Below, one piece after another: positions 1 to 11,293 of a DNA stretch of 11,293 nucleotides. Each line of letters opens with the position of its first letter. Positions within the stretch are counted from its first letter, which is position 1. Location of the stretch: the IMG/VR virus record IMGVR_UViG_2703718818_000011; one strand, given 5' to 3'. The translations under genes and the position numbers were made by a program. This DNA is from a virus. Taxonomy: Duplodnaviria > Heunggongvirae > Uroviricota > Caudoviricetes. The notes below the pieces were generated by a model. That model was not told the origin of the DNA. It saw nothing but the letters and a program-made list of their open reading frames with translations, and made no database searches.

Positions 1-653
1 GTGTTGGTGCGCACCGGCACTATTTGCGGTCCCGCTAATACTATGGGTATGCGCCCCGGTGTTATTCGTGGATTTGGTTCCGTAATCAAACGACGATGTG
101 GTTTTCGTCCCCAAATCCGTACTGGATGCGCTGGCGCTGTGGGTGTGCGATTTAATGCCGTCCTGTTCCTGAGACAATACGGCCCGACCACTGGCAGGTT
201 TGCCCTTAATCGTCCAGCCACGCATATCAGGGATCACGCCTGACGGATAAGCGGCTGCAAGTTTCGGGTAAGCAGATTTGTCAAAAGTCTGCCCCTGCAT
301 CAGGGCATAACCAGACGGAACGGTATCTGATGGCCACGGGATTGGTGCGCCGACTGGGTAGCTTTCTGGTGGAAGATTTTTCGAGGTATAAACTTCTGCC
401 CAGCCTTCCTCAAAACCATAACCGTCTCTTGAAGAACGGTAGAACAGACCACCATTTCTGTAATGCGCCTTCATCTGCAGGGTCCGGCAACTTCCGACTC
501 CGGTATAGAAGTTAACCAGAATATAGCTGTCGCCAGAGCGGGTGACATTGTAAGCGCCTGATTCGGCATTCCAGGGAACGCCACCATCCGCATCGGCATA
601 TGTATCCGTTGCCCTTCTGGCAAAAGCAGCCACATGCGCGGCGGTTAAAGTAA

Positions 654-849
654 TATCTTTGGAACCATCAAATGGAACACCGGATATTTTTCTTGCAGTC
701 TGGAGTTTTGTAGCAGTTGCAGCATTACCAGTGGTGTTCTGATTACCCGTAGTGTTTACACCTGGAAGGTTAATATTTGCAGAACCGTCGAAAACAACTC
801 CACCGATAGATCTTGCCGTCTGCAATTTCGTGGCTGTACTTGCATTACC
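654..849 (-). repeat. Imperfect tandem duplication inside stf, two ~75-bp copies about 118 bp apart, encoding a repeated ~25-aa fibre motif (..[21 protein letters not shown])
   Basis: Copy at ~654-729 (…ttttgtagcagttgcagcattacc) and copy at ~772-849 (…tttcgtggctgtacttgcattacc) are visibly similar on the plus strand; both translate on the minus strand to near-identical peptide motifs. Confidence 0.55.
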
Positions 850-1539
850 ATTCAATGAACCAGTTAATCCACCTGTAACAGACAACGGACCTGAAACTGT
901 TCCTCCGGTTGTTGGCAGTGCTCCAATATCTGATGGTGTAGGTTTCTGATGTGAGCTATACATCGTATAAACAACACCATAGGTAACGCTGGAAGGCTTA
1001 CTCGCTGAATATGTTGGCGAGGTATAAACAGAAACTGACGCATTTGCAGTACAATCCCAATGGATATTTACACTCGTCGCATAATTGCCAATCTCAACGT
1101 AAATATCATATGTATCGCCGGATGTGTTGATCCAGGCGAAATTCGTTAATCCGACGGCTGTACGCTTCCACAAAGCCCCGGTAATTCCTTTGGGGTTTCC
1201 ATTGCCTGCTCGTAGAACCAGTTCTGAAATGCCTGCCTGATGTGGGGAACCGACGTTGTAACCAGCGCCACCAATCAATGCGATGTAAACGATGGAACTC
1301 GCTTGTGGCATGGTAACCGTAGCCAGTTTGAACCACCCAGCCCCGCCAGAGAAAGACATCGTTACTGAATTTAAAGTACCAATATCTTTCGGCGTTAATG
1401 TTATATCCGCAGTCAGTGCTTTTCCGTTAACTTTTCGGTTAGATGGCACCCTGCTATTCGCATTGTCATTGGCTGCTTTAACTGCTTTTGGCGTTGCGGC
1501 CAGCGATTCACTGGTGCTATCAACAGCACTGCTAAGTTT

Positions 1540-2480
1540 CACAACACCTTTAGTTGTAAGGCTTGCGTCTTCCATCGCAACTGCACCGGCAATCTCTTCA
1601 GCACGATCAGCAGCAGCTTCCGCACGGGTCGCAGCGGATTCAGCAGTAGTTTTGCTCTGAGATGCCGCCGTCGCACTGCCAGCTGCCTCTGTCGCCTTCG
1701 TGGATGCTGTCGTGGCGCTGCCTTTCGCTGCTGATGCCTGTCTGCTCGCCTCATCTTTTGAAGCAGACGCAGATGATGCCGATGACGCCGCCGAACTGGC
1801 GGACGATGCAGCTGCCATTTTTGAGGATTCTGCACTGGTTTCCGAGGCTTTCGCGTTCGTTTCGGATGTCTTCGCTGCGGATGCAGACCTCGCTGCTGCG
1901 CTGGCCTGTTCAGCGGCTTCGCCAGCCTTCGTTGTGGCTGTTGAAGCAGACGATGCGGCGCTTTCTGCCGATTTTCCGGCGGCGGTGGCACTGGCTGAGG
2001 CCTGCCCGGCACTTGTTGACGCGGCACTGGCAGACGACGCAGCCGCTGTTTTTGAGCCTGCCGCAGCCGAGGCGCTCTGTCCCGCTGCCGTTTCAGAAGA
2101 CCTGGCGTTTGTCTCAGACGTCTTTGCCGCCTTCGCGGAATTGCCTGCCGCCGTTGCCGAGGAAGCGGCACTACTGGCGCTTGATGATGCGTTCGTTTCT
2201 GATGATTTCGCTGCCTCTTTTGAGGCCGCCGCATCCCGGGCTGAGGTGGCTGCTTCTGACGCCTTCGTGGTCGCGGCGGATGCAGAAGTGGCTGCTGATT
2301 GTTGTGACGCTGCCGCATTCGTTTCTGACGTTTTCGCCGCACCGGCACTGGTAGCTGCCGCGCTTTTTGAGGACTCTGCAGCAGCAGCACTTTTTGCTGC
2401 TTCACGGGCCTTTGTCGATGCCGTTCCTGCGCTGGAAGACGCTGACTGAGCCGACGACGCGGCCTGTCCGGCTGACGTGC
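1540..2480 (-). repeat. Low-complexity Ala/Ser/Thr-rich repeat region of the tail fibre shaft, with a 9-aa motif AAK(T/S)SETNA recurring four times
   Basis: The 26-nt units gcgttcgtttcggatgtcttcgctgc (~1853), gcgtttgtctcagacgtctttgccgc (~2105), gcgttcgtttctgatgatttcgctgc (~2189) and gcattcgtttctgacgttttcgccgc (~2315) are all reverse complements of AAK(T/S)SETNA codons. This strong compositional bias produces long spurious ORFs in several frames. Confidence 0.6.
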
Positions 2481-3372
2481 TGGCGGCACGTGCTGAGCCT
2501 GCAGCATCGGTTATTACCACTTCCCGGATCGCTATACGCTATTCCGTTAAAGATAATGGGCGGAATAATGATTTGACGGTCAAAGTTATGATCATCGCTG
2601 ATGGTGACTGTAACCGTCCCGTTTGGTGTTTCCGTATTACCCCACGTACCAGCCTGTTTCGGGAATGATTTGGATACAGCTTTAACGAAGTCACCTCTGA
2701 CCTGAGTCGCCTCCAGCATGCCCTTAATCGTACAGTTTTCATTTACCGTGACATTGTTGAGCGTCCCGGCGTTCGCATTCACACTGCCACTGATATCCGC
2801 ATTTTTAGCGGTCAGCTTTCCGTCCGGTGTCAGGGAAAATGCCGGTGGATTTCCACCGCTGGTAATGGTGGGGGCCGTCAGGCGTTTCAGGAACACGTCG
2901 TTCATGAATATCTGATCGCCCTGACCAACAAACATCGGTTTTGTGTTGCCATTCGCAGGATTAACCATCGCAATCCTGTCCGCCGCCAGCAGCACCTGAC
3001 TCTGCATGCCGTCAGGGGTGTTCTCAATATCCACGATGGCCTCTTTTTCCGGTACATGCTGCACGGCGGTGATGGCATACGTGCCGTCGTCGTTCTCACG
3101 GATACTCACGCAGCGGAACAGGCGCTGGCGCAACGTCGGCAGCTTCAGCCCCCATACGCTGTATTCAGCAACGCCGTCAGGAACACGGCTCACTTTCACC
3201 TTCACGCCGTCGGTGACGGACTGAACCTCCACGCTGACCGGACTCCCCTGCCCGTCAACCAGGCTTATCAGCGTGGTGCCGGAAGATGGCAGCGTGATTT
3301 CACGGTCGAGCGTCAGCGTCCGGGTCTGGCTGTTTACCGCCAGCACGCGCCCGCCGGTGCGGATACCCAAGC
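2402..3372 (-). pseudogene. J: Internal/C-proximal fragment of host-specificity (central tail fibre) protein J, with no native start and reading out of frame into stf
   Basis: The ORF translation [113 protein letters not shown] ... [63 protein letters not shown] is near-identical to two blocks of the second half of lambda J as remembered. The 'start' at 3370 is a TTG inside the J frame; the ORF ends ...[15 protein letters not shown]...KGP in the wrong frame of the stf Ala-rich region. Confidence 0.8.
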
Positions 3373-3588
3373 TGGAGTGGCGAACGTTTTACCCTTGCTG
3401 ATGAGGTATTCACTGATTTCGCTGTACCACATGTGGCTGAGTGCATTCTGGGAAAGACTGCGTCTCTCGCGCCACGGTTTAAGCACCATGCGAAAGCATT
3501 TGCCGTCCTCCAGATAAGGCTGGATCTGCCGACCGATAGCGGTGAAGTTACCGCGATGCAATTTGATACCATCTTGTGGGAGGTTCAC
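3363..3588 (-). pseudogene. ninB: N-terminal fragment (~75 codons) of a NinB/YbcN-family protein, truncated at a deletion junction with J'
   Basis: Translation [75 protein letters not shown] carries the RSL-x-QN motif remembered from lambda NinB (..ERNRSLDQNRKLWACLGDVS..). The start is GTG at 3588. After ..TPAWV the frame reads a few junk codons (SAPAGACWR) and stops, while J homology begins in another frame at the same position. Confidence 0.5.
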
Positions 3589-3782
3589 GCTTCACCTCCG
3601 CAGAGATCAAACGCTGGATGCAAAATATCGCAGGTGCATTTCTGCATCTGTGAATGGAGAAGAGAGGTTGGATTGTATGTGCGCATAAACGTCCCCGTTT
3701 AGCGCAGAAGTCACCGGAGTTGTTCAGGCCCCAATGGCATGATTATGGCTGGTTGATTATTGGAAATCAAATGTGCTGAAAA

Positions 3783-4292
3783 TTAGTCTGCCAAGTCTTC
3801 CTCAGTCGCAACTGGGTAATTCCAAATATCAAAAAAAGCTATAGCCTCCTGCCATTTGCTCCATAAGTTATCAAGTACTTGTGTAGGTTCCGTACTTTTA
3901 AAAACAGAATCAGCCGCATCACCGTTATGAACTTCCTCGTACAGTTCCATTATTAGCAGATTAACAAAGTACTGTTTCAACATTAATGCCTGATTACCTT
4001 CTTTCTGCTGGCTATCCTGCTTGATGATCTCCATCGCCCGTACTAGGCACCTGATGATATCCGCTGCATCATTAACGCTCCATTCAGATCCGCGCTTATC
4101 TTTAGCTGATGAATTGGCTCTCTCAGCGCAAGCCTTTAAAGACTCATAAAGGTAAACTCTATTTTGTAGCTGCAGCGCTTTTTTTGACGTGTACCAACTT
4201 GCAAGCGCCGACCCCGCTGCGGCTAATGTGCCAAACGCAGAAATACCTGCTGCTATTGCACTTAAGTCGGCACTGTCAAAGTTCCACATCAT
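3783..4292 (-). CDS. Hypothetical protein, 169 aa, with a predicted single N-terminal transmembrane helix followed by a soluble, charged, helical-looking domain; function unknown
   Basis: Complete ORF with ATG start and an AAGGTG Shine-Dalgarno about 7 nt upstream. Residues ~10-33 (LSAIAAGISAFGTLAAAGSALASWY) are hydrophobic. The gene is AT-rich relative to the phage backbone, has its own upstream region after a terminator, and does not match any protein I recognise. Confidence 0.55.
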   Translation of the reverse strand: MMWNFDSADLSAIAAGISAFGTLAAAGSALASWYTSKKALQLQNRVYLYESLKACAERANSSAKDKRGSEWSVNDAADIIRCLVRAMEIIKQDSQQKEGNQALMLKQYFVNLLIMELYEEVHNGDAADSVFKSTEPTQVLDNLWSKWQEAIAFFDIWNYPVATEEDLAD

Positions 4293-4321
4293 CGTTACAC
4301 CTTATATAAATACCCCTCAGT

Positions 4322-4350
4322 AATATCCAATAAGGTATGTGCACAATCAA
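4322..4350 (-). promoter_or_regulatory. Candidate sigma70-type promoter for the 169-aa gene (minus-strand -35 TTGATT, 17-nt spacer, -10 GATATT)
   Basis: Minus-strand sequence reads TTGATTgtgcacataccttattgGATATTactgaggggtatttatatAAGGTGtaacgATG. Hexamer match only; not validated. Confidence 0.25.
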
Positions 4351-4468
4351 TATAATTTTATCCGTATCGGCACATAGCGATTTGAACGCTACTGGTAATG
4401 GTATATTTTAGATTATATCGTCCAGTTTACAGCACCCGTATTTTATGAAATGGACTCGCATATTACCC

Positions 4469-4507
4469 AAAAAATGCCAGCACTTCCGTCATCGTAGAAT
4501 GCTGGCA
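4469..4507 (-). terminator. Rho-independent terminator on the minus strand downstream of the 99-aa ORF (end of the ybcK-side transcript)
   Basis: Inverted repeat tgccagca (4475-4482) / tgctggca (4500-4507) with a 17-nt loop, followed on the minus strand by a run of six T (plus-strand A-run 4469-4474). Confidence 0.5.
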
Positions 4508-4550
4508 GTATTTCTAACTAGTGACTTTATTGGAACAGATTCTGACGGAA

Positions 4551-4850
4551 TTATGGTAACACTCGACTCCACTTATCATCCAGCCACGGCTGGAATTTTA
4601 CATGTGCCGTTTCTCTGGCGAGGATTGCTCGCGCTCTGTTGAGTATCTGGGGATATTCTTGCTCGATAGAAGTAAAGCGGCCGGCTTCGCGGTGCTCCGC
4701 AACCTGAAGTAGTGGAGTAACGTTCTGGCAGGCAGTTAACATCACATCACCTGCTCGCCATAACCAAGCACGTGCACAAAGTTTGTTATCAGTGAATTGT
4801 TTTGTGATTGGGTATTGTTGAACTGCTAGAACGAGAACGCCAGCATCCAT
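4551..4850 (-). CDS. Hypothetical protein, 99 aa, unknown function; possibly co-transcribed with ybcK
   Basis: Complete ATG-initiated ORF 111 bp downstream of ybcK on the same strand, followed by the terminator at 4469-4507. GC content is closer to the host/phage backbone than to ybcK. No recognisable motif and only a weak ribosome-binding site, so it may be a gene fragment. Confidence 0.4.
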   Translation of the reverse strand: MDAGVLVLAVQQYPITKQFTDNKLCARAWLWRAGDVMLTACQNVTPLLQVAEHREAGRFTSIEQEYPQILNRARAILARETAHVKFQPWLDDKWSRVLP

Positions 4851-4961
4851 TGGCAGTCCCTATAGTAAAACCATAGCTCAGGACGCTTCGTTCAGGATAG
4901 ATAATTTTATTGTACTTACCTAACTTTCTTACTATAGCACGGTTGAAAAAGTGATTATTAC

Positions 4962-6488
4962 TCAAAAATAAACCTCACCATCAACCATATATTTGAGAGT
5001 ACTTATCGCCTGCTGGGCGGATATTGTTTTCATTAAAGGATAGTGTTTAAAAACAATGCCATTCATAAAATAGATATCACAGGTTTTATTATCTGTATTG
5101 ATTATGATTTTTTCGAATGTTTTATAGGCAAGTGTACGACATAGCTCTCGCCCATTTTTACTGGTTAAGTCAATAGCATGAAAATCACCAAGTGAACTCA
5201 CCGCTTTACTCTTCAAAGTTTTTAATGATACAGAAGCCCTTCGTAATTCCTTATCTAATACTCTGATTTTTTCTGCTATAGCGGTAACTTCAGGCGCAAC
5301 AGATAATGCAGCAATTAAATTATTAATTTTCATCTGGAGCTCAATAATTTTCAACTCTAAAGTTTCATTAGCATCTTTCTTGTTTTCAACTGGTTGGATT
5401 TTACTACAATTAAAAAGCAACTCATTAATGATATTATAATCAACCAAATCTCTCTTTATTGATGGCCTGTCACATCGATGCAGTCTTCTCATCGGACAAA
5501 CATAATAGCCATGCAAACTTCCAGATACCGCATGAACAATCATGGTATTACCACAAGCCTCGCACTTCATAACTGTTCGAAGTAGATTTATCAACATAGG
5601 ATTTTTGCTACTATTGCTAATACCAAAAGGTGCCAACCGAATTTCCTGCACAGCGTAAAACAAATCATCTGATATGACTCTGGGATAATAGCCAGCGATT
5701 TCACTTATTCCTTTACCTCTTGCACGATATGAAGGTACGCATATACCTATCAGAGCTTTATTCGCTAATAATTTTTCAATTACAGAAGGTCCCCATGCAC
5801 TTTCTTTTCCTGAGAAATTCTTTACAGCATGATCATTTAAATACTTGGCTATTGCATTCAATGAGCGCCTTTCCATCCTGAGTTTAAAAATTAGCTCAAT
5901 AGTTTTCACCCTGTCGGGGTCTGGAACAAAAGCCGTTCTTTTGTCATCCAATGAGAGCCATCTCGGACAAGACGCCGTCATAATCGTGCCTGACTCCAGT
6001 GCATCCTGCCGTTTTTTCTTCCATGATAATTTAACCCGACTTGACTTTATCTCGCTTTCTTCATTTGCCCTTTGTGCTATAAGTATGGCTTTTATTAATG
6101 AATATGGCTCATTCAATGAGTCAATATTATAGACTGTATTATCGCAAAGAGTTATAACATCAATACCGTGATTCAAAATCAATTTCAGACGCTCAATCGC
6201 CTCACCGACTTTTTCTCTTGAAAGTCTGTCCAGACTTTCAACTAACAATGTAGTCCCTGGCAATATATAACCATGTTCTATAGCATCTAAAAATTCCGAA
6301 AAAGCTCCTGATTGTGCATGCTTTCCATTGAATGCGCTTAACCCCAAATCTTCATACGTTACGGTATCAAGGTAATAATCACTATTTACCTTTAGCCATT
6401 CAGTAATAAGCCTTCTCTGGCGGTTTAATGAATCACCAGACATCTGACTTGGTGATGAAAATCGCATATATGCTATGGCTTTTTTCAT
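4962..6488 (-). CDS. ybcK: Large serine recombinase (resolvase/invertase-type catalytic domain, recombinase domain, Cys-rich zinc-ribbon-like segment), YbcK-like
   Basis: 508-aa ORF. The N-terminus AIAYMRFSSPSQ carries the serine-recombinase catalytic serine motif, with ..LVESLDRLSR.. following. A Cys cluster (CEACGNTMIVH...YYVCPMRRLHRCD) lies in the C-terminal half. Length and position next to emrE match K-12 DLP12 YbcK as remembered. The gene is strongly AT-rich, with an AT-rich 255-bp upstream region. Confidence 0.85.
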   Translation of the reverse strand: MKKAIAYMRFSSPSQMSGDSLNRQRRLITEWLKVNSDYYLDTVTYEDLGLSAFNGKHAQSGAFSEFLDAIEHGYILPGTTLLVESLDRLSREKVGEAIERLKLILNHGIDVITLCDNTVYNIDSLNEPYSLIKAILIAQRANEESEIKSSRVKLSWKKKRQDALESGTIMTASCPRWLSLDDKRTAFVPDPDRVKTIELIFKLRMERRSLNAIAKYLNDHAVKNFSGKESAWGPSVIEKLLANKALIGICVPSYRARGKGISEIAGYYPRVISDDLFYAVQEIRLAPFGISNSSKNPMLINLLRTVMKCEACGNTMIVHAVSGSLHGYYVCPMRRLHRCDRPSIKRDLVDYNIINELLFNCSKIQPVENKKDANETLELKIIELQMKINNLIAALSVAPEVTAIAEKIRVLDKELRRASVSLKTLKSKAVSSLGDFHAIDLTSKNGRELCRTLAYKTFEKIIINTDNKTCDIYFMNGIVFKHYPLMKTISAQQAISTLKYMVDGEVYF

Positions 6489-6743
6489 GGTGACACCTGC
6501 TAAAGTATGCTTTTATAAACCTTAGTGGTGAGATATGATTTTTGTTTAATTTTTATTTAAAAAGACAATTAAGGTCACATTATCTTGAATATACAACAAT
6601 AATCGTATTGCAATTTTCTTACACCATAATCTTGAAAGCACAAAAGAATGAATAAAAACTAAAGACATTAACAAAAAGCATAAAACGAGGCCCATATAAA
6701 TATACGAGCCTCCATATTTTAGTCGTTTAAAAACAAATTATTT

Positions 6744-7076
6744 TTAATGTGGTGTGCTTCGTGACAATAAATTAATAACCAACACACCGGCACAAATCAA
6801 CATCATGCCTATAATGGCTGGCAGGTCCAACCGTTGGCCGAAAAATCCCCATGATAGTAAGCTAATCAGGACAATACCGACTCCTGACCAGATAGCATAA
6901 GCAATCCCTGTAGGAATATAAGCCAGCGTCTGAGCTAATAACCAGAATGATGCACAATAACAAATAATTGTACCAACAGATGGCCATAACCGTGTAAAAC
7001 CTTCTGAAAACTTCATTAAGGTTGTACCAATGACCTCTGCAAGTATTGCACCACCAAGATAAATATAAGGATTCAT
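6744..7076 (-). CDS. emrE: Small multidrug resistance (SMR) family efflux transporter EmrE, 110 aa
   Basis: Translation MNPYIYLGGAILAEVIGTTLMKFSEGFTRLWPSVGTIICYCASFWLLAQTLAYIPTGIAYAIWSGVGIVLISLLSWGFFGQRLDLPAIIGMMLICAGVLVINLLSRSTPH matches E. coli EmrE essentially residue for residue as remembered. The true start is the ATG at 7076 with an AGGAAAG ribosome-binding site; the 128-aa track ORF starts at an upstream in-frame ATG. Confidence 0.95.
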   Translation of the reverse strand: MNPYIYLGGAILAEVIGTTLMKFSEGFTRLWPSVGTIICYCASFWLLAQTLAYIPTGIAYAIWSGVGIVLISLLSWGFFGQRLDLPAIIGMMLICAGVLVINLLSRSTPH

Positions 7077-7091
7077 AGCATATTCTTTCCT

Positions 7092-7126
7092 GTTCAAACT
7101 GGAGAGAATTGTACTACAGTTTGAAC
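7092..7126. promoter_or_regulatory. Perfect 10-bp inverted repeat (gttcaaactg / cagtttgaac, 15-nt spacer) between ren and emrE, directly upstream of the emrE ribosome-binding site
   Basis: Positions 7092-7101 and 7117-7126 are exact reverse complements. No T-run follows on the minus strand, so it is more likely an operator, RNA structure or module-boundary hairpin than a canonical terminator. Confidence 0.5.
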
Positions 7127-7143
7127 TCAACTCACCTGTTTCA

Positions 7144-7446
7144 TCATTGTGTACCCATTGATGTTCTTTTATATACCCTCAATACCCGTTTCATCGCGGC
7201 ACTCTGGCGACACTCCTTAAAAATCAAATTCGTGCTCACCTTTCCTTCCCATTCTTCTCTGGTAGCGAACCGATAATACACCGTTCGCCAGACCTTACCA
7301 TCAACGACTAGGATTCCTGCCCGCGCCATTTTAGCCGCAGCCTGATTTATGCTGGTTACCGTTGCGCCTGTTACCGCGGCAACGTCCTGCGCACAGAATT
7401 TCTTATGAGTCCCCAGGTAATGAATAATTGACTCTTTGCCCGTCAT
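7144..7446 (-). CDS. ren: Ren-like protein (lambda ren homologue), 100 aa
   Basis: Translation MTGKESIIHYLGTHKKFCAQDVAAVTGATVTSINQAAAKMARAGILVVDGKVWRTVYYRFATREEWEGKVSTNLIFKECRQSAAMKRVL... is very similar to lambda Ren as remembered. Its ATG overlaps the stop of P (ATGA), as in lambda. Confidence 0.85.
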   Translation of the reverse strand: MTGKESIIHYLGTHKKFCAQDVAAVTGATVTSINQAAAKMARAGILVVDGKVWRTVYYRFATREEWEGKVSTNLIFKECRQSAAMKRVLRVYKRTSMGTQ

Positions 7447-8144
7447 ACCCTTGCTCCTTTCAGCCCAAACTTAGCTTTGATTTCTGCGATCTTCGCCAGA
7501 GCCTGTGCACGATTTAGAGGTCTACCGCCCATGACAGGAAGTTGTTTTACTGGTTCAGGTATAGCCTCACCACGGTTAATTCGTGCGGTCATACAGGACA
7601 GTTCATCGGCAGCCTTGCGCCGTAATTCCGCGTCAGTCAACGCATTGGCCCGCATGTTCTGATACAGGTTGGTAACCAGCCAGTAGTGCGCGTTTGATTT
7701 CCACGGATAAGACTCTGCATCCGGATACAGCCCGCGCTTCCGGCAATACTCGTAAACCATATCAACCAGCTCGCTGGCGTTTGGCAGCCCGGCGGTAACG
7801 GATGCTTCTTCCCGGCACCAGGCGACAAACTGCCCGGGTGATGGCAGGAATGGTCGATTCTGCCGACGGGCTACGCGCATTCCAGCGTTAACCTGTTCCA
7901 TTGTGGTGATCCCGTTTTCCCGAAAAGCCAGCACCCACTGGCGGCGGATTTCGTTCAGTTCATTCTGGTCACGGTTAGCCAGGCTCGCCGGGAAAGTTGC
8001 CAGTAACTGGCTGAACACACCGTTGATGATCTGCGCTACCTGCTGTACCTGTGGCTTTTCGTCGTACTGTTCCGGCATGTTGTTGGCGATCCGACGCATC
8101 TGCTCACGGTCAAAGTTAACCATCTGTGCGGCGATGTTTTTCAT
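7443..8144 (-). CDS. P: Lambda-type replication protein P (DnaB helicase loader), full length, 233 aa
   Basis: Translation MKNIAAQMVNFDREQMRRIANNMPEQYDEKPQVQQVAQIINGVFSQLLATFPASLANRDQNELNEIRRQWVLAFRENGITTMEQVNAGMRVARRQNRPFLPSPGQFVAWCREEASVTAGLP... is near-identical to lambda P as remembered, with the same length. Confidence 0.9.
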   Translation of the reverse strand: MKNIAAQMVNFDREQMRRIANNMPEQYDEKPQVQQVAQIINGVFSQLLATFPASLANRDQNELNEIRRQWVLAFRENGITTMEQVNAGMRVARRQNRPFLPSPGQFVAWCREEASVTAGLPNASELVDMVYEYCRKRGLYPDAESYPWKSNAHYWLVTNLYQNMRANALTDAELRRKAADELSCMTARINRGEAIPEPVKQLPVMGGRPLNRAQALAKIAEIKAKFGLKGARV

Positions 8145-8395
8145 AGATCCACCCCGTAAATCCAGTCAGTGTTTGTCAGGTCGAGTTTTGGTTTGCCGAC
8201 TGTCACGCCAGCCTGTTGCTTGTTCCGGTTGATTTCGAGCTGGGTCCACTTGTCGCGGAGTTTGGCCGGACTCAGCACGTTACCGGACCAGAAGTTGTCC
8301 TGGCAGGCCCAGCGGAACAGTACACACATGTCGCGGTGGTTACGTCCATCACGTTCACGCATCAGACGGATATCGTTAGGCGCGATCACTTTCGT
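8141..8395 (-). pseudogene. O: C-terminal fragment (~83 codons) of replication initiator O; the N-terminal origin-binding part and the ori iterons are absent
   Basis: Translation ...IAPNDIRLMRERDGRNHRDMCVLFRWACQDNFWSGNVLSPAKLRDKWTQLEINRNKQQAGVTVGKPKLDLTNTDWIYGVDL matches the P-interacting C-terminus of lambda O as remembered, overlapping the P start. The frame is closed by an in-frame TAG just upstream (~8396-8398). Confidence 0.65.
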
Positions 8396-8503
8396 CTACT
8401 CCATTACAAAGCGAGGCTGGGTATTTCCCGGCCTTTCTGTTATCAGAAATCCACTGAAAGCACAGCGGCTGGCTGAGAAGATAAATAACAAACAGGAGGA
8501 TAT

Positions 8504-9568
8504 ATGAGTCAGGTTGGTAATCATTCATTCGAATTTCCGGCATCGCAAGGTGTACAGGGTGGTACTGTTACACTCTTCCTTACCATACCAGGAAGATCGC
8601 TGGCTCGTTTCCTCGCTTCAGATAATTACGGCCATACACTGGAACGCTCTCAGCGAGAAATTAATCCAAATCGAGTACGAAAATTTTTAAATTATCTCAC
8701 TAACGCAGACTCAAGAAATGAGCCTTTTATCATTCCCCCTCTCGTAGGTAACTGTGATTCGAATATAGAATTTGTACCGTTTGGCAACACAAATGTTGGT
8801 ATAGCCAGAATTCCCCTCGACGCCGAAATAAAACTTTTTGATGGTCAACATCGTGCAGCTGGCATTGAGATATTTTGCCGAAGTTCCCCATCAACGCTCA
8901 TGGTTCCCATGATGCTTACAATGAATCTGCCGCTAAAAACCCGGCAGCAGTTCTTTTCGGACATAAATAACAACGTTTCTAAGCCATCAGCGACCATCAA
9001 TATGGCGTATAACGGCCGGGATGATATTGCTCAGGGAATGATATCCTTCCTGACCCAACATACTGTATTTGCCGATATAACCGATTTTGAACACAACGTA
9101 GTGCCATTAAAAAGTAATATGTGGGTGAGTTTCAAGGCACTCACTGATGCAACGTCAAAGTTCGCTAGGAACGGCAATCAACAACTTGAAATGGGATATA
9201 TAGAATCTGTCTGGGAGGCATGGATTACACTAACTCAGATTGACTCAATCCGACATGGTGTACACCACGCTACGTACAAGCGCGATTATATTCAGTTCCA
9301 TGGAGTAATGATTAACGCTTTCGGTTTTGCGGTTCAACAGATGATGGTTAATCATTCCATCGCAGAAATAACTTCTATGATCGAAAAACTATGTGCAACT
9401 ACCAGCTCTGCAGAAAGAGAGGATTTTTTTCTGATGGATAACTGGGCGGGGATCTGCACGAAAGCCAGCCAGGAAAAACTATCTGTTATTGCCAATGTGG
9501 CAGCGCAGAAAGCAGCAGCAAACAGACTGATACAAGCTTTTACCAAAGGAAGTCTGGAAACAACTTAA
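8504..9568 (+). CDS. DGQHR-motif protein (DndB-like family), 354 aa; orphan, with no dnd/dpd partner genes in the window
   Basis: Complete ORF with a strong Shine-Dalgarno (AGGAGG at 8494-8499) and ATG at 8504. The protein contains the diagnostic motif ..EIKLFDGQHRAAGIE.. at about residues 108-121, and its size is in the DndB range. It is AT-rich relative to the flanking P/O' and xis/int, and is followed by a hairpin plus T-run. Confidence 0.75.
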   Translation: MSQVGNHSFEFPASQGVQGGTVTLFLTIPGRSLARFLASDNYGHTLERSQREINPNRVRKFLNYLTNADSRNEPFIIPPLVGNCDSNIEFVPFGNTNVGIARIPLDAEIKLFDGQHRAAGIEIFCRSSPSTLMVPMMLTMNLPLKTRQQFFSDINNNVSKPSATINMAYNGRDDIAQGMISFLTQHTVFADITDFEHNVVPLKSNMWVSFKALTDATSKFARNGNQQLEMGYIESVWEAWITLTQIDSIRHGVHHATYKRDYIQFHGVMINAFGFAVQQMMVNHSIAEITSMIEKLCATTSSAEREDFFLMDNWAGICTKASQEKLSVIANVAAQKAAANRLIQAFTKGSLETT

Positions 9569-9645
9569 TGAATCAACATTGTCTCATATCAGCATGCTGT
9601 ACGGCGTCTTTAAGGAACGGTGAGCATGAAAAACAAAATCATCAT

Positions 9646-9669
9646 GGAGCTACAGGCTCCTTTTTTATT
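9646..9669 (+). terminator. Candidate rho-independent terminator downstream of the DGQHR gene
   Basis: ggagc (9646-9650) / gctcc (9656-9660) stem with a 5-nt loop, followed by TTTTTTATT (9661-9669). The stem is only 5 bp, so this is a weak terminator. Confidence 0.4.
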
Positions 9670-9782
9670 ATTAATCGGACTTGTGCAAGTTGCCAGGAGG
9701 AGATCGAACTTAAGAACAAACAATGGGGACTGTGATGGCTTCAAAGCAGCAAATTTCAACATCGTCCAACTGAGGTGTAAAA

Positions 9783-10022
9783 ATGTTCAGAATCATTTTT
9801 CCTAACACCTGGTACGTCGACCACCACGGCACTCCCTGCAAAATCCTGCGTTCTACCCACAACAAAGTTCACTACATCCGAAAAGGCAGAACATGTATCG
9901 CCAGCATGTTCCGCTTTAATCATGACTTTGAACCTGTGAATAAAGCTGATGCAGATCGAATAGCAGAAGAGATCGAAACGGCAGAACACATTAAGAAGTT
10001 ACGTGCCATACGCAGGAAATAG
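9783..10022 (+). CDS. Hypothetical small protein, 79 aa, between the DGQHR gene and xis
   Basis: ATG-initiated ORF with a GAGG about 7 nt upstream, on the same strand as xis/int. Small proteins are common directly upstream of xis in lambdoid prophages, but I recognise no motif. Confidence 0.35.
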   Translation: MFRIIFPNTWYVDHHGTPCKILRSTHNKVHYIRKGRTCIASMFRFNHDFEPVNKADADRIAEEIETAEHIKKLRAIRRK

Positions 10023-10161
10023 AAAAATTGATAAATTCAATACTGCATTACTCAGCATTAAATTTATCTCTATGACCAGTCAAGAGATGTACCTGCCATG
10101 AGCTTAATATCATGTCAGATATATCGGTCACAAACTCCCTCAGCAGCTAAGAGGAGGACAA

Positions 10162-10398
10162 ATGTCTCGACTAATCACTTTACAGGACTGGGCTAAAGAA
10201 GAATTTGGGGACTTAGCACCAAGTGAGCGAGTTCTGAAAAAATACGCGCAAGGGAAAATGATGGCCCCACCCGCTATAAAAGTTGGTCGCTACTGGATGA
10301 TTGACCGAAATTCCCGTTTTGTAGGAACGCTTGCAGAACCGCAACTCCCAATAAACGCAAACCCAAAACTCCAACGGATAATCGCTGATGGCTGCTAG
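10162..10398 (+). CDS. xis: Excisionase (lambda Xis-like), 78 aa
   Basis: The N-terminus MSRLITLQDWAKEE... and ...APPAIKVGRYWM.. parallel lambda Xis (MYLTLQEWNA... / ..FPPPVKDGREYL..) as remembered. It has a strong ribosome-binding site (AAGAGGAGG) and overlaps the int start by 11 nt, as in lambda. Confidence 0.7.
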   Translation: MSRLITLQDWAKEEFGDLAPSERVLKKYAQGKMMAPPAIKVGRYWMIDRNSRFVGTLAEPQLPINANPKLQRIIADGC

Positions 10399-11293
10399 AC
10401 CCCGATCTCACAAAATCTCTATACCCAATTTATATTGCAAATTAGATAAGCGAACCGGAAAGGTATATTGGCAATACAAACATCCACTATCCGGTCGTTT
10501 TCATAGCTTAGGAACTGATGAGAATGAAGCAAAACAAGTTGCTACTGAAGCAAATACCATTATTGCTGAACAACGTACCAGACAAATATTAAGCGTCAAT
10601 GAGCGTCTGGAAAGAATGAAAGGCAGGCGCTCAGACATTACGGTGACAGAATGGCTTGATAAATATATTTCTATCCAGGAGGACAGGCTGCAACATAATG
10701 AACTAAGACCCAACTCCTATCGGCAAAAAGGCAAACCCATTCGTCTTTTCCGTGAGCATTGTGGAATGCAACACCTCAAGGATATTACCGCACTTGATAT
10801 TGCCGAAATAATTGATGCTGTAAAGGCTGAAGGTCATAACAGGATGGCGCAAGTCGTGAGAATGGTGTTGATCGACGTCTTCAAAGAAGCACAACACGCA
10901 GGACATGTTCCGCCAGGATTTAACCCTGCGCAGGCAACAAAACAACCGCGAAATCGAGTAAACCGCCAAAGATTGTCACTGCTCGAATGGCAGGCAATAT
11001 TTGAAAGCGTAAGCAGACGGCAGCCCTATTTAAAATGCGGCATGCTACTTGCTCTTGTTACTGGACAACGTTTAGGCGATATCTGCAATTTGAAATTCTC
11101 TGATATATGGGACGACATGTTGCACATTACTCAGGAAAAAACCGGTTCAAAACTTGCTATTCCGCTTAACCTGAAATGCGATGCTCTGAATATTACCCTT
11201 CGTGAAGTTATATCTCAGTGCAGGGATGCTGTTGTTAGTAAATATCTGGTCCATTACCGTCACACTACCTCTCAAGCAAACAGAGGAGACTAG
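10388..11293 (+). CDS. int: Lambda-family tyrosine integrase, N-terminal ~300 aa; the frame ends at TAG 11291-11293, before the expected HxxR / H / Y catalytic residues, so it is probably a pseudogene
   Basis: Translation MAARPRSHKISIPNLYCKLDKRTGKVYW... and ...LALVTGQRLGDICNLKFSDI...QEKTGSKLAIPL... aligns by eye to lambda Int (MGRRRSHERRDLPPNLYIRNNGYY..., ..LAVVTGQRVGDLCEMKWSDI..., ..QSKTGVKIAIP..). Lambda Int continues about 55 aa further with FHELRSL...LGHKS...ASQY; here the frame ends ..ANRGD then TAG at the last base of the window. Confidence 0.8.
   Translation: MAARPRSHKISIPNLYCKLDKRTGKVYWQYKHPLSGRFHSLGTDENEAKQVATEANTIIAEQRTRQILSVNERLERMKGRRSDITVTEWLDKYISIQEDRLQHNELRPNSYRQKGKPIRLFREHCGMQHLKDITALDIAEIIDAVKAEGHNRMAQVVRMVLIDVFKEAQHAGHVPPGFNPAQATKQPRNRVNRQRLSLLEWQAIFESVSRRQPYLKCGMLLALVTGQRLGDICNLKFSDIWDDMLHITQEKTGSKLAIPLNLKCDALNITLREVISQCRDAVVSKYLVHYRHTTSQANRGD

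Follow-up and report, generated by a model that had tools for sequence, protein, structure and literature searches.

A phage 21-type lambdoid prophage remnant in icd of Escherichia coli and its deletion scars

Relation to phage 21, DLP12 and e14

Phage 21 (OL657228) is a complete, 42.9-kb phage that integrates at the 3' end of icd, brings its own replacement for the icd end, and encodes lambda-type P and ren, with sitABCD cargo adjoining att; its att site has been placed in icd (PMC12803456). The same icd site is occupied in E. coli K-12 by e14, a defective prophage with the integrase IntE, Mu-like tail genes, restriction-type cargo (mcrA) at its far end and a displaced icd' pseudogene adjoining iraM. 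Another K-12 prophage, DLP12, is an eroded lambdoid element that uses a different integrase and site (IntD, argU), keeps its nin genes, Q, lysis genes and nohD, and has lost P and O. Rac, Qin and other prophages termed 'grounded' or domesticated have likewise lost lytic and structural functions and hold morons, some recombination or integration genes, and IS insertions.

The stretch of DNA analyzed here (hereafter the window; 11,293 nucleotides, IMG/VR record IMGVR_UViG_2703718818_000011) carries the gene order stf' - J' - ybcN' (NinB family) - cargo - ybcK - emrE - ren - P - O' - DUF1317' - DGQHR - xis - int. We based the gene calls on the open reading frame list, Pfam, PHROG and PADLOC scans, tblastn with lambda, phage 21 and DLP12 proteins, and blastn maps. 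The features are as follows (w, window position):

1..2511, minus strand: stf', remnant of a side tail fibre gene (sister-genome CDS with Pfam Phage_fiber_2 and Collar; frame analysis); frame open from a stop at w2541 to past the window start, about 145 N-terminal codons missing; 97.3% identity with intact L73 prophage stf across 2511 bp
2512..3367, minus strand: J', tail tip remnant (Pfam Phage_Tail_Tip and Ig_GpJ_C; tblastn); codons 912-1084 (w2512-3029) and 488-600 (w3030-3367) fused in frame, running out of frame into stf to a stop at w2402-2404; 99.8-100% identity with intact L73 gpJ apart from 933 missing bp
3364..3585, minus strand: ybcN', N-terminal half (codons 2-75) of a DLP12-type NinB/Orf family gene (phrog_72 NinB/Orf); 94.6% amino acid identity to K-12 YbcN residues 2-75
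3588..3686, minus strand: ylcH-like small ORF, 33 aa (tblastn against K-12 YlcH, 85% identity)
3783..4292, minus strand: 169-aa cargo gene in the variable slot downstream of ybcK (full-length match to phrog_1779; N-terminus hydrophobic by eye; no Pfam or PADLOC match)
4551..4850, minus strand: gene of 99 aa with P22_AR_C, an antirepressor C-terminal domain (Pfam PF10548; phrog_7640)
4962..6488, minus strand: ybcK, large serine recombinase, 508 aa, intact (Pfam Resolvase, Recombinase and Zn_ribbon_recom); product 97.2% identical to K-12 YbcK over its full length
6546..6695, minus strand: ylcJ, 49 aa, full length (Pfam YlcJ; tblastn)
6744..7076, minus strand: emrE, SMR multidrug efflux pump, 110 aa, intact (Pfam Multi_Drug_Res; 99.1% amino acid identity to K-12 EmrE)
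7144..7446, minus strand: ren, 100 aa, intact (87-88% amino acid identity to lambda and phage 21 Ren; phrog_142)
7443..8144, minus strand: replication protein P, 233 aa, intact, without O or origin (Pfam Phage_lambda_P; 97.9% amino acid identity to lambda P)
8141..8378, minus strand: O', C-terminal 79 codons alone (blastn to lambda 39347-39585; C-terminal end of phrog_277)
8379..8506, plus strand: DUF1317/orf60a', 3' part (blastn to lambda 31323-31194; tblastn)
8504..9568, plus strand: DGQHR/DndB-like cargo gene, 354 aa, intact (Pfam DndB PF14072; PADLOC DndB; phrog_7901 over its full length)
9588..9735, plus strand: orf61-proximal remnant with the final codons of a TraR/DksA zinc-finger gene (aligned with NCTC9100 and W284; tblastn)
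9783..10022, plus strand: DUF4222 gene, 79 aa, full length (Pfam PF13973; 90% amino acid identity to the phage 21 homologue)
10162..10398, plus strand: xis, excisionase, 78 aa, intact (78/78 residues, or 100%, identical to phage 21 Xis; Pfam Exc)
10388..11293, plus strand: int', phage 21 integrase, 301/380 aa (301/301 residues identical to phage 21 Int)

Homologues of the lambdoid hallmarks P, O, Ren, J, Stf, Xis and Int were all found, with the Pfam domains Phage_lambda_P, Phage_Tail_Tip, Ig_GpJ_C, Phage_fiber_2, Exc, Arm-DNA-bind_1 and Phage_integrase, and at 78-100% amino acid identity to lambda or phage 21 except for J, whose fragments matched at 91% and 54-65% (tblastn). Blastn and tblastn against lambda and phage 21 gave monotonic, single-strand matches, indicating that the order is collinear with the lambda prophage map with big blocks absent. 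Every gene named in a first-pass annotation made from the letters alone was found in the order and orientation given there. Full-length genes are ybcK, ylcJ, emrE, ren, P, DGQHR, DUF4222, xis and the one of 169 aa. The collinearity with lambda drawn in that annotation was right; the integration module is that of phage 21, at icd, and the nin/cargo region is of DLP12 type.

Across DUF4222-xis-int the window is 98.6% identical in DNA to phage 21, and its Xis, as well as its Int over the 301 residues, is also the same in intact icd-site prophages, e.g., NC-SV of E. coli NC101. Where phage 21 has sitABCD adjoining att, the element has McrBC-like genes. Head, tail, lysis, Q, immunity, N, bet, gam and exo functions and the origin, all lost from the element, are further differences from phage 21; its int is truncated, and it carries a DLP12-type nin/cargo region and the DGQHR gene. 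With DLP12 it shares ren-emrE-ylcJ-ybcK and ylcH-ybcN at 93-96% DNA identity; the slot after ybcK holds ybcL-ybcM in DLP12 and other cargo here. Sequence comparison thus identifies a phage 21-type prophage in icd that carries a DLP12-type nin/cargo region. DLP12 itself was rejected, as IntD gave no tblastn match in the window and the locus is icd rather than argU; e14, which resembles the element in site, defectiveness and far-end restriction-type cargo, was rejected because the window had no blastn match to it (IntE, ymf genes); and lambda was rejected because the integration module belongs to phage 21. A phage satellite (PICI or P4-like) was also rejected, since just P and a C-terminal O stub are present with no origin, and Pfam, PHROG and PADLOC scans gave no satellite hallmark. 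The element is a plain decaying prophage, not one of these named elements, and does not differ categorically from cryptic lambdoid prophages generally.

The nearest complete genome, NCTC9100, carries a 17,743 bp prophage between 217-bp icd repeats that are 93% identical, with icd on one side and a displaced icd' fragment on the other. Insertion at the icd 3' end with a duplicated icd end was seen in complete genomes and drafts carrying the window sequence; the window itself stops before icd. The remnant measures ~16.9 kb (~16.86 kb computed for the window's version) against ~47 kb for the ancestor, so that the 'about 11 kb' first given for the prophage is the length of the window, which leaves out tfa, the displaced icd' repeat and a pair of McrBC-like cargo genes. 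Head, tail shaft, terminase, lysis, Q, N, repressor and origin were absent both from the window and between the NCTC9100 att repeats. We are fairly confident that the window represents about two-thirds of a non-inducible, replication-dead and probably non-excisable lambdoid prophage remnant, formed through ordinary decay by at least five illegitimate deletions and a nonsense mutation in int.

Deletion scars and TA dinucleotides at their junctions

Using near-identical intact references, we located the scars to the single base. At w2511 (D1), a loss of 1416 bp took lom together with 82 codons from the end of J and 145 from the start of stf. Within J, 933 bp are deleted in frame. At w3367 (D3), J codon 487 is fused to ybcN codon 75 with a loss of ~22.7 kb (PhiR34_1 coordinates) that took the tail, head, lysis, Q and most nin genes. 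At w8378 (D4), the last 79 codons of O are joined to the last 42 codons of DUF1317/orf60a; this removed cII, cro, cI, the pL region, kil, gam, bet and exo, and the ori iterons (lambda 39034-39118) went with the O N-terminus. A fusion ORF of 59 aa (w8328-8507) bridges the D4 junction, which is present in 452 assembly-collection blocks. At w9672-9675 (D5), 207 bp are replaced by a 2-nt AA filler, removing most of the TraR/DksA-type gene. The int gene does not simply run off the window but ends at a TAG (CAG to TAG relative to NCTC9100; Q302*); the catalytic Phage_integrase domain, at residues 202-367 in the full-length protein, is thereby mostly lost. Loss of excision is predicted from Q302* and the missing catalytic domain. 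The three deletion blocks recognized in the first-pass annotation (J to ninB, J C-terminus to stf N-terminus, and O N-terminus through immunity and recombination) are thus real and, as D3, D1 and D4, mapped to the base on one collinear prophage; the 933-bp deletion in J, the 207-bp TraR deletion and Q302* had been overlooked.

The ancestor of the remnant was most probably built of three modules: phage 21 integration at the icd 3' end, lambda-type O/P/ren, and DLP12-type nin, lysis and cargo genes. At least five illegitimate deletions (stf N-terminus/lom/J C-terminus; J internal, in frame; J N-terminus to ybcN; O N-terminus to exo; TraR) and the int nonsense mutation led to the present form. 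The surviving DNA lies close to both ends and is probably harmless, and the central functions that are lethal or costly have been lost: lysis, kil, N, and origin firing without repressor. Since the prophage supplies the last ~164 bp of functional icd, we infer that its int-proximal end is protected.

The unexpected part was the junction chemistry, with nearly all scars of the icd prophage, and most scars overall, at TA, often TACC/GGTA, and breakpoints re-used across independent prophages. Of 18 scars from the icd prophage lineage, K-12 DLP12 (like the element, an eroded lambdoid prophage with TA-type scars) and K-12 e14, 14 have a shared TA at the junction (null 4.3%, p = 1.7e-16; conservative count 10/14, p = 1.7e-11). 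The parental TA sites lie in TACC/GGTA in 13/22 cases (p = 4.5e-6) and in TACCGG/CCGGTA in 4/22 (p = 3.6e-4), at least 5 breakpoints were re-used where 0.09 would be expected by chance, and one TA in DUF1317 served both the icd prophage and K-12 DLP12. The lambda nin5 deletion, our control, instead has a 10-bp repeat at its junction. These observations raise the possibility, which we consider somewhat improbable, that the deletions in the icd prophage, DLP12 and e14 were made not by generic microhomology slippage but by a TA-specific, (GG)TA(CC)-preferring recombination or cleavage activity that re-uses hot spots. Equally tentative candidates for the activity are a serine recombinase (the element-borne YbcK or a Pin-type invertase) and a host topoisomerase or recombinase. 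Several points speak against such an activity: the flanks of re-used half-sites have no clear common motif, the cargo-slot boundaries adjoining ybcK are not TA sites, and four scars are exceptions (two with GT/GGT, one with none plus filler, and one with AT/CAGGGAT). Some deletion events are possibly nested rather than independent, and the data all come from lambdoid or related E. coli prophages, so that a host-wide bias is inseparable from a phage-borne activity. If the activity is real, lambdoid prophages of E. coli would be eroded partly by enzymatic means; if a specific enzyme is responsible, models of prophage inactivation would change and an orphan recombinase such as YbcK would gain a function.

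Sister genomes and the persistence of cargo genes

The D1 to D3 scars are contiguous in 17 complete genomes from varied hosts and countries. A sibling strain, W284, carries a far more complete prophage at the icd site, with identical Int, Xis, DUF4222, TraR, DUF1317 and EmrE proteins, and retains exo-bet-gam-cI-cro-O-P-ren-emrE-ybcK-ybcN-ninE-rusA-Q-porin-lysis-terminase-head, filling the gaps of the window in the expected lambdoid order. Together, W284 and the 17 genomes uphold the initial reading of one collinear eroded lambdoid prophage. The comparison across strains ordered the events as NCTC9100 type, exo deletion (RM10410, L021-L023), int Q302* (L021, L023 and the window) and TraR deletion, the last known from the window sequence alone; in sister strains exo survives and int is intact. 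Further independent erosion was seen in the FORC064 type, NCTC9087, ML35, Z217-2, Z1323HEC0011 and Z1323PEC0012. Public genomes thereby show a single ancestral icd prophage in at least nine structural states, a worked decay series in which domestication and neutral erosion become testable at the icd locus by a phylogeny-aware census. Otherwise it is one more well-documented case of lambdoid prophage decay in E. coli, of limited general importance.

The first-pass annotation had proposed that host-beneficial genes were selectively retained, i.e., that the host keeps the remnant for the benefit of emrE, ybcK, DGQHR and the 169-aa gene and that selection chose the deleted blocks. Intact cargo ORFs do adjoin truncated structural genes, and in our reconstruction ~80% of the ancestral cargo DNA was kept vs. 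~23% of the core DNA. The McrBC-like pair and DGQHR were kept in two independently decayed lineages (NCTC9100 type and NCTC9087), and K-12 DLP12 keeps emrE-ybcK independently. Counted by locus, however, 4/7 cargo loci survive against 36% of the DNA (p = 0.22); lom was lost with D1 and, judged from siblings, Bor/Iss and the porin were probably lost with D3. Non-cargo P, ren and xis are just as intact as the cargo, and tfa and stf' likewise survive. The emrE-ybcK block is wholly lost in the FORC064 type and NCTC9087, and most carriers have a second ybcK-emrE copy elsewhere. ML35 has lost DGQHR through int (an IS3-family element also lies inside its McrB-like gene), and in Z1323PEC0012 DGQHR is split by IS1. 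Moreover, emrE-ylcJ-ybcK, the slot downstream of ybcK and DGQHR are usual moron content of the viable phages PhiR34_1, 4A7, Turner and Perceval. These findings do not support selective retention in the form proposed, and we regard such domestication as unlikely.

Ordinary decay accounts for the enrichment of cargo by base pairs equally well, through position near the ends and selection against lethal central functions. The cargo genes emrE, ybcK, DGQHR, the one of 169 aa and the McrBC-like ones outside the window are common phage morons, perhaps still expressed, and sister lineages go on shedding them. Because the McrBC-like pair and DGQHR persist in nearly all variants examined and cargo is enriched by base pairs, there may be some positive selection on that pair and DGQHR. 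The sequences are 99.9-100% similar, too alike for dN/dS, and the selective forces named here are inferred. The ybcK-emrE block has a G+C of 32-41% vs. 52-62% for the phage core. Of 5426 complete genomes, 283 contain at least 80% of a 1.55-kb stretch surrounding DGQHR, and the DGQHR protein was found in 3756 assembly-collection blocks.

That unrelated DLP12, lambda and phage 21 segments were joined by misassembly or separate insertions might be read from the best matches, which differ by part (P and ren to lambda or phage 21, emrE-ybcK to DLP12, int-xis to phage 21), but such a chimera is refuted to the point of being extremely improbable by the recurrence of the junctions in the 17 complete genomes and in hundreds of draft assemblies, and by W284, where all modules lie within one contiguous, largely intact prophage at icd; lambdoid phages are normally mosaic in this way.

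With regard to the second prophage that uses this site, we also observed that e14 and the icd element can stand in tandem (L033) or fuse (ML35).

A cryptic lambdoid prophage at icd

The window is a stretch of the E. coli chromosome, and 16 complete genomes match it at 98.5–100% identity over 95% or more of its length. In NCTC9100, the nearest complete genome, the element is flanked by icd on one side and by a displaced icd 3' fragment adjoining iraM on the other, the icd ends forming a 217-bp direct repeat (93% identical; 17,743 bp apart). Integration into icd is known for phage 21 (PMC12803456), and the K-12 annotation places the cryptic prophage e14 there too. Relative to NCTC9100, the window is missing an exo stretch of 677 bp and 207 bp of a TraR/DksA-type gene, indicating that its own version of the element measures about 16.86 kb; the size of about 11 kb given in the first-pass annotation is that of the window and not of the prophage. 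Outside the window lie tfa, an AAA/McrB-like and McrC pair (Pfam AAA_5, McrBC) and both att repeats. Rfam gave one match in the left flank (IS009, over tfa) and, at the gathering threshold, none in the window, where ARAGORN found no tRNA; matches in a promoter/terminator consensus scan were no more frequent than in shuffled sequence and are uninformative on expression. All genes named in the first-pass annotation were found, in the order that it had claimed.

Genes of the prophage, in order (w, position in the window; L-numbers, genomic loci compared)
L001 7650-10723, within the prophage but to the left of the window: AAA_5/McrB-like gene (651 aa) and McrC, b-region equivalent
w1-2511: stf', open frame running from the w2541 stop to beyond the start of the window
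w2512-3367: J', Pfam Phage_Tail_Tip and Ig_GpJ_C
w3364-3585: ybcN', N-terminal half, NinB/Orf family, phrog_72
after ybcN': ylcH
after ylcH: 169-aa gene, full-length match to phrog_1779
after the 169-aa gene: P22_AR_C gene, 99 aa
next: ybcK, 508 aa, large serine recombinase, 97% identity to K-12 YbcK
after ybcK: ylcJ
next: emrE, 99% identity to K-12 EmrE
next: ren, 100 aa
next: P, 98% identity to lambda P
next: O', last 79 codons
next: DUF1317/orf60a', last 42 codons
w8504-9568: DGQHR/DndB-like gene, 354 aa, PF14072, phrog_7901 over its full length
after the DGQHR gene, in this order: TraR stub, DUF4222, xis, int

The Xis and Int proteins are 100% identical to those of phage 21 (98.6% at the DNA level), and the ybcK-emrE block has a G+C content of 32–41% versus 52–62% in the phage core. 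Apart from DndB, PADLOC gave nothing but weak AAA matches, for the McrB-like protein. A protein identical to the DGQHR/DndB-like one is encoded in an equivalent map position, between DUF1317 and TraR, in argU-site (IntD-type) prophages (L024, L027, L028), and the protein is listed in 3756 assembly blocks. The annotated features of phage PhiR26_1 beneath the match to the DGQHR part of the window include a defence gene, PD-lambda-1, placed there approximately. The McrB-like gene and McrC resemble a type IV restriction cargo pair. On the plus strand, an ORF of 249 aa (w1700-2449; RefSeq 'hypothetical protein') lies antisense to the Ala/Ser-rich repeat region of stf; it is probably spurious, and presumably comparable to lambda orf206b.

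The scars were mapped against the L73 prophage (stf and J; 97–100% identity), W284 and PhiR34_1 (early and nin regions) and NCTC9100 (late events). These near-identical intact references bore out the three deletion blocks proposed in the first-pass annotation (D1, D3 and D4), which had overlooked D2, D5 and a nonsense codon in int.

Deletion junctions in the window
D1, w2511/2512: 1416 bp lost (first 145 stf codons, lom, last 82 J codons)
D2, w3029/3030: 933 bp (311 codons) lost in frame, J codons 601-911
D3, w3367: J codon 487 joined to ybcN codon 75
D4, w8378: O' joined to DUF1317'; 5.1 kb in W284
D5, w9672-9675: 207 bp of the TraR/DksA-type gene lost, 2-nt AA filler added

D3 removed about 22.7 kb in PhiR34_1 coordinates (tail, head, terminase, lysis, porin, Q and nin genes), and D4 took the ori iterons, cII, cro, cI, kil, gam, bet and exo. 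The flanks of D2 show patchy mutual similarity (CTCTG..GCCGTCA) and are possibly repeated domain units. Searches for the D5 junction in 5426 complete genomes, GTDB representatives, JGI metagenomes and called ORFs gave no match. Taken together, the five deletions imply an ancestor of about 47 kb.

A largely intact sibling occupies the same site in W284, with identical Int, Xis, DUF4222, TraR, DUF1317 and EmrE proteins and the order int-xis-...-DGQHR-DUF1317-exo-bet-gam-kil-cI-cro-cII-O-P-ren, continued by emrE-ylcJ-ybcK-(cargo)-ybcN-ninE-ybcO-rusA-Q-porin-lysis-terminase-head. Of 5426 complete genomes, 17 have the scars of D1–D3 in contiguous form; their sources are chickens, a crow, hospitals and old strains of culture collections. 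In the assembly collection, 452 blocks contain the D4 fusion ORF. Together with the sibling, these carriers rule out an assembly artefact or chimera, in keeping with the earlier proposal of one collinear lambdoid prophage. A satellite (PICI) was dismissed, as the element is without a replication module. The object is an unnamed cryptic lambdoid prophage with a phage 21 integration module, which is a well-known kind: DLP12 and e14, the K-12 cryptic prophages, are its siblings in kind. K-12 e14 has no DNA similarity to the window, and the DLP12 IntD protein has no match in it. In W284 the major capsid gene is interrupted (L009 233-6093) by an apparently P4-like or satellite-like insert with genes for an integrase, AlpA, a TIR-domain protein, an Icd-like protein and a primase.

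Truncation of int and the order of decay

The final three bases of the window (w11291-11293) are a real TAG that ends the int ORF. Relative to NCTC9100 and phage 21, this stop is a CAG to TAG change at codon 302 of 380 (Q302*), which removes 79 C-terminal residues and most of the Phage_integrase domain (residues 202–367 of the full protein). Two drafts, L021 and L023 (GCA_000951895.1 and GCA_025585535.1), have the same Q302*; L023 is 100% identical to the window except for the TraR deletion.

Comparison of the locus across strains, which had been suggested as a way of ordering the deletions, gave a four-step series when the most economical order was chosen: (1) D1–D3 and an O'-exo junction (NCTC9100 type); (2) loss of exo (RM10410, L021–L023); (3) int Q302* (L021, L023 and the window); and (4) the TraR deletion (window only). 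Further damage is found in individual strains: in RM10410, stf is interrupted by IS2 and int by both ISVsa5 and an IS3-family element; in Z217-2, stf has lost 519 bp and int contains a stop codon; and Z1323HEC0011 has lost stf together with part of J' and acquired an IS3-family insertion upstream of xis. In the FORC064 type (also 98-3133, Z1323PEC0012 and L030) everything from stf to P is lost, emrE-ybcK included, and in Z1323PEC0012 DGQHR is additionally split by IS1. NCTC9087 represents an independent decay of the same prophage, with tfa' joined to gam-bet-exo-...-int. In ML35 (L011 21443-34675) P' is fused to an e14-like remnant through loss of the interval between P codon 33 and ymfQ, and the McrB-like gene holds an IS3-family element. 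The locus L033 (12090-21065) carries phage-21-like and e14-like elements in tandem at the same attB, and such an array could be the source of the ML35-type fusion.

Cargo genes: retention or position

Stepwise erosion would purge harmful central functions, with survival set by position. The prophage supplies the functional 3' end of icd, and we infer that its int-proximal end is shielded for this reason. The McrBC-like pair and DGQHR are each located close to an end of the element, and this placement, together with the shielding, favours stepwise erosion. The first-pass annotation had instead proposed a domesticated prophage whose cargo was kept by selection, a reading that is partly plausible, not demonstrated, and weakened by the sister lineages. 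In favour of selection, cargo is enriched by base pairs in what remains, and almost all variants retain the McrBC-like pair and DGQHR, the independently decayed NCTC9087 included; the pair is kept in all of about nine structural variants seen, with an IS3-family hit only in ML35. However, sister lineages lose or disrupt cargo genes, non-cargo genes are also intact, and only 4 of 7 cargo loci were kept, compared with 36% of the DNA (p = 0.22); lom went with D1, and Bor/Iss and a porin, as judged from the siblings, were probably lost with D3. Most carriers also have a second copy of ybcK-emrE (w4962-7140 in the window) elsewhere (two places per record; ML35 has only one).

The cargo is, moreover, ordinary content of viable phages: every cargo gene belongs to a PHROG family, and emrE-ybcK sits between ren and ybcN in PhiR34_1, 4A7, Turner, 1W, 3W and Perceval. 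What lies between ybcK and ylcH/ybcN varies (window 3772-4922; L007 3409-5221; L008 3409-4789; L009 18409-19557): this cargo slot is occupied by ybcL-ybcM (K-12, PhiR34_1), an esterase (4A7), P22_AR_C and a 309-aa gene (W284) or P22_AR_C and the 169-aa gene (window), and its left boundary (directly after ...AATCAAA) is common to all contents compared. While stepwise erosion is favoured, a modest benefit of some cargo is possible.

TA dinucleotides at the deletion scars

We compiled 18 scars: 13 from this prophage lineage, 3 from K-12 DLP12 (relative to PhiR34_1) and 2 from K-12 e14. Fourteen share microhomology with TA (TA eight times, one of them CTA; TACC twice; TAC, TAT, GGTA and CGGATAC once each), located at window positions 2511, 3029, 3367 and 8378 and in L001, L009, L011–L014, L017–L019, L002 and L003. 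The remaining four have GT/GGT (twice), AT or CAGGGAT (once), or none plus filler (once); this last is D5, the only scar with neither TA nor microhomology. When deletions with microhomology of 2 bp or more are drawn at random, 4.3% contain TA, giving p = 1.7e-16 for the enrichment, or 1.7e-11 after removal of events that re-use a site. At the 22 distinct parental TA sites, TACC/GGTA occurs 13 times (background 16%, p = 4.5e-6) and TACCGG/CCGGTA four times (background 1.6%, p = 3.6e-4), and every available relative preserves the parental junction bases. As a control, the classical lambda nin5 deletion runs instead between 10-bp repeats.

The TA scars are a statistically strong but unexplained observation. 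A serine recombinase, for which ybcK and Pin genes are available, would cross over at a two-base palindrome between flanks of weak symmetry, as in the scars; however, TA-type sites were looked for at the boundaries of the variable cargo slot beside ybcK and none was found, which weakens the simple idea that YbcK moves cassettes. Of the target preferences of IS630/Tc1, IS5, IS200/IS605, IS30, Xer/dif, Hin/Gin/Pin, RusA (5' of CC) and type II restriction sites, none is known to fit all the scar sites. The gyrase Topo-Seq paper states no central consensus in its text and so speaks neither for nor against gyrase, and the literature examined yielded no enzyme matching the TA/TACC motif.

Breakpoints were also re-used, with 0.09 coincidences expected by chance; the P site reads CTGCTGTACCTGTGG and the stf site CACCAATACCGACAG.

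Re-used breakpoints
w8378: O' site, serves two junctions
w8046-8048: P codon 33, used in the FORC064 type and ML35
L001 11794-11796: stf 3' site, used in the FORC064 type and Z1323HEC0011
w2512: J C-terminal site, used by D1 and Z1323HEC0011
L001 21056-21057 (L018 ~2633): DUF1317 TA, one and the same TA serving this element and K-12 DLP12, with opposite direction in the latter

Follow-up and report, generated by a model that had tools for sequence, protein, structure and literature searches.

An out-of-frame J'-stf' joint, very probably a microhomology-mediated deletion scar, in a defective lambdoid prophage at icd of Escherichia coli

The DNA analyzed here (the window, a stretch of 11,293 nucleotides taken as a whole from IMG/VR record IMGVR_UViG_2703718818_000011) belongs to a defective lambdoid prophage of E. 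coli inserted at icd, the e14 attachment site. The gene order of the element starts from icd with int, xis, DUF4222, a DndB-like (DGQHR) gene, O', P, ren, emrE, and ybcK, and proceeds through P22AR-C, two small open reading frames, ybcN', J', stf', tfa, an mcrB-like ATPase gene, and mcrC to icd', next to iraM. Q, the late promoter, and the lysis, head, and tail-shaft genes are all missing from the element. What it has lost is shown by comparison with a near-complete relative at the same site in W284, which carries bet/exo/gam, repressor genes, O, P, ybcN, ninE, rusA, and quuD and further holds a porin gene, lysis genes, terminase, portal, and more. Every relevant gene of the region discussed below lies on the minus strand, and a search against Rfam at gathering thresholds returned no RNA family in the whole window.

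As a reference for the tail genes we used the intact J-lom-stf block of E. coli NCTC9008 (L002), in which stf lies at 3869-7147, lom at 7212-7811, and J at 7881-11378, all on the minus strand. BLAST against this block places window 1-2512 on L002 4202-6713 (99.2% identity over 2,512 bases) and window 2509-3029 on L002 8126-8646 (100% identity, 521/521 nt). The joint between the two segments (junction A) occupies 2509-2512, with stf DNA at 2512 and below and J DNA at 2509 and above, as given by direct reading, alignment, and BLAST coordinates alike; its four bases are a microhomology common to both parents, GGTT on the plus strand and AACC in gene orientation. When the letters are read out, the stf parent gives ..CTGCAGCATCGGTT/GCATGAG.. 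and the J parent ..CCTCCCGGGTT/ATTACCACTTCC.., and across the joint the window runs ..CTGCAGCATCGGTTATTACCACTTCC... Relative to the intact block, as found in NCTC9008 and in phage phi458, the window lacks 1,416 bp, comprising J codons ~1085-1165 (~81 codons) and the J stop codon, the J-lom spacer, all of lom, the lom-stf spacer, and stf codons 1-145. The absence of lom had been proposed in the original prediction, which was made from the sequence without database searches, and it is borne out: this gene for an Ail/Lom outer membrane protein (L002 7212-7811) lies wholly within the 1,416 bp that the window lacks, and BLAST against the NCTC9008 block found no lom sequence between the J' and stf' frames. 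A hairpin at the joint was considered and dropped, the parental J sequence showing no more than a weak 5-bp stem (CCGGG/CCCGG).

The placement of the joint in the original prediction needs correction. J-like sequence had been taken to end at FDRQIIIPP and to be followed by ~30 codons of filler before stf begins. Only lambda's own J allele diverges at FDRQIIIPP, where its different receptor-binding domain starts; alignment and BLAST both give zero filler codons, J DNA directly abutting stf DNA at 2509-2512, 16 codons further on than had been claimed. The segment that had seemed divergent is residues 1069-1084 of a non-lambda J allele of 1165 residues and is identical to NCTC9008 J. It had also been entertained that a J variant could genuinely terminate with this segment, an ordinary intergenic region and a complete fibre gene coming next, in which case there would be no scar at all. 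The first half of this idea stands, as the segment is genuinely J-variant sequence, but the second half fails, as 81 further J codons follow GSGNN in the intact allele, whereas in the window the very next base belongs to stf codon 146, and the N-terminal collar domain of Stf (PF08400), lom, and a start codon for the fibre gene are all absent from the window. We therefore assign a natural J terminus next to no probability.

The two remnants are read in different frames, as had been predicted. The J-like frame is open on the minus strand from 3388 to 2405 and is closed by a TGA at 2404-2402 that lies in stf DNA, the predicted termination at 2402 inside stf; by the open reading frame list and direct reading, its out-of-frame tail (2402-2508, minus strand) consists of 35 nonsense codons derived from stf. 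The stf' frame, offset from that of J' by one base, is open on the minus strand from 2538 to window base 1, where it runs off the left edge. On its 5' side it is closed by a TAG in J-derived DNA (2539-2541, minus strand), after which translation yields nine codons (RIAIREVVI) up to the joint, none of them ATG. In NCTC9008 coordinates the parental J and stf frames are offset by 11378 - 7147 = 4231 = 3 x 1410 + 1, and because the parent frames differ by one base and the missing segment is a whole number of codons (1,416 = 3 x 472), J' and stf' stay out of frame with each other.

No plausible start serves the stf' frame. Its first ATG is codon 241 (window 1818), the next is at 1575, and others lie further downstream; ahead of codon 241, as far back as the TAG, the frame offers a single start-type codon, GTG 2520, which sits within J-derived DNA. 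A search of starts in this frame gave no convincing Shine-Dalgarno match for GTG 2520, ATG 1818, or ATG 1575. The start that PGAP assigns to stf' differs by assembly (ATA 2535 in Z1323CEC0014, ATG 1818 in ML35 and E2, and ATG 1575 in NCTC9100), which shows how arbitrary any choice of start is. Translational coupling from J', which the original prediction had offered as a route to residual fibre expression, is implausible because 584 bases separate the J' stop from the next in-frame stf start (ATG 1818), and there is nothing to couple to: J' is itself start-less and out of frame with ybcN', and the late operon is gone. A consensus scan of 1500-4500 yielded a single promoter-like site (3770-3742, upstream of ybcN'), fewer than in shuffled sequence, and no terminator-like site on the minus strand at 2300-2600. 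Read over 2402-2541, the region does not fit a programmed ribosomal frameshift or recoded fusion, which would take a translated upstream frame and a shift site between the two: J' lacks a native start and is fused out of frame to ybcN', and J'-Stf' recoding would need a +1 shift. Opposite the Ala/Ser-rich stf shaft, an antisense open reading frame (1700-2449, plus strand) is annotated by PGAP as a "hypothetical protein" at 1712-2449, a call that is repeated in the annotation of phage phi458; most likely it arises incidentally from the GCN-rich repeat without being a gene.

Protein alignment assigns stf' (1-2512, minus strand), a side tail fibre gene truncated at its 5' end, to codons 146-982 of a 1092-codon Stf, and the gene continues past the left edge of the window to its native stop. 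The product is identical to residues 146-982 of NCTC9008 Stf at 834/837 positions (99.6%), with no frameshift or internal stop anywhere in this range, so that the check for frameshifts suggested along with the original prediction came back clean. Its register is that of K-12 StfR, with 98% identity over residues 206-370, and in NCTC9100, E2, and Z1323CEC0014 the frame runs for 955-956 codons to ..NYIVRLA and a stop. Pfam places PF08400 (phage_tail_N, the N-terminal collar) on residues 1-134 of the intact NCTC9008 Stf (7.6e-70) and finds no match to it in the stf' product of the window, in which the distal Collar domain PF07484 is kept (4.4e-12). A fibre frame with neither start nor N-terminal domain had been anticipated, and with no ATG before codon 241, no PF08400, and an alignment that begins only at residue 146, this is what we observe. 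Compared with intact members of the Stf/StfR family, stf' thus has the shaft, the distal Collar/fibre-repeat region, and the cognate tfa immediately downstream, and lacks the collar/attachment domain; nor does it have a start of its own, preceded by a ribosome-binding site, in a late operon after lom. The tfa gene lies beyond the window and is annotated as intact directly after stf' in ML35, NCTC9100, E2, and Z1323CEC0014. In Ur-lambda, Stf residues 1-91 form a twelve-copy collar round the gpV/gpM junction that attaches the side fibres, and residues 92-101 form a linker (PMC12617516). With the PF08400 collar lost, any product of stf' would therefore be without a means of attaching to the tail.

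On the other side of the joint, J' is made up of two fragments. The distal fragment (2509-3029, minus strand) covers J residues 912-1084 of 1165, is identical to NCTC9008 J at 173/173 amino acids as well as at every nucleotide, and includes a portion of the tail-tip domain and, of the C-terminal receptor-binding domain, the first half. The proximal fragment (3028-3367, minus strand) covers J residues 488-600, with 92% amino acid identity to NCTC9008 J and 91% to lambda J, and window 3028-3369 is identical at 342/342 nt to the J' of a Qin-type remnant (L007). Between them lies junction B (3028-3029), an in-frame 933-bp gap within J (residues 601-911 missing) with a 2-bp TA microhomology. The two pieces flanking it have different nearest alleles; separate source prophages for the two were considered and dropped as indistinguishable from an ordinary mosaic J allele. 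In Pfam searches J' matches positions 41-138 of 139 of the Phage_Tail_Tip profile and 1-71 of 135 of Ig_GpJ_C and no other J domains, whereas intact J matches all six (FNIII-A, Phage-tail_3, two Ig_J, Phage_Tail_Tip, and Ig_GpJ_C); with residues 1-487, 601-911, and 1085-1165 missing, the full domain series of J, the tip attachment and host specificity protein, is not present. At its 5' end J', which has no native start, is joined out of frame to a truncated ybcN at junction C (3364-3367), where the microhomology is TACC. This ybcN' (NinB/YbcN family; 3334-3588, minus strand) runs into 10 out-of-frame J codons and stops at 3334, the intact gene in W284 having 151 codons; PGAP lists it as a pseudogene in ML35, NCTC9100, and E2, and both J' and ybcN' are pseudogenes in the PGAP/RefSeq annotation of the assemblies examined. 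Junction C marks the loss of the whole late region, from ninE through Q, the lysis, head, and tail genes, to the 5' 487 codons of J. Three deletion scars (A, B, and C) are thus found within 900 bp, each on 2-4 bp of microhomology, with no insertion sequence end or remnant and no inverted repeat at any of them.

The scar is genuine and inherited. When 5,426 complete E. coli genomes were searched with a 101-bp probe that spans the joint, 17 covered it over its full length and the rest matched only its J half or only its stf half; junctions B and C are carried by the same 17. Sixteen of these carriers have at least 80% of the window in one place at 98.5-100% identity, and at least 95% of it among the matches listed; ML35 agrees with the window over 1-8048 and diverges beyond. 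An assembly or sequencing artefact, that is, a collapsed repeat or mis-join in the Ala/Ser-rich region, might come to mind for a gene with a repetitive shaft and for prophage tail genes that are multicopy (a median of three places per genome), but the same joint recurs in 17 complete genomes from different laboratories and platforms, it sits in unique sequence with matches of 100% and 99.2% on its flanks, and PGAP independently flags a pseudogene, which leaves this explanation with a negligible chance of being right. Many prophages have the 3.9-kb block intact, as do phi458 and ~10 other isolated phages, e.g., PhiR34_1, Kati, and ev099, and the widespread occurrence of the intact block identifies the event as a deletion.

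We conclude with high confidence that junction A was left by a microhomology-mediated deletion in this defective lambdoid prophage at icd. The ancestral order would have been J-lom-stf-tfa, as it is in NCTC9008 and in phages such as phi458, and one illegitimate (or slipped) recombination between two GGTT tetranucleotides would have removed the 1,416 bp. Such an event would leave a J' that reads nonsense and then stops, and a stf' without start codon, ribosome-binding site, or collar domain. Both remnants are probably silent, and neither should be able to contribute to a virion, because the late genes and late promoter are lost, J' is a start-less double fragment, and stf' has neither start nor collar. 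The feature is ordinary prophage decay, already annotated. In E. coli, decaying prophages normally end up with tail genes that are truncated and fused, and the locus provides a clean, fully resolved case of stepwise prophage erosion. There is also a lesson for annotation, in that stf' is called an intact "phage tail protein" and the antisense frame opposite it a "hypothetical protein"; both calls should be treated as artefacts.

Two other routes to the joint were considered and set aside. A crossover by a Pin/Gin-type invertase was suggested by the resemblance of GGTT to the gix/cix core; on direct reading neither parent resembles the full 26-bp site, and no invertase gene lies next to stf. 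The other was an adjacent deletion mediated by an insertion sequence, of which neither an end nor a remnant was found at any of the three joints. Nothing in the data speaks against a deletion. The microhomology on which the deletion mechanism is founded measures only 4 bp. The same J-side breakpoints turn up in further genomes, joined there to other partners, something that purely random breakage would not lead one to expect.

One carrier bears on the later history of the locus. Z1323CEC0014 has an identical junction A and differs from the window at 114 positions over window 1-3700, with the mismatches in patches on both sides of the joint and with mismatch-free stretches at 1101-1600, 2501-2700, and 3401-3700. 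Its stf' is ~3% divergent, keeps the frame open for 956 codons, and shows 59 synonymous versus 27 non-synonymous codon differences. Because the mismatches are patchy and are present in the dead J' too, they point to gene conversion from other prophage copies and not to selection on the stf' copy. Lambda recombines with the stf/tfa genes of the defective prophages Rac and Qin at about 2x10^-6 (PMC3945230), which fits the patchy exchange in this strain. We infer that the remnant is non-coding DNA still engaged in homologous exchange, a dead stf'-tfa cassette that still swaps sequence patches with other prophages. The sole plausible residual role is accordingly a passive one, with stf'-tfa DNA serving as homologous donor or recipient in exchange with lambdoid prophages and infecting phages.

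A rival reading is that the remnant is still expressed and useful, be it as an internally initiated Stf fragment working with the Tfa chaperone, as a +1 recoded J'-Stf' chimera (acting, e.g., in receptor masking or exclusion), or as an stf'-tfa cassette kept by selection for incoming phages. We regard this as highly improbable. In its favour, three alleles keep the stf' frame open for ~956 codons, as far as the native stop, and one of the three is ~3% divergent with the excess of synonymous changes just given, but that excess is patchy, extends into the dead J', and looks imported by gene conversion from functional alleles. An intact tfa is annotated downstream and defective-prophage stf/tfa genes do recombine with lambda (PMC3945230), yet there is no start or Shine-Dalgarno sequence near the joint, the first ATG (codon 241) has no Shine-Dalgarno match, the late promoter, Q, and the collar domain are absent together with the start of J', and one strain has lost nearly all of stf' without obvious consequence.

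The breakpoints in J merit separate comment. The J' of Z1323HEC0011 runs at window 2512/2513 straight into the final ~125 bp of stf, this time in frame (..GSGN/IGAHTHS..RLA and a stop), a joint found in just one of the 5,426 genomes; it implies a further deletion of ~2.7 kb with a J-side end within 4 bp of junction A. Also missing from this strain is a stretch of ~250 bp of J' that lay between two copies of CGGATAC, one of them adjoining the ybcN' joint. A second independent joint so close to junction A, together with a holin'-J' joint that in the Qin-type remnants of many genomes uses exactly the same J base as the ybcN'-J' joint, and a full-length serine recombinase (YbcK) 2.5 kb away, could indicate that the positions in J at window 2512 and 3367 are break-prone or recombinase-targeted sites that are re-used, for example by YbcK or through a former insertion sequence. 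We consider such targeting very unlikely, as the joints share no motif past their 2-6 bp microhomologies and have neither insertion sequence remnants nor inverted repeats, the second deletion in Z1323HEC0011 is accounted for by a plain 7-bp CGGATAC direct repeat, and the observation was made post hoc on few genomes. For ybcN, the 6-bp TACCCA lying across an older holin'-J' joint offers an explanation: if the ancestor of the window carried that joint, a later ybcN deletion could have used these six bases across it. That the J breakpoints at 2512 and 3367 are re-used, break-prone sites and not random ends strikes us as very unlikely. If it were true, further rearrangement would preferentially start from old prophage-remnant joints or from certain sequences in J and, in combination with the patchy allele exchange of one strain, remnants of this kind would be active nodes in the shuffling of tail genes.

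Several known systems resemble the deletion scar at junction A in part. The intact J-lom-stf-tfa modules of phi458, PhiR34_1, Kati, ev099, and the NCTC9008 prophage share 94-100% nucleotide identity with the window on both sides of the joint; unlike the window, they hold the missing 1,416 bp and the 933 bp inside J, and their reading frames are complete. The Qin-type holin'-J'-lom'-stf' remnant at ydfJ (e.g., in strain EC21Z-078) has J cut at exactly this 5' base (residue 488) and, with its genes annotated as pseudogenes, also records the deletion of a late operon, but it joins J' to a truncated holin, retains J to its natural end and part of lom, and lies at another locus. In K-12, the lomR::IS5-stfR-tfaR region of Rac and the stf/tfa remnants of e14 and Qin also keep the distal fibre end after loss of head and tail genes. 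The window Stf' shaft is 98% identical to StfR in the same register, and integration at icd is shared with e14; in contrast to the window, the stfR of Rac retains its full length, start and N-terminal domain included, and its lomR has not been deleted but is interrupted by IS5. Lambda PaPa, finally, offers a lambdoid stf (orf-401/orf-314) inactivated by a reading-frame lesion beside an intact tfa, leaving the phage with no side tail fibres. There the frameshift splits an otherwise complete gene, the start and collar are kept, and the phage is viable, whereas the window lacks 1,416 bp that include the start, the collar, lom, and the J 3' end, and its host element is no viable phage. Lambda, too, has an antisense open reading frame, orf206b, annotated opposite the Ala/Ser-rich shaft of orf-401.

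Within J' itself, 933 bp (residues 601-911) are missing in frame at window 3028-3029, with TA microhomology at the joint. The piece of J' on one side of this gap is 100% identical to the J of NCTC9008, a strain with an intact J-lom-stf region, and 91% identical to the Qin-type J, whereas the piece across the gap shows the opposite pattern, being closer to the Qin-type J than to that of NCTC9008; window 3028-3369 matches the Qin-type J' at 342 of 342 positions. At window 3364-3369, J is truncated at exactly the base used in the Qin-type remnants that many genomes carry at ydfJ (for example, L007, from EC21Z-078, at 6330-6345). The partner of J' in those remnants is a truncated holin, whereas in the window it is ybcN, and the 6-bp TACCCA that spans the Qin-type holin/J' joint also matches ybcN.

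Other strains carry variants of the element. In Z1323HEC0011 (L004 7990-8010; window equivalent 2512-2513), the last ~42 stf codons are fused in frame to J' (..GSGN/IGAHTHS..RLA, then a stop), with the J-side breakpoint at most 4 bp from the J'/stf' joint of the window; this in-frame joint was found in a single strain among 5,426 genomes. Z1323CEC0014 (L008) has, over the equivalent of window 1-3700, the three joints of the window together with 114 patchy mismatches in stf' and J', a pattern indicating that, since the deletions, gene conversion has exchanged sequence between this element and other copies of prophages. In ML35 (L001 14644-15748; window about 8048), the element is cut off within P and joined to a baseplate gene (YmfQ family) from an e14-like prophage, so that the block from stf'-J'-ybcN' to ren is embedded, still at icd, in the backbone of a different prophage.

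Compared with both the carrier strain NCTC9100 and W284, a near-complete relative at icd, the window also lacks two stretches: at 8377-8378, 677 bp comprising DUF1317 and most of a gene of the lambda exonuclease family, and at 9673-9674, 207 bp that hold the 5' part of a gene of the TraR/DksA family. Only the 3' end of replication gene O is left (O', 8141-8389), adjoining the exo remnant, and the immunity region present in the W284-type relative is missing, as are its bet/gam genes. Sixteen complete genomes match the window over 80% or more of its length, and in every one of them the match is broken into at least three separate pieces.

The early-left region encodes a DndB-family (DGQHR) protein of 354 aa (8504-9568, plus strand), with no other dnd genes visible within the window. 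Between ybcN' and the P22AR-C gene lies a 169-aa ORF (3783-4292, minus strand) with no Pfam match, a position occupied by ybcL/ybcM in K-12 DLP12 and by a different hypothetical gene (309 aa) in W284. In the PGAP annotation, a "hypothetical protein" (WP_033801682.1; 1712-2449, within an ORF at 1700-2449, plus strand) lies antisense to the Ala/Ser-rich shaft of stf. Three long ORFs overlap there in other frames, and the antisense ORF is probably a compositional artefact, analogous to lambda orf206b.

Follow-up and report, generated by a model that had tools for sequence, protein, structure and literature searches.

The DLP12 prophage of Escherichia coli K-12 carries an early-right module, comprising P, ren, emrE, ylcJ, ybcK, ylcH and ybcN, which recurs at 96-99% DNA identity in the element studied here, and it has likewise decayed by internal deletions that fuse truncated genes, as in exoD'::'peaD and aaaD'::'tfaD, both junctions having TA microhomology with a GGTA partner. 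By contrast, DLP12 is inserted at argU rather than at icd, its ybcN is intact and it has kept ninE through nohD; its tail-side junction fuses terminase to tfa, whereas that of the present element fuses ybcN to J, and it has ybcL-ybcM where the present element has a P22AR-C ORF and a 169-aa ORF. A second K-12 prophage, e14, occupies the same icd site, which phage 21 also uses; there too, the 3' end of icd is duplicated and iraM comes next. It has likewise decayed and carries fused pseudogenes (oweE'::'aaaE and beeE'::'jayE). It differs in having baseplate genes, pinE and mcrA, and in lacking both the emrE-ybcK-ybcN module and J.

The Ec1119 prophage (NZ_CP126600.1, inserted at thrW) has the full-length, undeleted ybcN-to-J order and a 5-kb arm that is 99.3% identical to ours; however, its integrase and att site are different and its J and stf are 94% and 89% identical, respectively, such that it is a relative rather than the parent. 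The lambda nin5 deletion, present in the DE3 prophage, is comparable in being a spontaneous short-homology deletion starting in the ren/nin region, but it removes 2.8 kb from the nin region only, uses a 10-nt repeat (CACGAACCTG) with neither TA nor GGTA, and was obtained by laboratory selection, the phage staying viable. The b-region deletion of DE3 is an engineered EcoRI join.

The window, i.e. the whole 11,293-nt stretch of DNA that was analysed, belongs to a lambdoid prophage that is defective, measures about 17.6 kb and lies within icd. In NCTC9100 the genes are, from the left, icd, int, xis, DUF4222, TraR/DksA, DndB-like (DGQHR), DUF1317, exo', 'O, P, ren, emrE and ylcJ-like, and onward ybcK, P22AR-C, a 169-aa ORF, ylcH-like, ybcN', 'J', 'stf, tfa, McrB-like and McrC, followed by icd' and iraM. 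From position 8378 to 1 the window is 100% identical to NCTC9100, and it has two further small deletions. The element ends in attL and attR, with a 217-nt icd duplication, more than 8 kb from the junction between ybcN and J (junction 1). The features of the window that bear on this junction are as follows.

1 to 2511, minus strand: 'stf, side tail fibre without its N-terminal 145 codons; aligns with StfR from residue 146 and has the Pfam Collar domain
2508 to 2509, strand not applicable: junction 3, 'J-b joined to stf codon 146 out of frame; microhomology 0-3 nt (AC/ACC)
2509 to 3029, minus strand: 'J-b, about J codons 911-1084, spanning the tail tip and the beginning of the receptor-binding domain; LD93-1 J is 97.7% identical to it
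3028 to 3029, strand not applicable: junction 2, an in-frame 933-nt deletion within J; TA microhomology, parents GTGGATA/ACGG and GCCGGTA/TTGAG (a slash marks a breakpoint here and below)
3028 to 3367, minus strand: 'J-a, a piece of a J of 1165 codons, covering its codons 488-600 (lambda J 488-604); phiSTEC1575-Stx2k J is a 100% match over 340 nt
3334 to 3363, minus strand: out-of-frame tail of the ybcN' ORF (SAPAGACWR and stop), J DNA in the wrong frame by translation and alignment
3364 to 3367, strand not applicable: junction 1, the 4-nt microhomology GGTA (minus strand) common to the ybcN and J parents, from three-way alignments
3364 to 3588, minus strand: ybcN', codons 1-75 of the 151-codon ybcN, GTG start at 3588, from identity to YbcN and the match to NF007281
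3585 to 8389, minus strand: intact upstream arm, with 'O (8141-8389), P, ren, emrE, ylcJ-like, ybcK (4962-6488), the P22AR-C ORF, the 169-aa ORF and the ylcH-like ORF

The ybcN'::'J junction

The ybcN'::'J junction is genuine and has been placed to the nucleotide; it is very probably an ordinary deletion scar, a known kind of feature. In BLAST comparisons, minus-strand homology to the intact ybcN locus of strain 88-3493 (99.86% over 3,437 nt) stops at 3364, and homology to the intact J of phage phiSTEC1575-Stx2k starts at 3367. Compared base by base, the ybcN parent reads ...CAGCTTGGGTA/AAAGATG (longer form ...CAGCTTGGGTA/AAAGATGC) and the J parent ...CTATGCCGGTA/TCCGCAC (longer form ...GACTATGCCGGTA/TCCGCACC); in the three-way alignment the window reads ...CAGCTTGGGTATCCGCAC across the junction (longer form ...CAGCTTGGGTATCCGCACC). 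Since GGTA (3367-3364, minus strand) is present in both parents, the crossover lies inside these 4 nt. The wider sites around the breakpoint are ..CAGCTTGGGTAAAAG.. in ybcN and ..TATGCCGGTATCCGC.. in J. Five independent intact references agree on the ybcN-side breakpoint sequence and, on the J side, GCCGGTAT is found in both of the closest J genes. When positions of a related prophage are paired at random, about 1.8% of the pairs have microhomology of at least 4 nt. The NCBI annotation pipeline (PGAP) also calls two partial pseudogenes with a 4-nt overlap, in both ML35 and NCTC9100, and neither the annotation of these two strains nor att mapping places an IS, an att core or a long repeat at the junction.

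The left and right ORFs are both on the minus strand, in different frames. The left ORF (3588 to 3334, 84 aa, GTG start) opens with MNLPQ and reads MNLPQDGIKLHRGNF...KTFATPAWV, followed by SAPAGACWR and a stop. An earlier, sequence-only reading had described just such a left ORF, ending in junk after KTFATPAWV, with a right ORF in another frame coming from the J interior, and had put the join in a short shared sequence between 3355 and 3380; all of this is borne out, the junk being nine codons, the right ORF matching lambda J and the shared sequence being GGTA. J homology also begins close to the position of about 3370 given in that reading. The possibility that the left piece is a complete small gene of a different family is countered by its being half of the 151-aa YbcN.

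The same reading had named the left piece as the 5' part of ninB/ybcN, and the second of these names is the one that stands. Residues 1-75 of the ORF are 100% identical to the same residues of intact YbcN, which scores 279 bits over positions 1-151 of NCBIfam NF007281 (cut-off 164 bits); the fragment scores 134 bits over positions 1-76 of 151 only, below the cut-off, as is expected of half a gene. With the Pfam NinB family (PF05772), however, intact YbcN scores only 21.0 bits (E = 3e-4) against a gathering threshold of 23.8, the fragment of the window 12.4 bits and lambda NinB itself 183 bits; membership of the NinB family is therefore not supported, and 'NinB-like' is a positional description. 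In a BLASTP comparison of the fragment with lambda NinB there is essentially no similarity, just RSLSQN/RSLDQN. YbcN would thus appear to occupy the ninB position, with a kinship to NinB that is distant at best. A naturally short YbcN is ruled out, in that the intact form has 151 residues, the first 75 of which are identical; with 75 of 151 residues followed by nine out-of-frame codons and a stop, YbcN' is dead.

The deleted interval, the broken J remnant and the decay of the element

The Ec1119 prophage allows the two sides of the junction to be placed on one undeleted map, which starts int...O-P-ren-emrE-ybcK-...-ybcN, continues beyond ybcN with ninE, ybcO, rusA, ylcG, quuD, a porin gene, lysis genes, iss, nohD, terminase, head and tail, and ends in J, lom, stfR and tfa. 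The upstream arm, which is also defined by the NCTC9100 annotation and by Pfam matches, is 99.3% identical to Ec1119 over 5,016 nt, positions 8379-3364 of the window aligning to Ec1119 24,598-29,613; positions 3368-3028 align to Ec1119 52,350-52,690. In Ec1119 the ybcN point (29,613) and the J point (about 52,350) have the strand and order seen in the window and are separated by about 22.7 kb. Since the two points are collinear and co-oriented, about 22.7 kb has been lost, supporting a deletion. The sequence-only reading had proposed a single deletion that took out the 3' part of ninB, what followed it in the nin region, Q, the lysis, head and tail genes and the 5' part of J; the deletion and the lost content agree with Ec1119, whereas the one step is only the economical reading.

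The J of Ec1119 is less similar to that of the window than is its left arm. No single known phage has both arms at 99% identity or more, and the Stx2k phage whose J is identical to the right arm has a nin region that does not match. The arms thus have different closest relatives: the parent may be a mosaic that has not been sampled, or two co-resident prophages may have been joined.

The right ORF (3370 to 2402, 322 codons) is 91% identical to lambda J over residues 488-610 and, past a gap, also matches lambda J over residues ~880-1040. At the level of domains it belongs to J, with Pfam matches to Phage_Tail_Tip (PF09327, 64.8 bits, cut-off 22) and Ig_GpJ_C (PF12421, 48.2 bits, cut-off 26.2); as a full-length J it falls far short, since the fragment reaches 491 bits, in two stretches, against a cut-off of 1950 for lambda_TipJ (NCBIfam NF049904). 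The J remnant is itself broken by junctions 2 and 3, all three junctions being within 860 nt, and this damage goes beyond the sequence-only reading: the J sequence starts at residue 488 but is not continuous. 'J-b lacks the last ~80 J codons (lambda_TipJ match positions 910-1100 of 1163). Lost at junction 3 are the 3' end of J, lom and stf codons 1-145, with the stf N-terminal domain; since the stf sequence used for reference is only ~92% identical, this junction is placed to within 1-3 nt. The 'stf frame has no stop and is still open at the start of the window. A naturally short J is ruled out, the sequences of PE164, E105 and FY26 across the internal J gap being different degraded J remnants. 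Without a start of its own, with residues 1-487 gone, internally deleted and fused out of frame to stf, the J piece is dead.

Among 5,426 complete E. coli genomes searched with an 801-nt query, 17 have junction 1 at full coverage; 16 of these match all 801 nt at 100% identity and the other matches at 98.6%. Junctions 2 and 3 are present in all 17 carriers; among the same 5,426 genomes, none has junction 2 without junction 1 and none has a structure intermediate between the intact ybcN-J interval and junction 1. Relatives of the element have continued to lose DNA. In a sister element, STECUZB006, P' is joined to the last 129 nt of stf; Z1323HEC0011 has two additional deletions, one from junction 1 and the other 3 nt off junction 3; Z217-2 has a 519-nt in-frame stf deletion; and in ML35 the left part has been swapped for an e14-like prophage, joined within P. 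The exo gene has been lost in the window and in RM10410, with the junction at 8377/8378; RM10410 has kept the TraR gene and has IS insertions in int, and only the window lacks 207 nt of TraR/DksA, where a 2-nt filler lies at 9672-9675. The nested deletions in sister strains document ongoing decay of the same element.

GGTA and TA at prophage deletion junctions

Junction 1 was compared with other deletion junctions in a set of 22, drawn from the icd element family, DLP12 of K-12 (placed against Ec1119) and of BL21, B2C, PE164 and FY26; the set is small and opportunistically gathered, comes in part from one element family, and includes one junction with a 2-nt filler and one placed to within 1-3 nt. 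The oweE'::'aaaE and beeE'::'jayE junctions of K-12 e14, for which only one parent is available and which have GGT or GGTA at the boundary, were left out of the count, as was an emrE-ybcL-ybcM remnant in SFAD3, because it is too divergent (85-92%) for junction placement.

The microhomology contains TA at 16 of the 22 junctions and lacks it at six, against a chance level of 4.1% among random pairs with at least 2 nt of microhomology. The majority of the TA junctions have a GGTA partner. Four overlaps are of exactly 4 nt, and three of these (junction 1, the STECUZB006 P to stf join and the BL21 terminase to J join) are GGTA or its complement TACC, the fourth, in B2C, being TGGA. Compared with all TA sites, each of the three positions 5' of TA is enriched in G (p about 0.001-0.003 each). 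There is also a weak dyad signal centred on TA: at 11 of 21 sites a C lies 4 nt 5' of the T, and at 12 of 21 a G lies 4 nt 3' of the A; among the 21 aligned breakpoint sites, neither an extended site of 30-40 bp nor a signal further out from TA is visible. Two of the three junctions that were retrieved after the idea arose agree with the TA pattern.

Individual breakpoints recur to the nucleotide. The ybcN breakpoint TTGGGTA/ is used twice, at junction 1 and in Z1323HEC0011, the P breakpoint CAGGTA/ in STECUZB006 and ML35, and the stf 3'-end breakpoint GTCGGTA/ in STECUZB006 and Z1323HEC0011; the O breakpoint GGGCTA/ is shared by the NCTC9100 type and the window, the DUF1317 breakpoint GCGCCTA/ by K-12 DLP12 and the window, and a breakpoint in the e14 O-like gene, CCAGGGT(A), by K-12, ML35 and PE164. 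The preference for GGTA/TA is strong, and none of the known enzyme motifs considered below explains it. Since GGTA recurs at many prophage deletion junctions, chance microhomology may be an incomplete mechanism. In this regard, the proposal of a microhomology-mediated deletion in the sequence-only reading holds in so far as the frame switch falls within 4 shared nt, but chance microhomology may not suffice. A literature search for a GGTA or TA deletion signature found nothing relevant, and we know of no published enzyme specificity that fits GGTA.

Several known activities were considered. E. coli topoisomerase I is reported to cleave between T and A with an obligatory C at -4 (PMC9352719). 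This C rule is satisfied, on either strand, at 11 of 21 aligned breakpoint sites by hand count, which is about chance; at junction 1 the J partner (CGGT/A) conforms, and the ybcN partner has neither a C at -4 on the top strand nor the other-strand equivalent, a G at +3. Topoisomerase I was accordingly rejected. DNA gyrase, with its classical cleavage consensus YRT/GNYNNY, was also rejected, since the consensus is not matched at the main sites, where the bases 5' of GGTA are GCC, GTC, ACA and TTG, and the Rpn nucleases were set aside as reported to be without sequence specificity. An Int/att-mediated deletion does not fit, neither endpoint being at an att core, nor does an IS-mediated adjacent deletion, in that ybcN runs straight into J and the NCTC9100 annotation shows no IS inside the element. 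Serine recombinases require only a shared 2-bp core, and at junction 1 an identical crossover dinucleotide is available in both partners, namely the TA within GGTA. YbcK, which is encoded by the element, has the Pfam domains Resolvase, Recombinase and Zn_ribbon_recom, i.e. those of a large serine recombinase; no published work on YbcK activity was found.

Origin of the junction and its significance

The breakpoint, its microhomology, the collinearity with an intact relative and the inheritance in 17 genomes are established, and 3364-3367 is very probably the scar of an illegitimate (homology-independent) deletion in a defective, icd-integrated lambdoid prophage. In such a deletion, breakage and rejoining or a template switch would have joined the base after ybcN codon 75 to the first base of J codon 488, within GGTA. 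The discarded ~22.7 kb would have comprised the ybcN 3' half, ninE, ybcO, rusA, Q, the porin moron, the lysis genes, cos and terminase, together with all of the head genes and the tail genes through the first 487 J codons. The element now runs from icd through int-xis-...-'O-P-ren-emrE-ybcK-...-ybcN'::'J'::'J'::'stf-tfa-mcrBC-like to icd'. That junction 1 has its origin in a single event is, we infer, the economical reading; the molecular route is likewise an interpretation, for which the textbook candidates are replication slippage or end joining at microhomology.

The sister junctions suggest a sequence-preferring activity at GGTA/TA, and it is conceivable, though doubtful on present comparisons, that natural deletions in E. 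coli lambdoid prophages are made preferentially at (G)GTA/TA by a breakage-rejoining activity of this type, with sites that can be reused. Reusable sites would account for same-nucleotide breaks in ybcN, O, P and stf across independent lineages. Applied to junction 1, this proposal, which we hold only tentatively, would leave the product the same deletion and change its cause from random microhomology to a preferred site; the candidates would be a serine recombinase crossing over at TA, for which the near-ubiquitous, prophage-borne YbcK could serve either in cis or in trans, or a different enzyme that nicks DNA or transfers strands. The excess of TA over chance, the prevalence of GGTA/TACC among the 4-nt overlaps, the G enrichment 5' of TA, the reuse of six breakpoints in independent strains or elements, the agreement of two of the three later-fetched junctions, the three recombinase domains of YbcK and the weak dyad all point in this direction. 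Against them are set the lack of a visible extended 30-40 bp site of the sort used by serine integrases, the location of the PE164 events, which have no ybcK nearby, so that action in trans would be needed, the six junctions without TA, the plain 10-nt repeat of laboratory nin5, the small, opportunistic and partly single-family dataset, and the lack of a match to a published GGTA specificity.

The deletion may, less probably than not, have been reached in more than one step, earlier deletions having shortened the ybcN-J interval, such that the present join is secondary; alternatively, the three junctions (3364-3367, 3028-3029 and 2508-2509) could be the product of one complex event with multiple template switches. 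Their crowding is consistent with either, as are the secondary deletions in sister strains, which begin at, or a few nucleotides from, older junctions, and the presence of the same 9-mer, TGCCGGTAT, before both J-side entry points. However, all of the carriers have all three junctions, the collection holds no intermediate, and parsimony favours one event per junction. An illegitimate recombination between the early region of a DLP12-type prophage and the tail region of another, co-resident phage is improbable: the P-ren-emrE-ybcK-ybcN arm is indeed 99.9% identical to a DLP12-type prophage at argU (88-3493) and 99.3% identical at thrW (Ec1119), an Stx2k phage has a J at 100% identity to the J piece, as against only 94% for that of Ec1119, and the ML35 locus has been joined to a neighbouring e14-like prophage, but the order and orientation of segments from int to tfa are those of a single lambdoid map between intact attL and attR, and divergent arms are normal in mosaic lambdoid phages. 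An error of assembly or sequencing, or a chance overlap of ORFs, has nothing in its favour and is of negligible probability, since 16 complete genomes, assembled independently, share the same junction sequence, a seventeenth has it at 98.6% identity, and the flanks are 99.9-100% identical to intact genes; its presence at full coverage in these 17 rules out an assembly artefact.

A deletion scar thus remains the preferred reading. Taken alone, the junction records that one cryptic prophage has shed its late genes while keeping cargo, including emrE, ybcK, a DndB-like gene and an McrBC-like system, and late-gene loss with retention of cargo is ordinary prophage domestication. Its additional value is that the same element is available at several stages of decay across strains, with breakpoints defined to the nucleotide. 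The GGTA/TA signature is of modest interest and calls for a systematic survey ahead of being given any weight; if the pattern survives such a survey, it would suggest that prophages in E. coli erode by a specific enzymatic route and would supply a sequence rule with which the positions of prophage breaks may be predicted.

TA at prophage deletion junctions

A TA dinucleotide is present within the microhomology at 16 of 22 prophage deletion junctions, against an expectation of ~4%. The set of 22 includes junctions from relatives of the icd element, i.e. ML35 (L001), NCTC9100 (L004), STECUZB006 (L009) and two further relatives (L005, L013), together with those from the cryptic K-12 prophage DLP12 (L015), BL21 (L021) and PE164 (L006). 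The partner at TA-type junctions is usually GGTA; none of the known enzyme motifs tested accounts for the TA/GGTA pattern. Several breakpoints have been reused across independent lineages. In ML35, an e14-like ymfQ' is joined to 'P with the overlap GTA (L001 7752-7755), and in STECUZB006 P' is joined to the 3' end of stf with the overlap GGTA (L009 24126-24129), a CAGGTA site in P being common to both joins.

Deletions in the J remnant, near O and in the TraR/DksA gene region

The window has three further junctions:

3028-3029, minus strand: junction 2, an in-frame deletion of 933 nt internal to the J remnant
2508-2509, minus strand: junction 3, an out-of-frame fusion of the J remnant with stf at codon 146, placed to within 1-3 nt since the closest stf reference shares ~92% identity
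8377-8378: loss of the exo remnant, with breakpoints shared by junctions of NCTC9100 (L004 17797-17798) and K-12 DLP12 (L015 2573-2574)

Junction 2, at which approximately J codons 601-911 are missing, has TA as its overlap, and the same 9-mer, TGCCGGTAT, precedes the J-side entry point both there and at junction 1, the ybcN'::'J scar. At junction 3, the 3' end of J, lom and the N-terminal part of stf have been lost. The exo remnant is absent from both the window and RM10410; the right end of the deletion falls at the same O nucleotide as in the older exo'::'O junction of NCTC9100, and its left end, immediately after GCGCCTA, is a site also used by a K-12 DLP12 junction, with TA being the overlap in both cases.

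At window 9672-9675, 207 nt of a TraR/DksA-family gene region are missing relative to NCTC9100 and RM10410, with a 2-nt filler (TT); this deletion was found in none of the 5,426 complete E. coli genomes of the collection.

Three J remnants are present in tandem in E. coli FY26 (L007, NZ_CP101741.1; 2468 and 4605). Each is preceded by the identical first 19 nt of lom, ending in GTTTGTGCAG; from this left end the joins lead to two distinct positions inside J, with overlaps of 1 nt. The arrangement is of the duplication type, with a reused left breakpoint.

Overlapping reading frames and retained genes

1700-2449, plus strand: long ORF antisense to the Ala/Ser-rich repeat region of stf
1539-2507, minus strand: long ORF over the same region in another frame
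4962-6488, minus strand: ybcK, gene for a predicted large serine recombinase (508 aa) with Resolvase, Recombinase and Zn_ribbon_recom domains
8504-9568, plus strand: DndB-like gene (DGQHR, PF14072; 354 aa), adjoining int/xis

The antisense and wrong-frame ORFs over stf have Ala/Asp-rich and Pro/Arg/Gln-rich compositions. The antisense ORF, labeled a hypothetical protein by PGAP in ML35 and NCTC9100, is probably spurious.

The ybcK gene is cargo of the nin region, between emrE and ybcN; a literature search on YbcK activity gave nothing.

The window has no dnd genes other than the DndB-like one. In the full records, genes for a McrB-like AAA ATPase and McrC are located at the far end of the element. 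With the DndB-like and McrB-like/McrC genes both present, the prophage remnant has therefore kept defence-type cargo.

Follow-up and report, generated by a model that had tools for sequence, protein, structure and literature searches.

YbcK, a large serine recombinase probably carried as cargo in lambdoid prophages of Escherichia coli

Introduction

Even the best-studied bacterium contains an unexplained leftover in the form of an intact serine integrase that has neither an att site nor its own element, and this gene, ybcK, raises a question: what does an integrase-type gene do in the interior of a prophage that has a tyrosine integrase? We address it in a window of 11,293 nucleotides (the whole stretch of DNA that was analyzed), in which a first-pass annotation had singled out a large serine recombinase (LSR) paired with emrE. 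We ask in turn whether ybcK serves the prophage that carries it, whether its product is an intact recombinase, whether the gene moves by itself, and which explanation best fits its position and conservation.

Results

ybcK Is Internal to a Lambdoid Prophage Remnant at icd.

The window belongs to a lambdoid prophage remnant that occupies the e14 site at icd, an arrangement also present in strains NCTC9100 and ML35, and the P, ren, emrE, and ybcK genes of the window are co-directional (PR rightward operon), with ybcK internal to the prophage (Table 1). In NCTC9100, icd is found immediately beyond int, and the prophage junction adjoins this tyrosine int. The first-pass annotation held that ybcK is not the prophage integrase, and the map bears this out, with the tyrosine Int and Xis at the icd junction and ybcK internal. 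It also placed ybcK downstream of emrE and behind an AT-rich upstream region of 255 bp, exactly as we find, and likened the pairing of the two genes to that in K-12 DLP12. The same ren-emrE-ybcK block is indeed shared with DLP12, but the prophage itself is not DLP12, being the remnant at icd. The emrE gene that it reported is likewise real, but the end given at 7130 corresponds to an upstream TTG start, and the annotated coding sequence ends at 7076.

Table 1. Features of the ybcK locus in the window, with the domains of the YbcK protein given in residues
Feature	Position	Strand	Basis or remark
P22AR-C (antirepressor-like) ORF, N-terminally truncated, abutting the downstream edge of the module	4551..4850	-	Pfam P22_AR_C
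ybcK module proper	4923..6735	-	blastn breakpoints; common to the window and DLP12-type prophages; missing from the emrE/ybcL arrangement
ybcK CDS, 508-aa LSR	4962..6488	-	ORF, Pfam, PHROG, and structure model
YbcK catalytic domain	residues ~1-125
YbcK helix E	residues 128-166
YbcK recombinase domain	residues 178-281
YbcK zinc ribbon	residues 307-358
YbcK coiled coil	residues 367-430
YbcK C-terminal alpha/beta domain	residues 444-507
emrE-ybcK spacer (ybcK leader), 255 bp, AT-rich	6489..6743	-	GC 0.28
ylcJ-like small ORF, 49 codons, hydrophobic, inside the leader	6546..6695	-	RefSeq: ylcJ / hypothetical protein
Sigma-70 promoter motif GTGACC-17-TAAAAA upstream of ybcK	6550..6578	-	exact motif match
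Terminator-like hairpin with an 11-bp stem and then a U-rich tail, at the end of the ybcK module nearest emrE	6687..6712	-	pattern scan and MFE fold; putative
Separable emrE cassette	~6736-7153
emrE CDS, SMR efflux pump, 110 aa	6744..7076	-	Pfam Multi_Drug_Res (PF00893), E 3e-35; RefSeq
ren, Ren-like exclusion protein, upstream phage backbone	7144..7446	-	PHROG 142, E 2e-41; RefSeq
Lambda-type replication protein P	7443..8144	-	Pfam Phage_lambda_P, E 8e-62
xis (excisionase)	10162..10398	+	Pfam Exc
Lambda-type tyrosine int, cut by the window end	10388..11293	+	Pfam Arm-DNA-bind_1 and Phage_integrase

In lambdoid (Bievrevirus-like) phages and in remnants of them, ybcK occupies a variable slot with ren on one side and the nin genes on the other; in a prophage with neither emrE nor ybcK, the same slot holds a 202-aa gene with the same P22AR C-terminal domain as the truncated ORF of the window. 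We sampled five classes of downstream junction, and all five downstream contexts are phage nin DNA. Across these five E. coli contexts and phage 1W, ybcK has phage DNA on either side and was not found at an attL or attR site or at an element boundary. Having no adjoining attL/attR junction, ybcK does not appear to be the integrase of the element that carries it.

YbcK Has the Sequence and Fold of a Serine Integrase.

YbcK (N-terminus MKKAIAYMRFSSPSQ) belongs to the large serine recombinase (serine integrase) family by both sequence and fold. Pfam assigns it Resolvase (PF00239, residues 4-161, E 1e-18), Recombinase (PF07508, 191-284), and Zn_ribbon_recom (PF13408, 302-357) domains, and it matches PHROG 95 ("integrase") with E 1e-120. 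Among 35 aligned family members, the YbcK residues Y7-x-R9-x-S11, Q15, D87, R88, and R91 are invariant or nearly so, and the zinc-ribbon cysteines C309, C312, C331, and C339 are at least 90% conserved. The structure model (pLDDT 81) has long helices at residues 367-397 and 402-430 after the ribbon. Its top Foldseek matches in the PDB are full-length solved serine integrases, including 9dxd (E 7e-19), Bxb1 (9iu2, E 3e-14), and PhiC31 (9tep, E 9e-14), aligned over ~530-600 columns (each at least 528) at 14-19% identity; a search of the PDB by YbcK sequence alone returned no match. Pfam, the invariant residues, the model, and Foldseek thus agree with the initial description of a 508-aa LSR with an intact catalytic motif and a Cys-rich zinc ribbon. 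Inactivating substitutions in the catalytic domain, which the first-pass annotation had named as evidence against it, are not seen in the alignment, where R9, S11, Q15, D87, R88, and R91 are intact. The window allele carries S14, and the other five alleles compared carry G14.

Our literature search found no recombination assay of YbcK, in agreement with the earlier statement that its function is uncharacterized. No PADLOC defense model matches YbcK, the ylcJ-like ORF, or the neighboring ORFs (the sole match is an unrelated DndB-like protein), the ylcJ-like ORF has no family match in profile searches, and a search against Rfam gave no match.

ybcK Is Common, Selectively Constrained, and Always Joined to emrE.

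About a quarter of complete E. coli genomes carry ybcK (1424 of 5426, with 1529 copies in total, at 95-100% identity and at full length in 1398), K-12 and BL21 among them. The gene is also found in the isolated phages 1W, Lambda_4C10, 4A7, and PhiR34_1, and in the 1W record it sits beside icd-type tyrosine int and xis genes. Purifying selection on ybcK is strong, every allele pair with a dS of 0.05 or more giving a dN/dS of 0.058-0.096. Because such selection, maintained over dS up to 0.175, is unlike that expected of a merely stranded gene, some function is likely selected. The ybcK-emrE junction occurs in 1402 genomes, about as many as hold full-length ybcK, and ybcK is therefore not seen elsewhere than beside emrE; no copy at an independent second location was found among the 5426 genomes.

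The emrE gene is separable from ybcK. It is joined directly to ybcL, without ybcK, in 2596 genomes, and the emrE cassette alone lies beside ybcL near fliE in thousands of genomes. By blastn, homology of the window to the emrE-only locus stops at 6736 and homology to the DLP12-type locus stops at 4923. Comparison of the ybcK locus across genomes, as proposed in the first-pass annotation, yielded module breakpoints but no independent insertion site. The corresponding indel in DLP12 measures 2083 bp and comprises ybcK, ylcJ, the leader, and 307 bp downstream; its ends share a 7-bp microhomology (TAAAAAC/TAGAAAC). The emrE/ybcL empty sites all belong to a single old remnant at yedK/fliE, which is only 90-96% identical and lacks ren, and a ren-linked empty site (ren-emrE-ybcL, the expected excision product) was found in none of the 5426 genomes.

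The view of ybcK as a separately acquired module is supported, as its composition is foreign and it can be separated from emrE. GC content is 0.28 at 6451-6750, 0.33-0.41 along ybcK, and 0.49-0.57 over ren and P. The insert also appears to share the features of lambdoid morons, namely a distinct composition (GC 0.37 versus ~0.5 in its neighbors), polymorphism between related phages (it is absent from related prophages), and a promoter motif of its own (GTGACC-17-TAAAAA).

The Leader Carries Signals Associated with Silencing in K-12.

The promoter motif matches once in the window and in none of 200 shuffles, and it is identical to the motif of the K-12 emrE-ybcK spacer, where genomic SELEX listed an RpoD promoter that was flagged for H-NS (PMC3946193). 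The predicted fold of the leader RNA has a z-score of -2.9 relative to shuffles, and the terminator-like hairpin is present in the MFE fold. The K-12 leader contains a Rho/NusG-dependent terminator, tybcK (PMC4150792), and Hfq binds ybcK DNA in a polyP-dependent manner (PMC10954037). The earlier suggestion of H-NS silencing is thus in keeping with the literature on K-12, and from the H-NS-flagged promoter, the Rho/NusG terminator, and the polyP/Hfq binding it follows that ybcK should be largely silent in the lysogen.

We also looked for a conserved noncoding element around ybcK orthologs and rejected it, because two 77%-identical orthologs in different contexts share only the ORF and 68 bp upstream. 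This shared 68-bp 5′ UTR looks like a hairpin that would sequester the SD sequence, not like an att site.

Relatives of YbcK Include Demonstrable Integrases.

As read from genome sequences, the enterobacterial family of YbcK consists otherwise of demonstrable integrases with derivable att sites. One of these, LSR2 (WP_338390158.1 of E. coli strain LR-21-1; present in 297 genomes), is 37% identical to YbcK over its full length, including the C-terminal domain, and shares its three Pfam domains. The LSR2 gene opens a 12.7-kb element that interrupts yecE, at a distance of 70 bp from attL. For this element the core (TGATTTT) and attP, attB, attL, and attR are all reconstructable, with attB inside yecE; the reconstructed attP has inverted arms of 12-16 nt, ending ~48 bp upstream of the ATG, and includes ATAGTGTATTTAGACCTTGATGATTTTTATTAGACACGTTTAAATACACTAC. 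Relatives of LSR2 split mdtG, T2SSE-ATPase, and Band_7 genes, and in other genera the distance to the truncated host gene (T2SSE or Band_7) is 70-75 bp. The distance from junction to ATG is 36-75 bp in these proven integrase relatives, versus 247 bp for ybcK.

Closer homologs occupy several positions. Those 50-59% identical to YbcK are the last prophage gene, after the tail-fiber assembly gene and adjoining host DNA. These tail-end homologs come from Atlantibacter, Erwinia, Ewingella, and Yersinia. LSRs of the nin region form at least four separate homolog groups, 42-60% identical to YbcK, and lie between phage genes. The LSR module of another lineage adjoins a DUF1367 gene truncated at codon 60. 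A role as tail-fiber invertase was considered for the tail-end homologs and rejected, as no inverted duplicate of the fiber or assembly genes is present. Adjacency to tRNA genes was likewise discarded as a family trait, with a tRNA or tmRNA within 10 kb at 0/24 of the genome loci scanned. Only one homolog lies near ssrA, and one near a partial tRNA-Leu identified by eye.

Repeats and Rearrangements around ybcK.

The first-pass annotation proposed a search for att-like repeats, which turned up none beyond expectation: the repeats in 4400-7300, whether direct or inverted, are short and no more frequent than chance predicts (one of them is a 12-nt direct repeat, GTTTAAAAACAA, with copies at 5045 and 6725), and inverted repeats show no excess. 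The region contains a 16-nt inverted repeat, 94% complementary, at 4946-4961 / 6372-6387, which brackets ybcK itself and whose arm near the ybcK stop codon is not conserved in the DLP12 allele. A scan for attP-type dyads (12-nt arms, 16-30-nt spacer) returned one candidate near ybcK versus 2.4 expected, and this candidate (4959-5001) spans the ybcK stop codon. We also tried to reconstruct attP and attB from the 2083-bp indel and rejected the result, which offers no dyad and only the 7-bp microhomology; the joined ends give 10/20 dyad matches, below the shuffle mean, versus 13/20 (p = 0.03) for the yecE control. No rearranged copies of ybcK were found among the matches listed, every full-length one being a single co-linear piece.

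LSR att sites need no long repeats and share only a 2-bp crossover. For this reason, the nested-element and invertase readings of the locus retain a small probability on the sequence, and a cryptic att site might lie within the leader or directly after the stop codon, the more so as the dyad can be weak, as it is in the yecE control.

Discussion

On balance, ybcK is probably a complete and predicted catalytically competent integrase-type LSR, parted from its att sites and carried as phage cargo. It would descend from the prophage or element integrases of the same enterobacterial family, including the yecE paralog. Expression would likely be triggered by N-antiterminated PR transcription during lytic growth or induction (N-antitermination as suggested by gene order), or by loss of Rho or H-NS silencing. 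Once expressed, YbcK would make 2-bp staggered cuts via Ser11, as other LSRs do, and would exchange strands by subunit rotation at paired sites of ~40-50 bp; as the module contains no such pair, YbcK would work in trans, on sites elsewhere.

We consider it unlikely that ybcK is instead the relic of a nested LSR element (the first-pass annotation had suggested the integrase of such an element). An element of small or formerly larger size would have inserted itself between the emrE and ybcL genes of a phage like DLP12, leaving ybcK with its flanks, which may still excise in DLP12-type prophages. Such an origin would account for the clean presence/absence of 2083 bp exactly where 2596 genomes have emrE-ybcL, for the foreign composition of the segment, and for LSR modules that abut truncated phage genes (DUF1367 in the other lineage, P22AR in the window), and it would fit a family whose members are element integrases beside one att junction. 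However, ybcK is never found away from emrE, and the empty sites all belong to one diverged remnant without ren, with none ren-linked among the 5426 genomes. The microhomology at the indel ends fits a microhomology deletion equally well, and the joined ends lack a dyad. The upstream junction is also farther from the ATG than in the proven integrase relatives, and the two 77%-identical orthologs have nothing in common beyond the ORF and its 68-bp upstream stretch.

Selection for some other role, either a DNA-binding or stress-related benefit to the host or interference with other phages or LSR elements, seems quite improbable to us. Purifying selection holds even in defective remnants such as the window, and the ren-to-nin slot contains exclusion- or defense-type genes in related phages (ren here, HEPN in L002, and SIR2 in L021). 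Published phenotypes also exist: ybcK over-expression raises sabinene tolerance and deletion lowers it (PMC7181518), and the Keio ybcK mutant loses rifampin-induced persistence (PMC5845583). These phenotypes do not point to recombination, but they come from over-expression or single screens, without a mechanism. Furthermore, across the family little or no variation is seen in the Ser, Arg, and Asp of the catalytic domain or in the Cys of the zinc ribbon, which argues for retained recombinase chemistry, and PADLOC gives no match for YbcK.

More speculative, and improbable at present, is the idea that nin-region LSRs as a group are a recurrent, selectively maintained lambdoid accessory function that acts in trans on att sites outside their own modules. 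They might integrate, excise, or scramble rival elements of the yecE/mdtG type, or capture cargo into the ren-to-nin slot. If true, this would give serine integrases a hitherto undescribed role.

It is very unlikely that ybcK is a second, alternative integrase, with an attP beside it for use at a different chromosomal site if that at icd or argU is not available to the phage. An integrase-type protein is kept intact in viable phages, LSRs recur in the nin region in at least four homolog groups, and ybcK would be transcribed with the early genes, judging from gene order. This reading nevertheless predicts ybcK or emrE beside host DNA, whereas the emrE junction is intact in 1402 genomes and all five contexts are nin DNA; nin-located homologs are likewise flanked by phage genes on both sides, and no attP-like dyad was found near ybcK.

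Finally, action as a DNA invertase or genetic switch on an invertible segment in the vicinity, the other function put forward in the first-pass annotation, is extremely improbable: YbcK is a serine recombinase, some of its homologs lie just after tail-fiber or assembly genes, where Gin, Cin, and Pin sit, and the 16-nt inverted repeat is present, but the 508-aa LSR architecture, with recombinase and zinc-ribbon domains, differs from the ~190-aa Hin/Gin type, the full-length E. coli matches listed are all co-linear, the repeat brackets ybcK itself with a different sequence past the stop in the DLP12 allele, the tail-end homolog loci lack inverted fiber or assembly duplicates, and inverted repeats are not in excess.

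Comparison with Known Systems

The window gene is the same as YbcK of K-12 DLP12 (UniProt P77698; RefSeq "recombinase family protein"), at ~96% nucleotide identity with 16 nonsynonymous differences, and the emrE-ylcJ-ybcK arrangement, the leader, and the promoter motif are all the same. The two prophages differ in that DLP12 is integrated at argU with ybcL-ybcM downstream, whereas that of the window is integrated at icd with the truncated P22AR ORF downstream. ybcK is thus an already known E. coli prophage gene that poses a familiar question, and not a new kind of element.

LSR2 resembles YbcK in family, length, sequence (37% identity), and its three Pfam domains, but it is the first gene of its element and has an attP dyad, whereas ybcK is phage-internal, 247 bp from the nearest module boundary, and has no dyad. 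Bxb1, PhiC31, the Listeria A118-type LI integrase, and TP901-1 have the domain order and fold of YbcK (E 7e-19 to 1e-13; 14-19% identity), and by homology YbcK is predicted to share the chemistry of the characterized serine integrases. Characterized phage serine integrases are the sole integrase of their phage, adjoin attP, and have known directionality factors. Lambdoid morons, which usually encode host-benefit or exclusion functions, resemble ybcK as AT-rich polymorphic inserts between conserved phage genes, with their own promoter motif and exchangeable neighbors. A complete integrase-type recombinase is unusual as such cargo, yet it recurs in at least four homolog groups.

These comparisons narrow the question, as ybcK is not the prophage integrase and gives no sign of independent mobility or of a switch. 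LSR2, with its attP and the yecE attB, provides a concrete control for finding YbcK sites. If no such sites come to light, ybcK is an ordinary silenced prophage gene. If they do, E. coli would have in YbcK a further orthogonal serine integrase of its own, which would be useful in genome engineering and would help explain why phages have integrases to spare.

Domain Structure and Maintenance of YbcK

Sequence comparisons somewhat favor reading YbcK as a catalytically competent, integrase-type large serine recombinase (LSR) that has been split from its att sites and is carried as silenced cargo in lambdoid phages, with a substrate outside the module. The first-pass annotation had described a 508-aa LSR with a catalytic serine and a zinc-ribbon-like segment, and this holds for the ORF, its Pfam domains (Resolvase 4–161, E = 1e-18; Recombinase 191–284; Zn_ribbon_recom 302–357) and an alignment of 35 family members (27–61% identical to YbcK), in which R9, S11, Q15, D87, R88 and R91 are invariant catalytic positions and the four cysteines of the ribbon show at least 90% conservation. 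The AlphaFold model (pLDDT 81) is ordered as catalytic domain, long helix E, recombinase domain, zinc ribbon, two-helix coiled coil (367–430) and small C-terminal alpha/beta domain. A sequence search of the PDB gave no match, and the top Foldseek matches there are full-length serine integrases (9dxd, E = 7e-19, then Bxb1 and PhiC31). PHROGs likewise classes YbcK as an integrase (phrog_95, E = 1e-120).

The gene is present in 1424/5426 complete E. coli genomes (1529 copies) and is full-length in 1398, with nearly all copies 95–100% identical. Across all allele pairs with dS of at least 0.05 (six alleles), dN/dS is 0.058–0.096, and ybcK is therefore maintained by selection rather than decaying.

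The earlier description of the surroundings largely stands: ybcK is AT-richer than its neighbors below an AT-rich upstream region (GC 0.28 in the spacer and 0.33–0.41 in ybcK, vs. 0.49–0.57 for ren and P), and a tyrosine integrase and excisionase are present. The pairing of emrE and ybcK was also correct; the boundary at 7130 was not, as it reflects an upstream TTG start rather than the annotated emrE CDS.

Features of the ybcK locus and its neighbors
Feature	Position	Strand	Remarks
ybcK module	4923-6735		pairwise blastn
ybcK	4962..6488	-	508-codon ORF, start MKKAIAYMRFSSPSQ
emrE-ybcK spacer	6489..6743		exactly 255 bp
terminator-like hairpin	6687-6712		ybcK leader
ylcJ-like ORF			49 codons; ybcK leader
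emrE cassette	about 6736-7153		pairwise blastn
emrE	6744..7076	-	annotated CDS, upstream of ybcK
ren	7144..7446	-	5' of emrE
lambda-type P	7443..8144	-	5' of emrE, same strand as ren
excisionase and lambda-type tyrosine integrase with arm-binding domain	right window end

The Source Prophage

Judging from its matches, the window derives from the degraded remains of a lambdoid prophage integrated at the e14/icd site, because in NCTC9100 the int gene adjoins icd and the remnant extends past a McrBC-type system to an icd pseudogene fragment. The K-12 prophage DLP12 was rejected as the window's prophage, since the NCTC9100 counterpart sits at icd. NCTC9100 and about 15 further genomes match the entire window. 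Identity to E. coli ML35 is 100% over positions 1–8048; homology to that strain stops there, within P, at the junction with an e14-type segment. The remnant has lost its Q, lysis and head genes, and a ninB-like fragment (about 3334–3588) is fused near 3364 to a J tail-tip fragment (2402–3370(−); Phage_Tail_Tip, Ig_GpJ_C); this nin-to-tail interval was apparently lost in a single deletion. NCTC9100 carries lambda exonuclease and DUF1317 genes between truncated O and the DGQHR gene (L006, the NCTC9100 locus, 17372–18186). The window lacks both (gap about 8389–8504) and the NCTC9100 counterpart is about 880 bp longer, so the window is a deletion variant of the icd remnant.

Other genes in the window include a lone DndB-family DGQHR protein in the early-left region (8504–9568(+); Pfam DndB E = 4e-46; TIGR03187; PADLOC DndB), which also matches the function-unknown phage family phrog_7901; dndCDE and dndFGH are absent from the window around it. 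A 169-aa ORF (3783–4292(−)), flanked by the truncated P22AR gene on one side and the ninB fragment on the other, matches only phrog_1779, a function-unknown phage family (E = 1e-102), with no match in Pfam, NCBIfam or PADLOC. A GC-rich stretch at about 1539–2507 (0.60–0.64) with strong AT skew (down to −0.43) and long ORFs in multiple reading frames of either strand looks repetitive or low-complexity; a RefSeq "hypothetical protein" at about 1712–2449(+) overlaps the 5′ end of a minus-strand tail protein gene.

Boundaries of the ybcK Module

The P-ren-emrE-ylcJ-ybcK block also occurs in DLP12-type and other lambdoid prophages and in isolated phages, e.g., 1W (genus Bievrevirus), Lambda_4C10, 4A7 and PhiR34_1; in the 1W record examined it adjoins an icd-type tyrosine int and xis. 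Pairwise blastn split the locus into three units and supplied the module boundaries, a comparison of the kind that the first-pass annotation had proposed. The emrE cassette occurs alone beside ybcL-ybcM, near fliE/yedK, in thousands of genomes at about 90–96% identity. DLP12-type loci have a further 2083-bp segment, missing from this emrE|ybcL arrangement, that includes the ybcK module; it consists of the ylcJ-containing leader, ybcK itself and 307 bp beyond it. What follows ybcK differs between loci: ybcL-ybcM in DLP12 (homology breakpoints at window positions 4953/4923), a truncated P22AR gene in the window and GN06489 (4534), an alpha/beta hydrolase in 1W (4744) and nothing in strain 107 (4896). 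On the nin side, aligned arrangements resume homology at nearly one common point, roughly 90 bp upstream of a small ORF preceding ybcN. A related prophage without ren, emrE and ybcK fills the slot with a longer P22AR-type gene (202 aa) and a HEPN protein. This variation is ordinary lambdoid mosaicism at a cargo slot.

Alternative Explanations

The main rival, itself unlikely, takes ybcK for what is left of a nested element inserted between emrE and ybcL, now the downstream neighbor of ybcK, akin to the nested-element integrase proposed at first pass. In its favor, the 2083-bp segment of DLP12-type loci is absent from the emrE|ybcL arrangement. However, the ybcK-emrE junction occurs in 1402 genomes, vs. 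1398 with full-length ybcK, so the gene is seen nowhere else. A synthetic emrE|ybcL junction query matched 2596 genomes, every match ending short of ren; these carry a diverged fliE-side remnant (best identity 95.6%), and no ren-linked empty site was found among the 5426 complete genomes. As for att-like flanking repeats, the indel ends have only TAAAAAC/TAGAAAC in common, and when joined their dyad matches 10/20, below the shuffle mean.

Ranked next, and somewhat less likely, is a non-recombination or interference role. Published phenotypes are indirect: overexpression increases sabinene tolerance (PMC7181518), and rifampin-induced persistence is lost in the Keio ybcK mutant (PMC5845583). No PADLOC model matches YbcK, and its catalytic positions are conserved. 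A secondary phage integrase is improbable; an attP-type dyad scan of 4700–7200 gave one candidate vs. 2.4 expected. An invertase or switch, also raised at first pass, is very improbable, as all full-length matches listed are single co-linear pieces and inverted repeats around ybcK are no commoner than chance. Thus none of the junction, excision, dyad and inverted-repeat tests gave positive support to a nested element, secondary attP or switch. These negatives do not prove YbcK inactive, because a 2-bp identical crossover suffices for LSR sites. Our literature search found no recombination assay of YbcK, in line with the earlier view of its function as uncharacterized.

Silencing of ybcK

K-12 regulatory literature was carried over to the window by sequence identity. 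Genomic SELEX assigned to the emrE-ybcK spacer an RpoD promoter, GTGACC-17-TAAAAA, flagged as bound by H-NS (PMC3946193); the window keeps this motif unchanged (6550–6578(−)), which agrees with the suggestion that ybcK may be H-NS-silenced. A Rho-/NusG-dependent terminator, tybcK, lies in the untranslated region upstream of ybcK, and ybcK mRNA increases in rho and nusG mutants (PMC4150792). ybcK DNA is also a polyP-dependent Hfq binding site (PMC10954037). Gene order suggests that N-antitermination of PR transcription would express ybcK.

Genomic Settings of YbcK Relatives

A genome-wide scan with context look-ups sorted the family into three kinds of context. The first comprises true integrases at element edges. 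LSR2, an E. coli paralogue with 37% identity to YbcK along the full protein, is encoded by the first gene in a 12.7-kb phage-like element splitting yecE (LR-21-1, L107 19406–32962), at whose opposite end lies a small serine recombinase (Resolvase and HTH_7) disrupted by IS3. Comparison with the uninterrupted locus gives attB as GGGTGATTTTAGCAGCC; attL and attR have the core TGATTTT in common, and the reconstructed attP, a clear dyad with 12–16-nt inverted arms (ATAGTGTATTTAGAC … GTTTAAATACACTAC), ends about 48 bp before the start codon of LSR2. LSR2 occurs in 297 genomes and yecE is uninterrupted in 5139; in roughly 5% of complete E. coli genomes yecE appears to be interrupted. An LSR2 variant lies 36 bp from truncated mdtG. 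Relatives in Mixta, Serratia, Leclercia and Rahnella, at 39% identity to YbcK, are separated by 70–75 bp from a T2SSE ATPase gene truncated at profile position 243/370, and others adjoin yecN or a Band_7 gene truncated at position 97.

In the second kind, homologues 50–59% identical are the last gene after a tail-fibre assembly gene, with host DNA adjoining: 540 bp from the ssrA 3′ end in Atlantibacter, two small ORFs before lepA in Erwinia, host genes in Ewingella and, in Yersinia, 200 bp from an apparent partial tRNA-Leu seen by eye, at which ARAGORN calls no tRNA gene.

The third kind, like ybcK, lies in nin regions. Identity is 60% at the Atlantibacter RC6 locus and on a related metagenome contig, 42% in Pantoea dispersa and 49% in Candidatus Pantoea alvi, whose copy runs antisense to the operon. 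A tail-end and a nin-region orthologue that are 77% identical have only the ORF and 68 bp of 5′ UTR in common. At the nin-region locus of this pair (L021, lambdoid), which also holds a SIR2_2 protein, the LSR module adjoins a 229-bp duplicate of the DUF1367 gene 5′ end (8673–8918, 11653–12249; 82.5% DNA identity, 58/60 residues identical) flanking an LSR-KGG-DinI block, which marks recombination between two distinct phages rather than target duplication. The gene therefore moves between contexts as an ORF alone, without flanking sites.

Separately, on a Citrobacter koseri contig about 17 tandem TTGTTTC heptamers (L019, about 8680–8800) lie between a 49%-identical homologue and a divergently transcribed gene for a 555-aa protein with a faint Shufflon_N match; the array may be a phase-variable promoter region, and genes for MobA/MobL and TraD are found elsewhere on this contig.

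On the favored reading, YbcK would have descended from an enterobacterial family of element and prophage integrases, would have parted from its own att sites and would now be carried, silenced, as cargo in the slot between ren and nin in lambdoid phages. The gene and its pairing with emrE are already known and annotated; the locus is now easier to test and holds no surprise. New here are the corrected prophage assignment, the boundaries of the module, evidence from populations against autonomy and the strength of selection, together with a related integrase with derivable att sites that can serve as an experimental control.

Follow-up and report, generated by a model that had tools for sequence, protein, structure and literature searches.

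Among described elements, the closest to the locus analyzed here is the DLP12 prophage of E. coli K-12 (intD-xisD'-exoD'/peaD'-renD::IS3-emrE-ylcJ-ybcK). In DLP12, as in the window (the whole 11,293-nt stretch of DNA that was analyzed), an int/xis/exo arm stands head-to-head with the remains of a replication operon, and the recombination-immunity-origin centre is gone. The block P'-ren-emrE-ylcJ-ybcK shows 94–96% nucleotide identity between the two. The attachment sites are different, with DLP12 located at argU and the remnant of the window at icd, and the int and xis genes differ as well. The joint of DLP12 is independent and lies inside exo and P, so that P codons ~131–233 (103 codons) and no O are kept, whereas the window retains an intact P together with 78 codons of O. 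In the K-12 annotation, there is no DGQHR gene between xisD and exoD. A paper on the replication remnant of DLP12 was not found in a literature search.

In phage lambda, the replication origin (ori-lambda) is located at positions 39034–39160 inside the O gene and comprises four 18-bp iterons and an AT-rich stretch (PMC3349717). The window is collinear with lambda over O'(222–299)-P-ren, the stop/start overlaps included (window 7171–8379 = lambda 40555–39347; unbroken blastn match with 93.9% nucleotide identity). Compared to lambda, it is without O residues 1–221, the four iterons, the AT-rich region and the pR-cro-cII-oop segment. The right side of the joint belongs to the exo-xis region of the lambdoid phages, which is known within the pL operon as a variable stretch that is not essential (PMC4195576, PMC8614690, PMC6213356). 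In lambda this region comprises orf60a, orf61, orf63, orf73 and ea22. In the window a DndB-like gene takes the place of orf61-orf63, and orf60a and orf73 are shortened.

The engineered trapped fragment of strain Y836 (cIII-cI857-O-P-ren), which has served for work on replicative killing and P-lethality, resembles the remnant in the window in being non-excisable and in carrying P and ren. The Y836 constructs retain cI, pR, an intact O and ori, whereas none of these is present in the window. Survivors of Y836-type derepression were found to bear lesions in O, P or ori (PMC3640518, PMC4926192).

The O-derived stretch of the window is an O pseudogene resulting from ordinary prophage decay of a known kind, and it is already annotated as such in identical genomes and in RefSeq. 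The feature is very probably a deletion scar, left by two successive deletions in a cryptic lambdoid prophage that occupies the icd site of E. coli. The features of the region are listed in Table 1.

Table 1. Features of the prophage remnant, with positions and strands as in the window.
Feature	Position	Strand	Description
emrE	6744..7076	-	Pfam Multi_Drug_Res 3e-35; annotated in identical genomes
ren	7144..7446	-	100 aa; PHROG phrog_142 'Ren-like exclusion protein' 2e-41
P, helicase loader	7443..8144	-	233 aa, full length; Pfam PF06992 Phage_lambda_P 8e-62
O' stub	8141..8379	-	Lambda O codons 222-299, stop and 2 nt of codon 221; C-terminal part of the initiator
Deletion joint O'/orf60a'	8378..8379	.	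Alignment of window, NCTC9100 and lambda
orf60a/DUF1317 remnant	8379..8507	+	Codons 11-52 and stop, 129 nt; first 10 codons lost
Joint-derived 5' end of the 82-codon ORF	8380..8389	-	Antisense orf60a, read directly
DGQHR/DndB-like gene	8504..9568	+	Pfam DndB 4e-46; PADLOC DndB 4e-37; PHROG phrog_7901 7e-216
Second small deletion joint	9672..9675	.	207 bp of orf73/TraR-like region lost, AA filler
DUF4222 gene	9783..10022	+	Pfam match
xis	10162..10398	+	Pfam match
int	10388 to window end	+	Pfam match

The blastn match to lambda ends at window position 8379, which is lambda position 39347. The breakpoint is located here, and the second base of O codon 221 is therefore the first that is homologous. 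Between O' and lambda O, 12 mismatches were counted in 239 nt (95% nucleotide identity). All 78 of the 78 codons could be aligned, with two amino-acid changes. The stub corresponds to positions 237–317 of the 318 positions of the PHROG family phrog_277 ('replication initiation O-like'). Its best PHROG match is phrog_2357, a 124-position family of unknown function, which probably collects similar stubs. The reduction of O to a C-terminal tail, proposed in the first-pass annotation, is confirmed by these results. The C-terminal region of O reportedly contacts P, as put forward in the classical literature (by Furth and co-workers and by Wickner and Zahn).

In the ORF list of the window, the stub is part of an 82-codon ORF (8389..8141, - strand), of which 78 codons are true O. 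The first four codons (GTG ATC GCG CC-) are non-O sequence, and the same bases are orf60a codons in strain NCTC9100. The in-frame TAG that had been placed near 8396 was read directly at 8396–8398 on the - strand. A GGAG motif is located 9 nt upstream of the GTG. The 5' end of the O' reading differs in the intermediate, NCTC9100-type form of the locus.

Since its GTG start is supplied by antisense orf60a, the 82-aa ORF is no gene but a fusion by-product that the joint created; the GTG and the three codons after it owe their presence to the second of the two deletions alone. In every identical genome, PGAP labels this stretch 'replication protein, incomplete, missing N-terminus'. The occurrence of the 78-aa region in phages was examined in a sample of 40 records across 336 matches, of which 38 are annotated. 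In 38 of these 38 records, the gene that covers the region is O-like, a replication initiator or hypothetical, and P comes next after it in the close relatives among the sampled records. The suggestion that the ORF might be a natural small gene was not supported: neither an own conserved start or upstream region nor an independent recurrence was found in 5426 complete genomes and the 40 phage records, and the joint itself occurs in one of the 5426 genomes.

At the joint, the window reads ...GATATCGTTA/GGCGCGATCAC..., where TA (possibly TAG) can be assigned to either side. The adjoining orf60a remnant shows 92% nucleotide identity to lambda orf60a and matches positions 11–50 of the 54 positions of PHROG phrog_1998 (7e-23). 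An intact orf60a of 52 codons is annotated in NCTC9100. The stop codon of orf60a overlaps the start codon of the DGQHR gene in an ATGA at 8504–8507. According to the first-pass annotation, the N-terminal part of O and the iterons had been replaced by the upstream region of the DGQHR gene. Their loss is in agreement with our results, while the replacing sequence was found to be the 3' part of orf60a (129 nt) and not a mere upstream region.

The joint is a deletion scar that links the leftward (pL) to the rightward (pR) operon. O' and the right-hand genes are divergent because all the DNA formerly between them has been lost. Their orientation is that of lambda: int, xis and the early-left genes point to icd, and O', P and ren point in the opposite direction.

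The N-terminal part of O could not be detected in the window. With lambda O as query, tblastn detected only the C-terminal end (true homology from residue 222); for residues 1–195, no match was obtained anywhere in the 11.3-kb window in any frame, and the O-family Pfam domain had no match among the ORFs tested. The lambda iteron gave 0 matches in the window with up to 3 mismatches allowed, and the direct-repeat search of the window revealed no family with more than two copies within 120 bp. The homology to lambda starts 187 bp downstream of ori-lambda. With the origin at 39034–39160 and the homology start at 39347, the origin is located wholly inside the deleted part.

The region comprising pR, cro, cII and oop has no homology in the window either; O'-P-ren and some patches of the exo-xis region account for all matches to lambda. 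At gathering thresholds, no Rfam match for oop or other phage RNAs was found in the window. Using a crude consensus scan, no sigma-70-like site was identified in 8390–8503 on either strand. In addition, another initiator was found neither in the window nor among the genes annotated for the remaining part of the element in the identical genome.

Of a functional lambda-type replication module, the locus contains the C-terminal region of O and a full-length P. The N-terminal O domain, the origin and upstream transcription from pR are not present. The element is incapable of lambda-type replication initiation, as stated in the first-pass annotation, because both the O N-terminus and the iterons are absent from the window. 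Since pR, cro, cII and the N-terminal part of O are gone and no sigma-70-like site was seen, P is left without an evident promoter. The O'-P-ren string is inert for replication and presumably promoterless and transcriptionally silent, and the O' remnant most likely does nothing.

P and ren had been described as full length, and this could be confirmed. Along its whole length (residues 1–233), P shares 97.9% identity with its lambda counterpart. The ren product is slightly longer than that of lambda (100 aa compared to 96 aa), with 87% identity over 92 aa, and is annotated as 'phage exclusion protein Ren' in the identical genomes. The start of P overlaps the stop of O', and the start of ren overlaps the stop of P; both are 4-bp overlaps typical of lambda. 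Downstream of ren, emrE and, further left, ylcJ and ybcK form a DLP12-like block. For emrE, the nucleotide identity to DLP12 of K-12 is 95.8%.

On the other side of the joint, the DGQHR cassette was found to extend from ~8507 to ~9587 of the window (~1.08 kb) in place of lambda orf61-orf63. Its left edge at ~8507 and the O' joint are thus 128 bp apart. The following stretches 9588–9672 and 9675–9712 match the flanks of lambda orf73. In the window itself, both orf60a and orf73 are truncated. The gene order is exo'-orf60a-DGQHR-TraR/DksA(orf73)-DUF4222-xis-int in NCTC9100 and gam-bet-exo-orf60a-DGQHR-... in NCTC9087, a less decayed form that has a full exo and no O' at all. In these two strains, the genes follow the order of an exo-xis region: orf60a is located downstream of exo and orf73 before xis, on the strand of int.

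Homologues of the DGQHR gene (62–65% at the amino-acid level) are found beside a DUF1317 gene in Salmonella phages (SPN1S group) and Klebsiella phages. Of the Dnd partners, no dndA/C/D/E gene could be identified in the window or in the annotated remnant. The DGQHR gene encodes a solitary DndB-like protein and is ordinary phage cargo of the left arm, i.e., a resident exo-xis cassette. The region 9783..11293 represents the attL-proximal end of the prophage beside icd.

Positions 7100–10450 of the window are 99.9–100% identical to 17 complete E. coli chromosomes. In the identical genomes, int directly adjoins icd, and an icd' fragment is located at the other end, ~17.7 kb away. The rest of the element in an identical genome consists only of tail-fibre genes, McrBC-like genes and the duplicated icd fragment. 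In the annotation of the identical NCTC9100 remnant, repressor/cro, N, lysis genes, head genes and Q are not listed. O, NinB, Ant and J persist in the remnant as stubs. On both criteria tested, the element is a cryptic (defective) lambdoid prophage at E. coli icd.

Over positions 3100–9672, the window shows 100% identity to NCTC9100 and 99.98% to RM10410, apart from unshared stretches. NCTC9100 has a different joint, ...GATATCGTTA/CCGGGATCGAC..., the right side of which is exo from codon 10. Using a 101-bp probe and full matches, this O'/exo' joint was identified in 23 of 5426 complete genomes, one of which has since lost P from codon 34 onwards. The O'/orf60a' joint of the window type was found in a single one of the 5426 genomes, RM10410. 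As RM10410 does not share a third, 207-bp deletion of the window, the source genome of the window is not part of this complete-genome set. Compared to NCTC9100, the window is without 677 bp (L002 5280–5956), and the flanks of this segment are 100% identical over 5.3 and 1.3 kb. In MFDS1001074, a sister remnant, most of P has been lost and O' has been kept.

From these comparisons, the following history can be proposed. The ancestor would have had the usual lambda layout, int-xis-(orf73, DGQHR, orf60a)-exo-bet-gam-...-N-cI-cro-cII-O(ori)-P-ren-.... No genome with a fully intact ancestor (int/DGQHR arm, immunity region and O-P arm) was retrieved, and the ancestral layout is therefore reconstructed rather than observed. 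A first illegitimate deletion at a TA microhomology very probably brought exo codon 10 next to O codon 221. It would have taken bet, gam, kil, cIII, N, cI, cro, cII, pL, pR, the 220 N-terminal codons of O and ori, where the content of the lost gam-to-O region is taken from the lambda map, no relative that retains this region having been seen. A second deletion of 677 bp, again at a TA microhomology, would then have taken out exo' along with the initial 10 codons of orf60a, giving the joint of the window. The sequential order of the two deletions is the simplest reading. Left of the joint, a promoterless and origin-less O'-P-ren string would remain.

Derepressed O-P with ori kills the host by in-situ replication, and P alone is toxic via sequestration of DnaB (PMC3640518, PMC4926192). 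The loss of cI alone would probably have been lethal due to P toxicity and replicative killing, whereas the host would be expected to survive a deletion that takes the repressor, pR and ori at once, as here. This toxicity is a possible reason why such a deletion survives.

The second deletion starts 0–2 bp from the first joint. For two independent random events, such a shared start is an unlikely coincidence. In addition, part of the arrangement could have originated from inter-prophage recombination, beyond in-situ decay, since P-ren-emrE is nearly identical to DLP12, which is located at a different attachment site.

Several candidate mechanisms were considered, and none accounts for the shared O end. 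An IS-mediated adjacent deletion was rejected, since the only IS3 in a close relative, that of Z1323HEC0011, is located between DUF4222 and xis, far off the joint, and the IS3 of K-12 lies inside ren. The 30-nt flanks of the second deletion share ACGCATC, but 5.8% of random position pairs score at least as high, and a homeologous patch guiding the deletion is not supported. In the repeat list, no repeat ends at both endpoints of the second deletion. CCGGG repeats are present at the ends of the deleted segment; by eye, neither recombination nor cut-and-rejoin between them gives the observed joint.

The first-pass annotation had taken the junction as the left boundary of a DGQHR insertion, so that a segment bearing the DGQHR gene would have entered the 5' part of O or taken its place. 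The G+C content falls from ~54% over O'-P to ~42% near 8400–8500, and the DGQHR gene, which replaces orf61-orf63, is without a lambda counterpart. The low G+C content, however, runs on from the DGQHR gene through xis and int. As it spans the whole left arm, the step in composition reflects two phage arms and not an insert. Moreover, 129 nt of lambda-homologous orf60a lie between the joint and the DGQHR gene, whose own edge is at ~8507, and this O' end abuts exo in 23 genomes, where a complete orf60a and a complete DGQHR gene lie downstream. NCTC9087 has gam-bet-exo-orf60a-DGQHR without any O', and the phage homologues of the DGQHR gene also lie beside DUF1317. The DGQHR gene was thus identified as a resident gene of a phage operon, and an insertion with its boundary at the O' joint is extremely improbable.

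Alternatively, a recombination hotspot in O might have given rise to the two joints separately, each starting from an intact ancestor. Both use the O end ...GATATCGTTA to within 1–2 bp and both have a TA microhomology; an O end shared in this way is hard to ascribe to chance under the sequential model, too. An independent origin is the only way in which the shared O end would not be coincidental. The two forms, however, show 100% identity along >6.5 kb on both sides, and the form found in 1 genome is nested within the one found in 23 genomes. Neither an intact ancestor nor a third joint at the same position of O was seen, and the joint of DLP12 is located elsewhere, in P. A hotspot is therefore considered very unlikely, and this nesting, together with the identical flanks, speaks for two sequential deletions.

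Another explanation is that O' and/or P have been kept because they interfere with superinfecting lambda-type phages by titration of P or O or by sequestration of DnaB, with Ren and EmrE co-selected. P and ren are intact, P is nearly the same protein as in lambda (97.9% identity), a GGAG precedes the GTG of the ORF by 9 nt, and the retained part of O is, according to the classical literature, the region that contacts P. Furthermore, co-expressed O moderates the toxicity of P, and replication fragments of lambda are able to exclude phages of the rep-lambda type (PMC3640518, PMC3349717). The published exclusion, however, requires oop and iterons 3–4 (PMC3349717), both of which are deleted here, and no promoter-like site was found upstream in the crude scan. 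MFDS1001074 has lost most of P, and in DLP12 there is no O, half of P is gone and ren carries an IS3. This pattern of loss in the sister remnant and in DLP12 indicates random decay and not conservation. All carriers of the joint are ~100% identical, so that there is no evolutionary depth from which selection could be inferred. Retention for interference is thus highly improbable. That O' and P (and Ren) act as a domesticated interference module, expressed by low-level read-through and giving a repressor-free exclusion, is hardly credible. In such a module, O' could bind the P of incoming lambda-type phages, or the resident P could upset their loading of helicase; if it were true, the O end shared by the two joints might reflect selection for precisely this stub and not chance.

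A deletion scar left by two successive events remains the preferred reading, and its importance lies in little more than an accurate annotation. 'O pseudogene' is the proper label for the stretch, which is found where a deletion joint interrupts a DLP12-like cryptic prophage integrated at icd. The DGQHR gene is best regarded as phage cargo of the exo-xis region and not as an independent insertion; the true context of this solitary DndB-like gene is the pL operon, where it is flanked by orf60a and orf73 and its start overlaps the orf60a stop in the ATGA. The locus also illustrates how lambdoid remnants may settle harmlessly, with the repressor, the early promoters and the origin lost in one stroke and the potentially toxic P surviving intact and presumably silent.

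A further, smaller deletion was identified in the orf73 homologue by blastn against NCTC9100 and RM10410. The loss of 207 bp removes the 5' part of this gene in the window and is absent from RM10410.

The second deletion, of 677 bp, which produced the O'|orf60a' joint, starts at a distance of 0-2 bp from the earlier O'|exo' joint (window 8378/8379 versus 5279/5280 and 5956/5957 in L002, the relative from NCTC9100 that carries O'|exo'). The dinucleotide TA is the sole microhomology at either joint. The similarity between the flanks of the 677-bp deletion ends is ordinary, since a score this high was obtained for 5.8% of random position pairs.

The O' stub (8141-8389, minus strand) was matched best in PHROG by phrog_2357, a family of 124 positions with unknown function, which scored slightly higher than the full-length O family. 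Short ORFs consisting of the O C-terminus alone would thus be present in phage collections, and those of phrog_2357 are probably other stubs.

Next to the truncated orf60a, whose stop is overlapped by the start of the following gene, lies a solitary DndB-like DGQHR gene (8504-9568; Pfam 4e-46, PADLOC DndB 4e-37), for which no dnd partners were found. The DGQHR cassette (approximately 8507-9587) stands in place of lambda orf61-orf63 in the exo-xis region. Homologues with 62-65% amino acid identity were found in phages of the Salmonella SPN1S group and of Klebsiella, where a DUF1317 gene adjoins as well. Directly downstream of the DGQHR gene, at 9646-9660 and just before a further lesion, lies a hairpin that resembles a terminator and has a T-run. 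At this lesion (9672-9675), the loss of 207 bp, with AA as a 2-nt filler, has taken away the 5' part of the homologue of orf73 (TraR/DksA-like), which is whole in NCTC9100 and RM10410.

Three more phage-gene stubs were identified in the window (see table), which indicates that the entire element is a deletion patchwork. An ORF of 169 aa, located with the NinB stub on one side and the Ant stub on the other, was matched end to end by a PHROG family, and no match was found for it in Pfam or PADLOC.

Additional stubs and ORF of the element in the window
Feature	Position	Strand	Match
Tail-tip J fragment	2402-3370		
NinB N-terminal half, 84 aa	3334-3588		phrog_72 positions 7-82 of 161
169-aa ORF	3783-4292	-	phrog_1779 (unknown function), 1e-102
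Ant/P22AR C-terminal fragment, 99 aa	4551-4850		

The P-ren-emrE-ylcJ-ybcK block (window 4923-7754) is 94-96% identical to that of the E. coli K-12 prophage DLP12 (L007 2877-6970), whereas the attachment sites, argU for DLP12 and icd for the window remnant, and the integrases differ. The block is thus a cargo that either travels in lambdoid prophages of differing attachment site or has been swapped among them.

In NCTC9100, genes for McrC and for an AAA ATPase (L009 3084-6157) are carried at the opposite (attR) end of the remnant, outside the window. Together these represent an McrBC-like restriction system, adjoined by a duplicated icd' fragment.

Follow-up and report, generated by a model that had tools for sequence, protein, structure and literature searches.

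Among the closest described systems are several with ParB-like proteins. DndB regulates dndCDE, acting as a dimer that represses its own promoter by binding to it (PMC4507180), and an ATP-modulated autoregulation of DndB is reported second-hand, in papers that cite it. DpdB is an ATPase required for DpdA (PMC10164549). Prophages are enriched in fusions of a ParB-CTPase fold to methyltransferases, and binding of both ATP and GTP is described for a DndB-like protein (PMC12704722). DUF262-type domains sense modified DNA (PMC12065111; PMC11662687).

Here we analysed a gene of this kind within a stretch of 11,293 nucleotides of viral (Caudoviricetes) DNA, hereafter the window. A preliminary description had presented it as an orphan DndB-like gene in the immunity position of a decayed lambdoid prophage, retained there for a possible exclusion or defence role.

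Gene and protein family

The open reading frame at 8504-9568 (+) is real and intact, and encodes a protein of 354 residues in which every invariant residue of the family is kept. In profile searches this protein matched the TIGR03187 DGQHR domain at 188.8 bits (cut-off 58.85) and the Pfam DndB family PF14072 at E = 3.8e-46 (158.2 bits, cut-off 29.1), and it did not pass the DndB equivalog TIGR03233 (106.9 bits against a cut-off of 328). The DGQHR motif, a phosphate-binding motif of the ParB fold, spans residues 113-117 and is encoded at 8840-8854 (+; GAT GGT CAA CAT CGT). Together with the RSQRE, QFFSDINNN and DFE motifs, it was invariant in an alignment of 35 homologues with 52-73% identity. 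A Shine-Dalgarno sequence, AGGAGG, lies at 8494-8499 (+), 5 nt before the ATG. The family membership, the intactness of the gene and its strong ribosome-binding site were thus all correctly described from the outset.

As a sequence the gene is not new. Of 5426 complete E. coli genomes, about 283 (about 5%) carry it, and there it is already annotated as "DGQHR domain-containing protein", and its product matched PHROG 7901 (function unknown). A search of the literature on DGQHR/DndB-like proteins and on the RefSeq accession returned no paper and no experiment on the protein or its clade, so the function is, as had been proposed, undescribed in the searchable literature. Within the DGQHR/DndB family, the product is intact and belongs to a clade found in mobile elements.

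An AF2 model of the protein (mean pLDDT 80.7) was divided into two domains. The N-terminal domain (residues ~1-165) was found to belong to a predicted ParB/sulfiredoxin (Srx) fold and is NTPase-like, and the C-terminal domain (residues ~170-350) is helical and of DndB type. Viral DndB-like and GmrSD-N models matched the protein at E = 3e-7 to 1e-3. Foldseek against the PDB gave nothing at E <= 0.001, and searching PDB sequences with a profile yielded no match at E <= 1; therefore no solved structure of the family could be found by sequence. Neither an effector domain (nuclease, toxin or membrane) nor a recognisable HTH was found in the protein by Pfam search or in the AF2 model. From the fold and motifs we predict that the protein may bind NTP and may also bind DNA. 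Within PADLOC-DB 2.0 only the generic DndB HMM was matched (E = 4.3e-37), with no system-specific model and no partner genes, which does not support the exclusion or defence role first suggested.

The exo-xis cargo slot

The gene lies between a truncated O gene (8141-8389, -) and xis/int, on the int strand, as previously stated, but this is not the immunity position occupied by cI, rexAB and N. It is instead a swappable cargo cassette of the lambdoid exo-xis slot, located directly after orf61/DUF1317, in the order exo, orf61/DUF1317, cargo, TraR, DUF4222, xis and int. The cassette (8507-9587, +) replaces 445 bp of the lambda-like phage 2B8, comprising a DUF1382 gene and a small 'Phage protein', between conserved flanks (8377-8506 and 9588-9672) that gave a 92% alignment with 2B8, a phage without the DGQHR gene. 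The position after DUF1317 is occupied by a Dam-type methylase in PhiR30_1 and by a TGT/DpdA-like gene in SfI, in the latter case instead of, not beside, the DGQHR gene. We found the gene to be exo-xis cargo by this comparison, and the identical arrangement was observed in prophages with an intact early-left operon.

Two features that had been taken to set the gene apart belong to its surroundings. A terminator-like hairpin (GGAGC TACAG GCTCC) with a T-run is indeed present downstream (9646-9672, +), but we rejected it as the gene's own terminator because it is phage backbone sequence common to 2B8. Likewise, the gene (GC 0.429) is lower in GC than O'/P (0.55), as noted earlier, but it equals int (0.430) and xis and is close to DUF4222 (0.446), and an AT-rich island was therefore rejected; the whole exo-xis-int arm is AT-rich, not the DGQHR gene alone. 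Inverted repeats around the gene were all intragenic and unremarkable.

The surrounding prophage is decayed. The O remnant, an 82-aa C-terminal ORF, marks the left boundary of a deletion that removed cII-cro-cI-rex-N-cIII-kil-gam-bet, and RefSeq annotates the matching place in NCTC9100 as 'replication protein, incomplete, missing N-terminus'. It is followed by a chimeric remnant of a DUF1317/lambda orf61-type gene (8328-8507, +; Pfam DUF1317, E = 9e-23), with its junction at 8377/8378, where antisense O' sequence gives way to DUF1317 from 8378 on. This remnant is 92% identical to phage 2B8 and the lambda orf61 region, and relative to NCTC9100 the window lacks 677 bp (exo and the 5' end of DUF1317). 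Downstream, only a 3' remnant of a TraR/DksA zinc-finger gene is present (9675-9735, +), from which 207 bp (the 5' part and upstream sequence) are absent, with an 'AA' filler beside it at 9673-9674. The arm continues with a DUF4222 gene (9783-10022, +), which is a conserved downstream neighbour, an excisionase (10162-10398, +; from the ORF call and the annotation of the closest genome) and an integrase (10388-11293, +) that runs off the window. All twelve of the best matches listed, which are complete E. coli genomes, carried an extra 884 bp relative to the window, and the exact deletion junctions of the window were observed in none of these twelve. The closest genomes carry the element at icd, which is the e14 site. 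The source element also adjoins an McrBC-like gene pair.

Operon coupling and state of the window copy

The start of the DGQHR gene overlaps the TGA stop of DUF1317/orf61 (ATGA), and in relatives of the gene an overlap of 4-8 nt with the following gene was observed. A scan of 7900-8504, which was a crude consensus match, detected no sigma-70-like promoter. The overlap and the lack of a detected promoter therefore make the gene an operon member, and not the self-contained unit that had been described. In an intact phage the gene would be transcribed from pL, with its translation coupled to that of orf61, and its product would be made at infection or induction, not in the lysogen. Such a pL-operon gene, repressed in the lysogen, argues against a host-protective exclusion factor. 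That the gene was retained while essential functions decayed around it has no force as an argument either, as an allele differing by one residue was observed in prophages where cI, rexAB, kilR, gam, bet and exo all remain. The intactness of the gene therefore reflects recency and not selection.

The window copy itself is without pL, the orf61 5' end and any methyltransferase partner, and is most likely a recently stranded passenger, not kept for the host. Whether this copy is simply a silent hitch-hiker, unexpressed and with no effect in its own genome whatever the family does, appears about evenly balanced. Such silence would follow from the deletion of pL, N and the orf61 start together with the terminator-like hairpin after the gene. 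Consistent with it, the interval from O' to the ATG holds no promoter-like site, the deletion junction runs through the upstream ORF and makes it chimeric, and exo and TraR are deleted or truncated relative to all closest genomes listed. However, the strong ribosome-binding site and reading frame persist, read-through or antisense-derived transcription from the O'/P side may occur, and the promoter scan was, as noted, crude.

Relatives in phages and plasmids

A DNA methyltransferase was observed within three genes downstream in 42 of 60 scorable loci of the clade with 59-74% identity, and in 14 of 29 when loci were grouped at 97% identity; these counts come from IMG/VR loci that are non-independent samples, with crude ORF calling of the relatives (ATG starts only). 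The linked methylases belong to four unrelated families (MT-A70, Dam PF05869, N6_N4 and C5), and even DGQHR proteins at least 97% identical pair with differing families. A phrog_323 HTH gene often lies between the two. Examples include a Vibrio prophage-like phage with the order DGQHR, C5 methylase and int, and the sister clade of the E. coli allele, with MT-A70 directly downstream. Other neighbours were a dATP/dGTP pyrophosphohydrolase, HNH and unknowns. At all 33 scorable loci with the E. coli allele TraR/DksA comes next and, as in the window, no methylase adjoins the gene; about half of the relatives' lineages also have none, and therefore the methylase partner is not obligatory. The adjacency could reflect a mere common cargo slot.

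No dnd or dpd genes were found in the window, where dndACDE, dndFGH and dpd were all absent, or within 6 kb of the gene in the closest genome, in agreement with the earlier statement that it stands alone. Nor did dndC, dndD or dndE adjoin the gene in the window, at the 33 loci with the same allele or at the 60 loci of relatives with 59-74% identity. The positive control (L030), the sole true dnd locus recovered, gave DndB, PAPS_reduct (DndC) and SMC-like (DndD) in this order, and is ~25% identical. The candidate that the gene is a transferred fragment of a dnd/dpd operon, allowed for in the preliminary description, was rejected since no such genes occur near any close relative. In modified form, however, it does count against the preliminary interpretation: most homologues head a DGQHR-(HTH)-methyltransferase module, the rest of which is missing from this copy.

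A relative with ~42% identity was observed in 1071 plasmids, 885 of them conjugative. Within IncL/M plasmids it lies in a same-strand block with JAB/RadC, an HTH gene, DUF4942, Hha, an antirestriction gene and ssb, and in Buttiauxella and related contigs it adjoins PsiA. The IncL/M copy is split by IS1B in a 63.6-kb plasmid lineage, and the gene is therefore dispensable there. We read these plasmid neighbourhoods as a probable leading region. Leading regions are enriched in anti-defence genes and orphan methylases, in a study that makes no mention of DndB or DGQHR proteins (PMC11541004).

Proposed function and alternatives

We favour, with a probability of roughly 45%, a DNA-binding protein that is expressed early, is switched by NTP and helps or regulates the DNA modification of mobile elements; in the window it is left with neither pL nor a methylase. 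Such a protein would serve the element's own DNA-modification or anti-restriction programme, and its target would be newly entered or replicating DNA. It may assist a DNA-modifying enzyme in its action, in the way that DpdA relies on the ParB-like ATPase DpdB, or it may tune the expression of that enzyme, as DndB does for dndCDE; we infer this helper or regulator role. Orphan DNA methyltransferases, of whatever family, would be its usual partners. The gene is more likely a phage helper of DNA modification or anti-restriction, stranded when the prophage decayed, than a host defence gene. A bolder and doubtful extension is that the mobile-element DGQHR clade (exo-xis phages, Vibrio phages and >1000 conjugative plasmids) may form an undescribed class of entry-phase anti-restriction proteins, in which an NTP-driven DNA clamp would be either a universal accelerator for the element's orphan methyltransferase (or for host Dam/Dcm) or a shield of modified incoming DNA from modification-dependent nucleases with same-fold sensors.

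A DndB-like transcription factor, that is, an NTP-modulated repressor or activator of early-operon or host genes that biases the choice between lysis and lysogeny with no direct link to DNA modification, seems unlikely. The dimeric repressor activity of DndB on its own promoter (PMC4507180) is a precedent, the exo-xis genes orf60a, orf61, orf63 and ea22 are reported to influence lysogenisation and induction, the DGQHR gene replaces exactly those small genes, and the small HTH gene (phrog_323) is often next. However, no TACGN10CGTA DndB box occurs near the gene (the window holds no exact match, and its three matches with one mismatch are as many as chance would give and lie elsewhere, far away) and the protein has no recognisable HTH. 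This explanation also leaves unaccounted for both the linkage to four unrelated methylase families and the plasmid neighbourhoods beside ssb, antirestriction genes and psiA.

It is quite unlikely that the protein acts in stand-alone anti-defence, where a free ParB/DUF262-like sensor would bind modified (methylated, PT or other) or entering DNA and shield it from modification-dependent or PT-sensing nucleases of the same fold (GmrSD/BrxU, SspE, DndI) or from McrBC-type enzymes. The relatedness in fold to DUF262 sensor domains (those of SspE and BrxU) and to the GmrSD-N viral models points this way, given that DUF262 domains sense modified DNA (PMC12065111; PMC11662687), as do the co-located methylases, which make DNA a target of type IV enzymes, the presence of the gene in early-expressed zones of phages and plasmids, and the McrBC-like pair beside the source element. 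Against this, the idea is purely inferential, and no such annotation or experiment was found in the literature.

Prophage accessory slots often house defence genes. Nevertheless, the idea that this one prophage gene gives defence or superinfection exclusion, or senses modified DNA of foreign origin, and is kept for host benefit has little support and is very unlikely: the gene is intact in a decayed prophage and about 5% of complete E. coli genomes carry it, and ParB/DUF262 domains are sensors in several defence systems, but the protein has no nuclease, toxin or membrane domain and only the generic DndB match in PADLOC, the gene without its own promoter should be silent in the lysogen, pL itself is deleted in the window, and the gene is split by IS1 in one E. 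coli genome (H22) as in many IncL/M plasmids.

For the window itself little changes, as the gene is already annotated and probably silent here. The family offers a useful lead: a ParB-fold protein, as yet uncharacterised, is conserved both in the early operons of temperate phages and in entry-phase gene blocks of IncL/M plasmids, which are clinically important, and is repeatedly wired to interchangeable DNA methyltransferases. A helper or regulator of protective methylation, or a blocker of modification-dependent restriction, would be a new component of mobile-DNA entry survival, and the roles of ParB/DndB-type NTP switches would then extend beyond segregation, phosphorothioation and deazaguanine systems.

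Comparison with known systems

The protein shares PF14072, the DGQHR motif, a ParB/Srx-fold N-domain followed by a helical C-domain and a similar length (about 355 aa) with DndB of dndBCDE (Salmonella Cerro 87, Streptomyces lividans; TIGR03233). In contrast, it is only ~25% identical to the genuine DndB that precedes DndC and DndD at L030, no dndCDE or FGH lies nearby, and its home is in the early regions of phages and plasmids. The best functional analogy for a DGQHR protein ahead of methylases is DpdB, a ParB-like NTPase whose gene accompanies that of a DNA-modifying enzyme and without which this enzyme does not act on DNA (PMC10164549). Here, however, no dpdA or dpdC adjoins the gene, no DpdB-specific model was matched, no TGT-like gene occurs in the window or at loci with the E. 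coli allele, and the partner enzymes of the relatives are methyltransferases, of which the window copy has none.

The ParB-CTPase/methyltransferase fusions likewise place a ParB-fold NTP-binding module with N6_N4 or other DNA methylases in phages, and the same role, in anti-defence or phage-host interplay, is suspected. Unlike in the fusions, DGQHR and methylase are encoded separately, in many cases with an intervening HTH gene, and the methylase family varies freely; the ParB-fold module is DGQHR/DndB-like and has a C-terminal domain of its own. The DUF262 sensor domains of SspE, DndI, GmrSD/BrxU and Menshen NsnA belong to the same superfamily, with a DGxxR-type NTP motif and a comparable helical domain after the ParB-like domain (PMC12065111).

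The lambda exo-xis genes (orf61, orf63, orf60a, ea22) share the slot and transcription unit and are also non-essential early accessory genes, but the DGQHR gene is unrelated to them in sequence, much larger, and replaces the orf63/orf60a equivalents. The DGQHR proteins of IncL/M and other conjugative plasmids (e.g. WP_011091054.1 of pCTXM360) differ in their length of 427-438 aa, their plasmid context and the IS1B disruption in the 63.6-kb lineage, and are uncharacterised as well. They are nevertheless of the same family, with ~42% identity over ~310 residues, and they too lie in an entry-phase gene block, with ssb, antirestriction genes and psiA as neighbours.

Gene and family assignment

The DGQHR gene was located at 8504-9568 on the plus strand, as an ORF of 354 aa. 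Sequence inspection placed a Shine-Dalgarno sequence (AGGAGG) 5 nt upstream of its ATG, the DGQHR motif codons at 8840-8854 and a terminator-like hairpin with a T-run at 9646-9672, all on the plus strand, and the gene and these features, as named in the preliminary description, are therefore real. Profile searches matched the protein to Pfam DndB (PF14072, E=3.8e-46) and to the NCBIfam DGQHR-domain model TIGR03187 (188.8 bits against a cut-off of 58.85), but the DndB equivalog model TIGR03233 gave 106.9 bits, far under its cut-off of 328. The generic DndB HMM was the sole PADLOC match, and phrog_7901 (function unknown) matched over the full length in PHROGs (E=7e-216). The gene and family are thus already catalogued in RefSeq ('DGQHR domain-containing protein', WP_000084449.1), NCBIfam, Pfam and PHROGs without a described function, and 282-283 of 5426 complete E. 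coli genomes contained the gene with a coverage of at least 80%.

A total of 96 positions were invariant across 35 homologues (52-73% identity), all of them retained in the window copy, including RSQRE (residues 48-52), DGQHR (113-117), QFFSDINNN (149-157) and DFE (194-196). The AlphaFold2 model (mean pLDDT 80.7) predicted an alpha/beta domain at the N terminus (approximately residues 1-165) followed by a helical one at the C terminus, a predicted architecture that is the one expected of DndB, and neither this model nor the family searches revealed an extra effector domain. No match in the PDB was found by Foldseek with the predicted model or by the family profile against PDB sequences, while matches in BFVD were viral 'DNA-sulfur modification-associated' and GmrSD-N-like models.

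Source prophage and position of the gene

The window is E. coli sequence. In strains such as NCTC9100, a decayed lambdoid prophage integrated at icd (the e14 site) matches it at approximately 100% identity. The minus strand in NCTC9100 carries tail-fibre remnants, a ybcK recombinase, emrE, ren, P and the truncated O, and the plus strand carries exo, DUF1317, DGQHR, TraR/DksA, DUF4222, xis and int, followed by icd. The ybcK-type serine recombinase gene together with emrE, ren and P (4962-8144, minus strand) makes up a block known from the K-12 DLP12 prophage, and its presence within an element integrated at icd marks the element as a mosaic of lambdoid modules. Compared with NCTC9100 and every close match listed, the window is missing two stretches. 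One, at 8377/8378, comprises 677 bp with exo and the 5' end of DUF1317, and its junction shows a short ATATC..TA microhomology; the other, at 9672-9675, comprises 207 bp spanning the 5' part of TraR/DksA, and a 2-nt filler (AA) occupies 9673-9674. Neither junction was shared by any of the closest complete E. coli genomes among the matches listed.

Several other features of this prophage were observed. A GC-rich stretch (about 0.61; AT skew -0.35 to -0.39) at 1539-2510, between tail-fibre gene remnants, contains a 249-aa Ala/Asp-rich ORF on the plus strand (a RefSeq 'hypothetical protein') overlapped by a 322-aa Arg/Gln/Pro-rich ORF on the minus strand; it looks like repetitive tail-fibre sequence whose true frame is uncertain. 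The interval separating the DUF4222 gene from xis contains an AT-rich inverted repeat (10030-10068; 16-bp stem) with a terminator-like score on the minus strand. In NCTC9100 (L002 1650-4723) the far end of this remnant, approximately 1.3 kb past the window's left end and adjoining the icd' duplicate, carries a McrC gene and a 651-aa AAA ATPase as a McrBC-like type IV restriction pair, an arrangement resembling that of mcrA on K-12 e14. The E. coli prophage arm (kilR-gam-bet-exo-DUF1317-DGQHR-TraR-DUF4222) was also matched at approximately 100% identity by the 5.5-kb contig JAEWTL010000063.1, which bears the label 'MAG: Bacillota bacterium' and is almost certainly E. coli DNA misplaced in binning.

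The gene had been placed in the immunity (cI/rex/N) region, but its flanks put it within the pL operon, in the exo-xis region. On the left, 8377-8506 belongs to the lambda orf61/DUF1317 gene; on the right, 9588-9672 is phage backbone. Both flanks are approximately 92% identical to lambda-like phages without a DGQHR gene, and in phage 2B8 the site of the 1081-bp cassette is taken up by 445 bp in which a DUF1382 gene lies with a small ORF. In phage PhiR30_1 (L117 3108-3665) this slot directly after DUF1317/orf61 is occupied by a Dam-type methylase, and in phage SfI (L116 3609-4361) by a TGT/DpdA-like gene, so DNA-modification cargo appears to have a hotspot in the lambdoid exo-xis slot. The ATG of the DGQHR gene overlaps the TGA of the DUF1317 ORF (ATGA), which indicates translational coupling, and no sigma-70-like promoter was found between the truncated O and this ATG. 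The hairpin and T-run, earlier read as the gene's own terminator, are phage backbone shared beyond DGQHR carriers, nor is the gene AT-rich against a GC-richer backbone (GC 0.429, against 0.430 for int and 0.446 for DUF4222; only the truncated O and P are GC-richer).

An allele differing by one residue was observed at the DLP12/argU-fimZ site, where the prophages have kept cI, rexA, rexB, kilR and gam, and on IMG/VR prophage contigs that include gam-bet-exo. An intact gene beside deleted phage genes therefore reflects recent origin and is no evidence for the host benefit previously proposed.

Relatives in phages and plasmids

Temperate functional phages carry homologues of 61-65% identity. Salmonella phage SPN1S and its kin have the order DUF1317, DGQHR, MT-A70 methylase, int; in Klebsiella phage ST101-KPC2phi6.3 a dATP/dGTP pyrophosphohydrolase follows DGQHR, and a Vibrio phage (approximately 33% identity) has DGQHR, C5 methylase, int. 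We surveyed the neighborhoods of 22 genomic and 80 viral loci by calling and clustering ORFs and annotating representatives with Pfam and PHROGs. Within the 59-74% identity clade, a DNA methyltransferase lay no more than three genes downstream of DGQHR in 42 of 60 scorable loci, or in 14 of 29 groups after clustering at 97% identity. These methylases belong to four unrelated families, MT-A70 (PF05063), Dam (PF05869), N6_N4 (PF01555) and C5 (PF00145), and DGQHR proteins at least 97% identical were paired with differing families, so the methylase is interchangeable. Gene junctions in this clade were usually 4-8-nt overlaps. Often between the two genes was an HTH gene (154 or 173 aa; phrog_323, 'transcriptional regulator, D5-like'; comparison loci L003, L011, L012, L072 and many in IMG/VR), whose small multi-HTH product has a weak GcrA-like match and may be a third module component.

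All 33 scorable loci of the E. coli allele lacked a nearby methylase. In a neighbor-joining tree the sister group of this allele is a 73% clade with MT-A70 directly downstream, which suggests that the allele's partner was lost or replaced. The description of the gene as an orphan held with respect to dnd context, the sole locus recovered with DndC- and DndD-like neighbors being a 25% identical Halobacteriovorax gene (a positive control for real dnd context). Most scorable loci of the 59-74% clade do have a downstream methylase.

A relative of approximately 42% identity was observed in 1071 PLSDB plasmids, 885 of them conjugative. On IncL/M plasmids it lies in a same-strand block with JAB/RadC, an HTH gene, DUF4942, Hha, DUF1380, an antirestriction gene and ssb; PsiA adjoins it in Buttiauxella and related contigs, and a PAPS-reductase-family gene follows it in one Citrobacter plasmid. 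These neighborhoods look like leading regions, where anti-defence genes and orphan methylases are over-represented (PMC11541004). The gene is intact in pCTXM360 (IncL/M) and split by IS1B in a large and widespread 63.6-kb IncL/M lineage (Klebsiella plasmid L118 6989-9048; matches H113-H125), and is therefore dispensable for the spread of that lineage.

Proposed function

The best-supported reading is that the protein would be an early-expressed, NTP-switched, DNA-binding factor serving the element's DNA-modification or anti-restriction programme, acting as helper or regulator of whichever methylase is present. Rival explanations cast the protein as an exo-xis-type developmental regulator or as a stand-alone shield against modification-dependent nucleases. 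The single-gene defence or exclusion factor proposed earlier is the weakest reading, since the protein has no effector domain and no defence-system match in PADLOC, and the gene has no promoter of its own and sits in a pL operon that is silent in lysogens and whose pL is deleted in the window. That the window copy is silent is a serious possibility.

We found no literature on the mobile-element DGQHR clade or its methylase linkage, and consider the family a lead of moderate interest and the gene of low interest as a feature of the window. The helper or regulator reading draws on this context together with three precedents. DndB is a dimeric repressor of dndBCDE (PMC4507180), with an autoregulation that is ATP-modulated as cited by other papers. 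DpdB, a ParB-like ATPase stimulated by DpdA-DNA, is needed for preQ0 insertion into DNA by DpdA (PMC10164549). Prophages are enriched in fusions of the ParB-CTPase fold to methyltransferases, and ATP and GTP are both bound by a DndB-like protein (PMC12704722).
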